Part shown: one piece after another, positions 1 through 64,000 of the stretch
How positions within the stretch are numbered: the stretch's first letter is position 1
Layout: each line of letters starts with the position of its first letter
NCBI GenBank assembly: GCA_003971905.1
Contig: RSEE01000005.1
Span: forward strand, 1,178,001-1,242,000
Direction of reading: 5' to 3'
DNA from: Moniliella sp. 'wahieum'
Taxonomy: Eukaryota
Length of the DNA: 64,000 bases
Made by a program: the position numbers and the translations under genes
The notes under the pieces: generated by a model
Seen by the model: only the letters and a program-made list of their open reading frames with translations
The model's database searches: none
What the model was told of the DNA's origin: nothing

Positions 1-120
1 GACGTGCAACGACATGCTGACGTTCCGATCAGAGGGGTACATTGGCATGGCCATCACGGCCGGTGTAGCGACGATTGGCGGCATTCTGCTGGCCAGCTGT
101 TGCGGCGGCGGCGTTAACCT
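1..120 (+). CDS. Possible 3' end of an upstream membrane-protein gene (partial)
   Basis: Frame open from the window edge reads TCNDMLTFRSEGYIGMAITAGVATIGGILLA, ending in a hydrophobic helix, then pyrimidine-rich UTR-like sequence. No family recognised. Confidence 0.25.
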
Positions 121-879
121 CGCGGCCTCGGCTCCACTCTGCTCTCGTCTCGTCCGTTCTTGTGTCCAACCCCCCGCGTCGCTCTTTTGGCTTGCCGTTA
201 TACAATTCTGCTGGATTCTGTGCCTTGCACCTTTCCCCCCGGCCGACCGATGCCATACCAATCTATTTCCCACCCTTCTCTCCCACCACTATGCCGGCTG
301 CTCTGCGCGTGATGACAGAGACTGGTCAGGATGCTCTCCGGTGGGTAGGGTGCATGCAAGGTAGCTCGTGGGTTGCTGCCATGTGGTCGACGCCCCCTCT
401 GTGTTGCCAGCGTTTCGACGGGCGGGCACTGGGACATGTGACGGCTGGCTACGCAGCCGGATTAAGATTGCTGCGCTGCGCCTCGGGCGCACTGGGAGCT
501 AGCTGGACGCTTTGAAATGTAACCTGCCGCGGGGGAAAGGTTGGAAACGCACACCCACAGCCACATTGTTTCAACAACCCAGCCCCGAAGAGAAACGCCG
601 CCGGGCGCAGGGGCAGTGTCAGCAGCGGCCATGCGCTCCCGCACGCTGCCGCTGGTTTGAAATTTGATGCGCTTGGCCGCCGCCCGGGCCCTCGTTCGCA
701 TTTCGCATCGCACACTCAGGACACAGGACACTTTGTACGCACAGCCGATCCGCCGCCGCAACTCAAATCCTACTCCTCCTAATCCTCGTCTTCCTTCAGG
801 CCACCTTGCTTTTCCCCCGCTCTTCCTCCGCTCCTCCTCCCTCCTCTCCCCGCCACCCTTCTCCTCCGCATCCTTTCCT

Positions 880-3505
880 ATGCCCCCTCGTCGCCGTGCC
901 AACTTTGGTGCTACCCTGACCAGCGAACAGGACACCGACCGGCCCGCTTTGGGTGCTGCCGCCCACGCTTCTGAGCCTGCCGCCGCGTCGGCTTCGGAAC
1001 CCGCCACCCCTACCAAGGGCAAAGGACAGGCCAGGCTCCGGGCAAGAGTCAGCAAGGGTCCGGGCAAAGGCCAGGGCCAGAGCAAGGGCGCAGCCCAGGA
1101 CAAGGACAAACAAGGCCAAGGGCAAAGCCAAGGCCAAGACCAGTCCTGCCGCCGACGGCGCTCGTTCCGCTCAGTCAGGTGCCTCCTCGCTTGAGGCAGC
1201 CAAAGGCAAAGGCAAAGGAAAAGACAACGACCACAACAAACCCCACCCTCAAAAAGACGCCGCCCAGCCTGGCTCGGGCAAGGCCTCCTCGCCGATTGCT
1301 GTCACCGTTACCGGCTACTCCCCCTCTCCAGAAGAAGCGGAAAAAGAAGCAGAGGAGGAGGAGGGTGTGGAGGTGGAAGCATGCTTCATCTGTGCAGAGC
1401 CGATGCGGGTGCAAGCTGTGTACCCATGCAGCCACACGACGTGTGGGAGGTGTGCGCTGCGGTTGCGTGCGCTCTACAAGCAAAGTGTCTGCGTGTACTG
1501 CAAGTCCGAGGCGGCCGAGGTCGTATTTACCTTGCAGCCCGGGCGGGAGTTTGCTTCGTTCACCCCGGACGAGATGGAATGGCACGACAACCGCCTGGGA
1601 CTGCGGTTTGCCACCCAGGAAGAGAAGGATGATGCTCTGCAGCTGCTGTTGTTCCATTGCTCTCACTCGGGTGCGAGCATACTCTCCCCCCCGCTCTGCC
1701 TTGGTCGCTGGCATCCACCCCTCCGTGGCCATTGGCACAGGAACAGAGGGTGCTCTTCAAGGCTGGGCTGGGCTTAAGGAGCATGTGAGCAAGTCCCATC
1801 GCCGTAGCCTTTGCGAGCTGTGTATTCAGTTCAAGAAGATCTTCACCTACGAGCACCCTCTCTACACGCATCGCCAGCTCGCCGCCCACCAGACAAGCGA
1901 GCATCGCAAGTGTGAGTTTTGCAACCAGTTCTTCTATGGCCCCGACGAACTCTACAAGCATCTACGGGATCGGCACTTTCAGTGCCAAATGTGCGCCGTC
2001 TCTGCTACCCCCGACCCTGTCCCATCCGAAGTGCAGGGGGACGACCATGAGGCCCGCCACAACCGACGGGCCGCGGAGGCAGCCAACGCACATGCGCGCC
2101 TGGCAGCGGCCGAGGCACAGACGTGGTACCGCGACTACCGCGAGCTAGAACGACACTTTGAGAAGACGCATTACCTTTGTCCCGACCTCAGCTGCCGAGA
2201 ACAAAAGTACGTTGTGTTTGAGGTACGTGCTCTCCCTCGACTGCGTTGCGTTGGCCCTTTTTTTCAGGGTCCAAACTAACGTGCAGGTTAGAACGAGATG
2301 GACTTCAATGCGCATCGGTTGCGGGAGCATGCTTCTAGTATGACCCCACGAGAAAAGCGGGATGCGCTTCGGGTTGATGCGGCGTTCGGGGAGAGTGTAC
2401 GGGACCAAGGCGGGCCGTCGGCGGGCGCGGGGGGCCCTGTGCCAGGCGCAGCTTCTCGGCCCAGCCGACGTGCCGGGTTTGGCGGGCGCCGACCGAACCT
2501 AGTCCCGGCGCGAGCGGTGGGCCACGGCAAGATGTCGAGTCGCCGCTGACCAGGTGTTTATTGGGCTGGCTACCGCCGTGTTGGGACCTGCCTTTACGTC
2601 GTCCAAGCTGGCCTCGATGCGCATTGGCTTGGCCACCTATCGCGCCGGTGAGGCAGGTGCGGATGACTTGGCCACCACCGTTGGAGCGTCGTCGACTCGG
2701 CCGACGGCGAGCCCGACACCAAGATCCAAAATGGTGCGAGCCTGATTCGAGGTTTGGGCAACCTGCTCCTCTCCACCCCGAACCAGGGGGATGATCCTGG
2801 GACGGTGGACGAAAAGGCGACGGCTCTGATGCGCGCCTGGTCCGCTCTCGCTGCCACACGCAACTCCTTCCCTGCTCTGGGAGGGTCCCAACCGCCCAGG
2901 CCCACCGGGAGCCGGTACGCGTCCGCCGCCGGCTCGGCAGCGGCCATTCGCGTCGCCGTGGGCTACCAGTCGCTCTGCCGCTGCCATGGACTTTTTCCCC
3001 GCTTTGACCACCCCCAGCTCGCGACCAGTGCAGAAGAGTTGGGGATCCAACATGTCTCGTCCGCCTGTCGTCACGCCTTCGGCCGCAACGAGTCGGAGCG
3101 TTCGCTATGCCAACGTCCAGGCTCGGCGGCCCATGTTGCACGACACAAGCCGGCACCGGGCTCTACGCCTTGGGCCCCGGTACCTCCTCCCACCGCAAGT
3201 CCTCGTCCGCAGGCTCAGGCCGTTCGGACCGTCGTCGCTGCCTCCCTTCGCCTGGGGGGAAAGCAAAGGCGCCTTCTGCTGCTGCCTTCCCAGGGCTGCC
3301 GCAGAAAACGTCGACGGCCCAAGGGGAAAAGTGGCAGGGCAAACTGCAATCTACCAGGGCCAAGGTTGGTCCCGCTGGGCCGTCAGTCTGGGCACCTTCA
3401 AGTAATCCGCCTACCGGCTCTTCCTCCGCTTCCTCCTCTTCCACTCATTTGGTCCTGCCACCGCAGGGCAAGAAAGGTAAGAACAAAAAAGGCCAGACGT
3501 CGTGA
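880..3505 (+). CDS. HEL2: RING-type E3 ubiquitin ligase of ribosome quality control (Hel2/ZNF598 family); introns and frameshifts
   Basis: RING CFICAEPMRVQAVYPCSHTTCGRCALRLRALYKQSVCVYCK. Then C2H2 fingers (CELCIQFKKIFTYEHPLY, CEFCNQFFYGPDELYKHLRDRHFQCQMC, HFEKTHYLCPDLSCREQKYVVF), FPAL/FPGL motifs and a basic C-terminus (KKGKNKKGQ). Likely introns ~1671-1740 and 2223-2286. Confidence 0.9.
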
Positions 3506-3681
3506 CGCTGGGCAACGTGCGGCGCTGAGCACGAGCAAGCAGCCCTGCGCGCCTTTCCTTTTGTCTCTCCTCTGGAATCCATTCGTTGCCTACCGGACTA
3601 TGGTGCTGGGACGCGCTCCATCCATCACGGAACAGTGTAGGATTAGTATTAGTATACAAAGTGGGCCCCAAGTGCCTGGGC

Positions 3682-4333
3682 CTACTCCCGGCCATAGACG
3701 ATGCCTCCGCCTGGTGCGACACCGGGCGGCAAGTCTTCCTCGGTCGGCATCAACTTGCTCGGACCATCTCCCTCCAAGCCCATGCTTGCGCGGAGAGAAG
3801 CGCGCGTCGCCGGCCCCGGCGTGCCGATCGCCGGCGTGTGGGCGTTCGCGCGCCCTCCTTGCTGGGTAGTGGCAAGCGGCGTGCTAACTTTCTCCTTGGT
3901 CGCCGTCGTTGTTGAAGTCGCCGTTGGCGGCGCCCGCCGCCTTCCTCCTCTTGACTTGGGCCGCGAGGTCAGGGATGCCGGCCGAACGCATGATCACGTC
4001 CAGCTGGCTCCACAGCCCGGCAATCGGCGCAAACTCTTGCCCGACAGCGATGGACTCCTCGAGTTTGCGGTTGAGCTGGTTGCCCCTCGAGCAGCACCTC
4101 GAACGACTGGGGTGCACAAGGGTCAGCGCAAGGCAGCGCACAGCAGGCAGGAGAGACACGTACTTCGTTGATTTGGTGCACCAGGCGGGCACGCTCGCGT
4201 TGGAACACGTCGTACCCGGCGCGCGTGCCGGCAAGCGTTTCAGGCCGCTCGGACGTGAGAGAGACGAGGACTATGGGACGGTCAGCTGCGTTTCGTTGTC
4301 TTGTGCGCCAGCAGCCAGGAGGGGACGTACCAT
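3682..4333 (-). CDS. DAD1: DASH/Dam1 kinetochore complex subunit Dad1
   Basis: ATG (4333) is followed directly by a GTACGT intron. Spliced/frameshifted reading gives FQRERARLVHQINE-SFEVLL..NQLNRKLEESIAVGQEFAPIAGLWSQ, matching the Dad1 pattern LNRxLExxIAVGxEFxxxxxLWSQ. Tail ...LPPGVAPGGGIVYGRE* ends at 3682. Confidence 0.85.
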
Positions 4334-4587
4334 GGCCACACCAACAGTGGGTGTAACAGTGGGTCCAGAGTGTTGGTGTAGCAGTGGCTGCCAGCAGTGT
4401 TGGTTTGCTTGCGGCTGCCGTGTTGATTTCCTCTCGGCTGCTGGCCGGCCACACGCGTACGCCCAACCCTACAGTGCCCCTGCATACGTAAGCATGTTCA
4501 ACACCGCATCATGTATCATCATTACGTGCGCGCCGAGACCAGGGAAGGTTCACCTTGTATCGGTAGCATTCCCGCGTTGGACAACAC

Positions 4588-4659
4588 GCCTCTTTGGCTC
4601 AGTGGTACAGCATCGCACTTGTAATGCGAAGATCAGTCGTTCGATTCGGCTAAGAGGCA
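4588..4659 (+). tRNA. tRNA-Thr (anticodon TGT), intronless
   Basis: GCCTCTT/AAGAGGC acceptor stem, A-box TGGCTCAGTGG, anticodon arm TCGCA-CTTGTAA-TGCGA, T-arm GTTCGATTC, and an oligo-T Pol III terminator. Confidence 0.95.
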
Positions 4660-4676
4660 TTTTTTTTCTTCTCTGC

Positions 4677-4730
4677 TACAGCGTCGCACTTGTAATGCGA
4701 AGATCAGTCGTTCGATTCGGCTAAGAGGCA
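4677..4730 (+). pseudogene. 5'-truncated tandem copy of tRNA-Thr(TGT)
   Basis: Repeats tRNA positions 4606-4659 with one substitution and is followed by the same T-run. Lacks the 5' acceptor strand and A-box. Confidence 0.85.
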
Positions 4731-5163
4731 TTTTTTTCTTCCCTGCCACATGTCAGGCTGATCTGGACGGCCTCCCCGGGGCTTCACACATATACTTCCG
4801 CGCTCTCAAGTTATCGCTCACCCTCCCCCCCCCCTCTATCCCTCGCTAAACCGCCAGCCAAGCTGGGGCCTAACTGCAGATGAGAAGGCAGGGCTCAGGC
4901 TGCGCAGCGGGCGGGCAATGGTGGGGGTATGCTGGATGCAGGATGCATCCGCGTCGACCTCGTCGTTGTCAGGAGCGTACATCATCCATCCATCCCGCCA
5001 AGCGCCCGATCAATCGTCCTGCCTTGTTGGCAAGAAGCACCCCAGAACGACAAAAGAAGGGGTTCCAAAGTCCCCTACTCACTATGTCCTCTTGCCCATC
5101 ATGGGCACTACTACCTCGCCCAGTACTTCCGCGCGCGCACACTGCTTCCGTGCGCTCTCGATC

Positions 5164-7309
5164 TCAGAAAACACGCGGATCTGCACCCATGCGTTCAAAC
5201 GGGGATAAACGCATCGGACAACAGACTGGCCCAGTCGGCGCTCGGGGCGGGGGGAAAACAGGTCGGAGCGCACCTCCCGAGCTTGCTCGGCAGCACGGCT
5301 CGGGTCCAACGCCCGAGGAGGCAGCGCGATCCCGGACGCGGGCCGGCGGGTTCGACTCGGCGCGGTCTACCGTGTGGAACGCAGAGGCGTAAGAGGAGGA
5401 GGTGGGCGCAGGCGAAACGGCGCGCGCAGCAGCTTCGTCCGTACCATTACCATGCGGCTCGTAGATCTTTTTGGGCCGCTCAATGGTCCGACGGAGCGCG
5501 GTGGTCCGTGGATCGGTGGCAGGGATCAACGCAGGCCAGGCTCCCGTTCCCCCAACAGGCGGCGCGTTCGGTGCGGCTGAAGCACGGACGCGCAGCGCGT
5601 CTGGAAGGTCCACGCCATTGGACTGGAGGATGACGAGCATATCCTTCCAATCCAACATCGGGCCTTCGTACCCCACTGCGCTGCCGACTCGTACTGCGCC
5701 GGTCCGGGAGCGAGTGAGCAACATGCGCCGTCGCTCCGTTTGGCGCCGTCGAGCGACCAACAAGGTAGTAGTGCGTACACTTTCCGCAGGTCGCCTTCAA
5801 TGCTGGCCAGCACAGGTTCGATCAGCGCACTCGACGGCTCCACCACGCCCAATAGCTTGGCCAGCTCGTCGGCTCGCACAGGGCCTCGTCGCCGCCCCGC
5901 ATCCTCACTTCCATCGCTCTCATGCATATCTGATCCTGACGAGGAAGACGCGGAAGAGAATGAGCTCCGAGACCTAGGAGAAGAGGATCCATCACTCCCT
6001 CGTGATCGACGGGAGACGATGAGCGGGGTGGAGACTGGAGGACCGAGATCCGGAACGCAATGACAGAGAGCTTTGATTCGACTCTGATTTGCTGGAAGTC
6101 CTGCCCGGTTTATCGATCGAGTGGGAGCGAGAGCGAGAGCGGGACAGAGAACCAGATCGAGAGCGAGAGCGGGGCAGAGATCCAGAGCGAGAGCGAGAGT
6201 GGGAGCGAGAGATGGACGGGCATGGGGATGGGGGTGGGAATGCTGCGTGGCGCTGGAGCGAGAAATACCGGTTTGAGCGCTTTGCCTCCAAGGCGATCCA
6301 CGATTCCAGTCAGTTGATCGGTCAGCACGCCTTCCCCGTCGTCGGAAGCCATAGGGTCGGGCCAGGCGGCCAAAGCGTGGCGATGGTACAGAGCTGCATA
6401 CGCATCGTGTCGGGTACGATACTGGCGGACCAAGCGCAACACCTCTTCGTCGCGCTTGGCGCGGGGGTCTCCAGCGCTTGAGGAAGTGGTGGAACGAGCG
6501 GGGGCGCACGGGGAAATTGGCGTAACAGGTCACCGGCTGCAATCACGTTGGCGAGGTGCACACGTTCGTTGGTTCGCCCGGAACGGGGACCGGGCCGAGC
6601 GCCCCTTCGGCATCCAGTTGGTCCGCAAGCGCATTGAAGTGAACCACTTCTCGGTCTGCCACCCCAGCTCACGCCGATGAAATTGGTCTCGAAATACGTG
6701 CAAGGGCCGCCGCGAAGGACGCCGCCCGGCTTGCGCTTCGCGTCCCTCCTCTTGGGTCTCCGCGCCGAGCGCAGAGTGATCACATCGGAATCCAGCAACG
6801 CATCCAGATGCGCATCGGGGGAAGCACGAGGAATGTCAACAAAGTGACGCGATGCAGCCAGACGTAAGCGCGCTGGAAGGTGGTAGTTTCCAGGATCCCA
6901 GGGAAGAGGGGTAAGACGGTTTCGGAGGAGCGGGCGCGAGGCGTGTTGGAGTAGATGGTGTGTGCGGGGAATGCGAGCGGACATCGTCGCGGGACCAGGG
7001 CAATCCAGGAGGCCGAGGCCGAGGGGGCGATGGCGGCGGAGGGGTCAACTCGTCGGTGTCGGAGGCACTGGATAGGGGGGGGGAGGCGCGACGCCTGGCG
7101 CGCTTGTGTGGACGTCTGGCCTGGGCCGCGGGAGGGACAGACCGGGGTGCAGGTGCGTCCGAGCCCGAAGCAGTGTCCGACGCAACGTCCGACGCCGCAG
7201 CCGATGCCGAAGCCGACGCAGCATCCGAGACGGCGTCCGAGTCGAGGGGGGCTTCGAGGTAGGATATTCGCCTTTTGGCCGCCCTCGATGGGCGGGTGGA
7301 CGCGGGCAT
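5164..7309 (-). CDS. Hypothetical protein (frameshifted), weak resemblance to fungal Rrn9-like proteins
   Basis: Coding-like segments chained across frames: MPASTRPSRAAKRRISYLEAPLDSD..., ...YAALYHRHALAAWPDP..., SRSRS repeat, IEPVLASIEGDLRKVYALL, MLDWKDMLVIL. Family assignment is tentative. Confidence 0.5.
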
Positions 7310-7604
7310 GGCGTTCCGAGCAGGAGTGGTGGGGGGGCGTGGCGCTGATCGACACAGCGCTCTGAGCCCAAAAGAGACGCTTTGGGTTTTTTGCCATGGG
7401 CAGGCAGTGGAGTCTTATGTAAGCCCCACCCGACATTTCACTTTGTCCTGTGATGTCATCGCGGCGATTGTGGCCGGGGCAATCATAATCAATGGCCCAT
7501 CCAACATCGATGTATCATCAATCAACGTTCACCCCCGCATTGGCGGCCATCGCCGAGCGACCCTTACGGATCCAGTCCTCATCCCCCCGTGCCCGCCGCC
7601 CAGC

Positions 7605-8249
7605 ATGGGCTTGCCTCCTCCCATACGTCCCAAACATCAACCCAGGTCCAAGCGGTCATGGGCCAAGGCATCCACCGCCAGTTTGTCATTGGAAAGTCCG
7701 CGCTCCATGGTGCCCAGTACGCATCGTTGGCCGCCTCGCCCGTCTATCTGCTCTGCGCCTGACGCAAGCACCGCTTTAGCCTGCGGGGGCTGCTGCGCGC
7801 CAATTGGATTGTGCCCCTGACCGGCAGCCTGGTGGCCGGCGCCTATGCAGCCCAGACCTGCTCCAGCGCCAGTGACCAGGCGACGTTTGCCCAGGCTACC
7901 GCCATGCGCCACAACGCTGCCTACATCAAGGCGGAAGACTACTTTGTCATTGGAGGGGTGGTGGGGGCCTTGGCCATCCCTGCCATTTTTCGTACGTCGC
8001 TCCACCTCGTTGCCTCTCTCGTTCCACCCCTACAGTTGTCGCAGGCCTTACTGACGTGTCGCCCTCCTTGGTTACCCAGTCAAACGGGTAGGTAGTATTA
8101 TTAACGGCGTCTTGGGTGGTTTGGGCATGAGTGGCAGCGCGGGCCTGGTGTACGACTGGGTGGAGGAGGCACTGCAAAAACGCCAGCCTGCTGCTCTGAC
8201 TTCAACAGGAGAGGTCCCCCTGCCACCGCCGGTTCCCAGTCAAGCCTAG
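7605..8249 (+). CDS. Small fungal membrane protein of unknown function
   Basis: Spliced reading ...AMRHNAAYIKAEDYFVIGGVVGALAIPAIF-LKRVGSIINGVLGGLGMSGSAGLVYDWVEE...SQA*. Clear intron 7992-8079 (GTACGT, CTGAC, CAG). Gly-rich TM helices. Start uncertain. Confidence 0.6.
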
Positions 8250-8800
8250 TTTCGCGGATGCCTTCCTTCCTTCTTTATAGGGGCGGACTATGGCCTTGCA
8301 AGCACACCCCTCTTGCCCGCTACAGTGTGAAACCAGCCTCTGTATAATTCACGGCAAACTGCAACGGATTGCAGGGACCGCCGTGCCTGAGACTCCCTGA
8401 TCCCCCACAGGCAATGATGCCGGGCCATGGAACGTCGGGGCAGCTGTACACGTTGGCCGGGCGCAGGGGGCAGGGGAGGGGACGAACATACCCTCGACGC
8501 TGGACAAGGGTCGTGGTCGTTGGCATAGGCCGGGTGCGTTTGCTTGGACTCGAAGGGGATGCAGAGACGACAGCGGCAGCACTTCACGTTCAACTGAGCC
8601 CGCTGGGGGCACTTGCTTTGAGAGTGCGCGCCTGAAACGTTCAACCCGCTGCTCGCCCGCCTCCATCGACGTGGCGGCGGCAGGCGACGCAGCCAGCTCG
8701 CCCTCTCGCTCGTCGCTCTTGCGGCCGCCGTCCGCCGCGCTGCCCCCACCGAGCCCCCCGCCCCCACCGCCGCCTCGGCGCACGCATCGCCTCGCCTCGC

Positions 8801-10314
8801 ATGCACGCCAACCGCCGCTACTTGGCCGCTGGCACGCGCGTCCGCGACCGCACCGCCGCCTTCCGTGCCGCCCTCGCCGCTGCCCGTGGCGCCTCCTCGA
8901 CGCCCTCCGCCAGCAGTGCTGCCGCCGCCTCCGCCGGCCAGCCCGCCTCCACATCCGCCACGCCCCTCCGCGCCGCCCGCCACGCCCTCCTCGACGACCC
9001 CCACCCTTCCCCCCACCACCCCCTGCCTCGGCGCCCGGAAAGCGGCGGGGCGAGTTTGCTGAACGCGCCCAGCTCATCTTTCTCGACGTGGCGCGCACGT
9101 CGGAGAAGCTGGGCAACCTGGCACAGCGTGGGTACCTGTCCCAGCCCCCCCCCCCTGTCCGTCTTGCATTCCTAACCAACCCCTCCTCTCTTTCTCCTTC
9201 TGCCCCCTGAGCAGTGGTCCAGCGCCGCAACCTATTTGACGATCGTGCTGTTGAAATCTCCCAGCTGACCCAGGTCATCAAGGCCGACCTAGCGGCGATC
9301 AACAGTCAGATTTCTGGCCTGCAGCAGTTCGCAGCCAAGACGGGCAAGCCCAAGGGACCCAAAGCTACCGTCGCCGAACATCAAGGCAACGTGGTGAGCT
9401 TACTCCAGTCCAGCCTCGGCGCCACCAGCAACTTTCAGGACATTCTCGAGACCCGCACTCAAAACATCAAAGCCTCCCGCGATCGGACGGGGCAGTATGC
9501 CTACGGCGGCGCCCGTCCAGCCCCCGGGTCGACAGAAACATCTGGTAAGCCCCCCCACCCCCCTTTTGGTTCGTGTCCTCCTGGCTGACGTCCCATATCC
9601 CATAGACTCACCCTTGTATCGCAGCCGGCGACCACCTGCTACCGCGGCCGCTGCGGCCCACCGGCAATTGCCCGGGTACGATTTGGGTCCATCGAGTGGG
9701 CCCGTGAGTCGTGCTTCGACGCCCAGCAAGCTAGCCAACGCCACGGCGTTGTCGGACGAGGGTGCGTCCCAGGCTCAGGGAGCGTCCGGGCCCGAGGGCG
9801 AGTACCTGGCGCTCGACATGGGCAACCATGGAACTTCGTTTACTCAAATGCAACTGGTGGAGCAGCAGGTATGTTGTGTTCTCTCGCCCTTCCTCCCCGG
9901 CGTCGTTTTCCCGTGGCTGGTACTGACTTGCGGCTGGCTGCGCTCAGGACGACTATGTCCAGCAAAGGTCTCGAGCGATCGAGAACATTGAAGGCACGAT
10001 TTCCGAGTTGGGACAAATGTTTGGCCAGCTGGCTCCATGGTCGCGGCACAGCGTGAAACGGTGCAGAGGATCGACGAGGACGTGTTGATATATCGGACAA
10101 TGTGAGGGCGCCCAAAACGAGCTGCTGAGGTACTATGCCAGCGTCAGCTCCAATCGTGCGCTTATGTTCAAGATCTTTGGCGTTCGTCTCCTCCACTTCG
10201 TGAGACAAAGTGATCTATGATACTAACCTCCCCCCCTCTTTGCCTTCGCCTTGGCTCGTCTTGCTCTTCCCAGATCCTCATCATCTTCTTTTTCTGTTTA
10301 TTCTAGTGTCGTGA
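8801..10314 (+). CDS. SED5: cis-Golgi t-SNARE syntaxin Sed5/Syntaxin-5
   Basis: N-terminal RDRT motif, RGEFAERAQLI..TSEKLGNLAQ, RRNLFDDRAVEISQLTQVIKADLA, F-QDILETRTQNIKASRDRT, QMQLVEQQ, a SNARE region and a C-terminal TM ending VS*. Several introns. Confidence 0.93.
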
Positions 10315-10682
10315 GTGAGTAGCGCGACTTGCCCTGCAAATGTCGGAGCTGGTGTGGGTCGAGCGGGTACGCCAGCAACCCACTTTCCCCTCCTGGCCCT
10401 CTGCCCACGACTGCTTCTGCCCCCCCAGACAATCCATTCCACCTTCGTTGTACGCTGCGTTTCGTCTTTGCGGGCCATCCCAATCGCACTCTAATCCTGT
10501 AGGCAAGGGACAAACGTCGTATCTAACCGTATGCACTGCCTGTTGGTTCAACCCATCGTATCGCATAGAGCGCGCAACGCGAATCCGCCAGTGACGGATG
10601 CCCGAACCGGGCCGCCCGCTACCCATTCCAAAGGGGACCAACAAACAGTGTGGCCAAGAAGAAAACGGTATGTTGAGCATGG

Positions 10683-11120
10683 CTAATCCTGCGCCTCCTT
10701 CTCGGCTGCTGGCGGGCCTTGCGTAACCGCATGGCCTCTTTGGCTGCCGCCTCTTCGTGCGGTAAGAAAAACGTCCTTCATCGACGCTTCGGCCGCGGCC
10801 ACGTTTTTTCGCACGGCGTTGCGCGTACGGTTCATGCGCTTCCCACCACAACCAAAATAAGGGTCAGCGGCCCCGCGAGCGTAACCCCGCGGGGAGAGTC
10901 AAGGCACACAAAGACGGGCACTGGCGCCGGCACAGGCAACAGAACCCAACCTACCTCTTCATGGAAGAAGCAATCGGCCATGCCGCTTCAAAGTGCATAC
11001 GCCCATCATGCGTGCCCCCAGTCCTTTCGCATGGCACTTTTCCAGCGCCGCGATCAATTCGCCACACTCGCGTTTGCGGTTGGCGCGCACCGAGCGCTCC
11101 GAACTGGGCAGCTCCGCCAT
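10683..11120 (-). CDS. CMC2: COX assembly twin CX9C protein (Cmc1/Cmc2 family)
   Basis: ECGELIAALEKCHAKGLGARMMGVC (CX9C), a frameshift, a GTAGGT intron, then RMNRTRNAVRKN. Start codon uncertain. Confidence 0.75.
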
Positions 11121-11962
11121 GCCTGGGCTGCGCACAAGTCGGATGGTGGTGGAGGGGGGACGGGGGGGCGGGGGGGGGGTGGGCCGACCTGGGCCGGCGG
11201 GGGATCGGTGCAACTGCCCAGGGCCAGGCACAGGGGCAGTGTGTCTGCTGCCGCGTGGATGCTGTCTTTGCATTCTCCTTTCCAATAGTAATGCGCGTAT
11301 CGCCGCGGGCGTAGGGCGAAGCAAGCAGCGCGTCCTGCGCAACACAAAAGTACAACGCGCAACAGCAGAGGCTATGGGTCGCTTCTTTCTTTCGTCGGGG
11401 GGAGAGCAACGTCGCCAAGTACACACATATCAACATGGGATGGGGGGCGATACGAAGCACAGAACGCAATATGAACGCAGCAGGGAGAAAAAGAAGCACA
11501 AAATGGGGCTGGGGGCGCCCGTGGCCCGGATGTCGCGGCGCAAGCGACACCGAGGGCGCGTCGGGCCCGCTGGCCCAGGTGAAGACATGGCCCCAAGGGC
11601 CGGGAATGGGGAATATGATGGACGAAGCAAACACGGCCCGGAAACCCTCGTCCACTTTTGAGGGAATGTACAGGGGGGTAGGTGTGGACGAACCGAGACG
11701 GTATCGGGTGAGAGCCACGCACCCCAGCGGCCCTCGAGGTAGGCGTGGGGCGGGGCGGGGCAGGGGGGGTAGAGGCATGGATGTGGCATGGGCTAGGCAT
11801 GGTGTGTGTTGGGAGGAAGGGGTGGGGTAAGGTAGGGTGGGGTCGGATCGGATCGGATCGGATGGGAAGTAGCGGGAGTGCACCATGTGCATGTGGAACG
11901 GCCAGAGGCGATCGGGGGGGAGGGAAGTTCGTGATGAACGCGGCCGGGTGCGCGAACTAGTG

Positions 11963-14900
11963 CTAGTGGCCTCCGGCTGCCGAGGCAGGAGGAACGGGGA
12001 GCTGCGGGCGGCGAGAAGGCGCCTTGGAGGGCGGGCCGTGACCATGGAGCTGGGTGGCCGCGGTAGGGGCGGCCGATTTGGCCGGGCTGCCAGGCACCTT
12101 GGGGGGCGACATGGGTGCAGGAGGTGCGGCCGGCCAGCGCCCTTGGCGGGGATGCCTTTGCCATACTTGGCACGCAACTGGAACAACTCGCCCAGCTCGT
12201 GTTCCAGGCTCCGCTTGCTCTCTCGAATGCGCCCCACCTCTTCAAACATGCGCAAGACTTCCTTGCCCAGGACCTTTTTCATGTCGGCGGCGGTGGTCTG
12301 CGCCATGACCTGCGCATACTCCCCGCCAGCAGAGGACACGGCCTTGACCATCTCCATGTGCTTGGCATGCTGCGACTGAAGCACATCGTTCATCAGCTTC
12401 TGAACCGACTCGTTCGTAGCGTTGAACTGGGTCGCGTGACTTGGTTTGTGTCATTGACAACGTGGGCCAACGCCTCAAGAGCTAGCATCAACAAGTTTAG
12501 TACGCATTTCCGTTCGCCGGATTGGTACATACCAGCTTTGGGATCCCGCTCTTGGTCTTTGGTTTGACGAAGGTTGCGCTCCTCATCATGCGCTTGGATC
12601 ATCTCTGACAAATGGGTGAGGAGAGCAACAAGAGTCAGTAAGAGAGCGCATCATAACAATCCAGCACGCAACGAACCTTTGCATCCAGCGACGCAACGAG
12701 CGCTGCATTGGCCTCCCGCTCCTTCTGGAGGAGTTCCATGGTGGCCAACTGATGCGAGGCCAAGGCTCAGCGCGAGCAGCATCGAGCGCCTTGAACTCCT
12801 CCTGCTCCTTGGACTCGTTAGCTCGTGTTGATAGCAGGTCCTGAGGCCTCCATCGCCTTGCTCATGGCTTGCACGCTCGCATGCGTCTCGTTGAGCATCT
12901 TGTCCTGCGCCGCCTTTTTGGCATTGGCCGCTTTGGTCGCCTCAGCCTTGGCTTCCGCTTCTGCCTCGGCCTTGGCCTTGGCTTCAGCATCGGCCTTGGC
13001 CTTGGCCTCGGCCGCGTCGGCGGCCTGCTTGGCCTCCAGCGCGGCTTGAGCCTGGTCCGCCATGGTCTTGGCTTCGGCCTCAGCTTCGGCCAAAGCAGCA
13101 GCTTCTGCTGCGGCTTGAGCTTCGGCCGCGGCTTGGGCTTGAGCTTCCGCCTCGGCTTGAGCTTGGGCTTCCGCTCAGCTTGAGCCTGGGCCTCGGCTTG
13201 AGCTTGCGCCTCGGCTTCAGCCCGCGCTTGTGCCTCCGCCTCCGCCTGGGCAGGCGTGGGCAGCCTCCTCCTCTTTAGCAGTCTCGGCCGGGTCAGGCGC
13301 AGCCTCTTCAGCTGCTGCCTTTCATCCTTGGGATCGTCTTTGCTCGGCAAGGGGGAGGGTGCTCATCTTCGTCCTCATCAGCCTCTTGGATAGGAGGCAG
13401 GTCACGGTCCTTGTCCTCGTCGCCTTGTGCATCCGCGTCCCCTGCCGGGGCAGGGGCAGGGGCCGGGCAGAATCGGCTCGGTCCATCCAATTGTACAGGG
13501 ACTCGATGTACCCGTTGCGCAGCGTGGGACTTACTTCAATCCCTCCATCCGCCATGGACTGCGCCACGCTGCCCAGAGCGGGCGATGGTGCGAGAGGCGA
13601 CTCGGGCACGAGATGGTAGACCGCTGTTTCGGGAGAGCGCGGTGCGGGAACGGGCGACGCGGCAGGTGTGGCAGAGGGGTGTTCGGTCGCATGCTCACTT
13701 TGGGCGTCGATCTCTTCTTCCAGCTCCTCCTCTGTAGGCGCGGCAACGGGTTCCGTTTCATTGGCTTGCTCCGCGACGTCCTCCTTCTCTTCGTGGGCTG
13801 GCTCCTTGTCCACGGGAGGACTGGGGTCGGACTCCCCGGTAACCACCTCATGCGTCACTTCCACCTTGTGTTGTGCCTCAGGATCGCCATAGATTTCGAG
13901 CGTGTGGTGGACCTCCACAATCGGCTTGTCCGCACCCGTATCGCCATCTTCCACGGGCTCCGGCGCGGGGTCACCGGACGGATGTTCTTCATCATCTCCC
14001 TCACCGCTTTCCTCCTTGACTGAGGCGGGGGCTCAAGTTCGGGCGGTGCACTGGGTTCGTCCTTTGGTTTATCATCCACTAGTTCAACGGTAGGGGCAGG
14101 ATCGTTAGGTGCTCCCAGTTGGTGAATGAGAATGTCGATCCGGGAACCCAAGTTGCGATTGGGATCATCAGCGCCGGAGGCCGCCTTAGACGAGCCTGGC
14201 TTGCTCTGTGCCGCAGAGGCGACGGAGGCCGGCCTGGACCCCGTTTTCGGTTCCGGCTCACCCGGCTCACTTGGTGCAACGGACGAATGATGGGATGGCA
14301 TGTGTTTGGAGCCCTGGTTGGAGGAGGGAGTAGGTGAGGGAGGGGAGCGAGATCGCAGGGACGCAGCGGAGGGTACCGGAGAAGCGGATTTGACTGAGCC
14401 AGCCACCGAGCCACCAAGGCTCGGTTTCCCTCCTGCCGGCCCGAATGGGCTTGCTTCGACATTCCGAAGCGACAGAGTAGGAGCCACGCTGCCGCGTTCA
14501 GACTGGGGGCCGGGAACCGTGACATAAGTGGTACTGGCCGGAGATCGGATGGTCTGCCCAGGTGCCCCGTGCTCTGAAGTGGGCTTGGCAGATGACGCTT
14601 TACTCGAAGGTGCCCTCTCAGAGAGCGCGCAGACCGAGGGGGCCCTGGCAGAGGGGGCGGGAGCAGAGGGAGGCTTGGAAGAGGGTGCCTTGATAGAGGC
14701 TGCCTTGATGGAATCAGACTTGGCCGAGAGCGGGTGGGAGTGGTGGGACTGGAGAGAGGTGTCGACAGACTCGGCAAGCTTCTTGGCCGTCGCCTCGGCC
14801 AAAGCGCCTGGCGCGGAGCGCGTCGACGGTGCGTTACTCTTGGCCTCGGGGCTGATGCTCGGATCCGGTGCTGGATCGTCCTCCGTCAATCTTGCCTTGA

Positions 14901-17900
14901 GAGTTGCACTGTGTGCGGCCGCCGCAAGCTGGCGAGAAATTTCCCGGGCCGTCTGGTCTGGCATGGTGCTGAAGCCATGGTTGAGGTCCGTGATGGTCTG
15001 GGCCAGTCGTCGCCACTCTTCCGAGCGACGCGGTGCATCGACCGAGAGCCAGCGGTTGACGTCGTGCAAGGCTTGGATCAGCGCACTGTATTGCTCATCC
15101 TGCTTCTTTGCCAACTCGGCGTATGAATCCGACGGTCCTTCGGGAGCGGGGGCTCCACCCGCTTGTGTTGTCGCATCCTTTTCCGATCCAATCGATGGAA
15201 GAGATCCTCCCTCCACCTTGCTCTGCCCGTCTCCAAGATGCGGCAGTTCCGTTGGCACTTCGCCTGGCCCCCACTTTGCACCGCTGACTTAATGGGAGAC
15301 GGTGTGGCAGGTGGGGCGATGGGCGGAGTTCCGTAGATGCTCGCCTCCCTAGCACTTGGCGCAACCTGGGCCTGAGACACAGAAGAGCCGGCCGTTCTGA
15401 GGCGCGCGCCGCAGACGGAGCAGACTGGCCGGGCAGACTTTCTGATGGAGCCTTGACCGATGGAGCCTTGACCGATGGAGCCTTGTCCGATGGAACTTGG
15501 ACACGAGGCCGTGCGAGGGTGTTGCCGAAGCCCGATTGCGTTGCCGACACTCTTTCCAGACGCAGACTGTGCTGCTGCAGGCTGGGCCGACGCCGGCGTT
15601 TCGGAGGCCGACCTTGCCGAATCCGGCTTGGCCCCCTTCACAGAACTGGCCATGGACCGAGGCTTGCCTGCGACGGAACGCGGTCGAGACAGCGGAGGTG
15701 GGGGAGCCGAATCCATCGCCTCGTAGCGAGCCTGGCTTGCGCCACTTTACTGAGGGGGCTACGGGTGCCAGATGACGCTTTGGAAGAGGCAGCCTTGGAC
15801 GGGCGATGGGAAGCGGCCCGAGAGGGGGGAAAGGAAGGCGCGATGGACCCCGCTATCGTTTCGGGAGGGGCAGGGGCCGTCTTGAACGATTCTGCTTCCG
15901 ATGGCTGCGGTGACCGCGGGAGAGCAAGATCCCTATCTTCAACAGGACCGCTCTCCTTTCCCCCAGGAGTGTCGTCCCCCTTGGATGGAGGAAGCTCTCT
16001 ATCCTGAGCGCTGCCAACAGACGTACCAGGAGCCATGCCAGGCTCAGCATCCGCCCCGTCCGACTCGGTAGCATGGCCTCAGGCATACCAGCATCCCCGT
16101 CGGCCAAGGAACGTTCGCCGTCCGGCCCCGCCGTCGCGTCGTCGCCCAAGAAGTAGATCCACCAGTCCCAGCGTGGCTGGCTGCGTCCTCTGCGATGGCC
16201 GAAAGAGGCCGGCCGATGGTCCAGCCACAGGGGGTGGGCGGCTACGGGTGCTTCCGGCAGCCGAGCTGCGAGACGATTTTGGTTCTTCCGTTTCCGGTTC
16301 CACTTTGTGTTCGCCCTCGTCCTCCTTTTCTTCCTCCTGGTTTGAAGGGTGGGACGCCTCCGATGCGGGAACGGCCGGCAGCCAATGGCCATCATCTTCC
16401 TCGTCCTCGTCACCTTGTTGGGGGGTTCGGCTCTGAGGGACCGTGCCGTACTCGTAGAAGGGTATGGGGGGCAGTAGCATAGTGGCTCTTGATCTTTCTG
16501 GCTGGTGCTGGTGCAGTCCGTCCGAGGGATTCAAAAGTCCCTACTCTCCGTCTTGGGTCCATCTACGCCTGCGGGCATGGAACATGATGCGTTAGTAGCA
16601 GGATGGGACGAATCGGACTCGGGTTTCATACCTGGGCTAGCAGTACCGTTCGGGGCTTCTTCCTTGATCTCAGGCACGTCCGCCTCGCCTCCTTCAGCGT
16701 CAGGTTCAGCCCCTTCCGCGCCAGGAAGAGAGCGGGTTTCGCCCTTCTCAGGTTCGCTGGGGGGCTTTGAGCCCACTTTGCCAGAGCCCGACCGGGAGGA
16801 GGCGGGTTTGGATGACGTGCGGGACGTACCGGGAGGAGATGCGGACGAGGCAGGCTTGGATTTGGATCCAACCTTGGATGGAGCTGCCGATCCAGGGAGG
16901 GACACGCCACGAGGATCGATCGCCGGAGCAGAAGCTCCGTCGGCGCTCCCGGCTTTCTTCTGCTCTCCTTTTCTCCTTCGGCACCCTCTCCCTCTTCATC
17001 AGGTAGCTCAATGTTCTTCCTCAGTTCTGGCGGTGTCAGTCCGGGCAAGAAATGAGTCTGCTTCGTTTCGGGCCGGCCGAAAAATTTGGCTCTTGTATTT
17101 TCGCTCAAATCGTCCGCCAGGACAAACTGGCCAGTGCTGGCAAGCTCATGCATCAACTGGGGCCACCATTCCTTGCGCGCAGATTGACCATCTGGTTTGG
17201 AGGACGCGTCGTCCTTGCCGCCGGGGGTAGGTGCCTCCCTCTTCTCGTCTTCCTCTGGCTTCTCTGCATGGTCAGACGTTTCCGTGCCCGTTTCGTCATT
17301 GGCATCCGCTGGCTCCGACGGCTCTTCTGCTTCCTTCTTCTGGGGCTCGGACCCTGATGCCGCTTCTGATGGAAGGGGCGCAACGCGAGGGGTTGGATCT
17401 CCCGTCCCCTGGGCAGACGGTGCCGTCTCCTGGTCAACAGCGGCAGGCACGTCAAGGGATCGACGGTCAGGTTCCTGGGAGTGGGCATCCCCAGCATCTT
17501 CAGCATCACCTGCATCCTCCGCATTCCCCGTGTCGGGAAGAGGCAAATTGCTGCCACCAAACAAACAAACAAACAAACAGTTAGCCCACTCACTTTTCTC
17601 TTCTGGTCCAAATCCAAACCGGAGCGGCGCCAAGCAACGTACTCATTGTGGATACTCCGCGGGGTCCCATTCTCGCCCGTCGGATGACCCGGCGGCATCA
17701 TATGAAACGCATCTGGCCCGTCCGTGTGGAGCGAGGGGGAGGGTCGAGGCGCCGAACCTGCCGCGTCGGGCCGCATGGACGCCGGATCGAGACCTAGCAC
17801 TCCCGCACCGTCCTCGTGTCCGGCCTCGCTGTGGGGAGGGACCGTGGTCGGGGCCGCAGGCGCATCTTCGTAGACGGTGGCAGGAGTCGGAGTGGCAGGA

Positions 17901-20900
17901 GCCGGAGTGGCAGGAGCCGGAGTGGCAGCGGGCATTGGAGAGACGTGTCGCGAGGATGGGCGGGGGGAGCGGCATTTTCGCTCGGCTGGATCGCGTCCTC
18001 TTCCTGGGGAGAACAGGGGCCGGAGGGTGAGCAGAGGGCGGTTGCATCGAGGGCGTAGGGACACTAGGTGCTGGGGCTGCTGCCGTGGTAGCCGGACCCG
18101 GCGGTACCGTCCCATACACACTTGGCTGGTCGGAAAAGCTGGGGTTGTGATGGGGTAGGTCCCATGGCTCAGGCTGAGGGGGATCGCGCAGAGACGGCAC
18201 CCCAGACGTTCTCGGTGGGTGGTCTGGGTGAGGAACGTAGGACGCCGGTTCGACTTCCTCCTCTCTTCGCGCCACTATGGACGGTACCCCGGGGGGGCGT
18301 ACGGACACTGGGGATGGTCCCGCGGTGGGAGGGGGGGCTGGGTAGGACGCCAGATTGGGGTCGGGCGCATTGAACGGCATGGGCGCATCGGGCATGGTCA
18401 ACCTAGGCGCTTGCTCCGCCACGGGAATGGGCTGAACTGTCGTGGTAGGCGCTCACCGGCGATACATCGAGCCTGCATCCGTCACTTTGGGCGGGACAGG
18501 AGGCGGTGGGTCGTAGGCGCGGAAGGAGCGTAGTAGCCCGTCGGCGGTCGCGTCCACGCCCCCCCGATGGAGGTTCCGGCATGTGCATCAGCTCCGACCT
18601 CGGCGGGCGCCCTCACCCCAGGACTGGGACAGCCGCGGCTCGGCCATGGTTCCAATCTGCTCTTGCGTCGTTGGCGCGGAAACGGGGTCAATCGGTATGC
18701 TGGCTGGGCCCGGGGGCGCGGGCAGGGGCGTATCGCGACGGACGCTCGGAGCGAGGAATGCGGTATTGGCTGCCGAGTGGCTGGCACTGTCGTTGGGGGA
18801 TGGGTCGGTGGACGCGATGCTCACGATACTTTCGGGGGCAGTGAAGGCGGTCAAAGGGGAGAGTCCGACAGCACGGCGACCGGGACTAGACGCCTGGGGA
18901 GGAGGCGCCACTGCTTCTTCGCGCATTGACGGCTCCCGTGACAAGACGGGCGCAGCGGGAGGCACCGGCTCGAAGGCAGACGGGATCCGGGCAGACGGGA
19001 TCCTTGGCCTGGCTCCGCCATACGGAAGTCGGGTCCAGTCCTGCAGCCCGTCCGGATGGGGCTCGTCGCCCAGGCTCTGTTCGACGGCGGCAGGCGCATC
19101 GCCCATTACCATCTCAGGCGCCTGGGGGCGTGCTCAGTGGCGACAGGAACTGGCTCTTGCGCTGAGATGGGGCCAGGGTTCAGGATGGCTCCGGCGGGGT
19201 GGTCGGCTGGCGCGGGCCCTCGGAGTGCCCCATGTCGCCCATGGCCATATCCTCCCTGACCGACGGATACGGTGTCCCCGTTGCAGCATCCTGCCTGTCG
19301 GGAGCAACGCTAGCGATCGGAACTGCGCTGGGATCACGTTCAACCCGAGGGACAGCAGCGTTGCTCCGAACCATACTCTCTTTGACCGACTGATAGGGCG
19401 TTTCCGGCGCGGCATCCGGCCAAACGCCAGCGGTAGTGAGAGGTGCACTGGGAGATGTCTGCACCCGGTGGGGCGCGTCGCCCATAGCCATCTCGGGATA
19501 AGCGTGTTCCTCCGTGTGAGGAGCGGCACCAAGTTCCCGTTGCGAAGGCACCACCGTTGGTGGTACCCGTGCGAGCGTGGAAGGCACCCTGGGAATGGAA
19601 GTGGCCAATGTCGGGTCATGCTGCACGCTACTCGGTGGTCCCAAGTTGATCTCGCGCCGAACCGGGCGCCCGGCATCAGCCATGGACATCTCCGCAGGCT
19701 CCGCTCTTGGTGTCGCTTCGTGCTCCAGGGGCGTGTCGGGAAGAAGGGTATCGGGCGCGGGCACGCCCACCTCGGACGCTGGCTGCGAGGCAGGAACCGA
19801 AAAGGAGGAAAGGTTGACTGAGCGTGTCGCTTGCGGCGGGGGAGAAGGTGGGCGTTGGGCCAAGACGGGTACGGCGGCACGAGAGGGGGGTGCACGAATG
19901 GTCCGATCCGAATCTGGGGATGGACCACGCTGGATCTGGGGGACGTCAGGAATGTCCTGAGCCGACCAAGCACGGGAAAGATGCTTGCCCGGCGAGTAGT
20001 AGACAGGTTCCTTCGCCCTCGCATCCTCTACCGTGGGAACCCCCATGGACGATGGAACGTACGATCCGAAGCTTGTCTCTGGCGGCATTCCCACCTCCGA
20101 ACGCGCTCGGCGGGGCACGCTGTCCAGGATCTGTGAACCTGCTAGAAGTGTGCCCACCGCGGACCGAGATGCCAAAAAGGGCTGCGGCGGACGCTTCTCC
20201 AACCCCATCTCGCTTACCCCCCTTGGCCCGCTCAGGGCGGAGGTAGGCGCTACCGCAGTGGCAATCCGGCTGGGGACGGGACGAATGAGTTCGTCGGGAA
20301 GCTGAGACAAGTTGAAGCCGGCCTCACTCGGGTGTGGCACTATCGTCTCGGGGTATTTGACGGAACGCACCTCAGTTCCGGCCTTGGGGAGGTCCATGCT
20401 CATCACCGTGGGAGGCTGCAACACCGTTTCGGGATACGGCGCGAAACGCTTGGCATCCGGCGACAGCGGCAGGTCCATGTCCATCACCGTTGCTGGCGGC
20501 AACACTGTCTCGGGATACGGCGAAGCCACGGTCTTGTCCTCGTGCCACGTCGGCACATCAAAGTTGATCTCGGTTTCCGGTTGCAGCGCCGTATCGGCGT
20601 ACGTGGGGGGACGCACCTCCTCTGGCGGTTTGGGTAGCACCTCCACGTCCATCTCCGACCCAGGTGCCAACACCGTCTCGGGGTACGTCAGTGCCGACAG
20701 CGCACGTTCTGTCGGCACCTCACTCACGCCTATCGAAGAAGAGGGCGCCTTGACGGAGAGGGGGGCAACGTGCCATGCTCTCTCGGGCGTGTCCGTGTCC
20801 GATTTTGCATCGGGTACACTCACGCCTACAAGCGAGGTGTCACAGGCGGTGCCGACAGCGGAAGCAGGTGCCCACTCCGATTGGGGCTGCACAAGGCTCG

Positions 20901-23218
20901 GCGCCGTAGGCGCACCCAGCGTCGAGCTCAAATCTATCCTCGTCTCGGGCGTACGGGGCGCAAGGGGGGCGTCCGGTAGCTCGCTCGTTGCCAACTCGGT
21001 AGTCGACCGGCCAGAAGTAAAGACGGGCGGAAGAGAGACGGTCAACGCAGGGTAGCCAGCTGCCGGGTCCGGTACCTGCGTCCCACCCACCGACGAAAGC
21101 GCGCCCGCCGGGGGTGGAGCAGCTCCTCCGTCGCCTCACCCTGGGGTAGGGTACCGAGGCTGAGTATCGTCTCGGGCCCGGACGTCATTCCAGGCCCCGG
21201 AGCAGACGAGAGCGAGAGCGGACCGCGTTCGTCGGGAATGGCTGAGATGCCCATATCAGACGCTGCTGGGGCTGTCGAAGGTGGCGCTTGGATCGAAGCA
21301 GTTGGATCCGGGAGAGGCGGGAGGCCCAGGACAGATTCCTGTACCAATGCAGGGCCCGCAGGCGGCGCTAGGGAGCGAGTTCCTGCTTCAGAGCGGGGAA
21401 ACGTCATCCCGATGACTGATTGCGGTTCAATCGCCGTTTGGGGCGCTGGGACACTGGCCTCAGAGGCGGGCAGGTTGGTGAGACCCATAGCTGAAGCGGG
21501 TTGCTGCACACTTGGGCTGATCCCCGACTCATGGCCCGACGCGGAGGATCGCGACGAGTCACGTCCACTACGTCTCGGCATGAGAGACGCGGTGGAGCGA
21601 GGCTGTGGCGGAAGATGGGTGACTCCGGCGGCCGAAGTTTGGCCCACTGCCGACGCGGGCGGGGTGCGACCTGAGAGGGGCCGTGCCAAACTTGGCCCGG
21701 CACCCATCCCACCATTCTGCCTCGCTTGCGAGCTGAACAATCCAGAAGGGTTAGCATGCGGGTCACAGGGAGCGGGTCAGCCAGGACGTACTCGAGATCC
21801 ACGTTGAAGACGACACGCGTTTGAGCGTCAGAGAAGGCGAGCGACACTCGGGTATCCTTGAGCCCGAGCGATAGAGGATATCGATAGCCAGACCCCTTGG
21901 TAGTGGTAGCGGGCGTGCGCACCATCTTGCCTGCCGTGATCGACACCAAGTCGGAAAGGGGCAAGATCATGTGCTCTGTTGCTTCCTGCATGGGCCGGGG
22001 GAAAAGACAAGCAAGTGTTCAAATATCGTGGCCGTCGCCGCCGCCCATCCCGGGTACGCAGTGGTAGAAGGATACGGGGTAAAGTCAAACACCTCCAGTG
22101 TCGTCTGATGCAGCGCCTTTCCCGCAATTGGGATTGGAGGCTGCAGCATCTGCAGCCCTTCGATCGATCCTGGCAACCCCGGGATTGCTGCCTGCTCCAT
22201 GCGCGGGGTAAGACCGCCCGACCGAGCGCGGGACGAAGAGAGCTTGGACGCTGAGTCATATTGGCTGATGCGCTGTTGGACGCGCGACGAGGTAGAGGGG
22301 TTGGATCGTACAGGCGAAGTAGGTCGGGGGTGCCAGTCATGGCTCCTAGCCGCTGTATAGGGGCGAGAGCTGCCAGAAGAAATAGAAGCATACCGTCGCT
22401 GCCCGCTCGATGGCGTGGGCGGGGGTTCAATGGAAACCACAGGTGGAGCAGGGGGAGCGCGTGCGGGGGAGGGACGTTGGGGGCTGGTGCGGCCGCTGGA
22501 TCCGGTGCCGGTACCGGTGCCAGTAGGGGCGCCGTGGCTGGGCTCGGACTGGGTGATGGGAGGCAAGGGAGGCGCGGTGGATCGCAGCAGCTGGGCCGAA
22601 CGCGTCCTCGCGCGCATCGACTGCGGACAGAGGGCCGACTGTGGAGGCCATGTTCCACTCTTCACTAAGAGCCGGAGAAAAGCCAGGCATGGCGCTGGTA
22701 GGCTCGTCGTTCTGCCCCCGTGGGGGCGGCGCGGGGTCGCGCGCGGAGGCAGGGACAGTGATCATCGTGGCCGATCGGTCCGGGGAGGGAAGCCGAGAGC
22801 CAGGGGAACCAGCGGGAGCACGCGCGCGGCGGGCGGGGGAGAGAGCGCCTGAGGCTGGGCGCCGAGGCGAGGTGGGCCGAGAGGCCGCAAGCGGCGGGGG
22901 CATCGAAGAAAGACCGGGAGCGGGCGGAGGTGGATGGGGATGCGGAGGCTGGGGCAGAGCCAGCGCGGAACGCAGAGGAGAGGGGGGTGCGGGGAGGGCG
23001 CGTCGACAAAGGACTGCGAGCGGGAGGAGGCGGAGGGAGAGGCGTGGGTGCGGGCGCTGGCAAAGGCCGAGCTGTGGGTGTGGGGGAGGAGGGGTGGCTG
23101 CTGGCGGGGGCCGAGCTGGGGGACGGGGGGGGTGCGAGCGCGAGGGGCGCGAGGGCGAGGGTGAGGGCGAGAGGCGCGGGGGGCGCGGGGGCGCGCCAGG
23201 GGGGGTGGAGGGCGCCAT
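11963..23218 (-). CDS. Giant (roughly 3500 aa) Pro/Ser/Ala-rich protein with PH-like domain, internal peptide repeats and C-terminal coiled coil
   Basis: Chain of same-strand ORFs with consistent composition, linked by frameshifts and GT-AG introns. Globular PH-like segment at ~21790-22150 (LEVFDFTPYP..ATIFEHLLVFS..HMILPLSDLVSIT..YPLSLGLKDTRVSLAFSDAQTR). AEAKA coiled coil at ~12850-13250. C-terminal KEVLRMFEEVGRIRESKRSLEHELGELFQLRAKY. Could be two genes. Confidence 0.65.
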
Positions 23219-24007
23219 GTGATGTGCGGAGGCGCGGAGATGGTGGGGAGCAGAAGCAAGGGGAGCGCGCGGGGGCGTGGGACGGGGTATCTGCGAGCAG
23301 GCCGCAGACCAACAGGCGCCCCGTGCTGCCCTGGGCGATGCTCTGGCTGCGCGGAGCAGCGGCTAGTCACCAGCACTTGGTCACAAAACACGCCCCCTCG
23401 CAGCGCCTCCCCCGCACGGCGCAGCGCCAGTGTGCCCCCTGCTCCTGCTTGCGCAGGCAAGCGCCAAGCCGCGAGCGCTCGCAGCCACGCAAAACATCAC
23501 ATGACCTCGGTGGACTCTACCTCAGCAACCCTAGCAGCCTATCAGCCATGCGCCCATCCGAGGAGGCCCCACGCCAGGTCCTGCGTCTACCCAGTCCCAG
23601 ACACACACACCCTGCCCCTCCCTGCCCGTCCCTCCCTCCTCCCTGCCCCCAGCCACGCCCCACAGTCCCCCCCCCCCCCCTGCCCCCCCCCCCTTCCAGC
23701 TCCCACGGCCATCCCACGCCACACGCCATCGATCAGAAAGCGCTCTGGCATGCGGGGACAGTGTTGCAGATCTGTCGCGCAGGCGCCACAACAGTAGTCA
23801 CTAGTCATCCGTGCCCTTCCGCGCCTCGGCGCTGACTCTGCGGGGTATTTCTGTCAAACCACTATTTCGTATCAGAAACGGTAGAGTGTCAGATCTCAGA
23901 TCTCAGAGGAAGCTAGGAAGTACTAGTAGTTCTGCTAGTGTGATTCTGATTTTATTCGTTTTGCACTGAGGCACAAAGGCTCAATTTCCCTGCCTCGTAG
24001 TGTTGTC

Positions 24008-24181
24008 TGTGGCGCCACGCGGGTGTAGTGGCGCCGGTAGCCCAAGCCAGGAATCTTCGGGTTCAACGTTCATTCCTTGCACTATTCCGTCCTGGACGGC
24101 GGGAATCTTCTCTAGCCTCAGTAGCTCTCATGTCCAATGATGCAATATATCATCCAACTGCCTGCTCTCTGGGCTTCTACA
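24008..24181 (+). mobile_element. Solo LTR (174 bp) with 5-bp target-site duplication
   Basis: Begins TGTGG and ends CTACA. Flanked by TTGTC at 24003-24007 and 24182-24186. Related copies at 24362 and 29475. Confidence 0.8.
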
Positions 24182-24361
24182 TTGTCTGTCTCTCTTCTCC
24201 CCCGTCCATCTTTTGCATTCTGTTCCATGTCTCCTGCTCATTCTCTTCTTCCTTCTGGTAATATCCGCGGCTGCATTTTCTTCGGCCTCGTCGCTCCACT
24301 CGGGTGCAAGTTAGTAGGCCTTACAGCTTAACCCCTGCCGGTGGTGTGACATGTGGCACGG

Positions 24362-24542
24362 TGTGGTGCAACAGTGGTGTTTAGTGGCGCCGGCACCCCC
24401 AAGCCCGCATCCTTATTCCGCTTCTTTTTTCCTTCCAAGATTCCTATTCCTTCCGGAGGGCAGAAAATATTCTCTAGCCTCGGTAGCTCACTGCATGTGC
24501 AACCTAATACACCATCAACTGCCTGTTCTCTGGTCTTCTACA
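24362..24542 (+). mobile_element. Degenerate solo LTR, same family
   Basis: TGTGGTGCAAC...TTCTACA termini. Shares TAGTGGCGCCGG, TTCTCTAGCCTC and CAACTGCCTG blocks with the 24008 copy. No clean TSD. Confidence 0.7.
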
Positions 24543-25639
24543 AACGTTTATCTATTCGCCGGCTTCTAGTGAGAAGCTTGAAGCTTGAAAAGCCAGGCCA
24601 CCGCCAGCCCCCCCACCCACCCCCACCCCAAATTATACCACCTCTCCCTCTCTCTCTTGGCCCACCCAAAAACTACCCTAGGTATAGAAGAAATGACGCA
24701 TTCATGTCAGCCCTGTCGGAGGCCAAGGGTAAAGCTTAAAGTATGAGTACCTGGTAAGCGGCTAAAAGCGCCAAGTGCCAAAGGCTAACACTCTTCTGAC
24801 GCATGTGACTGTCACATGTCACACGAACATGTCAGGGCGATTGCCGATGTCAATGATCGATGATTGGTTCTCGATCGACACTCGCTTCTTCTGCGTACCG
24901 TCTTGCTCGGTAGGGTACGGGTGGTACGGTCTCAGCCCACACCCTGCATCCGTTCCATGCGGGCGAGAGAGTGAGATCGGGAATGTGCGATCGAAGTGAA
25001 AAGGTTAGATCTGACAGGATCCGAGAGACGGTCGAGATGATCATCATCTGCATCATGCATCAACGATGGTTGCTGGTTGTGGTGCTGTGCTGGTTAGCCT
25101 GATCGATAAGTGTGTCAACATGGGAATGCCGCGCGATAGGTTACGTAAGTTCCGCTTGGGTTGCAAAGTTGTTGCGCTGTCGGATCGCGTGAAAATTAGC
25201 GCAATCTGAATCAGCCAGCACGGTTCCCGGCATTCCTTCTGGCGGCGACACAAAACTTCGCCACTTACCCACGTGGCAAGGCTTGGCAGGGCCTACCCAG
25301 TCAGTGCTCACGCGGTAGCCACCGACGTACACCTATCTATCGCCCCCCCGCCTCTCCATCCAGCCGCTTCGCACAGCCTCAGGCCCCTCGGCCTGGTCGA
25401 CAGACACGTGCGTCTGATGCGGGTGGAAGGACAGGGATCGATCGCCTACAGCAGCTCCTATCTAACTCTCCGACCCGATAGCCTCAGTGGTTCCGAATAG
25501 CAAGCCTAGTCCACGATCGAAACACGCATGGGGCATTGGCAGAACAAGACACATGAGCATAGAAGGGCAGACGATGCGATTTCGACCCCCACGGTACATT
25601 GGGCTTGCTTGATTGCGCGGGGAGGGCAGAGGGAGGGGT

Positions 25640-27349
25640 TTACTTGCGCGGGTAAACACCAGGCGCGCCGGCTGGGTGGGCAGGATGACCATCGACTGGT
25701 AGTCCGGTGGCGGCATGGCGCCCTCGAGCTTCCAGGTAAACGTACGGCAGAAGAGGGAGAGCAGCGTGCCCAGTTGGAGGTAGGCAAATTGTTCGCCAAT
25801 GCAGCGGTGGCGGCCCGCGCCAAAGGGCAAGTAGGGGCTCTTGGCACCGGTGCTGACCATGCCCCAGCCAAAGTCTTGCTGGTCCGCGCTGGAATCCAGC
25901 GCCGACAGGTTCACCACCTCCTTGTCCGACCACCGACCGGGCTCAAACGTGTCCGAGTCCTTCCACACCTTGGGGTCCGACTGGCTGTGGATTGGCGCCG
26001 CAATTACATAGTGGCCCTCGGGGATGACGTACGTGTCGTTCGCGCCCTTGGCGTTGGCAGGGTGGGCCAGCGTCGGCGGCACAGGCAGCGGAGAGACGAC
26101 CTTGCGCATCAAACTGTGGATAGGCGGGTGAAGCCGAAGCGTCCTTGATCACCACATCCATCAGCGGCAGCGAGGTCTTCGACGTCTCGTAGTCCAGCGC
26201 GTTCAGCCCGCCATGGCCATCGCCATACACCTTGATCTGCTCCTCGTACATCTTCTCTTGCCAGTCGGGCCGGGCGCGCCAGCTCGAGGAGCGCCCAGGA
26301 ACCCGTCGCAGTCGAAGTGTGTTGGCCGGCCATCAAGAGCGCAATCATCATGTGTGCCACCTCGTGGTCACGCAGCGGCGTACCGTTCTTGTAGTGCTGG
26401 TTGTTCAGCGCGTTGATCATGTCGTCTGCGTGTCGGGGTGACCCTGCGCCGCACGTTCGCGGCGAGCACGAATGATACCTGGTAGAACTCACTGAGCTTC
26501 TTGTGCGCTTGGTCGCGGCGCCGGTTGACAGGCAGCGGCAGGCCGGGAACGACAAAGTTGAGCGGGGTGAAACCAGCATCGAGGTCGTGGTACAGATCGG
26601 CAAAGGACTTGTCCAGGCTGGCCCGCACCTCGGGACCCTGCAGCGTGCGCGACGCAGTGAGGATCGTCAGCTCCCCAAACATCTTCAGCACGTCGCACGT
26701 CGCCTGGCCCGTTTTGGTGAGCGAAGCAAATTGGTCGTCCTTGGCAATAAACTGGTCAAACTCGTCGGTGATCATGCCCACGTACGAACGCAAGTTCTCG
26801 GTCGACAGGCCAAACTTGATAAACTTCTTTTGCTCCATCAGCTTGTGGTTGGGGCAGTCGTACACCACATCGTGGCCGAAAACGGGCGTGGTGGTAAGGG
26901 AGGAGTAGGCAGCCTCGGCAGACACCTGCGACAGACGGCCGTTGAGGATCATGTTGGAACCCTTGGGGCCGAGCGCGACAGTCATCTTGCGGCCAAGCAG
27001 AATAAAGGTGAACACATCGCCGTACTGGGGAGCAAAGAGTCAGCCCGAGCACACACAGCAACCAAGCGGAGCACGCGCCGAAAGGGGAGTGGGGGACATA
27101 CCTTGTCCTGGCAGTCACGGAAGAACTGACGGGGTTGAGGCCATAGTGGCAGCACTGCCAAAGATGGGGATCCAGTGGAAGACAACGGGGGGCCTGGTGC
27201 GCGTGCGCGGAGCAGGAGCTGGGAGAGCACATTGAGCACCACCGCGCACAAAAAGCCAAGCCGGCGAGCGCGGCGACCTGGCCAGCAAGCGGGAGGTCGC
27301 GCAGGGGGGTGGCGGCGATGGCCTGGTGCACGAGCGACGTGCTGGACAT
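25640..27349 (-). CDS. ERG11: Sterol 14-alpha-demethylase (cytochrome P450 CYP51)
   Basis: PPVVFHWIPIFGSA, FTFILLGRKMTVALGPKG, TPVFGHDVVYDCPNHKLMEQKKFIKFGL, MIALLMAGQHTS and heme motif PYLPFGAGRHRCIGEQFAY. Intron at ~27026-27100 plus frameshifts. Confidence 0.97.
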
Positions 27350-29474
27350 GGCGGGGAGGGGTGGTGGTGGTGGGGAGAAGCGCGGCGGGAAGACGGGGGC
27401 GGAGGCGGGCCTAATAACGGCCGCACGCGGCAGACGGCGTGGGAGGCCAGGCAGAGGGCAGGAGGCGGGTGCGCGCGGACGACTGGCGCGGTGCTGGGCT
27501 GGGGCCAGTTCCGCCTCGCGCGGTGCGGGTCGGAACCAATGTGCCGATCATGCGTCGCGCGCACGGGGGCAGTGCCCGCGCCGCCGCCGGCCGCCATGGG
27601 CTCATCGGGGCCCCGAGCAGGCCATCCGCCGCCGGCATCCGCCAGGCAGGCCACCCGCCGCCACGCCCGCCTGTCCCGTCGGCGCGTCCGCCCGCCCGCC
27701 GCTCCCATCGAGACGCCCGGCTCTCCCTCGCGATAAGCGCCCACGCCAGCACGCCTGCCGCACGCGCGCTCACGCCGCCACGCCGCCAGCACCTCCCTCC
27801 GCTCGCAGACGCGTCCCGATCCCTCCGGGTTGGCCAGCACGCAGACTGGGATGCTGAGGATGCGGAGACCAGCAGCTAGGACGAACAGCAGGTAGATTTC
27901 AGCTCTCCAATGCATCCGTGTTGCCAGGCGCAGCGGCAGTGTGCCGCTGACAAACCGCTTGCCAAGCTGCCCTCTCCCGTGGACTCTCGAGCCTGGCCCT
28001 GCTCTCAGATCTCACATCCGCACCGCAGGCCTCAATCATTAATGAGCCCAGCTCGCAGCCCCGACGCACCACTCTCCCCTCCTGCCCACACCGCCGCCCC
28101 GCCAGCCATCCACTGTCCTACCGTGGCACCTAGTACCCTCCCCTCGTCTCGGCGTACAGGCACCGAGACAGGTTGGCAGCGCGAAAATGTCGCTCACCCC
28201 CAGCCAAGCAAAACCCATCAGGCATCATTAATCAATCGCGAATCAGACCACCCGGCGTGCCCTCTTCCGAGTCCCTCTTGCAAAAAGTGACGCTTGTGAG
28301 TTTTCAGTCCTGGTCCATCTTAATCGTAATCATTCTCCACAATAGGCTGGTTTGGGCCCATGGCGCGCATGGCGCATATTATAGCAACCCGCCTCGCAGC
28401 TGTGGGCAGGCTCAGTGGTGGGAGTACAAACCCGCAGAAATGAACGAGTGTGGAGATGGATCCACAATCGGTTCATCCACCCTCTCTCGCGTCCGACCCG
28501 TCTTTCGCCTTGTGCGCATTTTCCATCGACGCTTAGGAGGGGTGCAGATGGTACGATCGTGGTTCCCCCGCTCCACAGTGATGCGGTGTATGGGCTAGTG
28601 CTAGGAATCAATCAGGCGCAACGTAATCATTAGTCACTCACGTTTCGTGAGAGCAGATGTGGTAGCCAGATATGGTAATCAGCAGTCTCTGCTTCAACAG
28701 CAAGAAACAAAATCGGTTGGTTAGCCTGGTCAGCCTGACCGGCTCAGCGTTGCTCGTCTGTGTGGGCAAACGACAATGGGGGGAGACGGTCTTTCGTGCA
28801 GTATATATATAGGCACATGCAATACTACAGCCATACTACAGCACACATACTACCGCTCTCTGCGCGCCTGTTACCCCTTTGCTCTGAAGAAAACACGAGA
28901 AGAGAGCTTTGAGGCGAAGCAGAGAGGGGGCCGTCACTAGTCACTGTCGGTATAATAGACACCTCTTCTTCGTGGCCCCGAGAGACAGCGCTAAGCAATT
29001 CCTTCCAAAAAGGAAAGGGAAAACGTTCTTGGGATGCACCTTGGATCATCATTTCGTCACCATCCCAATCGCCCATCGTCAATAATTACTCGCTGATCTC
29101 AGTCTCGCGTCGTGCGAAAGCACGACCACCGCGGTCGCCATAGTCCAGCTCGATCTCCCTTTGCAAACAGGTAACAGTGGAATAAGAGTACAAGAAGAGG
29201 GGTGTCAACCAACAAGCAGAGAGGGCGTAAGGGTGCGCCTGGCCGACCGCTCCATCCGCCGTTCCTTTGCGTCCAAAATAGCAAAAAGATGTAGAAGCTG
29301 CTGCTGCTTTCATCCGTGGGGCAGCTGATCGCCAAGCTCATATCCCAACACATGCCAGGGTGTGGACCCGCGCACTACCTATGAAAGGGGAGTGGGTTTA
29401 GCTTTTCCCGCGAGGAGTCATATACTATCCATCTCGGCGCTATGTCTGTAGGAACAAAAGGGCGAGCGGCCCAG

Positions 29475-29654
29475 TGTGGCGCCACAGTGGTGTATTAGTG
29501 GCGCTGGTAGCCCAATAGCCCAGAACCTCTGGGTTCAACGTTCATTCTCCTTGCCAACATTCCGTCCTGGAGGGAAGGAATATTCTTTAACCTCTGTACT
29601 TAGCTTCCGTGTAAGGCCATACACCATCAACTACCTAATCTCTGGTCTCTAACA
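29475..29654 (+). mobile_element. Degenerate solo LTR, same family
   Basis: TGTGGCGCCAC...CTAACA termini. Shares GGTAGCCCAA, GGGTTCAACGTTCATT and ATTCCGTCCTGGA with the 24008 copy, and ATACACCATCAACT with the 24362 copy. Confidence 0.75.
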
Positions 29655-32490
29655 CGGTGAAACGAAAAATAGAAAAGGCAGCTGTGTATAACAGAGTCGG
29701 GGCTAAGCGAGGGAGACCGAAAAGGTTCTGTCAGAGACGGGGAGAATAGAACGATCGTTCATGGGAGAAAACACAAGTGGCATAGGGAAGAGCAAAAGGG
29801 AACGGACAAGGGAATGGGGAAAGCGAGATGCACGGCCTCTGTAGAATTGGAAATTGGAGCGGGCCTTGAGTCGATTGGCCGGTGGCATGGTGACAGCTGT
29901 GCAACTCTCTTCGTACTAGTAATGTGTAAGTTTTTAGGCGAAGTGGATTTGGGATCCCAGTATATCCTCCATCGCTTTGCAGTGTTGTACGGGGGGACGT
30001 AGAAAGAACAAGAGACGAAAGAGGACCGAGTGGCCCAACTCACCCCCCTTTTTTCTTCCTATGTTGTACGCCCTGCAAACAACATTAACTGGCAGTATCA
30101 ACAACAGTACGCGGAACTGCTATATGGGGGGGGCGTGAGCTATAGCGACGGGATGTTAGCGAGCCGAAATACCCCCAGTGTTGCTGTTACTGTTGGGCCT
30201 TGGAAAGAGACGATGGGAGCGAGCACGGGCGAAGACGGGCGGGCCGACGGTGGATAACAAATGGGAGCAACGTTGGTATCGCGCCATATCAACCGGTTAC
30301 TACGATGATGCATGATGCTGGATACTTCTCTCACTACTCCGTCCATTCAGGCTTGCATTACAACGCTGCAATGCACCATGAATTTCATGATGAGTCGCAT
30401 ATGCCTCTCTTCTGAATGGTGTGTATCAATTCCAGGCTTTACCTTGCTCGTGTTTCTCATACTCGCTTGCACACAGGCATATGTCTGGACGCTGACCCTC
30501 CTTTTCGCGTTTGTTTGGACCAGTTTGCCCCAGCCCATATCATGCATGGCGGGGTGTGCGTACCTGTGGTATGTGGTGATTGTGAGATGGTGGTACGCGG
30601 TACGGTTACATGTTACATGTTGAGCGCTGAGCCTCAGCGCTGATCCCCAAAAGCTATGCATAAGTATGTATATCCAACGGCGAGACAGAAGCGCGGGTAC
30701 CGAGTACTACAGTACCGAGCATACGGCATTCACAGCGCAGTCAGCACACACGCTCATCGTTATTCCAAAGAGTGGTGCTGTCGGGCGAAAGGTGAGACGA
30801 CTGTGTGCTACGCTGCTCACTAGTAGATGTATTACGGGCGTGCCAAAAAGGTGTGGGAACCGAGGCGCGCACCATACTATAGACTACTACCTGCTCAACC
30901 ATAATACGGTCCAGTGGGAGTGACCAGAGTGATTATGTGGGTGCATTTTTGTGAGACGCGCGTGTACACAGCCATCAGGCCTCTTCGGCCCTCAGGTGCC
31001 CCAACGACACCCATCCATTTCACCACTGCGCATCCTATGCAAAAGCTTTAAAGAATGCGGCCCATGGAACTTGTGACATGTATCATCATCTGAGACCCAA
31101 GGCGAGCGCCGAGAGGCTGTGCGGGAATGATTGATGAGCTAAACGTTAAACGTTAAATTTAAACGTTAATGAGGCCTGTACTGACGGATGCCGATTAAGG
31201 AGGCCGCGGGGAGACGTGAGGCGTGAGGCCTGTGACATGTGACATGTGAGGCCTGTGCCTGAAGCTTAAGCCGGTGAGATCTGAGAGGTGAACCAGTGAG
31301 GTCGATGATCAAACAGGTCTATCAGTATACCTCATCAGTACGCAAGGGTCAACCGGTCAATATTCAATGACGCTAATGAGGACCAAGGCGTCCTAACCCA
31401 GAAAATCTCAGACCTCAGAGGCTGCCTTACTTGGTTCTGTCGTCCTTTTGCGCGGTGCACCTCTCAGATCTCACCGACGTTGGACAATGATCATCGGGTT
31501 TACACAGGTGGCTTTTGCAAGAAAGAAGGGGATGTGTTGATCATGTTGGGGTCTGGCCCTGTCTGGCCTGGTCTGGCACGCGACAAAGCTGCGCGGGTGG
31601 AGCGCGTGTGGGCGGTGACGCGGTGACAGTGACGGTCGTGCTACTACAGTGACGCGTGACGGGGCTGCGTGGGATCGGTTGCGGCTGGCAAGGGCGAGAC
31701 GCGTCGGCGAGCAGGGTGGTACCGTTGACGGGACATGGCAGTGGCGTGGCACTGGCATGGCCTGTCGGGCACAATTGGCGACGGCAAACACGCCGTGCCA
31801 GCGCGCGCTGGCGAGCTGTGCAGGCAGGTCGCGGTGCGCAACCGTCGGCGCGCCAGCATGCCTCTGCCTCTCCTGTGCGCCTGTCTGGGCGGGGGGCAGT
31901 GGGTGGCTGTGTCGTGGTAGGGTGTGGGCTGCCGGTTGCCGGGCAGCAGGTACCAGTCGGTGTCGGTGGGGGGCCCGCTTCCCTGCTGCCGTATAGCCAA
32001 TGGCCAGTTGCCAGCTCTGCGCTACGGGTGGGTGCTCGGGGTGGGTGGATGGGTGACGCAGGCTCCGTGCCTGTGCGACACCGGTGACCTGGACCCAGCC
32101 GCGTGATCTCTTGGCTGGCACGCACCACATAATAAACGCTCAACCTAACCCCGCCGCTCTCCTGCCTGTGCTCTGGCGGACGATGACCTCATCCGATCAC
32201 CGACCGCCGCCCAGGCTGCCGCCCAGGCTGCCTGTCCGGCCGGGCGGGGAGTGGTGCCGTGCGACAGTGGCGCACACCGCCGCCGTGCCTCGGCGCCTAG
32301 GCCCGCGCCGCGCCCTCCGGGCCTATGCCGGCGATCGCACTGGCGTCGTGCCGCCGTGTCTCGGGGCGCTGGGATCGCCCGCACGCCGCACACGGCCAGC
32401 CCCCCGCCGCTGACACACCGACACACCCGCTGGCCAGCCAGACGCTGCGGAGCGTTTTAGCGCCTTGTCGCGCCTGGCCCATTGGCCAGC

Positions 32491-32498
32491 ATATATAA
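32491..32498 (+). promoter_or_regulatory. Putative TATA box
   Basis: ATATATAA in a very GC-rich context, ~80 bp upstream of ATG 32577. Confidence 0.5.
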
Positions 32499-32576
32499 CC
32501 TCAATCACCCCCCCGCCCGTCTCGCCGTTCCATCCGATCCGTACTCAGTGTTACCCTTCCCTGGTTGCTGCCTGCC

Positions 32577-34150
32577 ATGCACTCCCCATACCCATCCTCC
32601 CCTCACCCCCTCCATCAGCCCCTCGCCATCGACAGCAGCCACCCGTTCCCCGCCACCCCAGCCTCCGCCCTGCGCCCGTCCCTCCCGCTCTACATCCACA
32701 ACACCACTTCCGCCTTCGCCCTCAATCCTGCACCTGCATCGGCCCCAGCCCACATCACGTCCTTTGCAGCTGCCTCCAGTGCAGTCTCTACTGCCGCCCC
32801 CCCCGTGCCTGCCAGTCTGACGGCGGCCGGCGCTCGCGACGTCGGGGGCGTCAAGACGGTCATGGTGGCCGGTGCCCGTGAGCGCAAGCGGCACAACTCC
32901 TGGACGGGTGCCTCTCTGGGTGGCAGCCCGGCCAACGTGCAAGTTTCGCGGTGCGACCAAGCTGGGTGTACCAAAGCCTACGCCGGCCCCAATGCCGTCA
33001 GCAATCTCAAGCGCCACAAAGCCAATGTCCACCACATCCCCCTCTCGGCCCAGCCCCGGCACACGCGGTGGGATCGTAATCCCAACCGCCCCAAGGATGA
33101 GCAGGAACGGCGCGAACGTATGTTGGAAGCCAAGCGCAAGTATGCTCGCAAGGCGCGTGCCCGCCAAAAGGCGCAGCAAGCTGCTTCCCGCGCTGCTGGT
33201 CCTTCGCCTGCCGGGTTGGGACCTGGGCTTGGGCCCGGGATGGCACCCCTTCACCAGCTTGGTCCAGCCCAAGCCAGTGCCAGCCTGGGCCCGCTCCTTC
33301 CCATTCACGCCCCTCGACAAATGCCTGCTTCCCACCCGGGCCTCGTCTTTTATACCCCCCAAATGGCCCAGCCGGCGCTCCCATCCGCCCATTCGTCGCA
33401 CCCACACTCGCATCCCGCTTTGCCTCGTTCCTACAGTGTTCCTACGACCAATATCCCGCTTCCTTCGGTCGGCAACGAGCCCAATCTGATGCGTCCCATG
33501 ACCGAAACGTGTTCGGCCAATTCGTTGGGCCTGTTGGGCGACCAATTTGCTTCCTTTGCTACGCTTGCCCACCCTGCCTCTTCTCTTCCTTTTAGCAGCA
33601 GTGACCTGTACCCTTTCCCGCCCCCCGCACCCAATTCCAATAACGACACTTCTTCCCCCCTCGCCTTCCCATCCGCGCAGGTTTCCCCCCCCTTCCCGCG
33701 CTGCCGCCTACCCCTGCTTTCTCTTCCAGCTGGATGCCGCCCGCCTCGGATGAAAATGCCTTCTTCCCCGTTACCTTGCCCGGCGGCGACGATTCGGAGG
33801 TGGGCATGTCCAGCACCGACACCCAGCTCACCGTTCCTTCCCTTACCGCCTCCCCACCGCTTCGGAGCAAGTGCAACGCCGACTTGGTATCGGACTGGCC
33901 CGACCTCGTGCCCAGCTTGCCGGCGCCCTCGTCGGGGGCTCAGGAGCACGACAAGCACCCCGGTGGCTCTGCAGGCCCGACCGAGGAGGAGACGGACCTG
34001 TGGACCATGGCTCCCCTGCTGCGCTCCCCCAGCAATTGGACCAGTCTGAGCCCGTGGAAGACGTTGCTGGCGCCTGCCGAGCCCGAGAACACCTCCCCTT
34101 CCCGCCCCACCAACCGCAAGCGCGGGTGGGAGCGCGTGCGGTCGTGTTGA
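32577..34150 (+). CDS. Putative transcription factor: C2H2 zinc finger plus basic (bZIP-like) region
   Basis: CDQAGCTKAYAGPNAVSNLKRHKANVH finger followed by ERRERMLEAKRKYARKARARQK, then a Pro/Ser-rich and acidic tail. Frameshift near 33690 into the 33734-34150 frame. Confidence 0.7.
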
Positions 34151-36678
34151 TGCCGCCCCCGTGCGTCCAGCGGGCGCGGGCGCCTGACCGTGGACCGTGG
34201 CACGTTCAGTTGAACAGTGTTCGTTCTGCAGCGGGCTGGAAGGCTCCTGCCTATCGCAGTAATCGTGCCTTTCTCCAGCGCCGCTTCGCCATGGGATGAT
34301 GGCGTTACGTTTTGTCTCTCGTTTTATTTTGTCTTGTTATTCTCGTGTGCCCGGCAGCGTGCAGTGGAGGAGGCGGTCTGGTGCCGTGCTGGACTCACAT
34401 GCTCACATGTTCACATGCTCATGGTTGGCGCTGTGCTCTAGATATCCATGTTCTGTTCCTCTCTTTTATGCTGTCCCCAGAACTAAAGACATGCCAATCT
34501 GATTCCCCTGTGCCCATTCCCTTGATGCTGGTTGACTAGGACTACTTAGTACCTAGTGACTCTGCTTTTTCTTGCTAGTACAGACAATTCGGTTCTTCCT
34601 TGCGGCCAACGGAGTATGGTGCATTGCTCCAAGCACTATATAATAATGGAACATGTCAGTGTAGCGTGCGTTGTAGACAGTACCGTTTGGGCGCTAGCTG
34701 TTACGCGTTCCAGGGCGCTGCGGTTATCTCCCGATGCTGAGCCCCGCATGTCGTAGACATCTCAACCCAACACGCGTCAGTCCTGTTAGACTAGCGAGAG
34801 AGAGCGAGACATCTTGTCCATGCTGCGGATATCATCCGCGGCCCGCCATGGTAGCTTGGGCTCATCGGTACGATGCTTTGTGCCCATTGCTTCCAGTCTT
34901 GGCAGAACTCTTCCTGCTGCGCCCAACTATGCAGCGTCAGCACCTCTGAGAGCATGGGCTGTGCATTAGTCTTTACCTCTCTGGAAAGTGTCCCGTATTC
35001 TGTCTATAATACCTGTCGTGGGGCACTTGAGGCCTCGTTCCTTCTGTTGTATATAAGCAGCCATGTTTAAGGTTTGCTAGTTGTGGTCCTTGTCGACCAT
35101 CCTGTCTTTGGTCTCCCCAACTACCCGTTCCTCTCTCGCCCTTCCACCTTCTACCACCCTTACGCTTACGAATTTACGACTTGCGTCGAGTACGCTGCAA
35201 ACCGCGGTTACTCTCATCAGTAGCACTTGCTCTTCTTTAGGACGCTGTCTGTTCCCGCCTACTACAGCGTACCGAGTGTGGTAACTACGCTGCGAGCAAC
35301 AGAGTAACTTCGGAGCTCCTGGACCCCTTCAGCTGGTCTAAGATCTCACGACCTAGGTATGCAGCTCCTACATCGGAGGGTCTGAGCTGCGGCCTTTGCA
35401 CGCAGGCAGCCACCCAAACTAGAGGGCTCTCCCTCGCCTCTACACTCGCTCGGTTCAACCAGGAGCTGGAGCAGGACCTAACGTACGAGCCACCGATTCA
35501 TCTGTGCAAAGGTTTATACCCCTAAACTACAGGGGGGGGTCAGGCCTCAGGTGGGACCCCCCCATGACAGTGGAAGGGCATGACTATGATGGGAGCAGGA
35601 GGGAGAACCGCACCTCTGGATCTTTTGGTTTGTTCGACGTGTCGTGTCGCATTCTATCGTGTGATCTGACAAAGAAGCGACAGCCGATGCTAGAGAAACG
35701 GAAAGGAATGTGTGTTGTTGAACGTTGACGCGTTGACGGGCTCCCATATACGTCTGCTTTCTTATGATCGTCTGCATTAACCGGATTAAGCGGGGCCCAA
35801 AAACACGTGTGCTCGGTGGGGCCAATCACTTGATTAGAACGTGACGAGAGTGACTGATGTGCCAGTGTCAGGCCTCAGCTTCGCGGCCTGAGGGCCTGAG
35901 GATCGACAAAACTGTGTTGGGTTGCATCGTAGAGATGCGCGGGAGATTGAAACATGGATGGTAGTAGAGTAGGATGGATATTGAATGTTCAACGTCCAAC
36001 CAACCAACACGAGTCACGCGTCACGCGTCAACCACCGGCATCACTTGTCACGCGTGGTGCCTCCTGCCGGGCACGGTGCCAGCCGCGGCCGGGCGAGCGC
36101 GAACCGGCTTCGGACGCGAAGCGACAGCCGTGCGCCCTCTTGCGCCCTGCGCGTGCCCGGCCCTGCCGCCGCGTGCCGGCCTGCCGCGTGTCGGCGCATG
36201 CGAGGGCCACGCCCAGGCAGCACCTGCCCAGTCTGTATCAGGGGTGTGCGTTGGCGGGTGCTGGTGTGCCTCCGTGGGCCGAGAGACACTTGCGCCATGC
36301 CGTCTGCTGGCACGGCGGCAGCCCGCTGGGGCACATTGCCCCCCCCGGCAGAGGGCCAGTAGGGGGCCAGCAGCCTCCGGCGGGGATCGACGGGGTTGCC
36401 ACGACGCCCCGATGTTGGGTGCTGCATGCGGGCAGACGCGGTGGGGCGACAGGCACAGAGCCGCTCTGGGCGGCACGGCATGCCCCCGTGCATTGCAGCC
36501 GCTTTCCCAGAGCGCTTACTAGTGCGCAGGTGCCAGCCCACGCTCGCACCACGCCACACCAGGCACACGCGGCATGCGGCATGCGTGCCACCCGCACCAG
36601 TAGGCATCCTGCTCAAATACGCCGCCCTGCCCCACCCCTGCCGCGCGTCCCTTCCTGCCTCGCCCCACCACCCCCGCC

Positions 36679-39223
36679 ATGCCTCTCCGTACGTCCTCCT
36701 CCTCCCGCCCCTGCTCCCCGCTGATGCGCCGGCCTGCGCCGCTTCCTCCCTAGGTTCGCGCTCGGCGCCCAACGCGCTGCTGCGCACCGCCGTCGCAGCC
36801 ACTGTCGCTGCTGTGACAGTCGCCAGCGTCGCTGCCAAGGGCTCGTCCCCCTCTCCCTCCAATGGCGGTGCCCCCACCAGCTCCATCGACAACCCCGACC
36901 TCTGGGACCTGGCCAACAACCACGCCAAGGCCGGCAATGCCGACACGCCCTTCTACGGCAGCACCGACCTGTACGGCAACCCCATCTTCCTCAACGACTT
37001 TGACCCCGCCGCTCCCTTCCACGCCGACGCCGCGATGCAGTGCAAGGACAATGCCACTGGCCTCTCCCTCCAGAACCTGCGCCAGCACCCGCGTGTCATG
37101 GTCCCCGGCTACCAGTGGGACTGCCTCTCGCAGCGCATCGCCAAGGACGGCTACCTGACCCTGATGAACGACAGCGTCTTTACCAACGCAACCAACTGGT
37201 ACAACATGCCCCCTACCAACTATTCCATCGACGGCGGCTACGCTGGTTCGGGTATTTTGGACGTGGCGCGCGAGGTGCAACGCCGCGTGCGCGCCTGGGG
37301 CTATGCCTACCGCGTCACTGGCGACAAGAAGTGGGTCAACCGTACCTGGACCGAGCTTCAGACTGCCGCCGGCAACACGTCCCAACCCTTTGGCCAAGGC
37401 CCGGCTCCGCTGCCAGACCAGCACTGGAACCCGGTTCACTTCCTTGACACGGGTGAGATGACGGCTGCGTTTGCGATTGGCTATGATTGGCTCTACGACG
37501 CCTGGACGCCCCAACAGCGTGAGGCCATCCGTTGGTCCATCATCACTCTTGGTCTTACGCCTGGTCTCGAATCCTACAATGGGAACGGCACCATTGGCTG
37601 GTGGACCGAACCGGCCAACGGCGACGGCAACTGGAACTGTGTGTGCAACTCGGGTCTCCTGCTCGGTGCCCTTGCGATTAATGGCGACGACGGGGATGAC
37701 CCGCAGCACACGTCATCACAGGTCCTGACCAAGGGTCTGGAGAACTTGCGCGACAACTGCTTCCAAGCGCCTTATGAGGACGGTACCTGGCCCGAGACTC
37801 CCAACTACTGGTACTTTGGCACCAATGCTGCCGCTCGCGTCGAGTCTGCTCTCATCTCTGCCACCGGTTCGAACCAAAACCTCAACACGGACTTTTACAA
37901 GACTGGTTTCTTCCACATGTACGTCTCTGGCATGGCCGGCATGATGGCTTACGGCGACCACGGTCCCAACAAGTACTCAACCAATGCCAACGGCATGCTT
38001 TGGTGGGGCAAGCAATACAACCAGACCCTTCTCTCCCTCTTCCAGCGTGACCGTGCGGATGCGCTGGGCGACCCGCTCGCGCTGTTCTGGTACGACGAGA
38101 CGGTTAAGGGTGCTTTCTGGAATGGTCTCCCGCTCGACCGCTTCTTTGACGATACGCGTGGCTCGTGGGTCTCCATGCGCTCTTCGTGGACCAACTGGAA
38201 CGGCACCTACATTGCCATGAAGGCCTCCAACTTGACCGGTCACCAGACCCATGGCGACCTGGATGTGGGTGACTTTGTGTTTGATGCGATGGGAACCCGT
38301 TGGGCTGGCGAGTATGGCTCGGCGCAGTACCTTTCGGATGGTTACTTCTCGACGGAGGTGGAGACGTCGCAGCGCTGGACCTACTTCCGCAAGATGACCC
38401 AGGGTCAGAACACGATCCTGGTCGATGGCCTGAACCAACAAGTCAACTGCGCCCCGGTCAACAAGTTTGGTTCGACCAACGTGACCCAGTCGGCATCGGT
38501 AGACTATGCGCCCGGTGTCAACGACACGGCCTTCTTTGTGACGGACATGAGCTCGGCGTACAACCAGTCGGCTGGTTCGGTGCAGCGTGGAATTCGCTTC
38601 CTCAACGCGCGGCGACAAATGCTGTTGCAGGACGAGATCAAGGGGGGCGTGGCCAAGTCGTCCCTGTCGTGGCACGTGCAGACCAACGCGACGGTGCAGG
38701 TCAACGGCACACACTGCTACCCTCACCATTTCCGACCTGGCCAACCCCAACGCGGCGACCGACGAGCTGTTCTACACGTTCCCGCAAAAACAACTCAAGA
38801 TCACCATCCTCGAACCGGCCAACGCCACGTTCAAAACCGAGGGACCACCCGCAGGCAACGGGTGTGTACGTCAACAACTTTGGCGACCCTGTCAACACCA
38901 ACGTGACCCTGCTTACTATTGACTTGCCCACCACGTCGGACGTGACACTGCAAACGTGGTGGCAGCCGCAGTGGGACAACCTCGGAAAGGGCGACACGAC
39001 ACAACCGCCTTCGGTTGCGCTCGGCCAATGGTCTGTCGAGAGCCACAACGTGGTGGCTAACGCTACCTCGCCCTGGGGCAGCAACGGCGGCAACACCCCC
39101 TCCTCGTCGTCTGGCTCTTCGTCTTCTTCTTCCAAGCCCAAGCACAGCTCGGCCGCCGGCCTGGTCGCCAAGCCGGCCGTGCTGCTTGCCGCTGCGCTGG
39201 GGGCGGTGGCGTACGTGCTCTAA
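36679..39223 (+). CDS. Heparinase II/III-like polysaccharide lyase, secreted and probably GPI-anchored
   Basis: Exon 1 36679-36688, intron 36689-36753, then a signal-like segment. Motifs HWNPVHFLDTGEMTAAFAIGYDWLYD, GNWNCVCNSG, WPETPNYWYFG and HGDLDVGDFVFDAMGTRWAGE. Ser-rich spacer and hydrophobic C-terminal tail (AVLLAAALGAVAYVL*). Confidence 0.88.
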
Positions 39224-40382
39224 GCAGCTACGTACCCCTGCGGCTGCGCCTCTGTCGTAGCATACGATACGTGCGCCTACCTAGTATTGGTCTCACTTGG
39301 ATCCGTCTCGAGGATCCTGCTTTCGTCTAGCCGCTCTGGCCTCTCTCCCTCCCCTCCCCTCCCGTGCTCTCGTTTTCCTTTTCTTCCGCCTTGTGTCGGC
39401 GGGTTGGTGCGTGTTGGATGTCCCGGTGACCGCGACGTGCGCTCTCGGCGTCGCACCTGCGCGCACCACCGCGTCTCGGATCTCATCTCAGCTAGCAACT
39501 TGCATTGTTCGAACCCTGCATCCTACAGGAACAGACGGTATGGTATTGTCGAAAGATCACGCTGGTCATCCGCGCTGGGCACGTAATACTCATATGTGGG
39601 ATCTAAGGAAACTGGATATTATGTGGCTGGTTGCCCGTTGGAGATTGTCGGCCCCCGAACGACAGACCACAGACAAGCGTATTATTAGGGTAATGGAAGG
39701 CAATGGAACCGGTCCACACCGTTCGTCATTAGGACCCCGAGAGGAGAGGACGTGTTAGGAGCTCGGCATGCAGTGGTACCATGACCCGTTTCTCGCTCTT
39801 CTACGATTCCTTTCCTCTGTTTACTATCAGTCAGGGGCTGGCCATGATGGCCCTTTTTGGTCATTGACTCCTATGGTGGTACTCGGTTCCCCTCCAATGC
39901 GCTCGGATTCGTCAGGCCATTATACGGAGTATCAACTTCTGCTTCCTGGTCCTACGGGCGTGGTTGCTCAGTGCCAGGCACGACCGTTTGTAACCGAGCC
40001 ACGACTAAGATCGGAGAGGGCTTAAGAGTAGTGTGCCACTAACCCAGACAGTGACGAAGGGAACAGCTGAGAGAACTTGGCGCTAGTATATTTCGGCACA
40101 ATATCTAAGAGACGTTATATACGCGTTCTCGATTCTGGTCGGGTTTGACCTCAAACGTGGCGGGGAAATCCGCCAGAGGGCGCGCGAGTCAGCCTGCCTT
40201 GAGCTTCGCCTGAGTCTCCCGTCTTCCTAGCTGCCAGCTCCGTCAGACGAGCGATGCGCAGCTGAGGGGTACCTGAGGGGCTCATGTCGGGTGCTGGGTC
40301 GACCGGCGTGACGCGTGACCTGACGCGCAACTGCACCTTTTCCGTCGTCGTCGTCGTCGTCTCGCCCCGGCCCAACATACGA

Positions 40383-43195
40383 TCATTTCGATCGTTGCAC
40401 GGACACGTTCATGCGGTTCATGCCGGAAGAAAAGTATGTGCTATCAAACCAGCATCTGGACTGCCCAGTGCTGGGGGAGTCTCGTCGCCCCCTGATGTCT
40501 TTGCCTCTGCGTCCGACCCCCTCCTGTGCTATGGTTGCGGTCCCCAGTTTGGATCGCACGACGTTAGGGGCATTATTGGAGACCAACTTGCTCGCTACGA
40601 GACACCGAGACCAAGATCGAGACTGAGACCGAGACCGAGACGGAGAACAGAAGACCCAGCATATGGGCCAGTGGACTTTAGACGGAAAAAGAAGAAAACA
40701 ATCAGAAAAGCCAGCACACTGTGCACCAATCACCTCTTTGCATACCGCGCCGACGAGGAGGAACGGGAGCGGGCGCTGTGGGAGGGCGGGCAAGCTAGAG
40801 GACGACTGGGCGCGGCGGGTGAGAGAGGCCAACTGCGCTGCGCGCTGCTCAAATCGGTCCGGGTCGCCCTGGACCGAAGCTAAGATGACGTGCAACTGGC
40901 TCCGGCGCAGGTCCGGCGCCTGATCCAAATACTGCACAAACAACATCTCAATCCGCTCCCGCGCCCGCGCCACGCTCATCTCCGGACCAAGCCAGTAGGG
41001 CAGATGCACTTGGCTCAGACCATAGTCCTCCTTCAGACCACGAAGTTGACGACGGAACGCGGCTACGCCCGAGCTAGCGGCGGCGGGGGCGGCGGCCTTG
41101 CGCCGCTTCTCCCCCGCTTCGGAAGCGTGGCCGACAGTGCTGGCCGACGGCTTGGCGGGCGCCGAGTCGATCCGCTTGCTCGGTTTCGCTGCCACGCGCG
41201 GACGTGGGACAAGCACCTCGGGCGGAGGCGTGAGATCGGACGAGTCGGAATCATACTCGTACCGAGGCGGCGGCGAGGCAGCACGGCGTTTGGCCTTCTT
41301 GTTGCTCTTGTCGCCCTCCGCGTCGGCAGAAGCGCCCCAGAAGCGCTTCAACGTGGCCTGCTGCGACGGCGCCGGGTAGGTCTCGGTGGGAACGGGGCCA
41401 GGTCGTTTTCTCAGGGATGAGAGCCGCGCTTTGGCTGAGGGTGCGGCCGCAGCAGGGAGAGGATCGGCTGGCACGGGCGACCCTTCAAGAGAAACGGAAT
41501 TGTCTGTTGGTCCCGGAAGGTGTACCTCCTCCTGGGTCTCATCTTGGGCTTCATCTCGGGTCTCCTCTGGGGCCTCCTCTTGGGCTTCCTCTGGGGCCTC
41601 CTCTTGGGTTTCCTCTTGGACCTCCTCTTGGACCTCCTCTTGGGCTTCCTCTTGGATCTCCTCTTGAACCTCCTCTTGGGCTTCCTCTTGGGCTTCCTCT
41701 TGGGCTTCCTCTTGGGCTTCCTCTTGGGCTTCCTCTTGGGCTTCCTCTTGGGCTTCCTCTTGCACTTTCAATTGCGCTTCCACCGACGCCTCCGCTTTGC
41801 TGCCCACCTCGGAAACAGGCATCAGATCTGTGCCATTGTCTACTTCCAACACACGACGGAGTCCCGTGCCGAAACAAAGGAAGCTGTCGTGTTGAGATGC
41901 AAAGGATCCTGTGGGTCTCCTTCGACTTGCTGAATCGCCTCCTCCCGGCTTGTTTGGTCTTGAGTGGCTGCCACCTCCAGAGACGCTTCCCTCTCTTCAC
42001 TTATTTCAAGGCGGCGCAGCTTCTTGGCGAGAGCTACGTATGTCTCTGGTTCACGCTCGTACTCGTCGCGCCACACTTGCGCCGAAGGACCGTCCGGTTG
42101 CTGAGGCAAGGTCAGCCAACGTCTGGCTCAGAAAGAGGAAAGAGAAGAGGGGGGTACATACTGCGCGAGCCAACTCGTCAAAGAATTCAGTCGGCAGGTT
42201 AATTTGTGACTCGGCCTCCTCTTCCTGCACTTGACCATTCTGCAACCAGGAAGCAAAGAAGCAGACCATGAAGTCCCGCTGCTTGTCGTCCAAGGGAGAA
42301 GCTTCCTTTGCGGGGCTCGAGCGGGTAGGCAGGGCAGCATTTTCGGTGATCTTGCTGATGGCATTCGCCTCCTGCGTGGGCTCAGACAGCTCGTTCTCGT
42401 TCTCGGCCACCCGAACTTCCGGTTCACAGTGGGAAGGGTCACTCGCGTTGGCCTCGTGGGTACTAGCTTGGGGCTCCTGGTCTTGGTGGGAGAAGGCAAG
42501 CTGGGGGAACGTTCCGATGGCTTTTGAACGGGGTTCTGAGTCGAAGTTGGGGCGGTACCCATCCCTTGGCCGGTCACGCTCACATCCTTCCCTGCCGTCG
42601 AACTTGGGGTTTCAGACGAAGGCGGTGGCGCGGTCGTGACAGGCTGCTGCACTGGCGCCTTCTCCGTCTTCACCGGCAGCGTAGCCCCCTTCAGATCGCT
42701 GCCTTTCTTGGGATCTTGTTGGATGGGCTCCGAATCCGACTCAAACTCTTGCTGTTCATAGTCACTTGGCCGTTCCGTCTCGTGGGCCGGCAAGGGGAGC
42801 GCCGGTGAGGCTTGCCGGACGGGGCGGGGCGGAGCGGCAGTAGGGGTAGGCCGGGAATTGGGGACGGGCTGGTACGTCGCAGACGGGGCAGTATCGTGTT
42901 CCTTGGCGAGCTGGTGGTAGGAGCGCCAGGACCCGAGCGAGCCAAAGCGGCGCAACTGGTCGGAGATGTAGGTCTGGTAAGACCACGCAGTGTGGCGTGG
43001 GCAGATCTCGGCGAGGTGGCGAGCGACTTTGAGCCCTTTGTGGGAATCCTTGGTGTGCTCGAGGACAGTGATGATGGTATCAATGTCATCGAGCGTGTAG
43101 GGCAGGCGGGAGGACGCGTGGGACTGGCGCGGGGGGGGGGGCGGGGCGGGGCGCGCGCGGGGCGGAATGGCGTCCCAGGGCAGGTGGCGTGGCAT
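40383..43195 (-). CDS. Myb-like domain protein, Rap1-like candidate, with acidic QEEA repeat
   Basis: RLPYTLDDIDTI...ARHLAEICPRHTAWSYQTY and, across intron 42101-42161, FFDELAR-QPDGPSAQVWRDEYE both resemble Rap1-type Myb domains. Helical C-terminal domain. 3' end uncertain (possibly ~40730). Confidence 0.55.
41530..41762 (-). repeat. Coding 12-bp tandem repeat (QEEA/QEEV/PEEA)
   Basis: The + strand unit TTGGGCTTCCTC and variants repeats in tandem, encoding QEEAQEEAQEEA on the minus strand. Confidence 0.9.
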
Positions 43196-43440
43196 ATGGG
43201 TGGGTGGGCGTGGCGCAGCGCTGGCGCGGGGGCCAGGCAGATGGTGATGGTGGTGGTGGAGGGGCGACGCGATGGCCTGGATTCGGGGCTGCGCGAGGGC
43301 AGCTTTCCCACCCGACGCGTCGGAGGATGCAACTTGCAACTGCAACTTGCAACTTCCAATTGCAAGCAATGTTTCATGGCCGGGTGTGGGCCACTCATTA
43401 CGGGTTTCGCGCCGAGTCGGCTGGCTTGGCCGCCACCGCC

Positions 43441-44724
43441 ATGGTCGTCCGTGGGCGCGGCGCCTATACGCCCCACCTGCGCCCCCCCGCCGGCCGCATC
43501 AGCGAGTACCGCGCCCTCGCCGGCCTCCCCCGCTCCTCCGATGCACTTGACCTGCTCGTCCGCGTAGGCCAAGCCGTCGCGCCCCTGCTCGCCCGCCACT
43601 CCTGGCGTGTCCCCCTGCTGGCCGAGATGCGGCCGCAGGACCGCAACCTTCTCGGGCTCAACGTCAACAAGGGGCAGAAGATCTGTCTCCGGCTCCGTCC
43701 AGGCGCACATTCCGACCCTCTTCCTGAGGGTCTCGACACCTTTCTTGACTTTGACAGCCTCGTTCAAACCATGCTCCACGAACTCACCCACATCGTCCGC
43801 GGCCCCCACGACGATGTCTTTTGGTCCACTCTTCAGCGTCTGTCCGATGAGCACCACTCGCTTTCCCGTGCCGGTCCGGCTGCCTTGTCCTTCACTGAGC
43901 CTGGCCATCGCCTGGGCGCTTCCGGTGGTGCCCGCCTCGCTGGCACCACTCCCCGGCGCGAGGTATTGGCTGTTCGCCCTCCTGCTCCTCGGGGCGGTCA
44001 TGACCGCCTTGGTGGTGCTGGACTCCCGCGAGGCGCTCCCCCCTCTGCCGTGGCAGCAGCAGCTGCTGCTGCTGCACAGCGGCGTATTCAACAGGCCGGC
44101 TCTTGTCCTGATTCGGCTGCCGCGGCCCATGAGCTGGAACTAGCCGCAGAGCAAGACGAAAAGGAAAATGGTGTGGAGACGATTGTTGTCTCCGACGCGG
44201 ATTCCGATTCCGATCCTGAGGGGAACGAAGTGGTTGCACAGGTGCGCCAACAACCTCCTCATCCCCCTCATCCCGAGAAGCCTTCAGCATCACAAGGGGA
44301 TGACAGTATTGTTTGTGTGGCGGGGCCCTCACGGGGAACTAAACGGGATTATCCTTTCGCCGGCTCAGCCATCGTGCTGGACAGTGGGAGTGAGGAGGAA
44401 GATGAAAATGAAAATGAAAATGACACTGTTCTTATCACGCGCCACATCCCGCCCCCACCCCTAGCCAATGGCTGGTCATGCGAAGCTTGTACGCTCCGCA
44501 ATCGCTCGAAAGCGTTGCGTTGTGCCGTATGTGATGCGCCCCGGCCTCGATGGAATGTTCTGGGCCAGAGCGCCAGAGCCAAGTTGCTTCACGCCCCTGC
44601 ACCGACCAAGTCCACGATTGGTGATCCCAAAGCGTGGCGGTGTTCCTGCGGATGGATTATGGCCCATGAGGAAGCACAACGGTGGATGTGCACGTCATGC
44701 GGGAAAATTCGAACGACGAGTTAA
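43441..44724 (+). CDS. WSS1: DNA-protein crosslink metalloprotease Wss1 (WLM domain, C-terminal RanBP2-type zinc fingers)
   Basis: LLGLNVNKGQKICLRLR, TMLHELTHIVRGPHDDVFW (HExxH), GHRLG, SIM-like IVVSD/IVLDS, and WSCEACTLRN..CAVCD. Uninterrupted ORF. Confidence 0.93.
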   Translation: MVVRGRGAYTPHLRPPAGRISEYRALAGLPRSSDALDLLVRVGQAVAPLLARHSWRVPLLAEMRPQDRNLLGLNVNKGQKICLRLRPGAHSDPLPEGLDTFLDFDSLVQTMLHELTHIVRGPHDDVFWSTLQRLSDEHHSLSRAGPAALSFTEPGHRLGASGGARLAGTTPRREVLAVRPPAPRGGHDRLGGAGLPRGAPPSAVAAAAAAAAQRRIQQAGSCPDSAAAAHELELAAEQDEKENGVETIVVSDADSDSDPEGNEVVAQVRQQPPHPPHPEKPSASQGDDSIVCVAGPSRGTKRDYPFAGSAIVLDSGSEEEDENENENDTVLITRHIPPPPLANGWSCEACTLRNRSKALRCAVCDAPRPRWNVLGQSARAKLLHAPAPTKSTIGDPKAWRCSCGWIMAHEEAQRWMCTSCGKIRTTS

Positions 44725-45785
44725 CCGCCCCTACTGAATGAAAACGGCAACCTCGGGCACTTCGTGATTGAGCTGGAGACTTGACGTTTGAGCTTGACCG
44801 CCAAGGGTCACGGTGACTCTCGCTCGACCCCACCAGGCTGCCACATCTTAATTTGCGTGAGATCGCGGAGATCATACCTGGCAGCCGCCACACGAAAAGG
44901 ACCACAACACTGTGCAGAGGAAAGCCCCCTATTGTCTCTTTTCTTTCTCTCACCCCTTCGGTCTTTTCTTTTGGCTTTGCTATATCGGATCGATGGGCTG
45001 CTCGTCCGCGGAGTAGGCCGTATGGTGGTCGAAAACGGATGCCCCCCGGACATCCGCCTATGGAAGCCGAAGTGTGTGACAATCCCTCCGACACAGCAGG
45101 AAGTTGACTGTGTTGACTATACTGCTGACTCACCATGAGTACGTGAGTACTCATCTTTTGTATTTACCCCAGCCCATTTATGTGACTGCTTCTTGGGACA
45201 GCATGGCCACATGGCCTTGCCACCTCACATGGTTGAGGCACCCTCTGGTACTCCTCCTTCCCAAGATAGGTACGCTATGGACCGACATTGACGAAAGGAG
45301 GGAAGGTTGTGTGCCGCGTGGATGTTAATGAATGTGGCGCATCGATAATTGAGATCTGATAGCACGGACCCCCGTTGTCTTCGGCCTTCCTCTTGTGATA
45401 TGGGAGCACTGACCTCTGCGCAGCGCAGTCTCGGCTTAGTCTGGGATGCAGAGGGCGGAGCGCAAGCGTTGTCTTCCCTTGCTCTCAAAGCGGCACACAT
45501 GGCGCAGACGCGTGGGAGGGCCCGCGAGGTGGTGGTGGTCCGAGGCGAGCTCCGAGCTCCGATAGCTCCGACCTGCGTCGGCGGTCTGTCAAGTGATTTA
45601 TTACAAAGTCCGACCAACCGAGACCAAAGCGGCAGGCAGCAGATCAGCCATCAGCCACGCACGGGCCACCAGCGCTTCCGTAACCAGCTGGATTCGCGCT
45701 TTAAAAGCACCAGCCTGTCTGTACGTTGGCTATCGTCTTTGCCACCCCCCCACCCCACCCGCCTTCGTATCCCCACTACTTCGCC

Positions 45786-46535
45786 ATGTCTTCCACCCAG
45801 CTTCGCCCCGGGCGCCTGCAGCACGACGCACTCGGATCAGAGGAGCAGTACGCCAAGTTGGCCAAGTCGATCGACTACCACGATTCGAAGCTGCTGTTTG
45901 AGTCCAAGCGCAAGGGCTACGACCCAGCCTACCTCGAGAAGATCTATTTTGCTAATACCGAGCAGCATGGTCTCATGCCCATCTCCATCTCGCGGTCCCA
46001 GGGCAAATTCCTCTACTTGCAGACCAAGCTCGTGCGCGCCAAGAAAGTGATTGAGGTGGGCATGCTGGGAGGATACTCGACGCTGTGGATGGCCTATGCC
46101 CTACCCCCCGACGGCAAGGTGACCGCCTTTGACATTGACCCCCATGCGGCCGAGGTGGCGCGGGCCAACTTTGTTGGCGCTGGTCAAGCGGTCAACAGCA
46201 AGATTGACATTGTGCTTGGCTCGGCAGTGGAGGAGCTGGCCAAATTGCCTACCCCCCAATCACGCGACGAGGAGGTCGACCTTGTCTTTATTGATGCCGA
46301 CAAGCCTAATTACCCAGCGTATTACAAGGAAGCCAAGCGCCTCGCTCCTCATGGCCTCATCATCCTTGACAATATGGTCCAGGCCGGCAGGGTGGCCGAC
46401 GAGACCAATCCTCAAGTAAAGGGCCAGAGGGAGGCACTGGACCTGATTGAAAACGATGCGCAGGCCGAAGCGGTCACGCTCCACTCCATCAACGATAAGA
46501 GCATCGATGGCTTCACTTTGGTCCTTCTCTCCTAA
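45786..46535 (+). CDS. Cation-dependent SAM O-methyltransferase (Methyltransf_3; catechol/caffeoyl-CoA OMT-like)
   Basis: ISISRSQGKFL, VIEVGMLGGYSTLWMA, DLVFIDADKPNYPAYY and IILDNMV motifs. Intronless. Confidence 0.92.
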   Translation: MSSTQLRPGRLQHDALGSEEQYAKLAKSIDYHDSKLLFESKRKGYDPAYLEKIYFANTEQHGLMPISISRSQGKFLYLQTKLVRAKKVIEVGMLGGYSTLWMAYALPPDGKVTAFDIDPHAAEVARANFVGAGQAVNSKIDIVLGSAVEELAKLPTPQSRDEEVDLVFIDADKPNYPAYYKEAKRLAPHGLIILDNMVQAGRVADETNPQVKGQREALDLIENDAQAEAVTLHSINDKSIDGFTLVLLS

Positions 46536-48012
46536 CCGGCGCCATTCCTAATCTGAAAACGTGTATTGACCCACTACGGGTCCATCCAAGCCTACAACAA
46601 TACTAACCTGACCAGTGCCTGTATACTGCGCCCCACGCATCATCTCAAAATCGATATTCGTGACCTCGATGACCTAGGGCCATTTGCCCTTCTTCTCTCA
46701 ACGATACAGCTTATTGATCGTAGCGATGTTCAAGCCGTTTCACAAACCCAAGGAGATGGTGGGGCGCGATGGAAGTATAGCTCCCACGTATAGATTCAAG
46801 TTAGTAGTGCAGGTCATGCATGGTCCCTATGCCGCAATCGTACGCGGTAGGTTCCCTCGAAACGATTGACCGTTAGTGCTGGGCGCCATTCAGAGGTGAC
46901 CAATCGACTCATTGTGGGGAGAACACTGATGAAGGTCAGAAGTCAAGCTGAGCTCCACATATCCTAGCTGGGGGGCCGCCTTGATGGAAATGCGAATCGC
47001 TCCGCGCCTCGTCTCAAATTGGGCCAGACGTGGCATCATGTCGCTTGGATCAACGGCCAAACCACAGTCCTGATCAACGTCGCACCCTCTGCGCATACTC
47101 CCGTATGCAGGCTATGGCCCACACATAACCACTTCCTATGCCAGTTGAGGGTTGGGGAAGAGGACTTTTTGTACTCGTAACTGCCCGCAGTGGCGAATGC
47201 TGATGGCAAGCGTCATGCTGGTCAAGCACCTAAGATAATAGCACAGATCGCCATTCGGACGAAGGGGACAGATACGATGATACAATTGCTCGCTCTTCCC
47301 TTTAAGATACTAGACAGAGCAAGCTGCCACCACATGTTGCTTCCATACGAATGGCACCTGCTACAGGACCGACTTGATCGGCACGGCCTCCATTTGTCGT
47401 CCACCTCAAGGTCACATGCGAAATTCACATAGTCCTCTTTGGCGATTCTCCACCTCGATTGACAGGCAAAAGATCAGTGTGCTTCCCACATCACCTTCAT
47501 GCACCTGCGACGATCGTTGGATTGGGCCAGTCGCTCACGCTCTGATTTTTGCCCATGTTGTAAGCGAATTCACGAGAGATGGGGGGGCTAAGGACGGTAA
47601 TCTGGTCGTCACCTGGGGCGATGAAGGTGCACACTTCAGCACTGAATTATACGTGTCCCCCGGCCAAGAAAGTGTCCTTGTTGGCACGAGAGTCTCGTAT
47701 ACGGAAGATCCACGGATCTGCCCCTGCCATCTATTGTCTGGCACCCACTACCATCATTGGGCTGTGCACACAACAACATCATCCCAGAACGCGTTTCTCT
47801 TCTACCTCAGTATCGCGTTCTTGTCAAGTAAAGAGACAGGAAGGTGGCAAGACTAAAAGGGGGGGTGGCACAGCCAGGGCCAAAGCTGTCGTGCATTAGT
47901 AGCATCTAGCGAAGGGGCAGATTTTGGACAACAAGGGCGTCGGCAGGAAGAGGAGGAAAAAGAGAGACTCGTGGGGGGCTCGCCAGACTCAGATGGGCCA
48001 AGTGGGAAATCA

Positions 48013-48920
<908 letters not shown>

Positions 48921-49453
48921 GGGAGGATGAGGCAGGCGACGAACTGCAGCGCTGGAAGCGGGAAGGAGGAGAAGAAGTTGAAAGAGCGCTGGCAGCCGCC
49001 AAGTCCGAACGAGCCGGCTGGGCCGGCCCCCCCAAACCGGTCGGCTCAGGCTGAGCACGGACGGTCAGCGGTCAGCTGACCCGCAGCAGCCGCGCTCTCG
49101 GCCGTGTCAGCATGCCACATGCCATGCCTGTGGCATGTCCGTCTGTGCGCCCCAACCCTACCCAGAGCAACCCTAGTGCGGGTGCGCAGGTGCCAGCACG
49201 TGCCAGCCTGCGGGCGGCTCGTGTGCCCTGCCTCCCCCCCCCCAGCACCCAGCCAGTGTACCGCGGGGCTGCCCACGCTCCGGACGAAGGCACACTATGC
49301 TAGGGTTGCGTGCTGCCATCGATCACCGACCATTGTTCATCAATCATCGACCACCGCCCATCGAGACTGTCGTCCATCTCCCCCGTACCAGCCGGCCGTT
49401 GCCGCCCGGCTGGATCTTGATCCTGCCAGGCGCACCCCCCACCACTCTCCATC

Positions 49454-50071
49454 ATGGCTGCCCGCACCGTCTTTTCCAGGCTGCCCTCGGTGCCCGCCTT
49501 GCGCCCGCCTTCGCTGCCGCTGCGCGTCCCTCGGCCCTGCGCATCGCCACGCCTGCCCTGTCCGCACGCGCCCTCCACAGCTCTCCCCGCGCGCTCGAGG
49601 TGATTACGCGCTACACCAAGGAGCATGAGTGGATCGCCTACGACACCGAGTTGAACATTGGCACCATTGGCATCACGGACCATGCCCAGAATACGTTGGG
49701 CGACACCACCTTCATTGACCTCCCTGGCTTGGGTATGGAGTTTGAGGCGGGTGGTACGTAGACTCTCGCTGTGGCTGATGCTCCGCCGCCTGTGTGTCCC
49801 AAGCACGAAGTACTAACCTCGCCCCGCCCTGCCTCCCACAGACTCGATTGGTGGTGTCGAGTCGGTCAAGGCCGGTCCGACATTTACGCCCCGTGTCGGG
49901 GATCGTGGAGGCAGTCAACGAGCAGCTGCAGGACAACCCTGGTTTGATCAACAAGTCTCCCGAAGACAAGGGCTGGCTGCTCAAGGTCCGCCTGGCCAAC
50001 CCTGCCGAGGTGGAGACGTTGCTCAAGAAGGACACGTACGACACCTGGTCCAGGAGGAGGCGGACGCCTAA
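49454..50071 (+). CDS. GCV3: Glycine cleavage system H protein, mitochondrial
   Basis: Mitochondrial presequence, YTKEHEWI, TIGITDHAQNTLGD, ESVKA lipoyl-lysine motif after an intron, and INKSPEDKGWL. Confidence 0.95.
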
Positions 50072-50921
50072 GTGATGATGGAATGACTAGTGATGGCTCG
50101 GCCCGATGAGGCACAGAACCCCCCCGTCCGCTTGTCCACTTGTGCGTTCCTCCGCCCTTGCAGGCACGCGGGCTGCCATTCTCGTTTGATTTGCTGAACG
50201 GGATGCTGTTCCCAGCTCATCACCTCAGGCCTCACCCCCCTCTACTCCTTCCATGAACTTGAACCTGCTTGTACCCCGTTCCACCGGTCCTTTCATGCTC
50301 AGCCTCAGCTGAGTTGTGTTGCGTAGCTGCGGCGCCTCCCCACGCCCGCCTGTCATTTCTGCAATGCAAGTCGACGATACTACTGTGGTGTGAGCTCGGG
50401 CGGTGGCGAGGGGGGCGATGCAGACGGAGCGGGGCGTCATGCGACGCGATGAGATGACCCGAGATCTGAGATGGGATGGCGCAGGGCGCAGATTCGAGCC
50501 TGTGGATTGGACAGGTGGGAGTGACCTGGGTGACTTGTTCAGAAACCTGGGTCGATTCAATTGAATCACGGAGAGGGAATTTCGCGTCCCTCTTGTCGAG
50601 GCAGAAGCGTGCCAGGATGATGCATGTGATGGGAGCGAAAGTGACGTAGCTAGCCACCGGGTGGCTGAGGGTACCCGGTATAGGCCTAAGGCCGGCAAGC
50701 GACGCGGGGTGCTGGACCGCAGGCAGATGGCACGCAGGCTAGGGTTGGCGCGCCGCACTGCCCCCGTGTCCGTCGGTGGGCGATGCTGGTCGAAACTGGG
50801 ATGCTGCCTGCTGTGGCTCCTCCACTCGTGGCCGTGAGGTGACTGGAAGTGGCTAATCATATTCGTCACTGGCTGGCCTGTCGCCGGGCCAGGCCGCTCT
50901 CGCCCGGCGGGAGCAGCAGCC

Positions 50922-52390
50922 ATGCGGGCTACACGACCCGGCCAGCCCAGCGCGTCACCACCACCTCTCCTCAGGCCAGGCCCCATGTCGGCCGACTTGC
51001 CTCGGCCAGCTCCGCTCGCGGCCGCCCACAATCCTCGGCCCACCAGCCGCGCGTCGCATGCCTCCCCCTCGCCCTCGGTCGAGCAGATGCAGCGCACCAT
51101 GCCTCGCATGACCGACAGCACCACCGGTCCCGGCGGCCCTCGTCGCTCAAGTTTGCCGCCCTCAGCGTCAACTCGTACCAGCTCGACACCCCCTTTATTG
51201 GCACCGCCGTTGGCTCCGATGGCGTCCTGCCCGACCCGCCTGCCTCACAGCACCGCACCTCCCCGCCCCATTCGCCGGCACCACGCCATCTGCCCAGCCC
51301 CATCCCCCCCGCCTGCCCCGCCTGGCTCGGCCCCGTGTCCTCCCTTTCGCCCCACCTTCATCGCAACGCAGACGTGAGCGCGTTGAGCCTCGACGATCTT
51401 CATCGCCCCGAATCAGAGCGCCCATTGTACTCCAGCTTCCACAACGATGTCGACGGCCTGGAGGATTCCACGTCGGTCTTGACTGGCGAAGACGAGGTGG
51501 ATGCCAACTTGGATCTGTCCCCAATTCGCGTGCCCATGCAGGCGCAGAGGAATCCGACTACTGCTTCCCCAAGCATCGCTTGCCCCAGCGGATGCACGAC
51601 GAGTCCAGACCCCGCTTGTGATCGTCGCTTGCGGCTCCTTTTCTCCTCCTACCTACCTTCATTTGCGCATTGAGATGGCCAAGGACGCCATCCTCGAGTC
51701 GGGGGAATACGAACTTTTGGCAGGGTACTACTCGCCAGTTTCGGATCATTACAGAAGGCGGATTTGGCGCCCTCTACGCACCGCGTCCGCATGTGCGAGC
51801 TGGCGGTGGAGAAGACTTCGACTTGGCTCATGGTGGATGCATGGAATCGCTGCAAGATGAGTACCAACGCACTGCCGTCGTCCTGGATCATTTCGACGAC
51901 TGTCTCAACAATGTACCGAGGGCGGCATCCTCCTCTCCGATGGCACCCGCAAACCTGTACGAATATGCTCTTGGCTGGAGGCGACTTGATCCAGAGCATG
52001 GGCGAACCGGGGTTGGGCCGAAGCCGATTTGCGTCACATCTAGGCGGTTCGGGTGCTTGATTGTCGAACGGACCGGCGCCGACGTTTCGTCCTTTCTCTT
52101 GTCTCACGACCTTCTTTGGGCCGAGCGGAACCACCTGTTGGTCATCAAACAGACTATCGTACGTCTCTGTCTCTTTCTGTTTCTCTTCCCCTTTCCGTGT
52201 TGGCTCATGTTTTTGAGCTTGGGCACTGACACGCCTGGCATGCCAGTACAATGACATTTCCTCTAGTAAAGTACGCCTCTTTATCAAGCGAGGCATGAGC
52301 GTCAAGTACCTCTTGCCCAACTCGGTGATTAACTACATCAATCAAACCGGCTGTATCGTCTCCCCGAGCCACACAGAGCCTGCGCTTGAT
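50922..52390 (+). CDS. NMA1: Nicotinamide/nicotinate mononucleotide adenylyltransferase (NMNAT)
   Basis: PLVIVACGSFSPPTYLHLR, GYYSPVSDHY, HRVRMCELAVE, LLAGGDLIQSMGEPG, FGCLIVERTG and NDISSSKVRLFIKRGMSVKYLLPNSV. Low-complexity N-terminus; ends approximate. Confidence 0.92.
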
Positions 52391-52922
52391 TCGCCGAGAT
52401 GCGCTGAACTGGTGCGCATGTTGTCTGTGGAACGCCACAGCGCAAGACGAAAAGTCGCGTTGCGCCGGCCCTCGTTTCTCAAAATGATGCGTAATGCCCC
52501 CCCCCCCCCCCCCCCCCCGCTCCCTCACCACCCCAGGAGACTTATTACCATCTCCTCTAACGTCTTCCAACGCCTTTCAACGTACTGCATTCCCGCCTCT
52601 CTCCCCCTCCCGCCATGCTCCCGCGATCAGCCCACTGGGCTGTCTTGTGTCTTTCGCGGAGCTACCCGAGTTGTTTAGTAGGTCCCCCTCGGCGTTCTCT
52701 ATGTGTCATGCACATGCTCCCATGTGCGCCTCCGTCTAGGCTTTGCGATTCCCCGCACATTCGCCCTCGCTATGATACACCCTCACCCTGCCCAGCCCAC
52801 GTGGGGCGCCGACTGGTTTCTCCTTAGTTTCGTGACCTGCAGCGTGACCTGCAGCGTCATGTGGGATGGATTCGTAGGTGCTGGGACCCTTGTCGGTCCG
52901 CCGACTACCTAACTCCCAGTTA

Positions 52923-54119
52923 CTAGTTGAGTGCCAAGACATGAGGGCTCGGGACGCCGGTCCAGCCGCGTTGGGCATAATCGGCAAACGCAATCACCTC
53001 GCCATCCACCACCTGTTGCACACTCTTGTACGGATAAACGCCGAGGATGCGCTCGCCTTGCTACCGTCCACGCGCGGTTGGATGATGCCCACGCCGCTAC
53101 CATGCCGACCGGGGTGGATGCGCTGCTTCAGTTCGGCGGGCGCGACCGTAGAGGCGTGCACGGCATCGCTAAAGTCCTGCCAGGTCCAACTGTTGGCATA
53201 CGCAGGAATTCTGTCCCCAAAGAGTCAAGCACAACGTCAGATCACGAACCCAACATTTCTCCCTTTGCAGAGGGGGAGGGGGAGGAGGAGGAAATAAGTA
53301 TCAGAAAGACGACGTACCGTTGCCCGCCTGCTTCTGGCACCGAAAGTGCTTTGACATGCATCTCGGCCACGTCGCGTACATCCACATAGCCTCCTTTTGG
53401 ATCCTGGTACTCCTCCACAGGCACCTTTCCCGCAAACAGCTCCCACTGGATGCGCGGGAATAGTTGAGCGCTTCGGGCCCAGCACCGGCAAGCGCGTGAA
53501 TGGGCGGACCAAAGATGTACGTGGGGCAGATGGTGACCAAGTCAAAGGGAGCCTGACTCGTTTCGACAAAGTCCCATGCCGCACGCTCGGCAAGCACCTT
53601 GGATGCATCGTACGCATGTTCCTTGCCCGTGCCGGTGGGGTCGGCTCGGTACAGCTGCAGTCCAGCCGTGTTCCAGTCCTCGCGGTAAACACGGCGTTGG
53701 CAGCTGCGTCGGGCGCGCCACAGCCGACGTGGACGAGGTAAGAACGACGCGCACGGCCGAATCCGCGGCGTGGGCACGGAGCGCACCAAGCACATTGGTC
53801 GTGCTTGCACCGCGGGCTCAATCAAGCTCTGGTCAGGATGGAGAGACGGAGGGCTATCGACCGGCGAGCCCGTGTGGATCACAGCCGCCACCTTTGCACC
53901 GCCGTATCAAACCCGCCCTCGCCGCAGATCGTCCACCACACTACTCAAACCGGCCCGCGCCGTGCCGCGCGTAAATCTGCTCCAGGTACGCGCCCTTGGC
54001 CTCGGAGCGCACAGTGTCCGCACGCGGTACCCGCCGCAGCGCGTACTCGCACACCCACGCACCCACAAACCGCTGCCCGAGGTAACGAGGATCAAGCTGT
54101 TGGGAGCAACGGGCGCCAT
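52923..54119 (-). CDS. NAD(P)-dependent epimerase/dehydratase family reductase (Gre2/aldehyde reductase II-like)
   Basis: LILVTSGSG/FVGAWV Rossmann motif, VIHTGSPV, LIEPAV, RVVLTSS, AYDASKVLAERAAWDFV (YxxxK), FDLVTICPTYIFGP and YVDVRDVAEMHVKAL. Confidence 0.88.
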
Positions 54120-54582
54120 GGGACAAACGTCAAACACCAGCCAACCGTCCGTCTGACAGGTTGACAGGACGCGATAGACCTTCGAGGGGGCGGCGCTATA
54201 AGTATGCTCATTCAGTGCTCCAGTTGGGACGAGCTGGGCCACCGATCACGTAGTCAGACTTGAAGCTTGAAGCTTGATGCATGAAGCTCGTGGCGGCGGG
54301 GGCGGAGGCGCTGCATCTGAGAAGCTGAGAGACCAGATTCTGACGATTCTTCCGATGAATAAGCGCTTGATCGTTCCCCGCCCTCAGAACGCCGCGGACA
54401 ACACCAATGGAGTGCTGGGCCATGTGGCCCGCGCTGAGCTCAGCCTGGAGCTTGGGCCTTGGGGCGTGGGGAGCGACAAACCGATGCGCACGGACCGGGG
54501 CGTTGCGGGAGAGCCGCTCATGACGTCATGCTGGGTATCTATAACGGCCAGGGCAGCCAGGGCACGCTGGGTATCACTACGA

Positions 54583-57500
54583 TGAGTACTGAGTACATTG
54601 AGTACGAGGAGACCACCGGGCTACGGCCCGGTCTGCTGCGTCGCCACCGTAGCCACCGTCCCCCGGTCCCCGTCGGCACCTTAGCCACCGGTCCCCTCGC
54701 CACCTTAGCCACCGTCCACCGTCGCTACCGTCCACGCTGGAACCCTTCCACGCTGGAGAGGGCAAAAATAATATCACGATTTCTGGCTGCGGGTGGCTGG
54801 GAACGTGGCATCGGTCGGCACGTGCCTATGACGTAAAAGTGTGCAGATTTCCCAGCCGATCTATGATATAGAGCGGCACACCGCCCCCCCCGCCGCCGCG
54901 GCCGCGCCCACCACCACCGCCACCAGACGCGCGCAACCCCTCGACCGACCACGGGGCCGACCCTCCTTCCCCGTTTGACCGCCCTGGCCGAGCGCCCAGG
55001 CACACGCAAGATAACGCCACACCTGAAGCGCCCTTTCCTCCAGATGCTCGGCCGTTTGGCGGACGCGTACTTGCAGGAGCCCTCGTCAGCACACCTGATG
55101 GATATTCTAGCGGTGCCTAAGGAAGTACTCCGCTCACAACAAGGACAACAACCTCATCGGGACTACCCCAACAGCGCCTGGCAACTCCCTCCGCCCCCCG
55201 ACTTCTCAACGCGCGAGGCACGACCCAGTCACCAAGGCCGACCGCCTCATTCGGGAGGGCTGCCTCAGCCGCGCAGCAAGTACCCTCGTCGGCCAATCCA
55301 CCATTGCCCCTCTCACCACCGAGACCCAGGCAAGCCTGGAAAAGCTCCATCCCGTTGGAGAGGCGAACCTCAGCCTCGGCCCGGGCACAGCCTTTGGCAA
55401 CACCACACCCACTCGTCCCACCCCAACAGGCCGCGTGGTACCGCGGCACCACCCTCACCGACACGACGGACAGTGACCGTATCGTGGTGGACTTGGACGA
55501 AATCGACTTTGTTGCCTTGATTGCCACGTTCAGAATCGACGTTGGGGCAGGTCTATCCGGGTGGACCCAGCCCCTCCTACGAACGGCCCTTGAATGCAAG
55601 CGCTTCGTCGCCTTTCTCACCGCCCTCACCAAGAGTATTTACCACGGCACCGCCCCAGGACGCGAGCTCCTGTTGGCCCTCCCGCCTCACCCCCCTGGAG
55701 AAGGCATCGGGAGGCATCCGCCCCATCGCCTGTGGGGAGCTGATCTACCGCCTGTGCGCCAAGGCCATCGCTCGAGCGATCGCCCCCAACAGCTGGCTTC
55801 TCCCCACCCAGTTGGGAGTAGCATCGCAAAACGGGGTGGAGCCTATCGTACGGATGGTCGAGCGCATGACAGCGCCAGGCGGGGAGAACGATGCGGAACT
55901 GGGCGACTTCAGCCACGTCGCCATGCTCGACTTTACCAACGCCTTCAACACTGTGCGCCGTCGCACACTCGCCAAGGCGCTCCATGCCTACGCCCCCCAT
56001 CTCCTCACGTTGGGCCGATGGATCTATGGTTCCCCCACCCAGCTCTGGGTCGCGTCGGGCGGAAATGAGACCAACGTCCTGTCGGCAGAGGGCGTACGGC
56101 AGGGCGACCCCCTCGCCCCCTTTTTCTTCTCCATCGCAGTGCGGCCCACGCTGGAGAAACTGGAACAGGACCTGCCGCCGGGGCACCTGGTGATGGCATA
56201 CCTGGACGACATTACGATCTTCGGTCCAGGGCCAGGCATTACCGGCCTAGCCGCGGAGATTTTGGAAGACGACGCGTCAGGCCTCAAGCTCAACCTGCGC
56301 AAGTGTGTCGAGCGGGACCGGGACCAGATTCGGGTGGATGGTCTGCAGGTTCTGGGCACTTGTGTGGGAGGGGTAGACTGTCGTCGATCGTGGCTCCGGG
56401 CCCAACTGGCCAGTCTGAGGGAGAACATGCCTAAGTTTGATGGCATCACCCGCCAGGGACGCCTCTTACTATGGCGGCTCAGCACTCAGACCAAGCTGCG
56501 CCACCTGCTCCGCACCATGCAGATGGAAGGAGAGCTAGACGACGTGCTGGCCGAGATTGATGCCTTCATCTGTACGGAGTTCAGACGGATCCGGGGCGAC
56601 GAGGATCCCCAAGGTGCCAAGGACGACCACTTCGACATGCTCATGAGCCTGCCTCTTCGGCTGGGAGGATGTGGCAGCCCGCTTTACTCGTATATTGCGC
56701 CCCACGCCCGTGCCGCGGCCAACGAGGTCAACGACTATCTTATTACCACTTATGTTGACCGTTCGGGACCGCAAACGGCAAGGGCCAACGCATTTACGAA
56801 GCAACGCCAGCGCTGCCGCGAGATGTGGGAGCAAAGTCGACAGGAGCTGCTCCAGAAGCTGGACGCTGCCGATGGTCGTCATGTGGTTGAGCACAGCAAC
56901 CCGCTGAGCCACAACTGGCTCTCCGCTATTCCATCCGTCCCGTACCTCAAGCTCTCTGACCAGCAGGTCCAGGTTGGTCTCCAGCTCCGCACGCTGTGCC
57001 GCACCACGCGCAGCATGTGCAAGTGCGGCGTCATGTCCTCGCTGGAACACATCATGTCCTGCACCCGCACCCAGGCCAAGTTTGGTGCGTTGCATGAGGC
57101 AGTGCGGGAGCCCATTCTCCAGCTCCTCCGCTCCATCCCCGACACCCACGTCCACAACGAACCTATGGTGGAGGAAGAGGATGGGACGAGGCGCGGACGG
57201 AAGGCACAGCGCACCGATTACCGCGTGATGGGGCCCGGAGCACTGGGAGGAACCGGAATGGAGGTAGACCACACGCTGCGCGACACGGGATCGCAGGAGG
57301 CGCAGAGCGCGTACCGGCGGGTGGTGCATGAGAGCACTGCGTCGCCTTTGGAACGCCGGGAGAAGGAACTGCTTCGGCTGCTTGAACAAGCAGAATGCGA
57401 CAAGAACGCCAAGTACCAGGGACGCACTCAAGAACCGTTTTTCCCCCTGGTTTTGACGACGCGAGGATACTACGGCACCAAGACGGCGGGCAAGTTGTTT

Positions 57501-57659
57501 GCGCATTGGAAGGAGTTGGCTACTAAGTCTCAGTGGAAATGGTTCCTCGCTCGTATGTCAACCACGTTCCTCCGTGTCCACACGCGCTTCCTAGGGTACG
57601 GGACCGGATGGCGTGAGCCGGAGGGTCCTGATATCCTGGCGATCCCCCTGGTCCCTTAA
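54583..57659 (+). CDS. Reverse transcriptase / RLE polyprotein
   Basis: GLSGWT, GGIRPIACGE, QLGV, LDFTNAFNTV, GVRQGDPLAPFFF, AYLDD, GLKLNLRKC, VLG, LPLRLGG, CKCG..LEHIMSC and RLE-like RTD..EVD..DKNAKY..FFPLVLTTRG. 55521-57659 is open; upstream pieces need frameshifts. Confidence 0.9.
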
Positions 57660-57770
57660 TCTTGGTGGCGCTTCCAAGTAACCCCCGCAAGATGAACGGT
57701 TCGGTTTAGACGTAGCGTTCCCCCTGTCCCAGCCTTAAGCTCTGTCAATGGAATGCACACAATATAGAGA
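54583..57770 (+). mobile_element. Non-LTR retrotransposon with RT and restriction-like endonuclease (CRE clade; Cnl1/MoTeR-like)
   Basis: One long ORF, frameshifted in its 5' part, with RT, CCHC and RLE domains, then a ~110-bp 3' UTR whose end at ~57770 is defined by the downstream copies. 5' boundary uncertain (ATG 54583 or ~54780). Confidence 0.9.
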
Positions 57771-57940
57771 TTCTCTGGCTGCGGGTGGCTGGGAACGTGG
57801 CATCGGTCGGCACGTGCCTATGACGTAAAAGTGTGCAGGATTTCCCAGCCGATCTTAGCAAGAGAACGGTTCGGTTTAGACGTAGCGTTCCCCCTGTCCC
57901 AGCCTTAAGCTCTGTCAATGGAATGCACACAATATAGAGA
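57771..57940 (+). mobile_element. Short internally deleted derivative 1 (170 bp)
   Basis: 57771-57855 matches ~54780-54862, then jumps to element position ~57687 and runs to the 3' end (AATATAGAGA). Confidence 0.7.
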
Positions 57941-58366
57941 TTCTCTGGCTGCGGGTGGCTGGGAACGTGGCATCGGTCGGCACGTGCCTATGACGTAAAA
58001 GTGTGCAGGATTTCCCAGCCGATCTTATGACCGTTTTTCCCCCTGGTTTTGACGACGCGAGGATACTACGGCACCAAGACGGCGGGCAAGTTGTTTGCGC
58101 ATTGGAAGGAGTTGGCTACTAAGTCTCAGTGGAAATGGTTCCTCGCTCGTATGTCAACCACGTTCCTCCGTGTCCACACGCGCTTCCTAGGGTACGGGAC
58201 CGGATGGCGTGAGCCGGAGGGTCCTGATATCCTGGCGATCCCCCTGGTCCCTTAATCTTGGTGGCGCTTCCAAGTAACCCCCGCAAGATGAACGGTTCGG
58301 TTTAGACGTAGCGTTCCCCCTGTCCCAGCCTTAAGCTCTGTCAATGGAATGCACAAAATATAGAGA
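57941..58366 (+). mobile_element. Short internally deleted derivative 2 (~426 bp)
   Basis: Same 5' segment (57941-58030). 58031-58366 then duplicates 57435-57770, i.e. the ORF C-terminus and 3' UTR. Confidence 0.7.
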
Positions 58367-59083
58367 TATATTCCGCCTGCGCGTTGGATCATCCAAATCT
58401 TCTTATTAGGCTCGACAGGGCCACCTCGGCCACCACACGCCACACCACACCTCATCTGTCTGCCAACCAACACCTTTGGCAGGTGGTTTGACGATCTGAC
58501 GAGCCACACTTGCCAGATCTCACCGTGTGTGGCCGAGGGCGCTGAGGATGCAATGGGGGGCTCAGCGTTCAGAAGGGATGGGCGCTGAGCGCTGAGCTCA
58601 GTAGCCCAGCTGTTGAGCGGCTGCCATTATGCGGCCCGGCGAATACTGGTTGGTAATGCACCGCACCGCAGCCTCTTCAACTGCATGTGCAACGTTCAAC
58701 GTTCCCATGTTCACAACGCTGAGCTGAGGCGCTGAGAGAGGCTCGCATCCACAACAAACACAGTGCCTCAGTCTTAATAAACCATCACCAGATAATCCCT
58801 CTGTGCCTTAGCACCTCAGCTGCACGTGCACCCCAGGTCTCATCGCCTCATCGCCTAGAGGGCGAGGGAATCCAACTGTACTATTGCCGTAATAGCCTGC
58901 GAAGCGTTTGCGCAGCGCCTCTTTTGCTGTGTATATTCTGTTAGAGGGTACTGCTAGGGTTCTCCTGCGCGGCCCTCAATGGATCGGTGACGCTCGCCTA
59001 GCCGAGCGGAAGCGTTCCGCTCGCAGGCCGCGCACGCCCTGCTCGCTCCATCTCCCTTCTCTCTCTCCTTTCTCCTTCCCTTC

Positions 59084-59237
59084 AGACGTTGCTTGAAGAC
59101 TTGTGGCTCACCACTTTGCCTTCACGCCTTGTCTGAAGGTACGCCTCTGCTTCCTTTCTTGACCTGTTGCTCCTCACAATGAGACGTTGCTTGAAGACTT
59201 GTGGCTCACCACTTTGCCTTCACGCCTTGTCTGAAGG
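59084..59237 (+). repeat. 56-bp exact direct repeat with 42-bp spacer
   Basis: AGACGTTGCTTGAAGACTTGTGGCTCACCACTTTGCCTTCACGCCTTGTCTGAAGG at 59084-59139 and 59182-59237. Confidence 0.9.
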
Positions 59238-59558
59238 CTGCTTCGCAGCTGATCCATAGGATCGCGAGTGCTCCCAAGTCGCACTCTAGCATATTCCACC
59301 TACAGCTAGCTCTTCCCGAACAACACATGCGATTCGAAATGGGTGGGATAAATGGGGGCCGATTACAACTTTCAGGCGCTCAGTATATCTTCAATGTTGA
59401 AGCGCTTCGTTGCGTTGCATATTCAACGTTCAACTGGCCAACCCGCTTTGCTTGGGCGGCGGGGCTAAAAAATTCACCTTCTTCGCGACGCATCCTCCAT
59501 TTACCATCCCCGACCCGCAGCTCCCCAGCCACCGCCGCTTTCTCTTCCTGCCGTCGCC

Positions 59559-62500
59559 ATGGCGAGCCAGATGAGCCTCAGCGCCAAGGAGCAGCTCGCG
59601 GCCGAGACGGGCCGCTTGGGATCCGTCGGCCCTGCAGCGCCCATTCCGGCCCAACTCCAAATCAGCGCAGCTGTGTCGGCTCGCGCGTCCGAAGTGCAGG
59701 CGCTCCTGCGCATGATGAAGGCCGCGCGCGCCAACCAGACGACGCGGGCGTGGCAGCAGCTGCCGCGTGAGTTGCGTCGGAGAGCAGCGAGCCACAACGT
59801 CCTTCGCTTGCCTCGCCGGTTGCGTGCCAAGGCGTTGCGCGAGATGGAGGCGTCCAAGACCCAGCCCCGGACCCGTGCCTCACTCCGCGCACGGTTTGCC
59901 AACCATCCACACACGGCTGCCGCTCGTCGACGCGAACGGCTTCGTGACCGTGCGGCTCGGCCGGAAGCCCAATGGCTCGAGACCCACCGCTGGCACGCCA
60001 AACGGTTCCGTATGACCCGTGGAGCTGATGACAAGCGCCCCGCCCCCACCGCCTTAAGCCCAATCGCGCTCCAGCCGCCGAGCCGCTCCCCATGCCCGTC
60101 GTCGTCGCACAGACCCCTCATCAAAAGTCCCAACGCACTACATGGCGCGCCGCCTCGGACTCGGTCGTTCTCCACGACGCCAGTTATTCGGCATGGTTTC
60201 GGTTGGACTCAACGGCTGAGAGCAAGCAAGACGCCGCTCAAGCTCTCTCCGCCGTCTTGCATGCCGCTGGAGTCGCTTCCACCCCGGCGTGTGCAGTGCA
60301 GGAAGAGCTTCTTTTCTCTGGATCCTATGCTTCCGAATCGGTACTTCTTTCATCTGCCCATACCGACAGAGGGCAAGAGTCGGGGGACAACCTTGCCCGC
60401 GTTGTTGCCCCCGTTTTGCTTCTTCGCTTCACTCACTTGACCAGAGCAAGCGCGGTTCTTCGTACCCATCCTTCTGTGGTAGAAAACGTGCAGAAAGCTC
60501 TCCAAGCGGCTATCCGTTTAACCAAGACGGAAGCGAAGGTGGTCTTGACACCTATGGCTTTAGCTCCTCACCCCTCTGTGGCTGTGCCCAACGAACGATC
60601 GAACCCTCGTCGGGTACGAGATGCAGATTCCCCCCTGCCAGTGTCCAAGACCCCAACATCGGATCACGTCTCCAAGACTGGAAGTCACAAACGGCGACAG
60701 CAAGTCCGTGCTGCCCTCAACTTTTGGTCGGGCAAAGGGCCCAACACGCCTCGCAAGCGCCTGCGCGGGCATGCAGGACAAGCGTTTGTTGGGCCCATCG
60801 CGGGCCCCCAAGCTGGATGGAACACGTTTACTCTCACTGGCCCCGGTGCTGGCAGACTGCTTGGTGCAGTGTTGACCCCAGCTCCCGATACCCCGGACGC
60901 GACCACGCGAGCGTTGCAGCTGATCTCTCAGAAGCTTTCTCCGAGCCATGCCTCGAGGGTCTTCGTCTTCACTGGTGCAAGATCCTCGTCTTGCCTTCCC
61001 TCCTAAACTTCCCCCCCCAACGAGCCCTTGGCGCTTCGCAATGCCGCCAAGAGGGCCAAAGATGAGTTTGGACGTCCTCAGCCCCAACCCCGGCCTCGAT
61101 CTCGTAAGCGCAAACGACAACAAACTGTCCAAGATGCCACAGGCCAAGATGGGCTGCCGGTGGCAGTCGAGCAGTTTAAACCATCCTCGCCAGCCTTACT
61201 CCTGGCCCTTCGTCTCTGGAGCCCAACCCTGTTCTCCATCAATTTTTCTATGCTCCTCCCGATCTGCCTTATTATACCCAGGGGGATATTGACGCTCGTC
61301 GGTCCTGTGCGGCAGGAGGGCTGGTTCCCGGGGCTGTGGTGCGGCCCAGCCCAAGGGACCAAAACCTCCCCGTGCTCTTGATCCGGACGGATGTAAGGAG
61401 CAGGGCGCTGCCCCCCTGTTTTCGGCCTCGGACTTGGAGTCTGCTCTGTCTGCTCAGGCCGGCTCCAAGGCAAAGGAAGGCGATGCGTCGGCTGGGTGGA
61501 CCTTGCTGGTCCCACGAGGGTGGGGAATGGCGTTCTGGAAGAGCCTGGTCCACCCGCACACACGTGTCGCTGCGCAGGACACCCAGGCCACCTAGCCCTC
61601 GAGGCACGCGCACCTACCTTTCCTGACGATTTTGTTACTCCTCTTCCGCCAGGGAGCCAGGGCCCGCTCTGCCTCTGCCCCCCACCCATCCTTTTGCCCA
61701 TCTCTGGCACACGCGCGCTCTCGTCGCTCGACGGGACTGGAAGCGGCATCCTTCAGGCAAACGGACGGCGTTGCCTCCCGATTCCGATGCCGCAGGACAC
61801 CCCCTGACCGCCTTCATCCCCTCGGGCCCCAACCTCTTCCCCCACCATGCCGCCACGTGGCTCGTGGCAGCCCGTATGGCGCGCGCGCGCGCCCTGGCCG
61901 AGCTGCCTCTCACCCCGCTGCCTGGACTGGAGACCAAGCTGGAGGAAAGGACACCTTGGTTGCTCCATGTCACCTCTGCGGATGCCACGGCCTGGTTGGG
62001 CCTCGCCTATGCGCTCTTTTCTCCCCAAGCAACTCCCAGCACCGATGGTGCCCAACTGGCGTGCGCGTTGCAGCAAGTCTCTTCCCTCCCCCCGCGCCAC
62101 ACCCGGCCTCGCAGCCCGTCTGGCCACGTGCTTTGTCCTGGTCCACATTGCCTGTGTGCGCAGGGGCACGCTCACCGCACCCATCGTTGCTGCTCGTCCC
62201 ACAGCAGGAGGATCACCTGTGGCGCTCCGCCTTGCACCAGCTTGCGTTGGACGGGAAAGATGAGGTGGCCAAAGAACGATCGAGAGGCTAGAGATGTCGC
62301 GTGTGCCGGCACCCAAAGCACGTACGTCCCGCTGCCCATCGGACCTGACCGCGAACCCGGTGAACCCGCACAACCGCCGTCCTGGCACCACAAGCAACAC
62401 CAGCGACGCTCAGCGCGTCCGCGCCGACGTACGCCTCTTGGGCACCCAAGATGCTCGGGTAGGTACCGTGACCAGCGCTGGGTTTTCCCTCACCCACGGC

Positions 62501-62725
62501 CGCGCCCATGGGGTGGGTGCGATCAGTCTGCTAGCCCTCTGCCACCTCATGTTGCGCGATCAGATTTATTTGCCGGCGCTGCCGGACGGAGAGGCAACCA
62601 ATGCTGGGCCGTGCCAGCGCGGTCGGGTCGGACGCAACCCCGTCACCACTGCCCGCCTCGTCGCGGTCCAGAACGCGCCGGGAGAGCCACGTCGGGCTGC
62701 GACGGTGGAACCCATTGTGTTGTAG
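59559..62725 (+). CDS. POP1: RNase P/MRP protein subunit Pop1
   Basis: RAWQQLPRELRRRAASHNVLRLPRRLR, WLETHRWHAKRFRM, VLHDASY, POPLD-like GWTLLVPRGWGMAFWKSL and C-terminal RVGTVTSAGFSLTHGRAHGVG. Multiple frameshifts. Confidence 0.92.
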
Positions 62726-63323
62726 CACCCGGCGCGGCATATGGCTGCTACTAACAGTTGATGCTGTGGGCTCTCTGTTTGTAGTCTGCCGGTAAAATAG
62801 TGATGGATTGCACTTCAAGCTTCAAGCTAAGGGATGGGAGAGAGCAGCTAGTGATAGGCACTGTCGTGGAGTGTTGTTGGGATTAAGCTTGAAGTAGCAA
62901 AGCGTACAGGCGGGCAATTTGCTGGGTTAAACGTTAAACATGCCCACTGAATACTGATCCACTAGTTTGGACCGCCAAGTCACCTTCTTTTCCTTCATCA
63001 GCCGCCACGGCACCCTACAACGCACCAAATAACCAGCCAACCGGCGGGACTGGGTCTCGGACACCGTTGCCTGTGGGCCTTTTGATAAAATTGTATGGCC
63101 CAAGTCGATTGCGAGTACTATACAGAGACCCCCACGATCGTAATTGGAGAAAAGGTATATGCTACTACCTCTCTTCCTCTCCGAGAAAGTGCAAGCTGGG
63201 CATGGTCAAAAGCAAAAACAAGGATCATGATAGTAGTACAAAGAGGGATGCTCTTCTTGGGGTGAATATTAGTTGAGACGACCCAAGGAACTGCAGGAGT
63301 GCAAGACAAAGTGACTGAATGGG

Positions 63324-64000
63324 TTAGAGTGAGTCGGTTAAACGGATCACTACCGCCCCGCCCTCGGGGTAGGTTGGGCAGGGAGAAGCGTGTGTGGCTT
63401 CGGGGAGGGACAAGATGACGGGCGGGAGCCTGGGGCACAGAGATCCATCGTCAAACGCCTGGGCGGTGGCTTGGAGTGCCCTCTGGGCTTCCGAGGCGGA
63501 AAGGGCGCCCACTCCTCTCACTGTCTCGAAACGAGAGGAGGCGGAGGTCTTTGTACGGACAGCACGCCACGGAGCGAAGGAAGATGATTTGACCAAGCGC
63601 GTCGTATCTGCCCCATCATATACCACCACCCTCCCGGTGGAACTCTGCACCCGCATCATCGCCTTTTGCCCGGCTTCCAGTCCCGTCGGATCGACAATCA
63701 AGTCGAACTTGTGCTCCCGCAGCACCGACGAGACTGCCCAGGATACTTCCCCCCCACCACCTCGTGCGCCCCATGGGCCTTGCCCTCCGCCACCGCCGTG
63801 GGGCCCATAGACCCGGGTGCATGGGCGACCAGATACAGTCCCAGCTCAGCTTGCCGTCTTCGACACGCTTGCAACGTTACCAACCCCACTCCTTGGTGGG
63901 CATGTAGAATCAGCACCCGGTCCCCTCGCTCCAACCGACAACAAAACCGCTCCACAATCTCTTCTGCCACCATCGCAGGCACTGCGAGACACGCCAGCGA
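63324..64000 (-). CDS. MDR-family oxidoreductase (quinone/enoyl reductase-like), 3' part only
   Basis: LERGDRVLILHAHQGVGLVTLQ, FDLIVDPTG, GRVVVYDG and a terminal AVVIRL. Runs off the window edge. Confidence 0.6.

Follow-up and report, generated by a model that had tools for sequence, protein, structure and literature searches.

An interstitial head-to-tail stack of an RLE-type retrotransposon and two short derivatives broken at a common point

Introduction

The fungal CRE-type retrotransposons Cnl1, MoTeR and FoTeR have been studied as telomere-bound elements. A 64-kb stretch of Moniliella sp. 'wahieum' (contig RSEE01000005.1; hereafter the window, whose positions are used throughout) raises the question of how an element of this kind came to stand among ordinary genes, head to tail with two short derivatives of itself. 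In an original prediction, made from the letters of the window, an RT/CCHC/RLE element was described as being followed directly by units of 170 and ~426 bp. Here we report the anatomy of the stack, its relatives and the explanations that may account for it.

Organization of the locus

The head-to-tail array was confirmed. It spans 3.76 kb (54604-58367) and begins with a 177-nt foreign unit, which is followed by a full-length but disabled copy of the element and by two derivatives lacking an ORF:

54604..54780, plus strand: unit 0, 177 nt, unrelated to the element, with internal repeats of ~24 nt (TRF)
54782..57771, plus strand: long copy, RT/CCHC/RLE element
54782..54866, plus strand: H_a, 81-nt 5'UTR module (TCTGGCTG...GATCT) plus ATG (54863-54865) and A (54866)
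54867..54873, plus strand: 7-nt insert TATAGAG, copy of the element's 3'-terminal motif
54874..57659, plus strand: ORF of the long copy, with three frameshifts in its N-terminal third
55698..56345, plus strand: RT domain (PF00078, E 3.4e-17), residues 60-275 of the protein from 55521-57656
57018..57470, plus strand: CCHC and RLE region, near-invariant columns of alignment A1
57660..57771, plus strand: 3'UTR, 112 nt, with the terminus ...GGAATGCACACAATATAGAGAT
57774..57941, plus strand: short unit 1, 168 nt (170 with its linker TC, 57772-57773)
57944..58367, plus strand: short unit 2, 424 nt (426 with its linker TC, 57942-57943)
58368..58386, plus strand: right flank, ATATTCCGCCTGCGCGTTG

When 54501-58400 was compared with the window by blastn, 58030-58367 corresponded to 57434-57771 (99.7% over 338 nt) and 57858-58027 to 57687-57857 (99.4% over 171 columns), while 57931-58030 and 57761-57855 matched 54770-54866 and 54770-54862, respectively (94-95%). 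A repeat search (families D1-D3) agreed with this layout and TRF gave a period of 170 with 2.0 copies and 99% matches, which bears out both predicted units. No further copies of the element were found by blastn in the 64-kb window. The start of the array had been placed at 54583; it lies instead at ~54604, as the depth of run X1 is 0 upstream and begins in the bin 54594-54740. Unit 0 is linked to H_a by a single T (54781), and its terminus AATAATATCACGAT is like that of the element, CACAATATAGAGAT(T), at 10/15 positions. The terminus of the 3'UTR recurs at 58367, where it adjoins unique DNA.

The stack is located inside a contig of at least 64 kb with ordinary genes on both sides, and a POP1 gene begins ~1.1 kb downstream. 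A WLM-domain protein, considered as a guide to the host lineage, gave no placement, its relatives being unnamed proteins with 50-52% identity and ascomycete proteins with 30-35%. No TTAGGG-type repeat run was found in the window (0 matches), in agreement with the interstitial position that had been predicted. As for the marks of telomere targeting, namely repeats at the 3' ends and arrays at chromosome ends, the locus had neither, telomere-like repeats being absent at all four 3' ends of the stack. No tRNA was found within the array. It must be noted that the contigs of the four sequencing runs cover neither the flanks nor 57828-57974 and are therefore uninformative on the assembly; no RNA run was listed as containing the sequence. 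Four features described below go beyond the original prediction: H as a 5'UTR, the 7-nt insert, unit 0 and an H-like right flank.

The long copy and its 5' module

All three element units have a common start, H, whose copies are designated H_a, H_b and H_c. H is the 5'UTR of the element and carries the ATG (54863) on its 3' edge, so that the earlier caveat of an ORF extending upstream of the common start proved wrong. Behind the ATG and A, CGGCAC continues in frame 0 with the ORF once 54867-54873 are discounted. The ORF start thus obtained, ATGACGGC, equals the start of the copy at the related locus L078 (ATGACGGCGGAC, MTAD) and is close to a loose end of an X1 contig, in which H position 58 is followed by ATG... 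(ATGCACGGCGGAC). The spacing between the stop and the next ATG is ~190-210 nt in the related loci L004, L007 and L008 and 112 + 2 + 81-83 nt here.

A 9-bp inverted repeat is present within H (GGCTGGGAA / TTCCCAGCC; repeat search, I1-I3). H showed no significant fold (z -1.9 and -0.4 vs shuffles), and the 3'UTR and short unit 1 folded no better than shuffles (z +0.5, +0.7 and +0.3). Rfam searches over 54400-58500 gave no ribozyme match at E up to 10 and no known RNA in H or the 3'UTR, with three chance-level matches elsewhere. In this regard, an HDV-like double pseudoknot was not found at the 5' end of H: threading by hand leaves eight letters between the P2 and P1 strands, too few for P3 and L3, so that on this hand reading H is not an R2-type ribozyme fold.

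The element had been called near-complete. This holds for its length and for the presence of RT, CCHC and RLE, but the copy is disabled by the 7-nt insertion, after which the ATG and the ORF are in different frames, and by three frameshifts (0>1 near 55194-55235, 1>2 near 55400-55440 and 2>0 at ~55683). All this damage falls in the first 815 nt; from 55689 on, the ORF runs without interruption until its stop at 57657-57659. The 8-mer ATATAGAG occurs four times in the 64-kb window, at the three 3' ends and at the insert behind the ATG, with an expectation of 0.33, and 0/100 shuffles reached four.

Protein relationships and other copies

The YxDD residues (Y171, D173, D174) are invariant in alignment A1, which comprises 15 sequences, and R2 RT chains in the PDB match the window protein at 2e-8. 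No Pfam model matched the CCHC/RLE part, whose assignment follows the A1 columns (C444, C446, H454 and C458 for CCHC; H469, E491, P492, R508, D510 and D527 for RLE). The best named relatives were Cryptococcus neoformans and Tilletia proteins, with 31-38% identity over 66-97% of the query; the Cryptococcus proteins P0008, P0018, P0026 and P0028 were 31-34% identical over 86-97% of it. We infer that the C. neoformans relatives are of the Cnl1 type. In a tree that included no CRE, SLACS, MoTeR, R2 or NeSL references, the window protein was placed with the Cryptococcus and Tilletia proteins inside a 38-row group (SH-aLRT 92), on a long branch (1.12) and at an unresolved fork. Taken at the level of sequence, the data support the predicted RLE-type non-LTR retrotransposon with fungal relatives.

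Homology to these relatives begins at 54930-54963, equivalent to residue 121 of P0003, 241 of P0006, 169 of P0004 and 208 of P0012. The first homologous block begins only ~25-33 codons behind the ATG, and no N-terminal zinc finger was found in that interval, whereas the relatives have 120-255 residues before that block, including CxxC...HxxxxH. A crude motif search detected the finger in 19/47 related ORFs of at least 600 aa, and the feature therefore varies within the group. With an equally crude pattern, telomere-like repeats were found at most 450 nt from the stop in 22/47 related loci, 12 of the 25 misses having less than 150 nt of sequence to inspect. Our best reading is that this lineage lost the N-terminal zinc-finger part and the telomere-repeat junctions of its relatives.

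Judged by sequence likeness, the element family is present elsewhere: P0083, from a 1174-nt contig, is 79% identical over 277 residues, and run X1 contains element pieces 88-99% alike. In an X1 contig, 54760 is followed by 17 letters and then by 54604 again, and unit 0 is thus repeated head to tail there without H between. In addition, X1 contains two junctions with 5' truncation, at 57417 and 56961, that are preceded by sequence other than H; at the 56961 loose end the first 12 letters match H_a at 11 positions. A metagenome scan with a 22-nt stretch of H gave 0 matches, and the junctions of the short units fall outside the X1 contigs. Head-to-tail copies of close relatives occur in independent metagenome contigs (L001, L007, L008 and L023), and copies of different subtypes stand side by side both in L007 and, as unit 0, here. 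The locus L078 was considered as a further unit composed of a 5'UTR block and a 3' piece and was rejected, since L012 has the same join, which is probably the normal 3'UTR of that family.

The short units and the break behind the ATG

Short unit 1 consists of H_b (57774-57857; 84 nt, ending in GATCTTA) and an 84-nt 3' piece (57858-57941) identical to 57687-57771 minus one T. Short unit 2 consists of H_c plus ATGA (57944-58030; 87 nt) and a 337-nt 3' piece (58031-58367) identical to 57435-57771 except for one C>A (57760 C / 58356 A). This exact anatomy bears out the common start (84-87 nt), the common 3' end and the jumps to 57687 and 57435 that had been described. Removal of one 255-nt stretch from short unit 2 would give short unit 1. 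There is no difference between H_b and H_c, which with their TC linkers are 100% identical over 164 nt (family D2); H_a differs from both by two 1-nt indels. The linker ahead of H is T in H_a and TC in H_b and H_c, so that the latter are not plain copies of H_a and its surroundings.

Microhomology at the junctions between H and the 3' pieces is 0-1 nt. Given that the long copy is interrupted at the same point by TATAGAG, the breaks of all three H copies fall within 4 nt, and each of them is followed by 3'-end sequence. The units had been described as internally deleted derivatives; the break in the long copy at the short-unit point argues for a putative hot spot behind the ATG and against free internal deletions, and for this hot spot the mechanism given below is a proposal. 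Splicing was discarded as a source of the deletions, as the deleted stretches neither start with GT nor end with AG. H as a long duplicated target was likewise discarded: it fits the H_b/H_c pair only, H being absent before unit 0, before H_a and behind the 7-nt insert. Both short units retain the 5' and 3' ends of the parent without its ORF, which is the arrangement of SIDEs or MoTeR2 to which they had been likened, and they can be considered candidate SIDE-type derivatives known at one locus.

Flanks and target site

The first 19 letters of the right flank match the H start, including its AT lead-in, at 13 positions. This match was found post hoc, with nine offsets tried, and has a background of 18 in 120,144 positions; it fades further out (13/22 and 13/26). 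We read the flank as a possible pseudo-target. Three of the four 3' ends adjoin an H and the fourth adjoins this genomic DNA, which gives some support to the predicted insertion at the element's own end. When H was aligned freely and locally with the right flank, the result was at chance level (p 0.55), and there was no target-site duplication, in that 54500-54790 and 58350-58420 have no common word of at least 7 nt. The flank was also considered as a decayed older copy. This candidate was rejected in view of the same local alignment (p 0.55), of an alignment of H plus the ORF start whose score of 18 was reached by 11/1000 shuffles and 10/100 real window segments, and of tblastx and blastn comparisons of the element with both flanks, which gave low-complexity matches only.

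Origin of the stack

The explanation that we prefer, with a probability of about 0.5, is that the stack was built by repeated target-primed insertions of a Cnl1-like (CRE-type, RLE) element homing to its own 5' end, together with a hot spot behind the ATG. The stack would have grown by successive insertions, each directly ahead of an H, and the first ahead of genomic DNA resembling the H start. The 5' end of the element would accordingly contain a copy of the element's target, comparable to the telomere-like repeats of its telomeric relatives. A second RT-linked hot spot would lie 0-3 nt behind the ATG and A, where 5'-truncated copies of 7, 84 and 337 nt would have been joined to a resident H, either because the far foot of the inverted repeat in H received a second nick or through a template switch onto the 3' edge of H. 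Whenever the joined piece was long enough, a mini-element of the SIDE kind, made of a 5'UTR and a 3' end, could result.

Several observations count against homing. The evidence comes from one locus; the 13/19 match is post hoc and fading, the local alignment of the flank is at chance and no duplication of 7 nt or more was found. No H stands ahead of unit 0, the unit 0 of X1 follows itself without H, and the truncated X1 junctions at 57417 and 56961 are not preceded by H. The lack of a significant fold or an Rfam match in H also counts against the preferred explanation, and the identity of H_b and H_c would suit local duplication as well. A bolder form of this explanation, which we consider doubtful, is that telomere targeting was swapped for homing to the element's own 5'UTR, with an endonuclease that cuts at both feet of the H inverted repeat, that is, ahead of H and just behind the ATG, so that one process would spawn the mini-elements. 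Whole copies would then stack head to tail ahead of residents, and truncated copies joined behind H would capture the resident 5'UTR and start codon. At an earlier time the same process could have made the zinc-finger-less ORF, whose start, M-T-A, is that of its relatives and is followed directly by the linker. In a variant, H_b would be a long (~86-bp) target-site duplication of H_c.

Other explanations have to be weighed against repeated homing. The stack could come from a single integration event without DNA homing, in which the RT, on reaching the 5' end of an RNA, went on at the 3' end of another, and in two internal jumps landed on the 3' edge of H. End-to-end template jumping by R2-type enzymes in vitro speaks for such a chain, as do the one or two linker letters (T, TC, TC) at the junctions between 3' ends and H, the 0-1 nt of microhomology at the H-to-piece junctions and the adjacency of different-subtype copies (unit 0; L007). 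Additionally, PMC3414825 describes jumps of these enzymes to small RNAs in vivo, U12 and tRNA among them. However, a linker TC is unlikely to arise twice if untemplated, the 7-nt insert with the ORF resuming behind it needs a jump out and back to one point, a chain of about six switches is demanding and it remains unexplained why the flank resembles the H start at 13/19 positions; we therefore regard a single event as rather improbable. Rearrangement at the DNA level without RT, in which tandem duplication (by unequal exchange, break-induced replication or a rolling circle) is followed by internal deletions that give unit 2, with unit 1 derived from a copy of unit 2, would agree with the 164 identical nt of H_b/H_c and their TC linkers and with unit 1 being unit 2 minus one 255-nt stretch. 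It would also have a precedent in the MoTeR arrays, reported in PMC7367193 to expand by D-loop or rolling-circle copying with identical junctions. Nevertheless, random deletion is not expected to give three breaks within 4 nt of the ATG, and the insert that copies the 3' terminus, the differences between H_a and the other two H copies and the linker T before H_a vs TC before H_b and H_c make this origin distinctly unlikely.

It could also be argued that H does not belong to the element. It would then be a captured small RNA, or a host target repeated in tandem into which 5'-truncated copies inserted three times. The start and end of H are constant and each H is joined to a variable point of the element, a pattern found in site-specific 5'-truncated insertions and in snRNA chimeras such as U6-L1, in which a small RNA is captured through template switching. 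The R2 jumps onto U12 and tRNA (PMC3414825) point the same way. Yet the ATG at the H edge is in frame with the ORF once the insert is discounted, the first codons match the starts of relatives, the X1 contig has ATG... after H position 58, H has no Rfam or tRNA match and no free H exists elsewhere in the 64 kb, all of which leaves a foreign H very unlikely. Slightly less credence still is given to an assembly artefact, by which reads of dispersed full and truncated copies were joined into a tandem that does not exist. Repeats of 84-337 nt that are nearly identical are indeed difficult to assemble, and the X1 contigs do not span 57828-57974 or the flanks, but novel sequence, which reads must contain, is present at both internal junctions and in the 7-nt insert, each copy has private differences (one missing T, one C>A, two H indels), the stack lies within a contig of at least 64 kb among ordinary genes and head-to-tail copies of relatives recur in independent metagenome contigs.

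In attention to the repeated-insertion explanation, a relative without finger and telomere repeats that still stacks would separate the habit of stacking from telomere targeting, and would suggest, on the basis of one locus, that what is recognised is the 5' end of the element itself. The common break behind the start codon suggests a simple route to short non-autonomous LINE derivatives, described as rare in PMC6740152. If the units are unique to this site, they would be a local curiosity.

Comparison with known systems

A close counterpart is Cnl1 of Cryptococcus neoformans / deneoformans, whose presumed proteins fall in the same large tree group and which like the window element has a single ORF with RT, CCHC and RLE. 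Cnl1 is heavily 5' truncated, inserts into its own copies in tandem orientation, can land in or beside genes and often lacks target-site duplications; 10.1101/2021.08.11.455996 gives insertions from 25 bp to full length and duplications that are absent or of 1-12 bp. In contrast, Cnl1 arrays are subtelomeric and bordered by telomere repeats while the window array is interstitial with junctions free of telomere-like repeats, and the Cryptococcus proteins have an N-terminal C2H2-type stretch (A1 columns 150-230) which the window ORF does not have. Mobilisation of clearly non-autonomous Cnl1 copies was reported as not seen in C. neoformans, and the origin of target choice and self-nesting is described as still open (PMC12810828).

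MoTeR of Magnaporthe/Pyricularia oryzae and FoTeR of Fusarium oxysporum, compared by description, are also CRE-clade fungal elements in head-to-tail arrays. Their 5' end bears target-like sequence, as proposed for H; in PMC7367193, intact MoTeRs are described with variant telomere repeats at their 5' ends, MoTeR2 with both the 5' and 3' ends of MoTeR1, and interstitial relics as existing, every one of which retains at least a partial telomere repeat at its 3' end. The window copies have no such repeat, unlike these relics and the FoTeRs, which are flanked by TAACCC, and the short units are pure joins of 5' and 3' sequence whereas MoTeR2 has a unique central segment.

The Drosophila R2 SIDEs and R2/R1 hybrids resemble the short units in being ORF-less and in combining the 5' module of the parent with its 3' end. 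In the hybrid SIDEs, according to PMC3414825, identity to R2 ends 5-8 nt behind the 5' ribozyme, compared with 0-4 nt behind H and the ATG here. The R2 module is an HDV-like ribozyme, whereas H gave no ribozyme match, and R2 SIDEs, whose age and activity have been demonstrated, are scattered over 28S genes, while here there are two units at one locus. Finally, SLACS, CRE1, CRE2 and CZAR, again compared by description, have a single ORF with an RLE and belong to the clade in which Cnl1 and MoTeR have also been placed (PMC12857005; PMC7175516). These trypanosomatid elements insert at one point of a tandem repeated target and make target-site duplications (PMC3636483), while the window stack is flanked by none. 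Their target is the host spliced-leader gene, whereas the sole recurring neighbour in the window is the element's own 5' end.

Structure of the stack

The region 54501-58400 was compared with the whole window, and repeats were additionally sought with a repeat search (D1-D3) and Tandem Repeats Finder, which reported a period of 170 with 2.0 copies and 99% matches. In agreement with the original prediction, all three showed the long element with a 170-bp and a 426-bp unit directly behind it, the 2-nt linker being counted in each. The self-comparison also confirmed that both short units carry the long copy's start and 3′ end and jump internally to 57687 and 57435: 58030-58367 corresponded to 57434-57771 (338 nt, 99.7%), 57858-58027 to 57687-57857 (171 columns, 99.4%), and 57761-57855 and 57931-58030 to 54770-54862 and 54770-54866, respectively (94-95%). 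Beyond the stack, no element copy was found in the 64 kb. The components, with H as the 5′ module common to all copies, are the following (forward strand):

54604-54780, unit 0, first piece of the stack
54782-57771, long copy, starting with H_a
57774-57857, H_b, ending in GATCTTA, followed by 84 nt (57687-57771 less one T): short unit 1
57944-58030, H_c plus ATGA, followed by 337 nt (57435-57771, one C>A): short unit 2
54782, 57774 and 57944, starts of H, beginning TCTGGCTG
57771, 57941 and 58367, common 3′ end, ...GGAATGCACACAATATAGAGAT (terminus, ...AATATAGAGAT)
Linkers, TC between 3′ end and following H (twice) and a single T between unit 0 and H_a

The structure is real and slightly richer than predicted. 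Unit 0, of 177 nt and without relation to the element, makes the stack longer than had been described; its end (AATAATATCACGATT) and CACAATATAGAGATT are alike at 10 of 15 positions. H_b is identical to H_c, and two 1-nt indels set H_a apart from both. The joins between H and the 3′ piece share 0-1 nt, and the deleted stretches have neither GT at their start nor AG at their end. An 11-nt palindrome, AGAGA-T-TCTCT, is present at each junction of a 3′ end with H (57766-57776 and 57936-57946), and the T missing from short unit 1 leaves AGAGAA, the complement of the TTCTCT ahead of H_b (inverted repeat I2).

Pieces similar to the element were present in contigs of the sequencing run X1, whose depth was first seen in the bin 54594-54740 and was 0 in the bins upstream. 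In one of its contigs, 54760 is linked by 17 letters (ending ...TAATATCACCA) to 54604 again; unit 0 thus lies head to tail with itself in that run. Joins of 5′-truncated element to other sequence were found at 57417 and 56961. The loose end ahead of the latter begins AAGCGTGCAGAT and agrees with H_a 54837-54848 in 11 of 12 letters before diverging; it may be a further join of an H variant to the element in another genome.

Genomic site

The stack is intergenic and interstitial: no TTAGGG-type run is present in the window, an ORF encoding a POP1 N-terminal domain (E 1.1e-24) begins at about 59.47 kb, and further ordinary domains are encoded upstream. Just upstream of the POP1-domain ORF there are two 71-nt direct repeats, 92% alike and 98 nt apart (59069-59237). 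Elsewhere in the window, a 71-nt tandem repeat (2.1 copies, 4606-4750) overlaps the tRNA-Thr(tgt) gene at 4588-4659, perhaps because the tRNA gene has been duplicated in part, and a long minus-strand ORF (40383-41996) contains 19.7 copies of the 12-nt unit TCCTCTTGGGCT (41527-41762). The ORF of a WLM-domain metalloprotease (43075-44721) has unnamed relatives 50-52% identical and named ascomycete ones at 30-35%; the host lineage is poorly sampled.

The 5′ module and the start codon

H is the 5′UTR of the element, and in the long copy the start codon is the site of a break. On the 3′ edge of H lies an ATG (54863-54865), followed by A, TATAGAG (54867-54873) and CGGCAC, while the ORF with homology to relatives is read in frame 0 from 54876 on (AHRPPRRRG...). 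If the 7 nt are left out, ATG-ACG-GCA-CAC is in frame with this ORF. Since the ATG at the edge of H is in frame, it is now unlikely that H is a foreign unit. The ORF start, ATGACGGC, is identical to the one found in the second copy of L078, a metagenome locus with related elements (ATGACGGCGGAC, MTADCPFC); L001, another such locus, starts with ATGACGGTTGAC, and an X1 contig tracks H to position 58 and continues with ATGCACGGCGGAC. The distance from the stop to the next ATG is about 190-210 nt in the head-to-tail relatives L004, L007 and L008, and 112 (3′UTR) + 2 + 81-83 (H) nt in the window. The extension of the ORF upstream of the shared start, which had been considered possible, is thus not confirmed. 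The short units combine this 5′UTR with a piece of the 3′ end.

Neither a ribozyme nor any other Rfam match was obtained for H, no tRNA was found in it, and its predicted fold was not better than those of shuffled sequences; a 9-bp inverted repeat has its feet near both ends of H (I2/I3). The palindrome GGCACGTGCC, with CACGTG, and TGACGTAA are found at 54817-54838, in a stretch also present in H_b and H_c. They resemble transcription-factor sites, which would fit an internal promoter in the 5′UTR.

Four occurrences of the 8-mer ATATAGAG were counted in the window (expected 0.33; a count of four was reached in 0 of 100 shuffles), one at each of the three 3′ ends and one at 54866-54873. The long copy therefore holds a 7-nt copy of the 3′ terminus directly behind ATG plus A, after which its ORF picks up again. 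At the same point the short units carry 337 nt of the 3′ end at a distance of 0 nt and 84 nt at 3 nt. Three breaks at most 4 nt apart in a 3-kb element are not due to chance.

Coding region and relatives

The long copy encodes a reverse transcriptase (RT) domain (PF00078, E 3.4e-17), and this part matched PDB sequences of R2 proteins at 2e-8. In a 15-sequence protein alignment (A1), the protein retains the YxDD motif, a CCHC motif (C444, C446, H454, C458) and the endonuclease columns H469, E491, P492, R508, D510 and D527. The frame is open and unbroken from 55689 to the stop at 57657-57659, and three frameshifts all fall within the first 815 nt of the ORF (54874-55688). Given that the shifted part has only 2 homopolymer runs of at least 5, vs 10 in the unbroken 1971 nt, and that other ORFs in the window reach 847 codons, the frameshifts are tentatively taken as real mutations and not as read errors. 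The shifted and intact parts may differ in age.

A word-indexed search gave 76 proteins at E ≤1e-3, the best being 36-38% identical, with named matches from Cryptococcus neoformans, Tilletia caries/indica/laevis, Berkeleyomyces, Saitozyma and one labelled Dyella. An exhaustive HMMER search retrieved 6395 representatives at E ≤1e-3 and 231 at 1e-30; in it one protein (P0083), alone on a 1174-nt metagenome contig, was 79% identical over query residues 379-655, the runner-up reaching 41%. In a quick tree of 58 rows, built without reference CRE, SLACS, MoTeR or R2 sequences, the window element had a long branch (1.12) at a fork without resolution, within a 38-row group (SH-aLRT 92) that includes Tilletia, Berkeleyomyces and Cryptococcus rows. 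The Cnl1 element of Cryptococcus is described as CRE-type, and CRE1/2, SLACS, CZAR, MoTeR1, Cnl1 and FoTeR as one clade (PMC7175516; PMC12857005).

A scan of metagenome contigs with A1 gave 601 pattern matches, 303 of them relatives, from which the best 80 loci were taken. In six (L001, L002, L004, L007, L008, L023) the 3′UTR ends at telomere-like repeats (CCCTAA, CCCCCTAA or CCCGAA) and is followed head to tail by the next copy, whole or 5′-truncated; in L004, L007 and L008 variant repeats reach to about 8-45 nt from the next ATG. By a crude pattern, such repeats were present no more than 450 nt from the stop in 22 of 47 loci whose ORF reached 600 aa, and 12 of the other 25 offered less than 150 nt to inspect. 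In L007 (1-4619) two subfamilies lie head to tail, the first ORF being 68% like L003 at DNA level and the second copy 100% L003. In one telomeric family, a 60-nt block found both in the 5′UTR and within the 3′UTR (L078 1768-1971, L002 7-74, L012 264-360) amounts to a terminal redundancy. Homology of the window element begins at 54930-54963, corresponding to residue 121-241 in four full-length relatives, and the zinc-finger part seen in A1 is therefore absent; in L025 a copy is cut at about the same point, behind telomere repeats.

Origin of the stack

The sequence establishes to which family the element belongs, that the stack is interstitial, how the short units are composed and that they and the long copy have a common break point; the mechanism is an inference. 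From this one locus, the favoured reading is that the stack arose by successive target-primed insertions, each of which would land directly ahead of an H. Homing to H is favoured because three of the four 3′ ends adjoin an H and the fourth an H-like stretch, and because the 5′ ends of telomeric relatives likewise contain target-like sequence. The right flank opens with 19 nt (ATATTCCGCCTGCGCGTTG) that agree with the H start plus lead-in (ATTCTCTGGCTGCGGGTGG) at 13 positions, a value equalled or exceeded at 18 of 120,144 positions in the rest of the window, with 9 offsets tried. Against homing, this likeness was noticed post hoc, and it ends after 19 nt (13/22, 13/26); a free flank-H alignment was not significant (p 0.55), nor was the flank against H plus the ORF start, where 10 of 100 real-sequence controls scored equally high. 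Moreover, no H lies ahead of unit 0, the X1 repeats of unit 0 have no intervening H, and the 5′-truncated X1 joins lead to other sequence. The left boundary zone and the right flank share no word of 7 nt or more, and the search for an older copy in either flank gave low-complexity matches only.

A single event with serial template jumps is a rival to successive insertions, as is duplication and deletion at the DNA level; local duplication would also fit the identity of H_b and H_c. Misassembly is a further rival. Under the favoured successive insertions, the break behind the ATG would be a second RT-linked hot spot, and the 7-nt insert with resumed ORF would resemble an abortive insertion; Cnl1 inserts down to 25 bp, often without duplications, have been described (10.1101/2021.08.11.455996). 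The 84- and 337-nt joins could derive from the same type of insertion, after which the resident body was lost or a transcript of H plus piece was re-mobilised. A template switch in which the RT moved onto H's edge could equally account for them.

Variant telomere repeats are described at the 5′ ends of intact MoTeRs, and every relic reported has retained a repeat, at least in part, at the 3′ end (PMC7367193). Unlike in these relics and the six telomeric metagenome loci, none of the four 3′ ends of the window element carries a telomere-like repeat. For the break point, a close precedent is found in the R2/R1 hybrid short internally deleted elements (SIDEs), of which four cases are described with R2 identity ending 5-8 nt behind the 5′ ribozyme (PMC3414825). 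The element is Cnl1/MoTeR-like, with SIDE-like derivatives.
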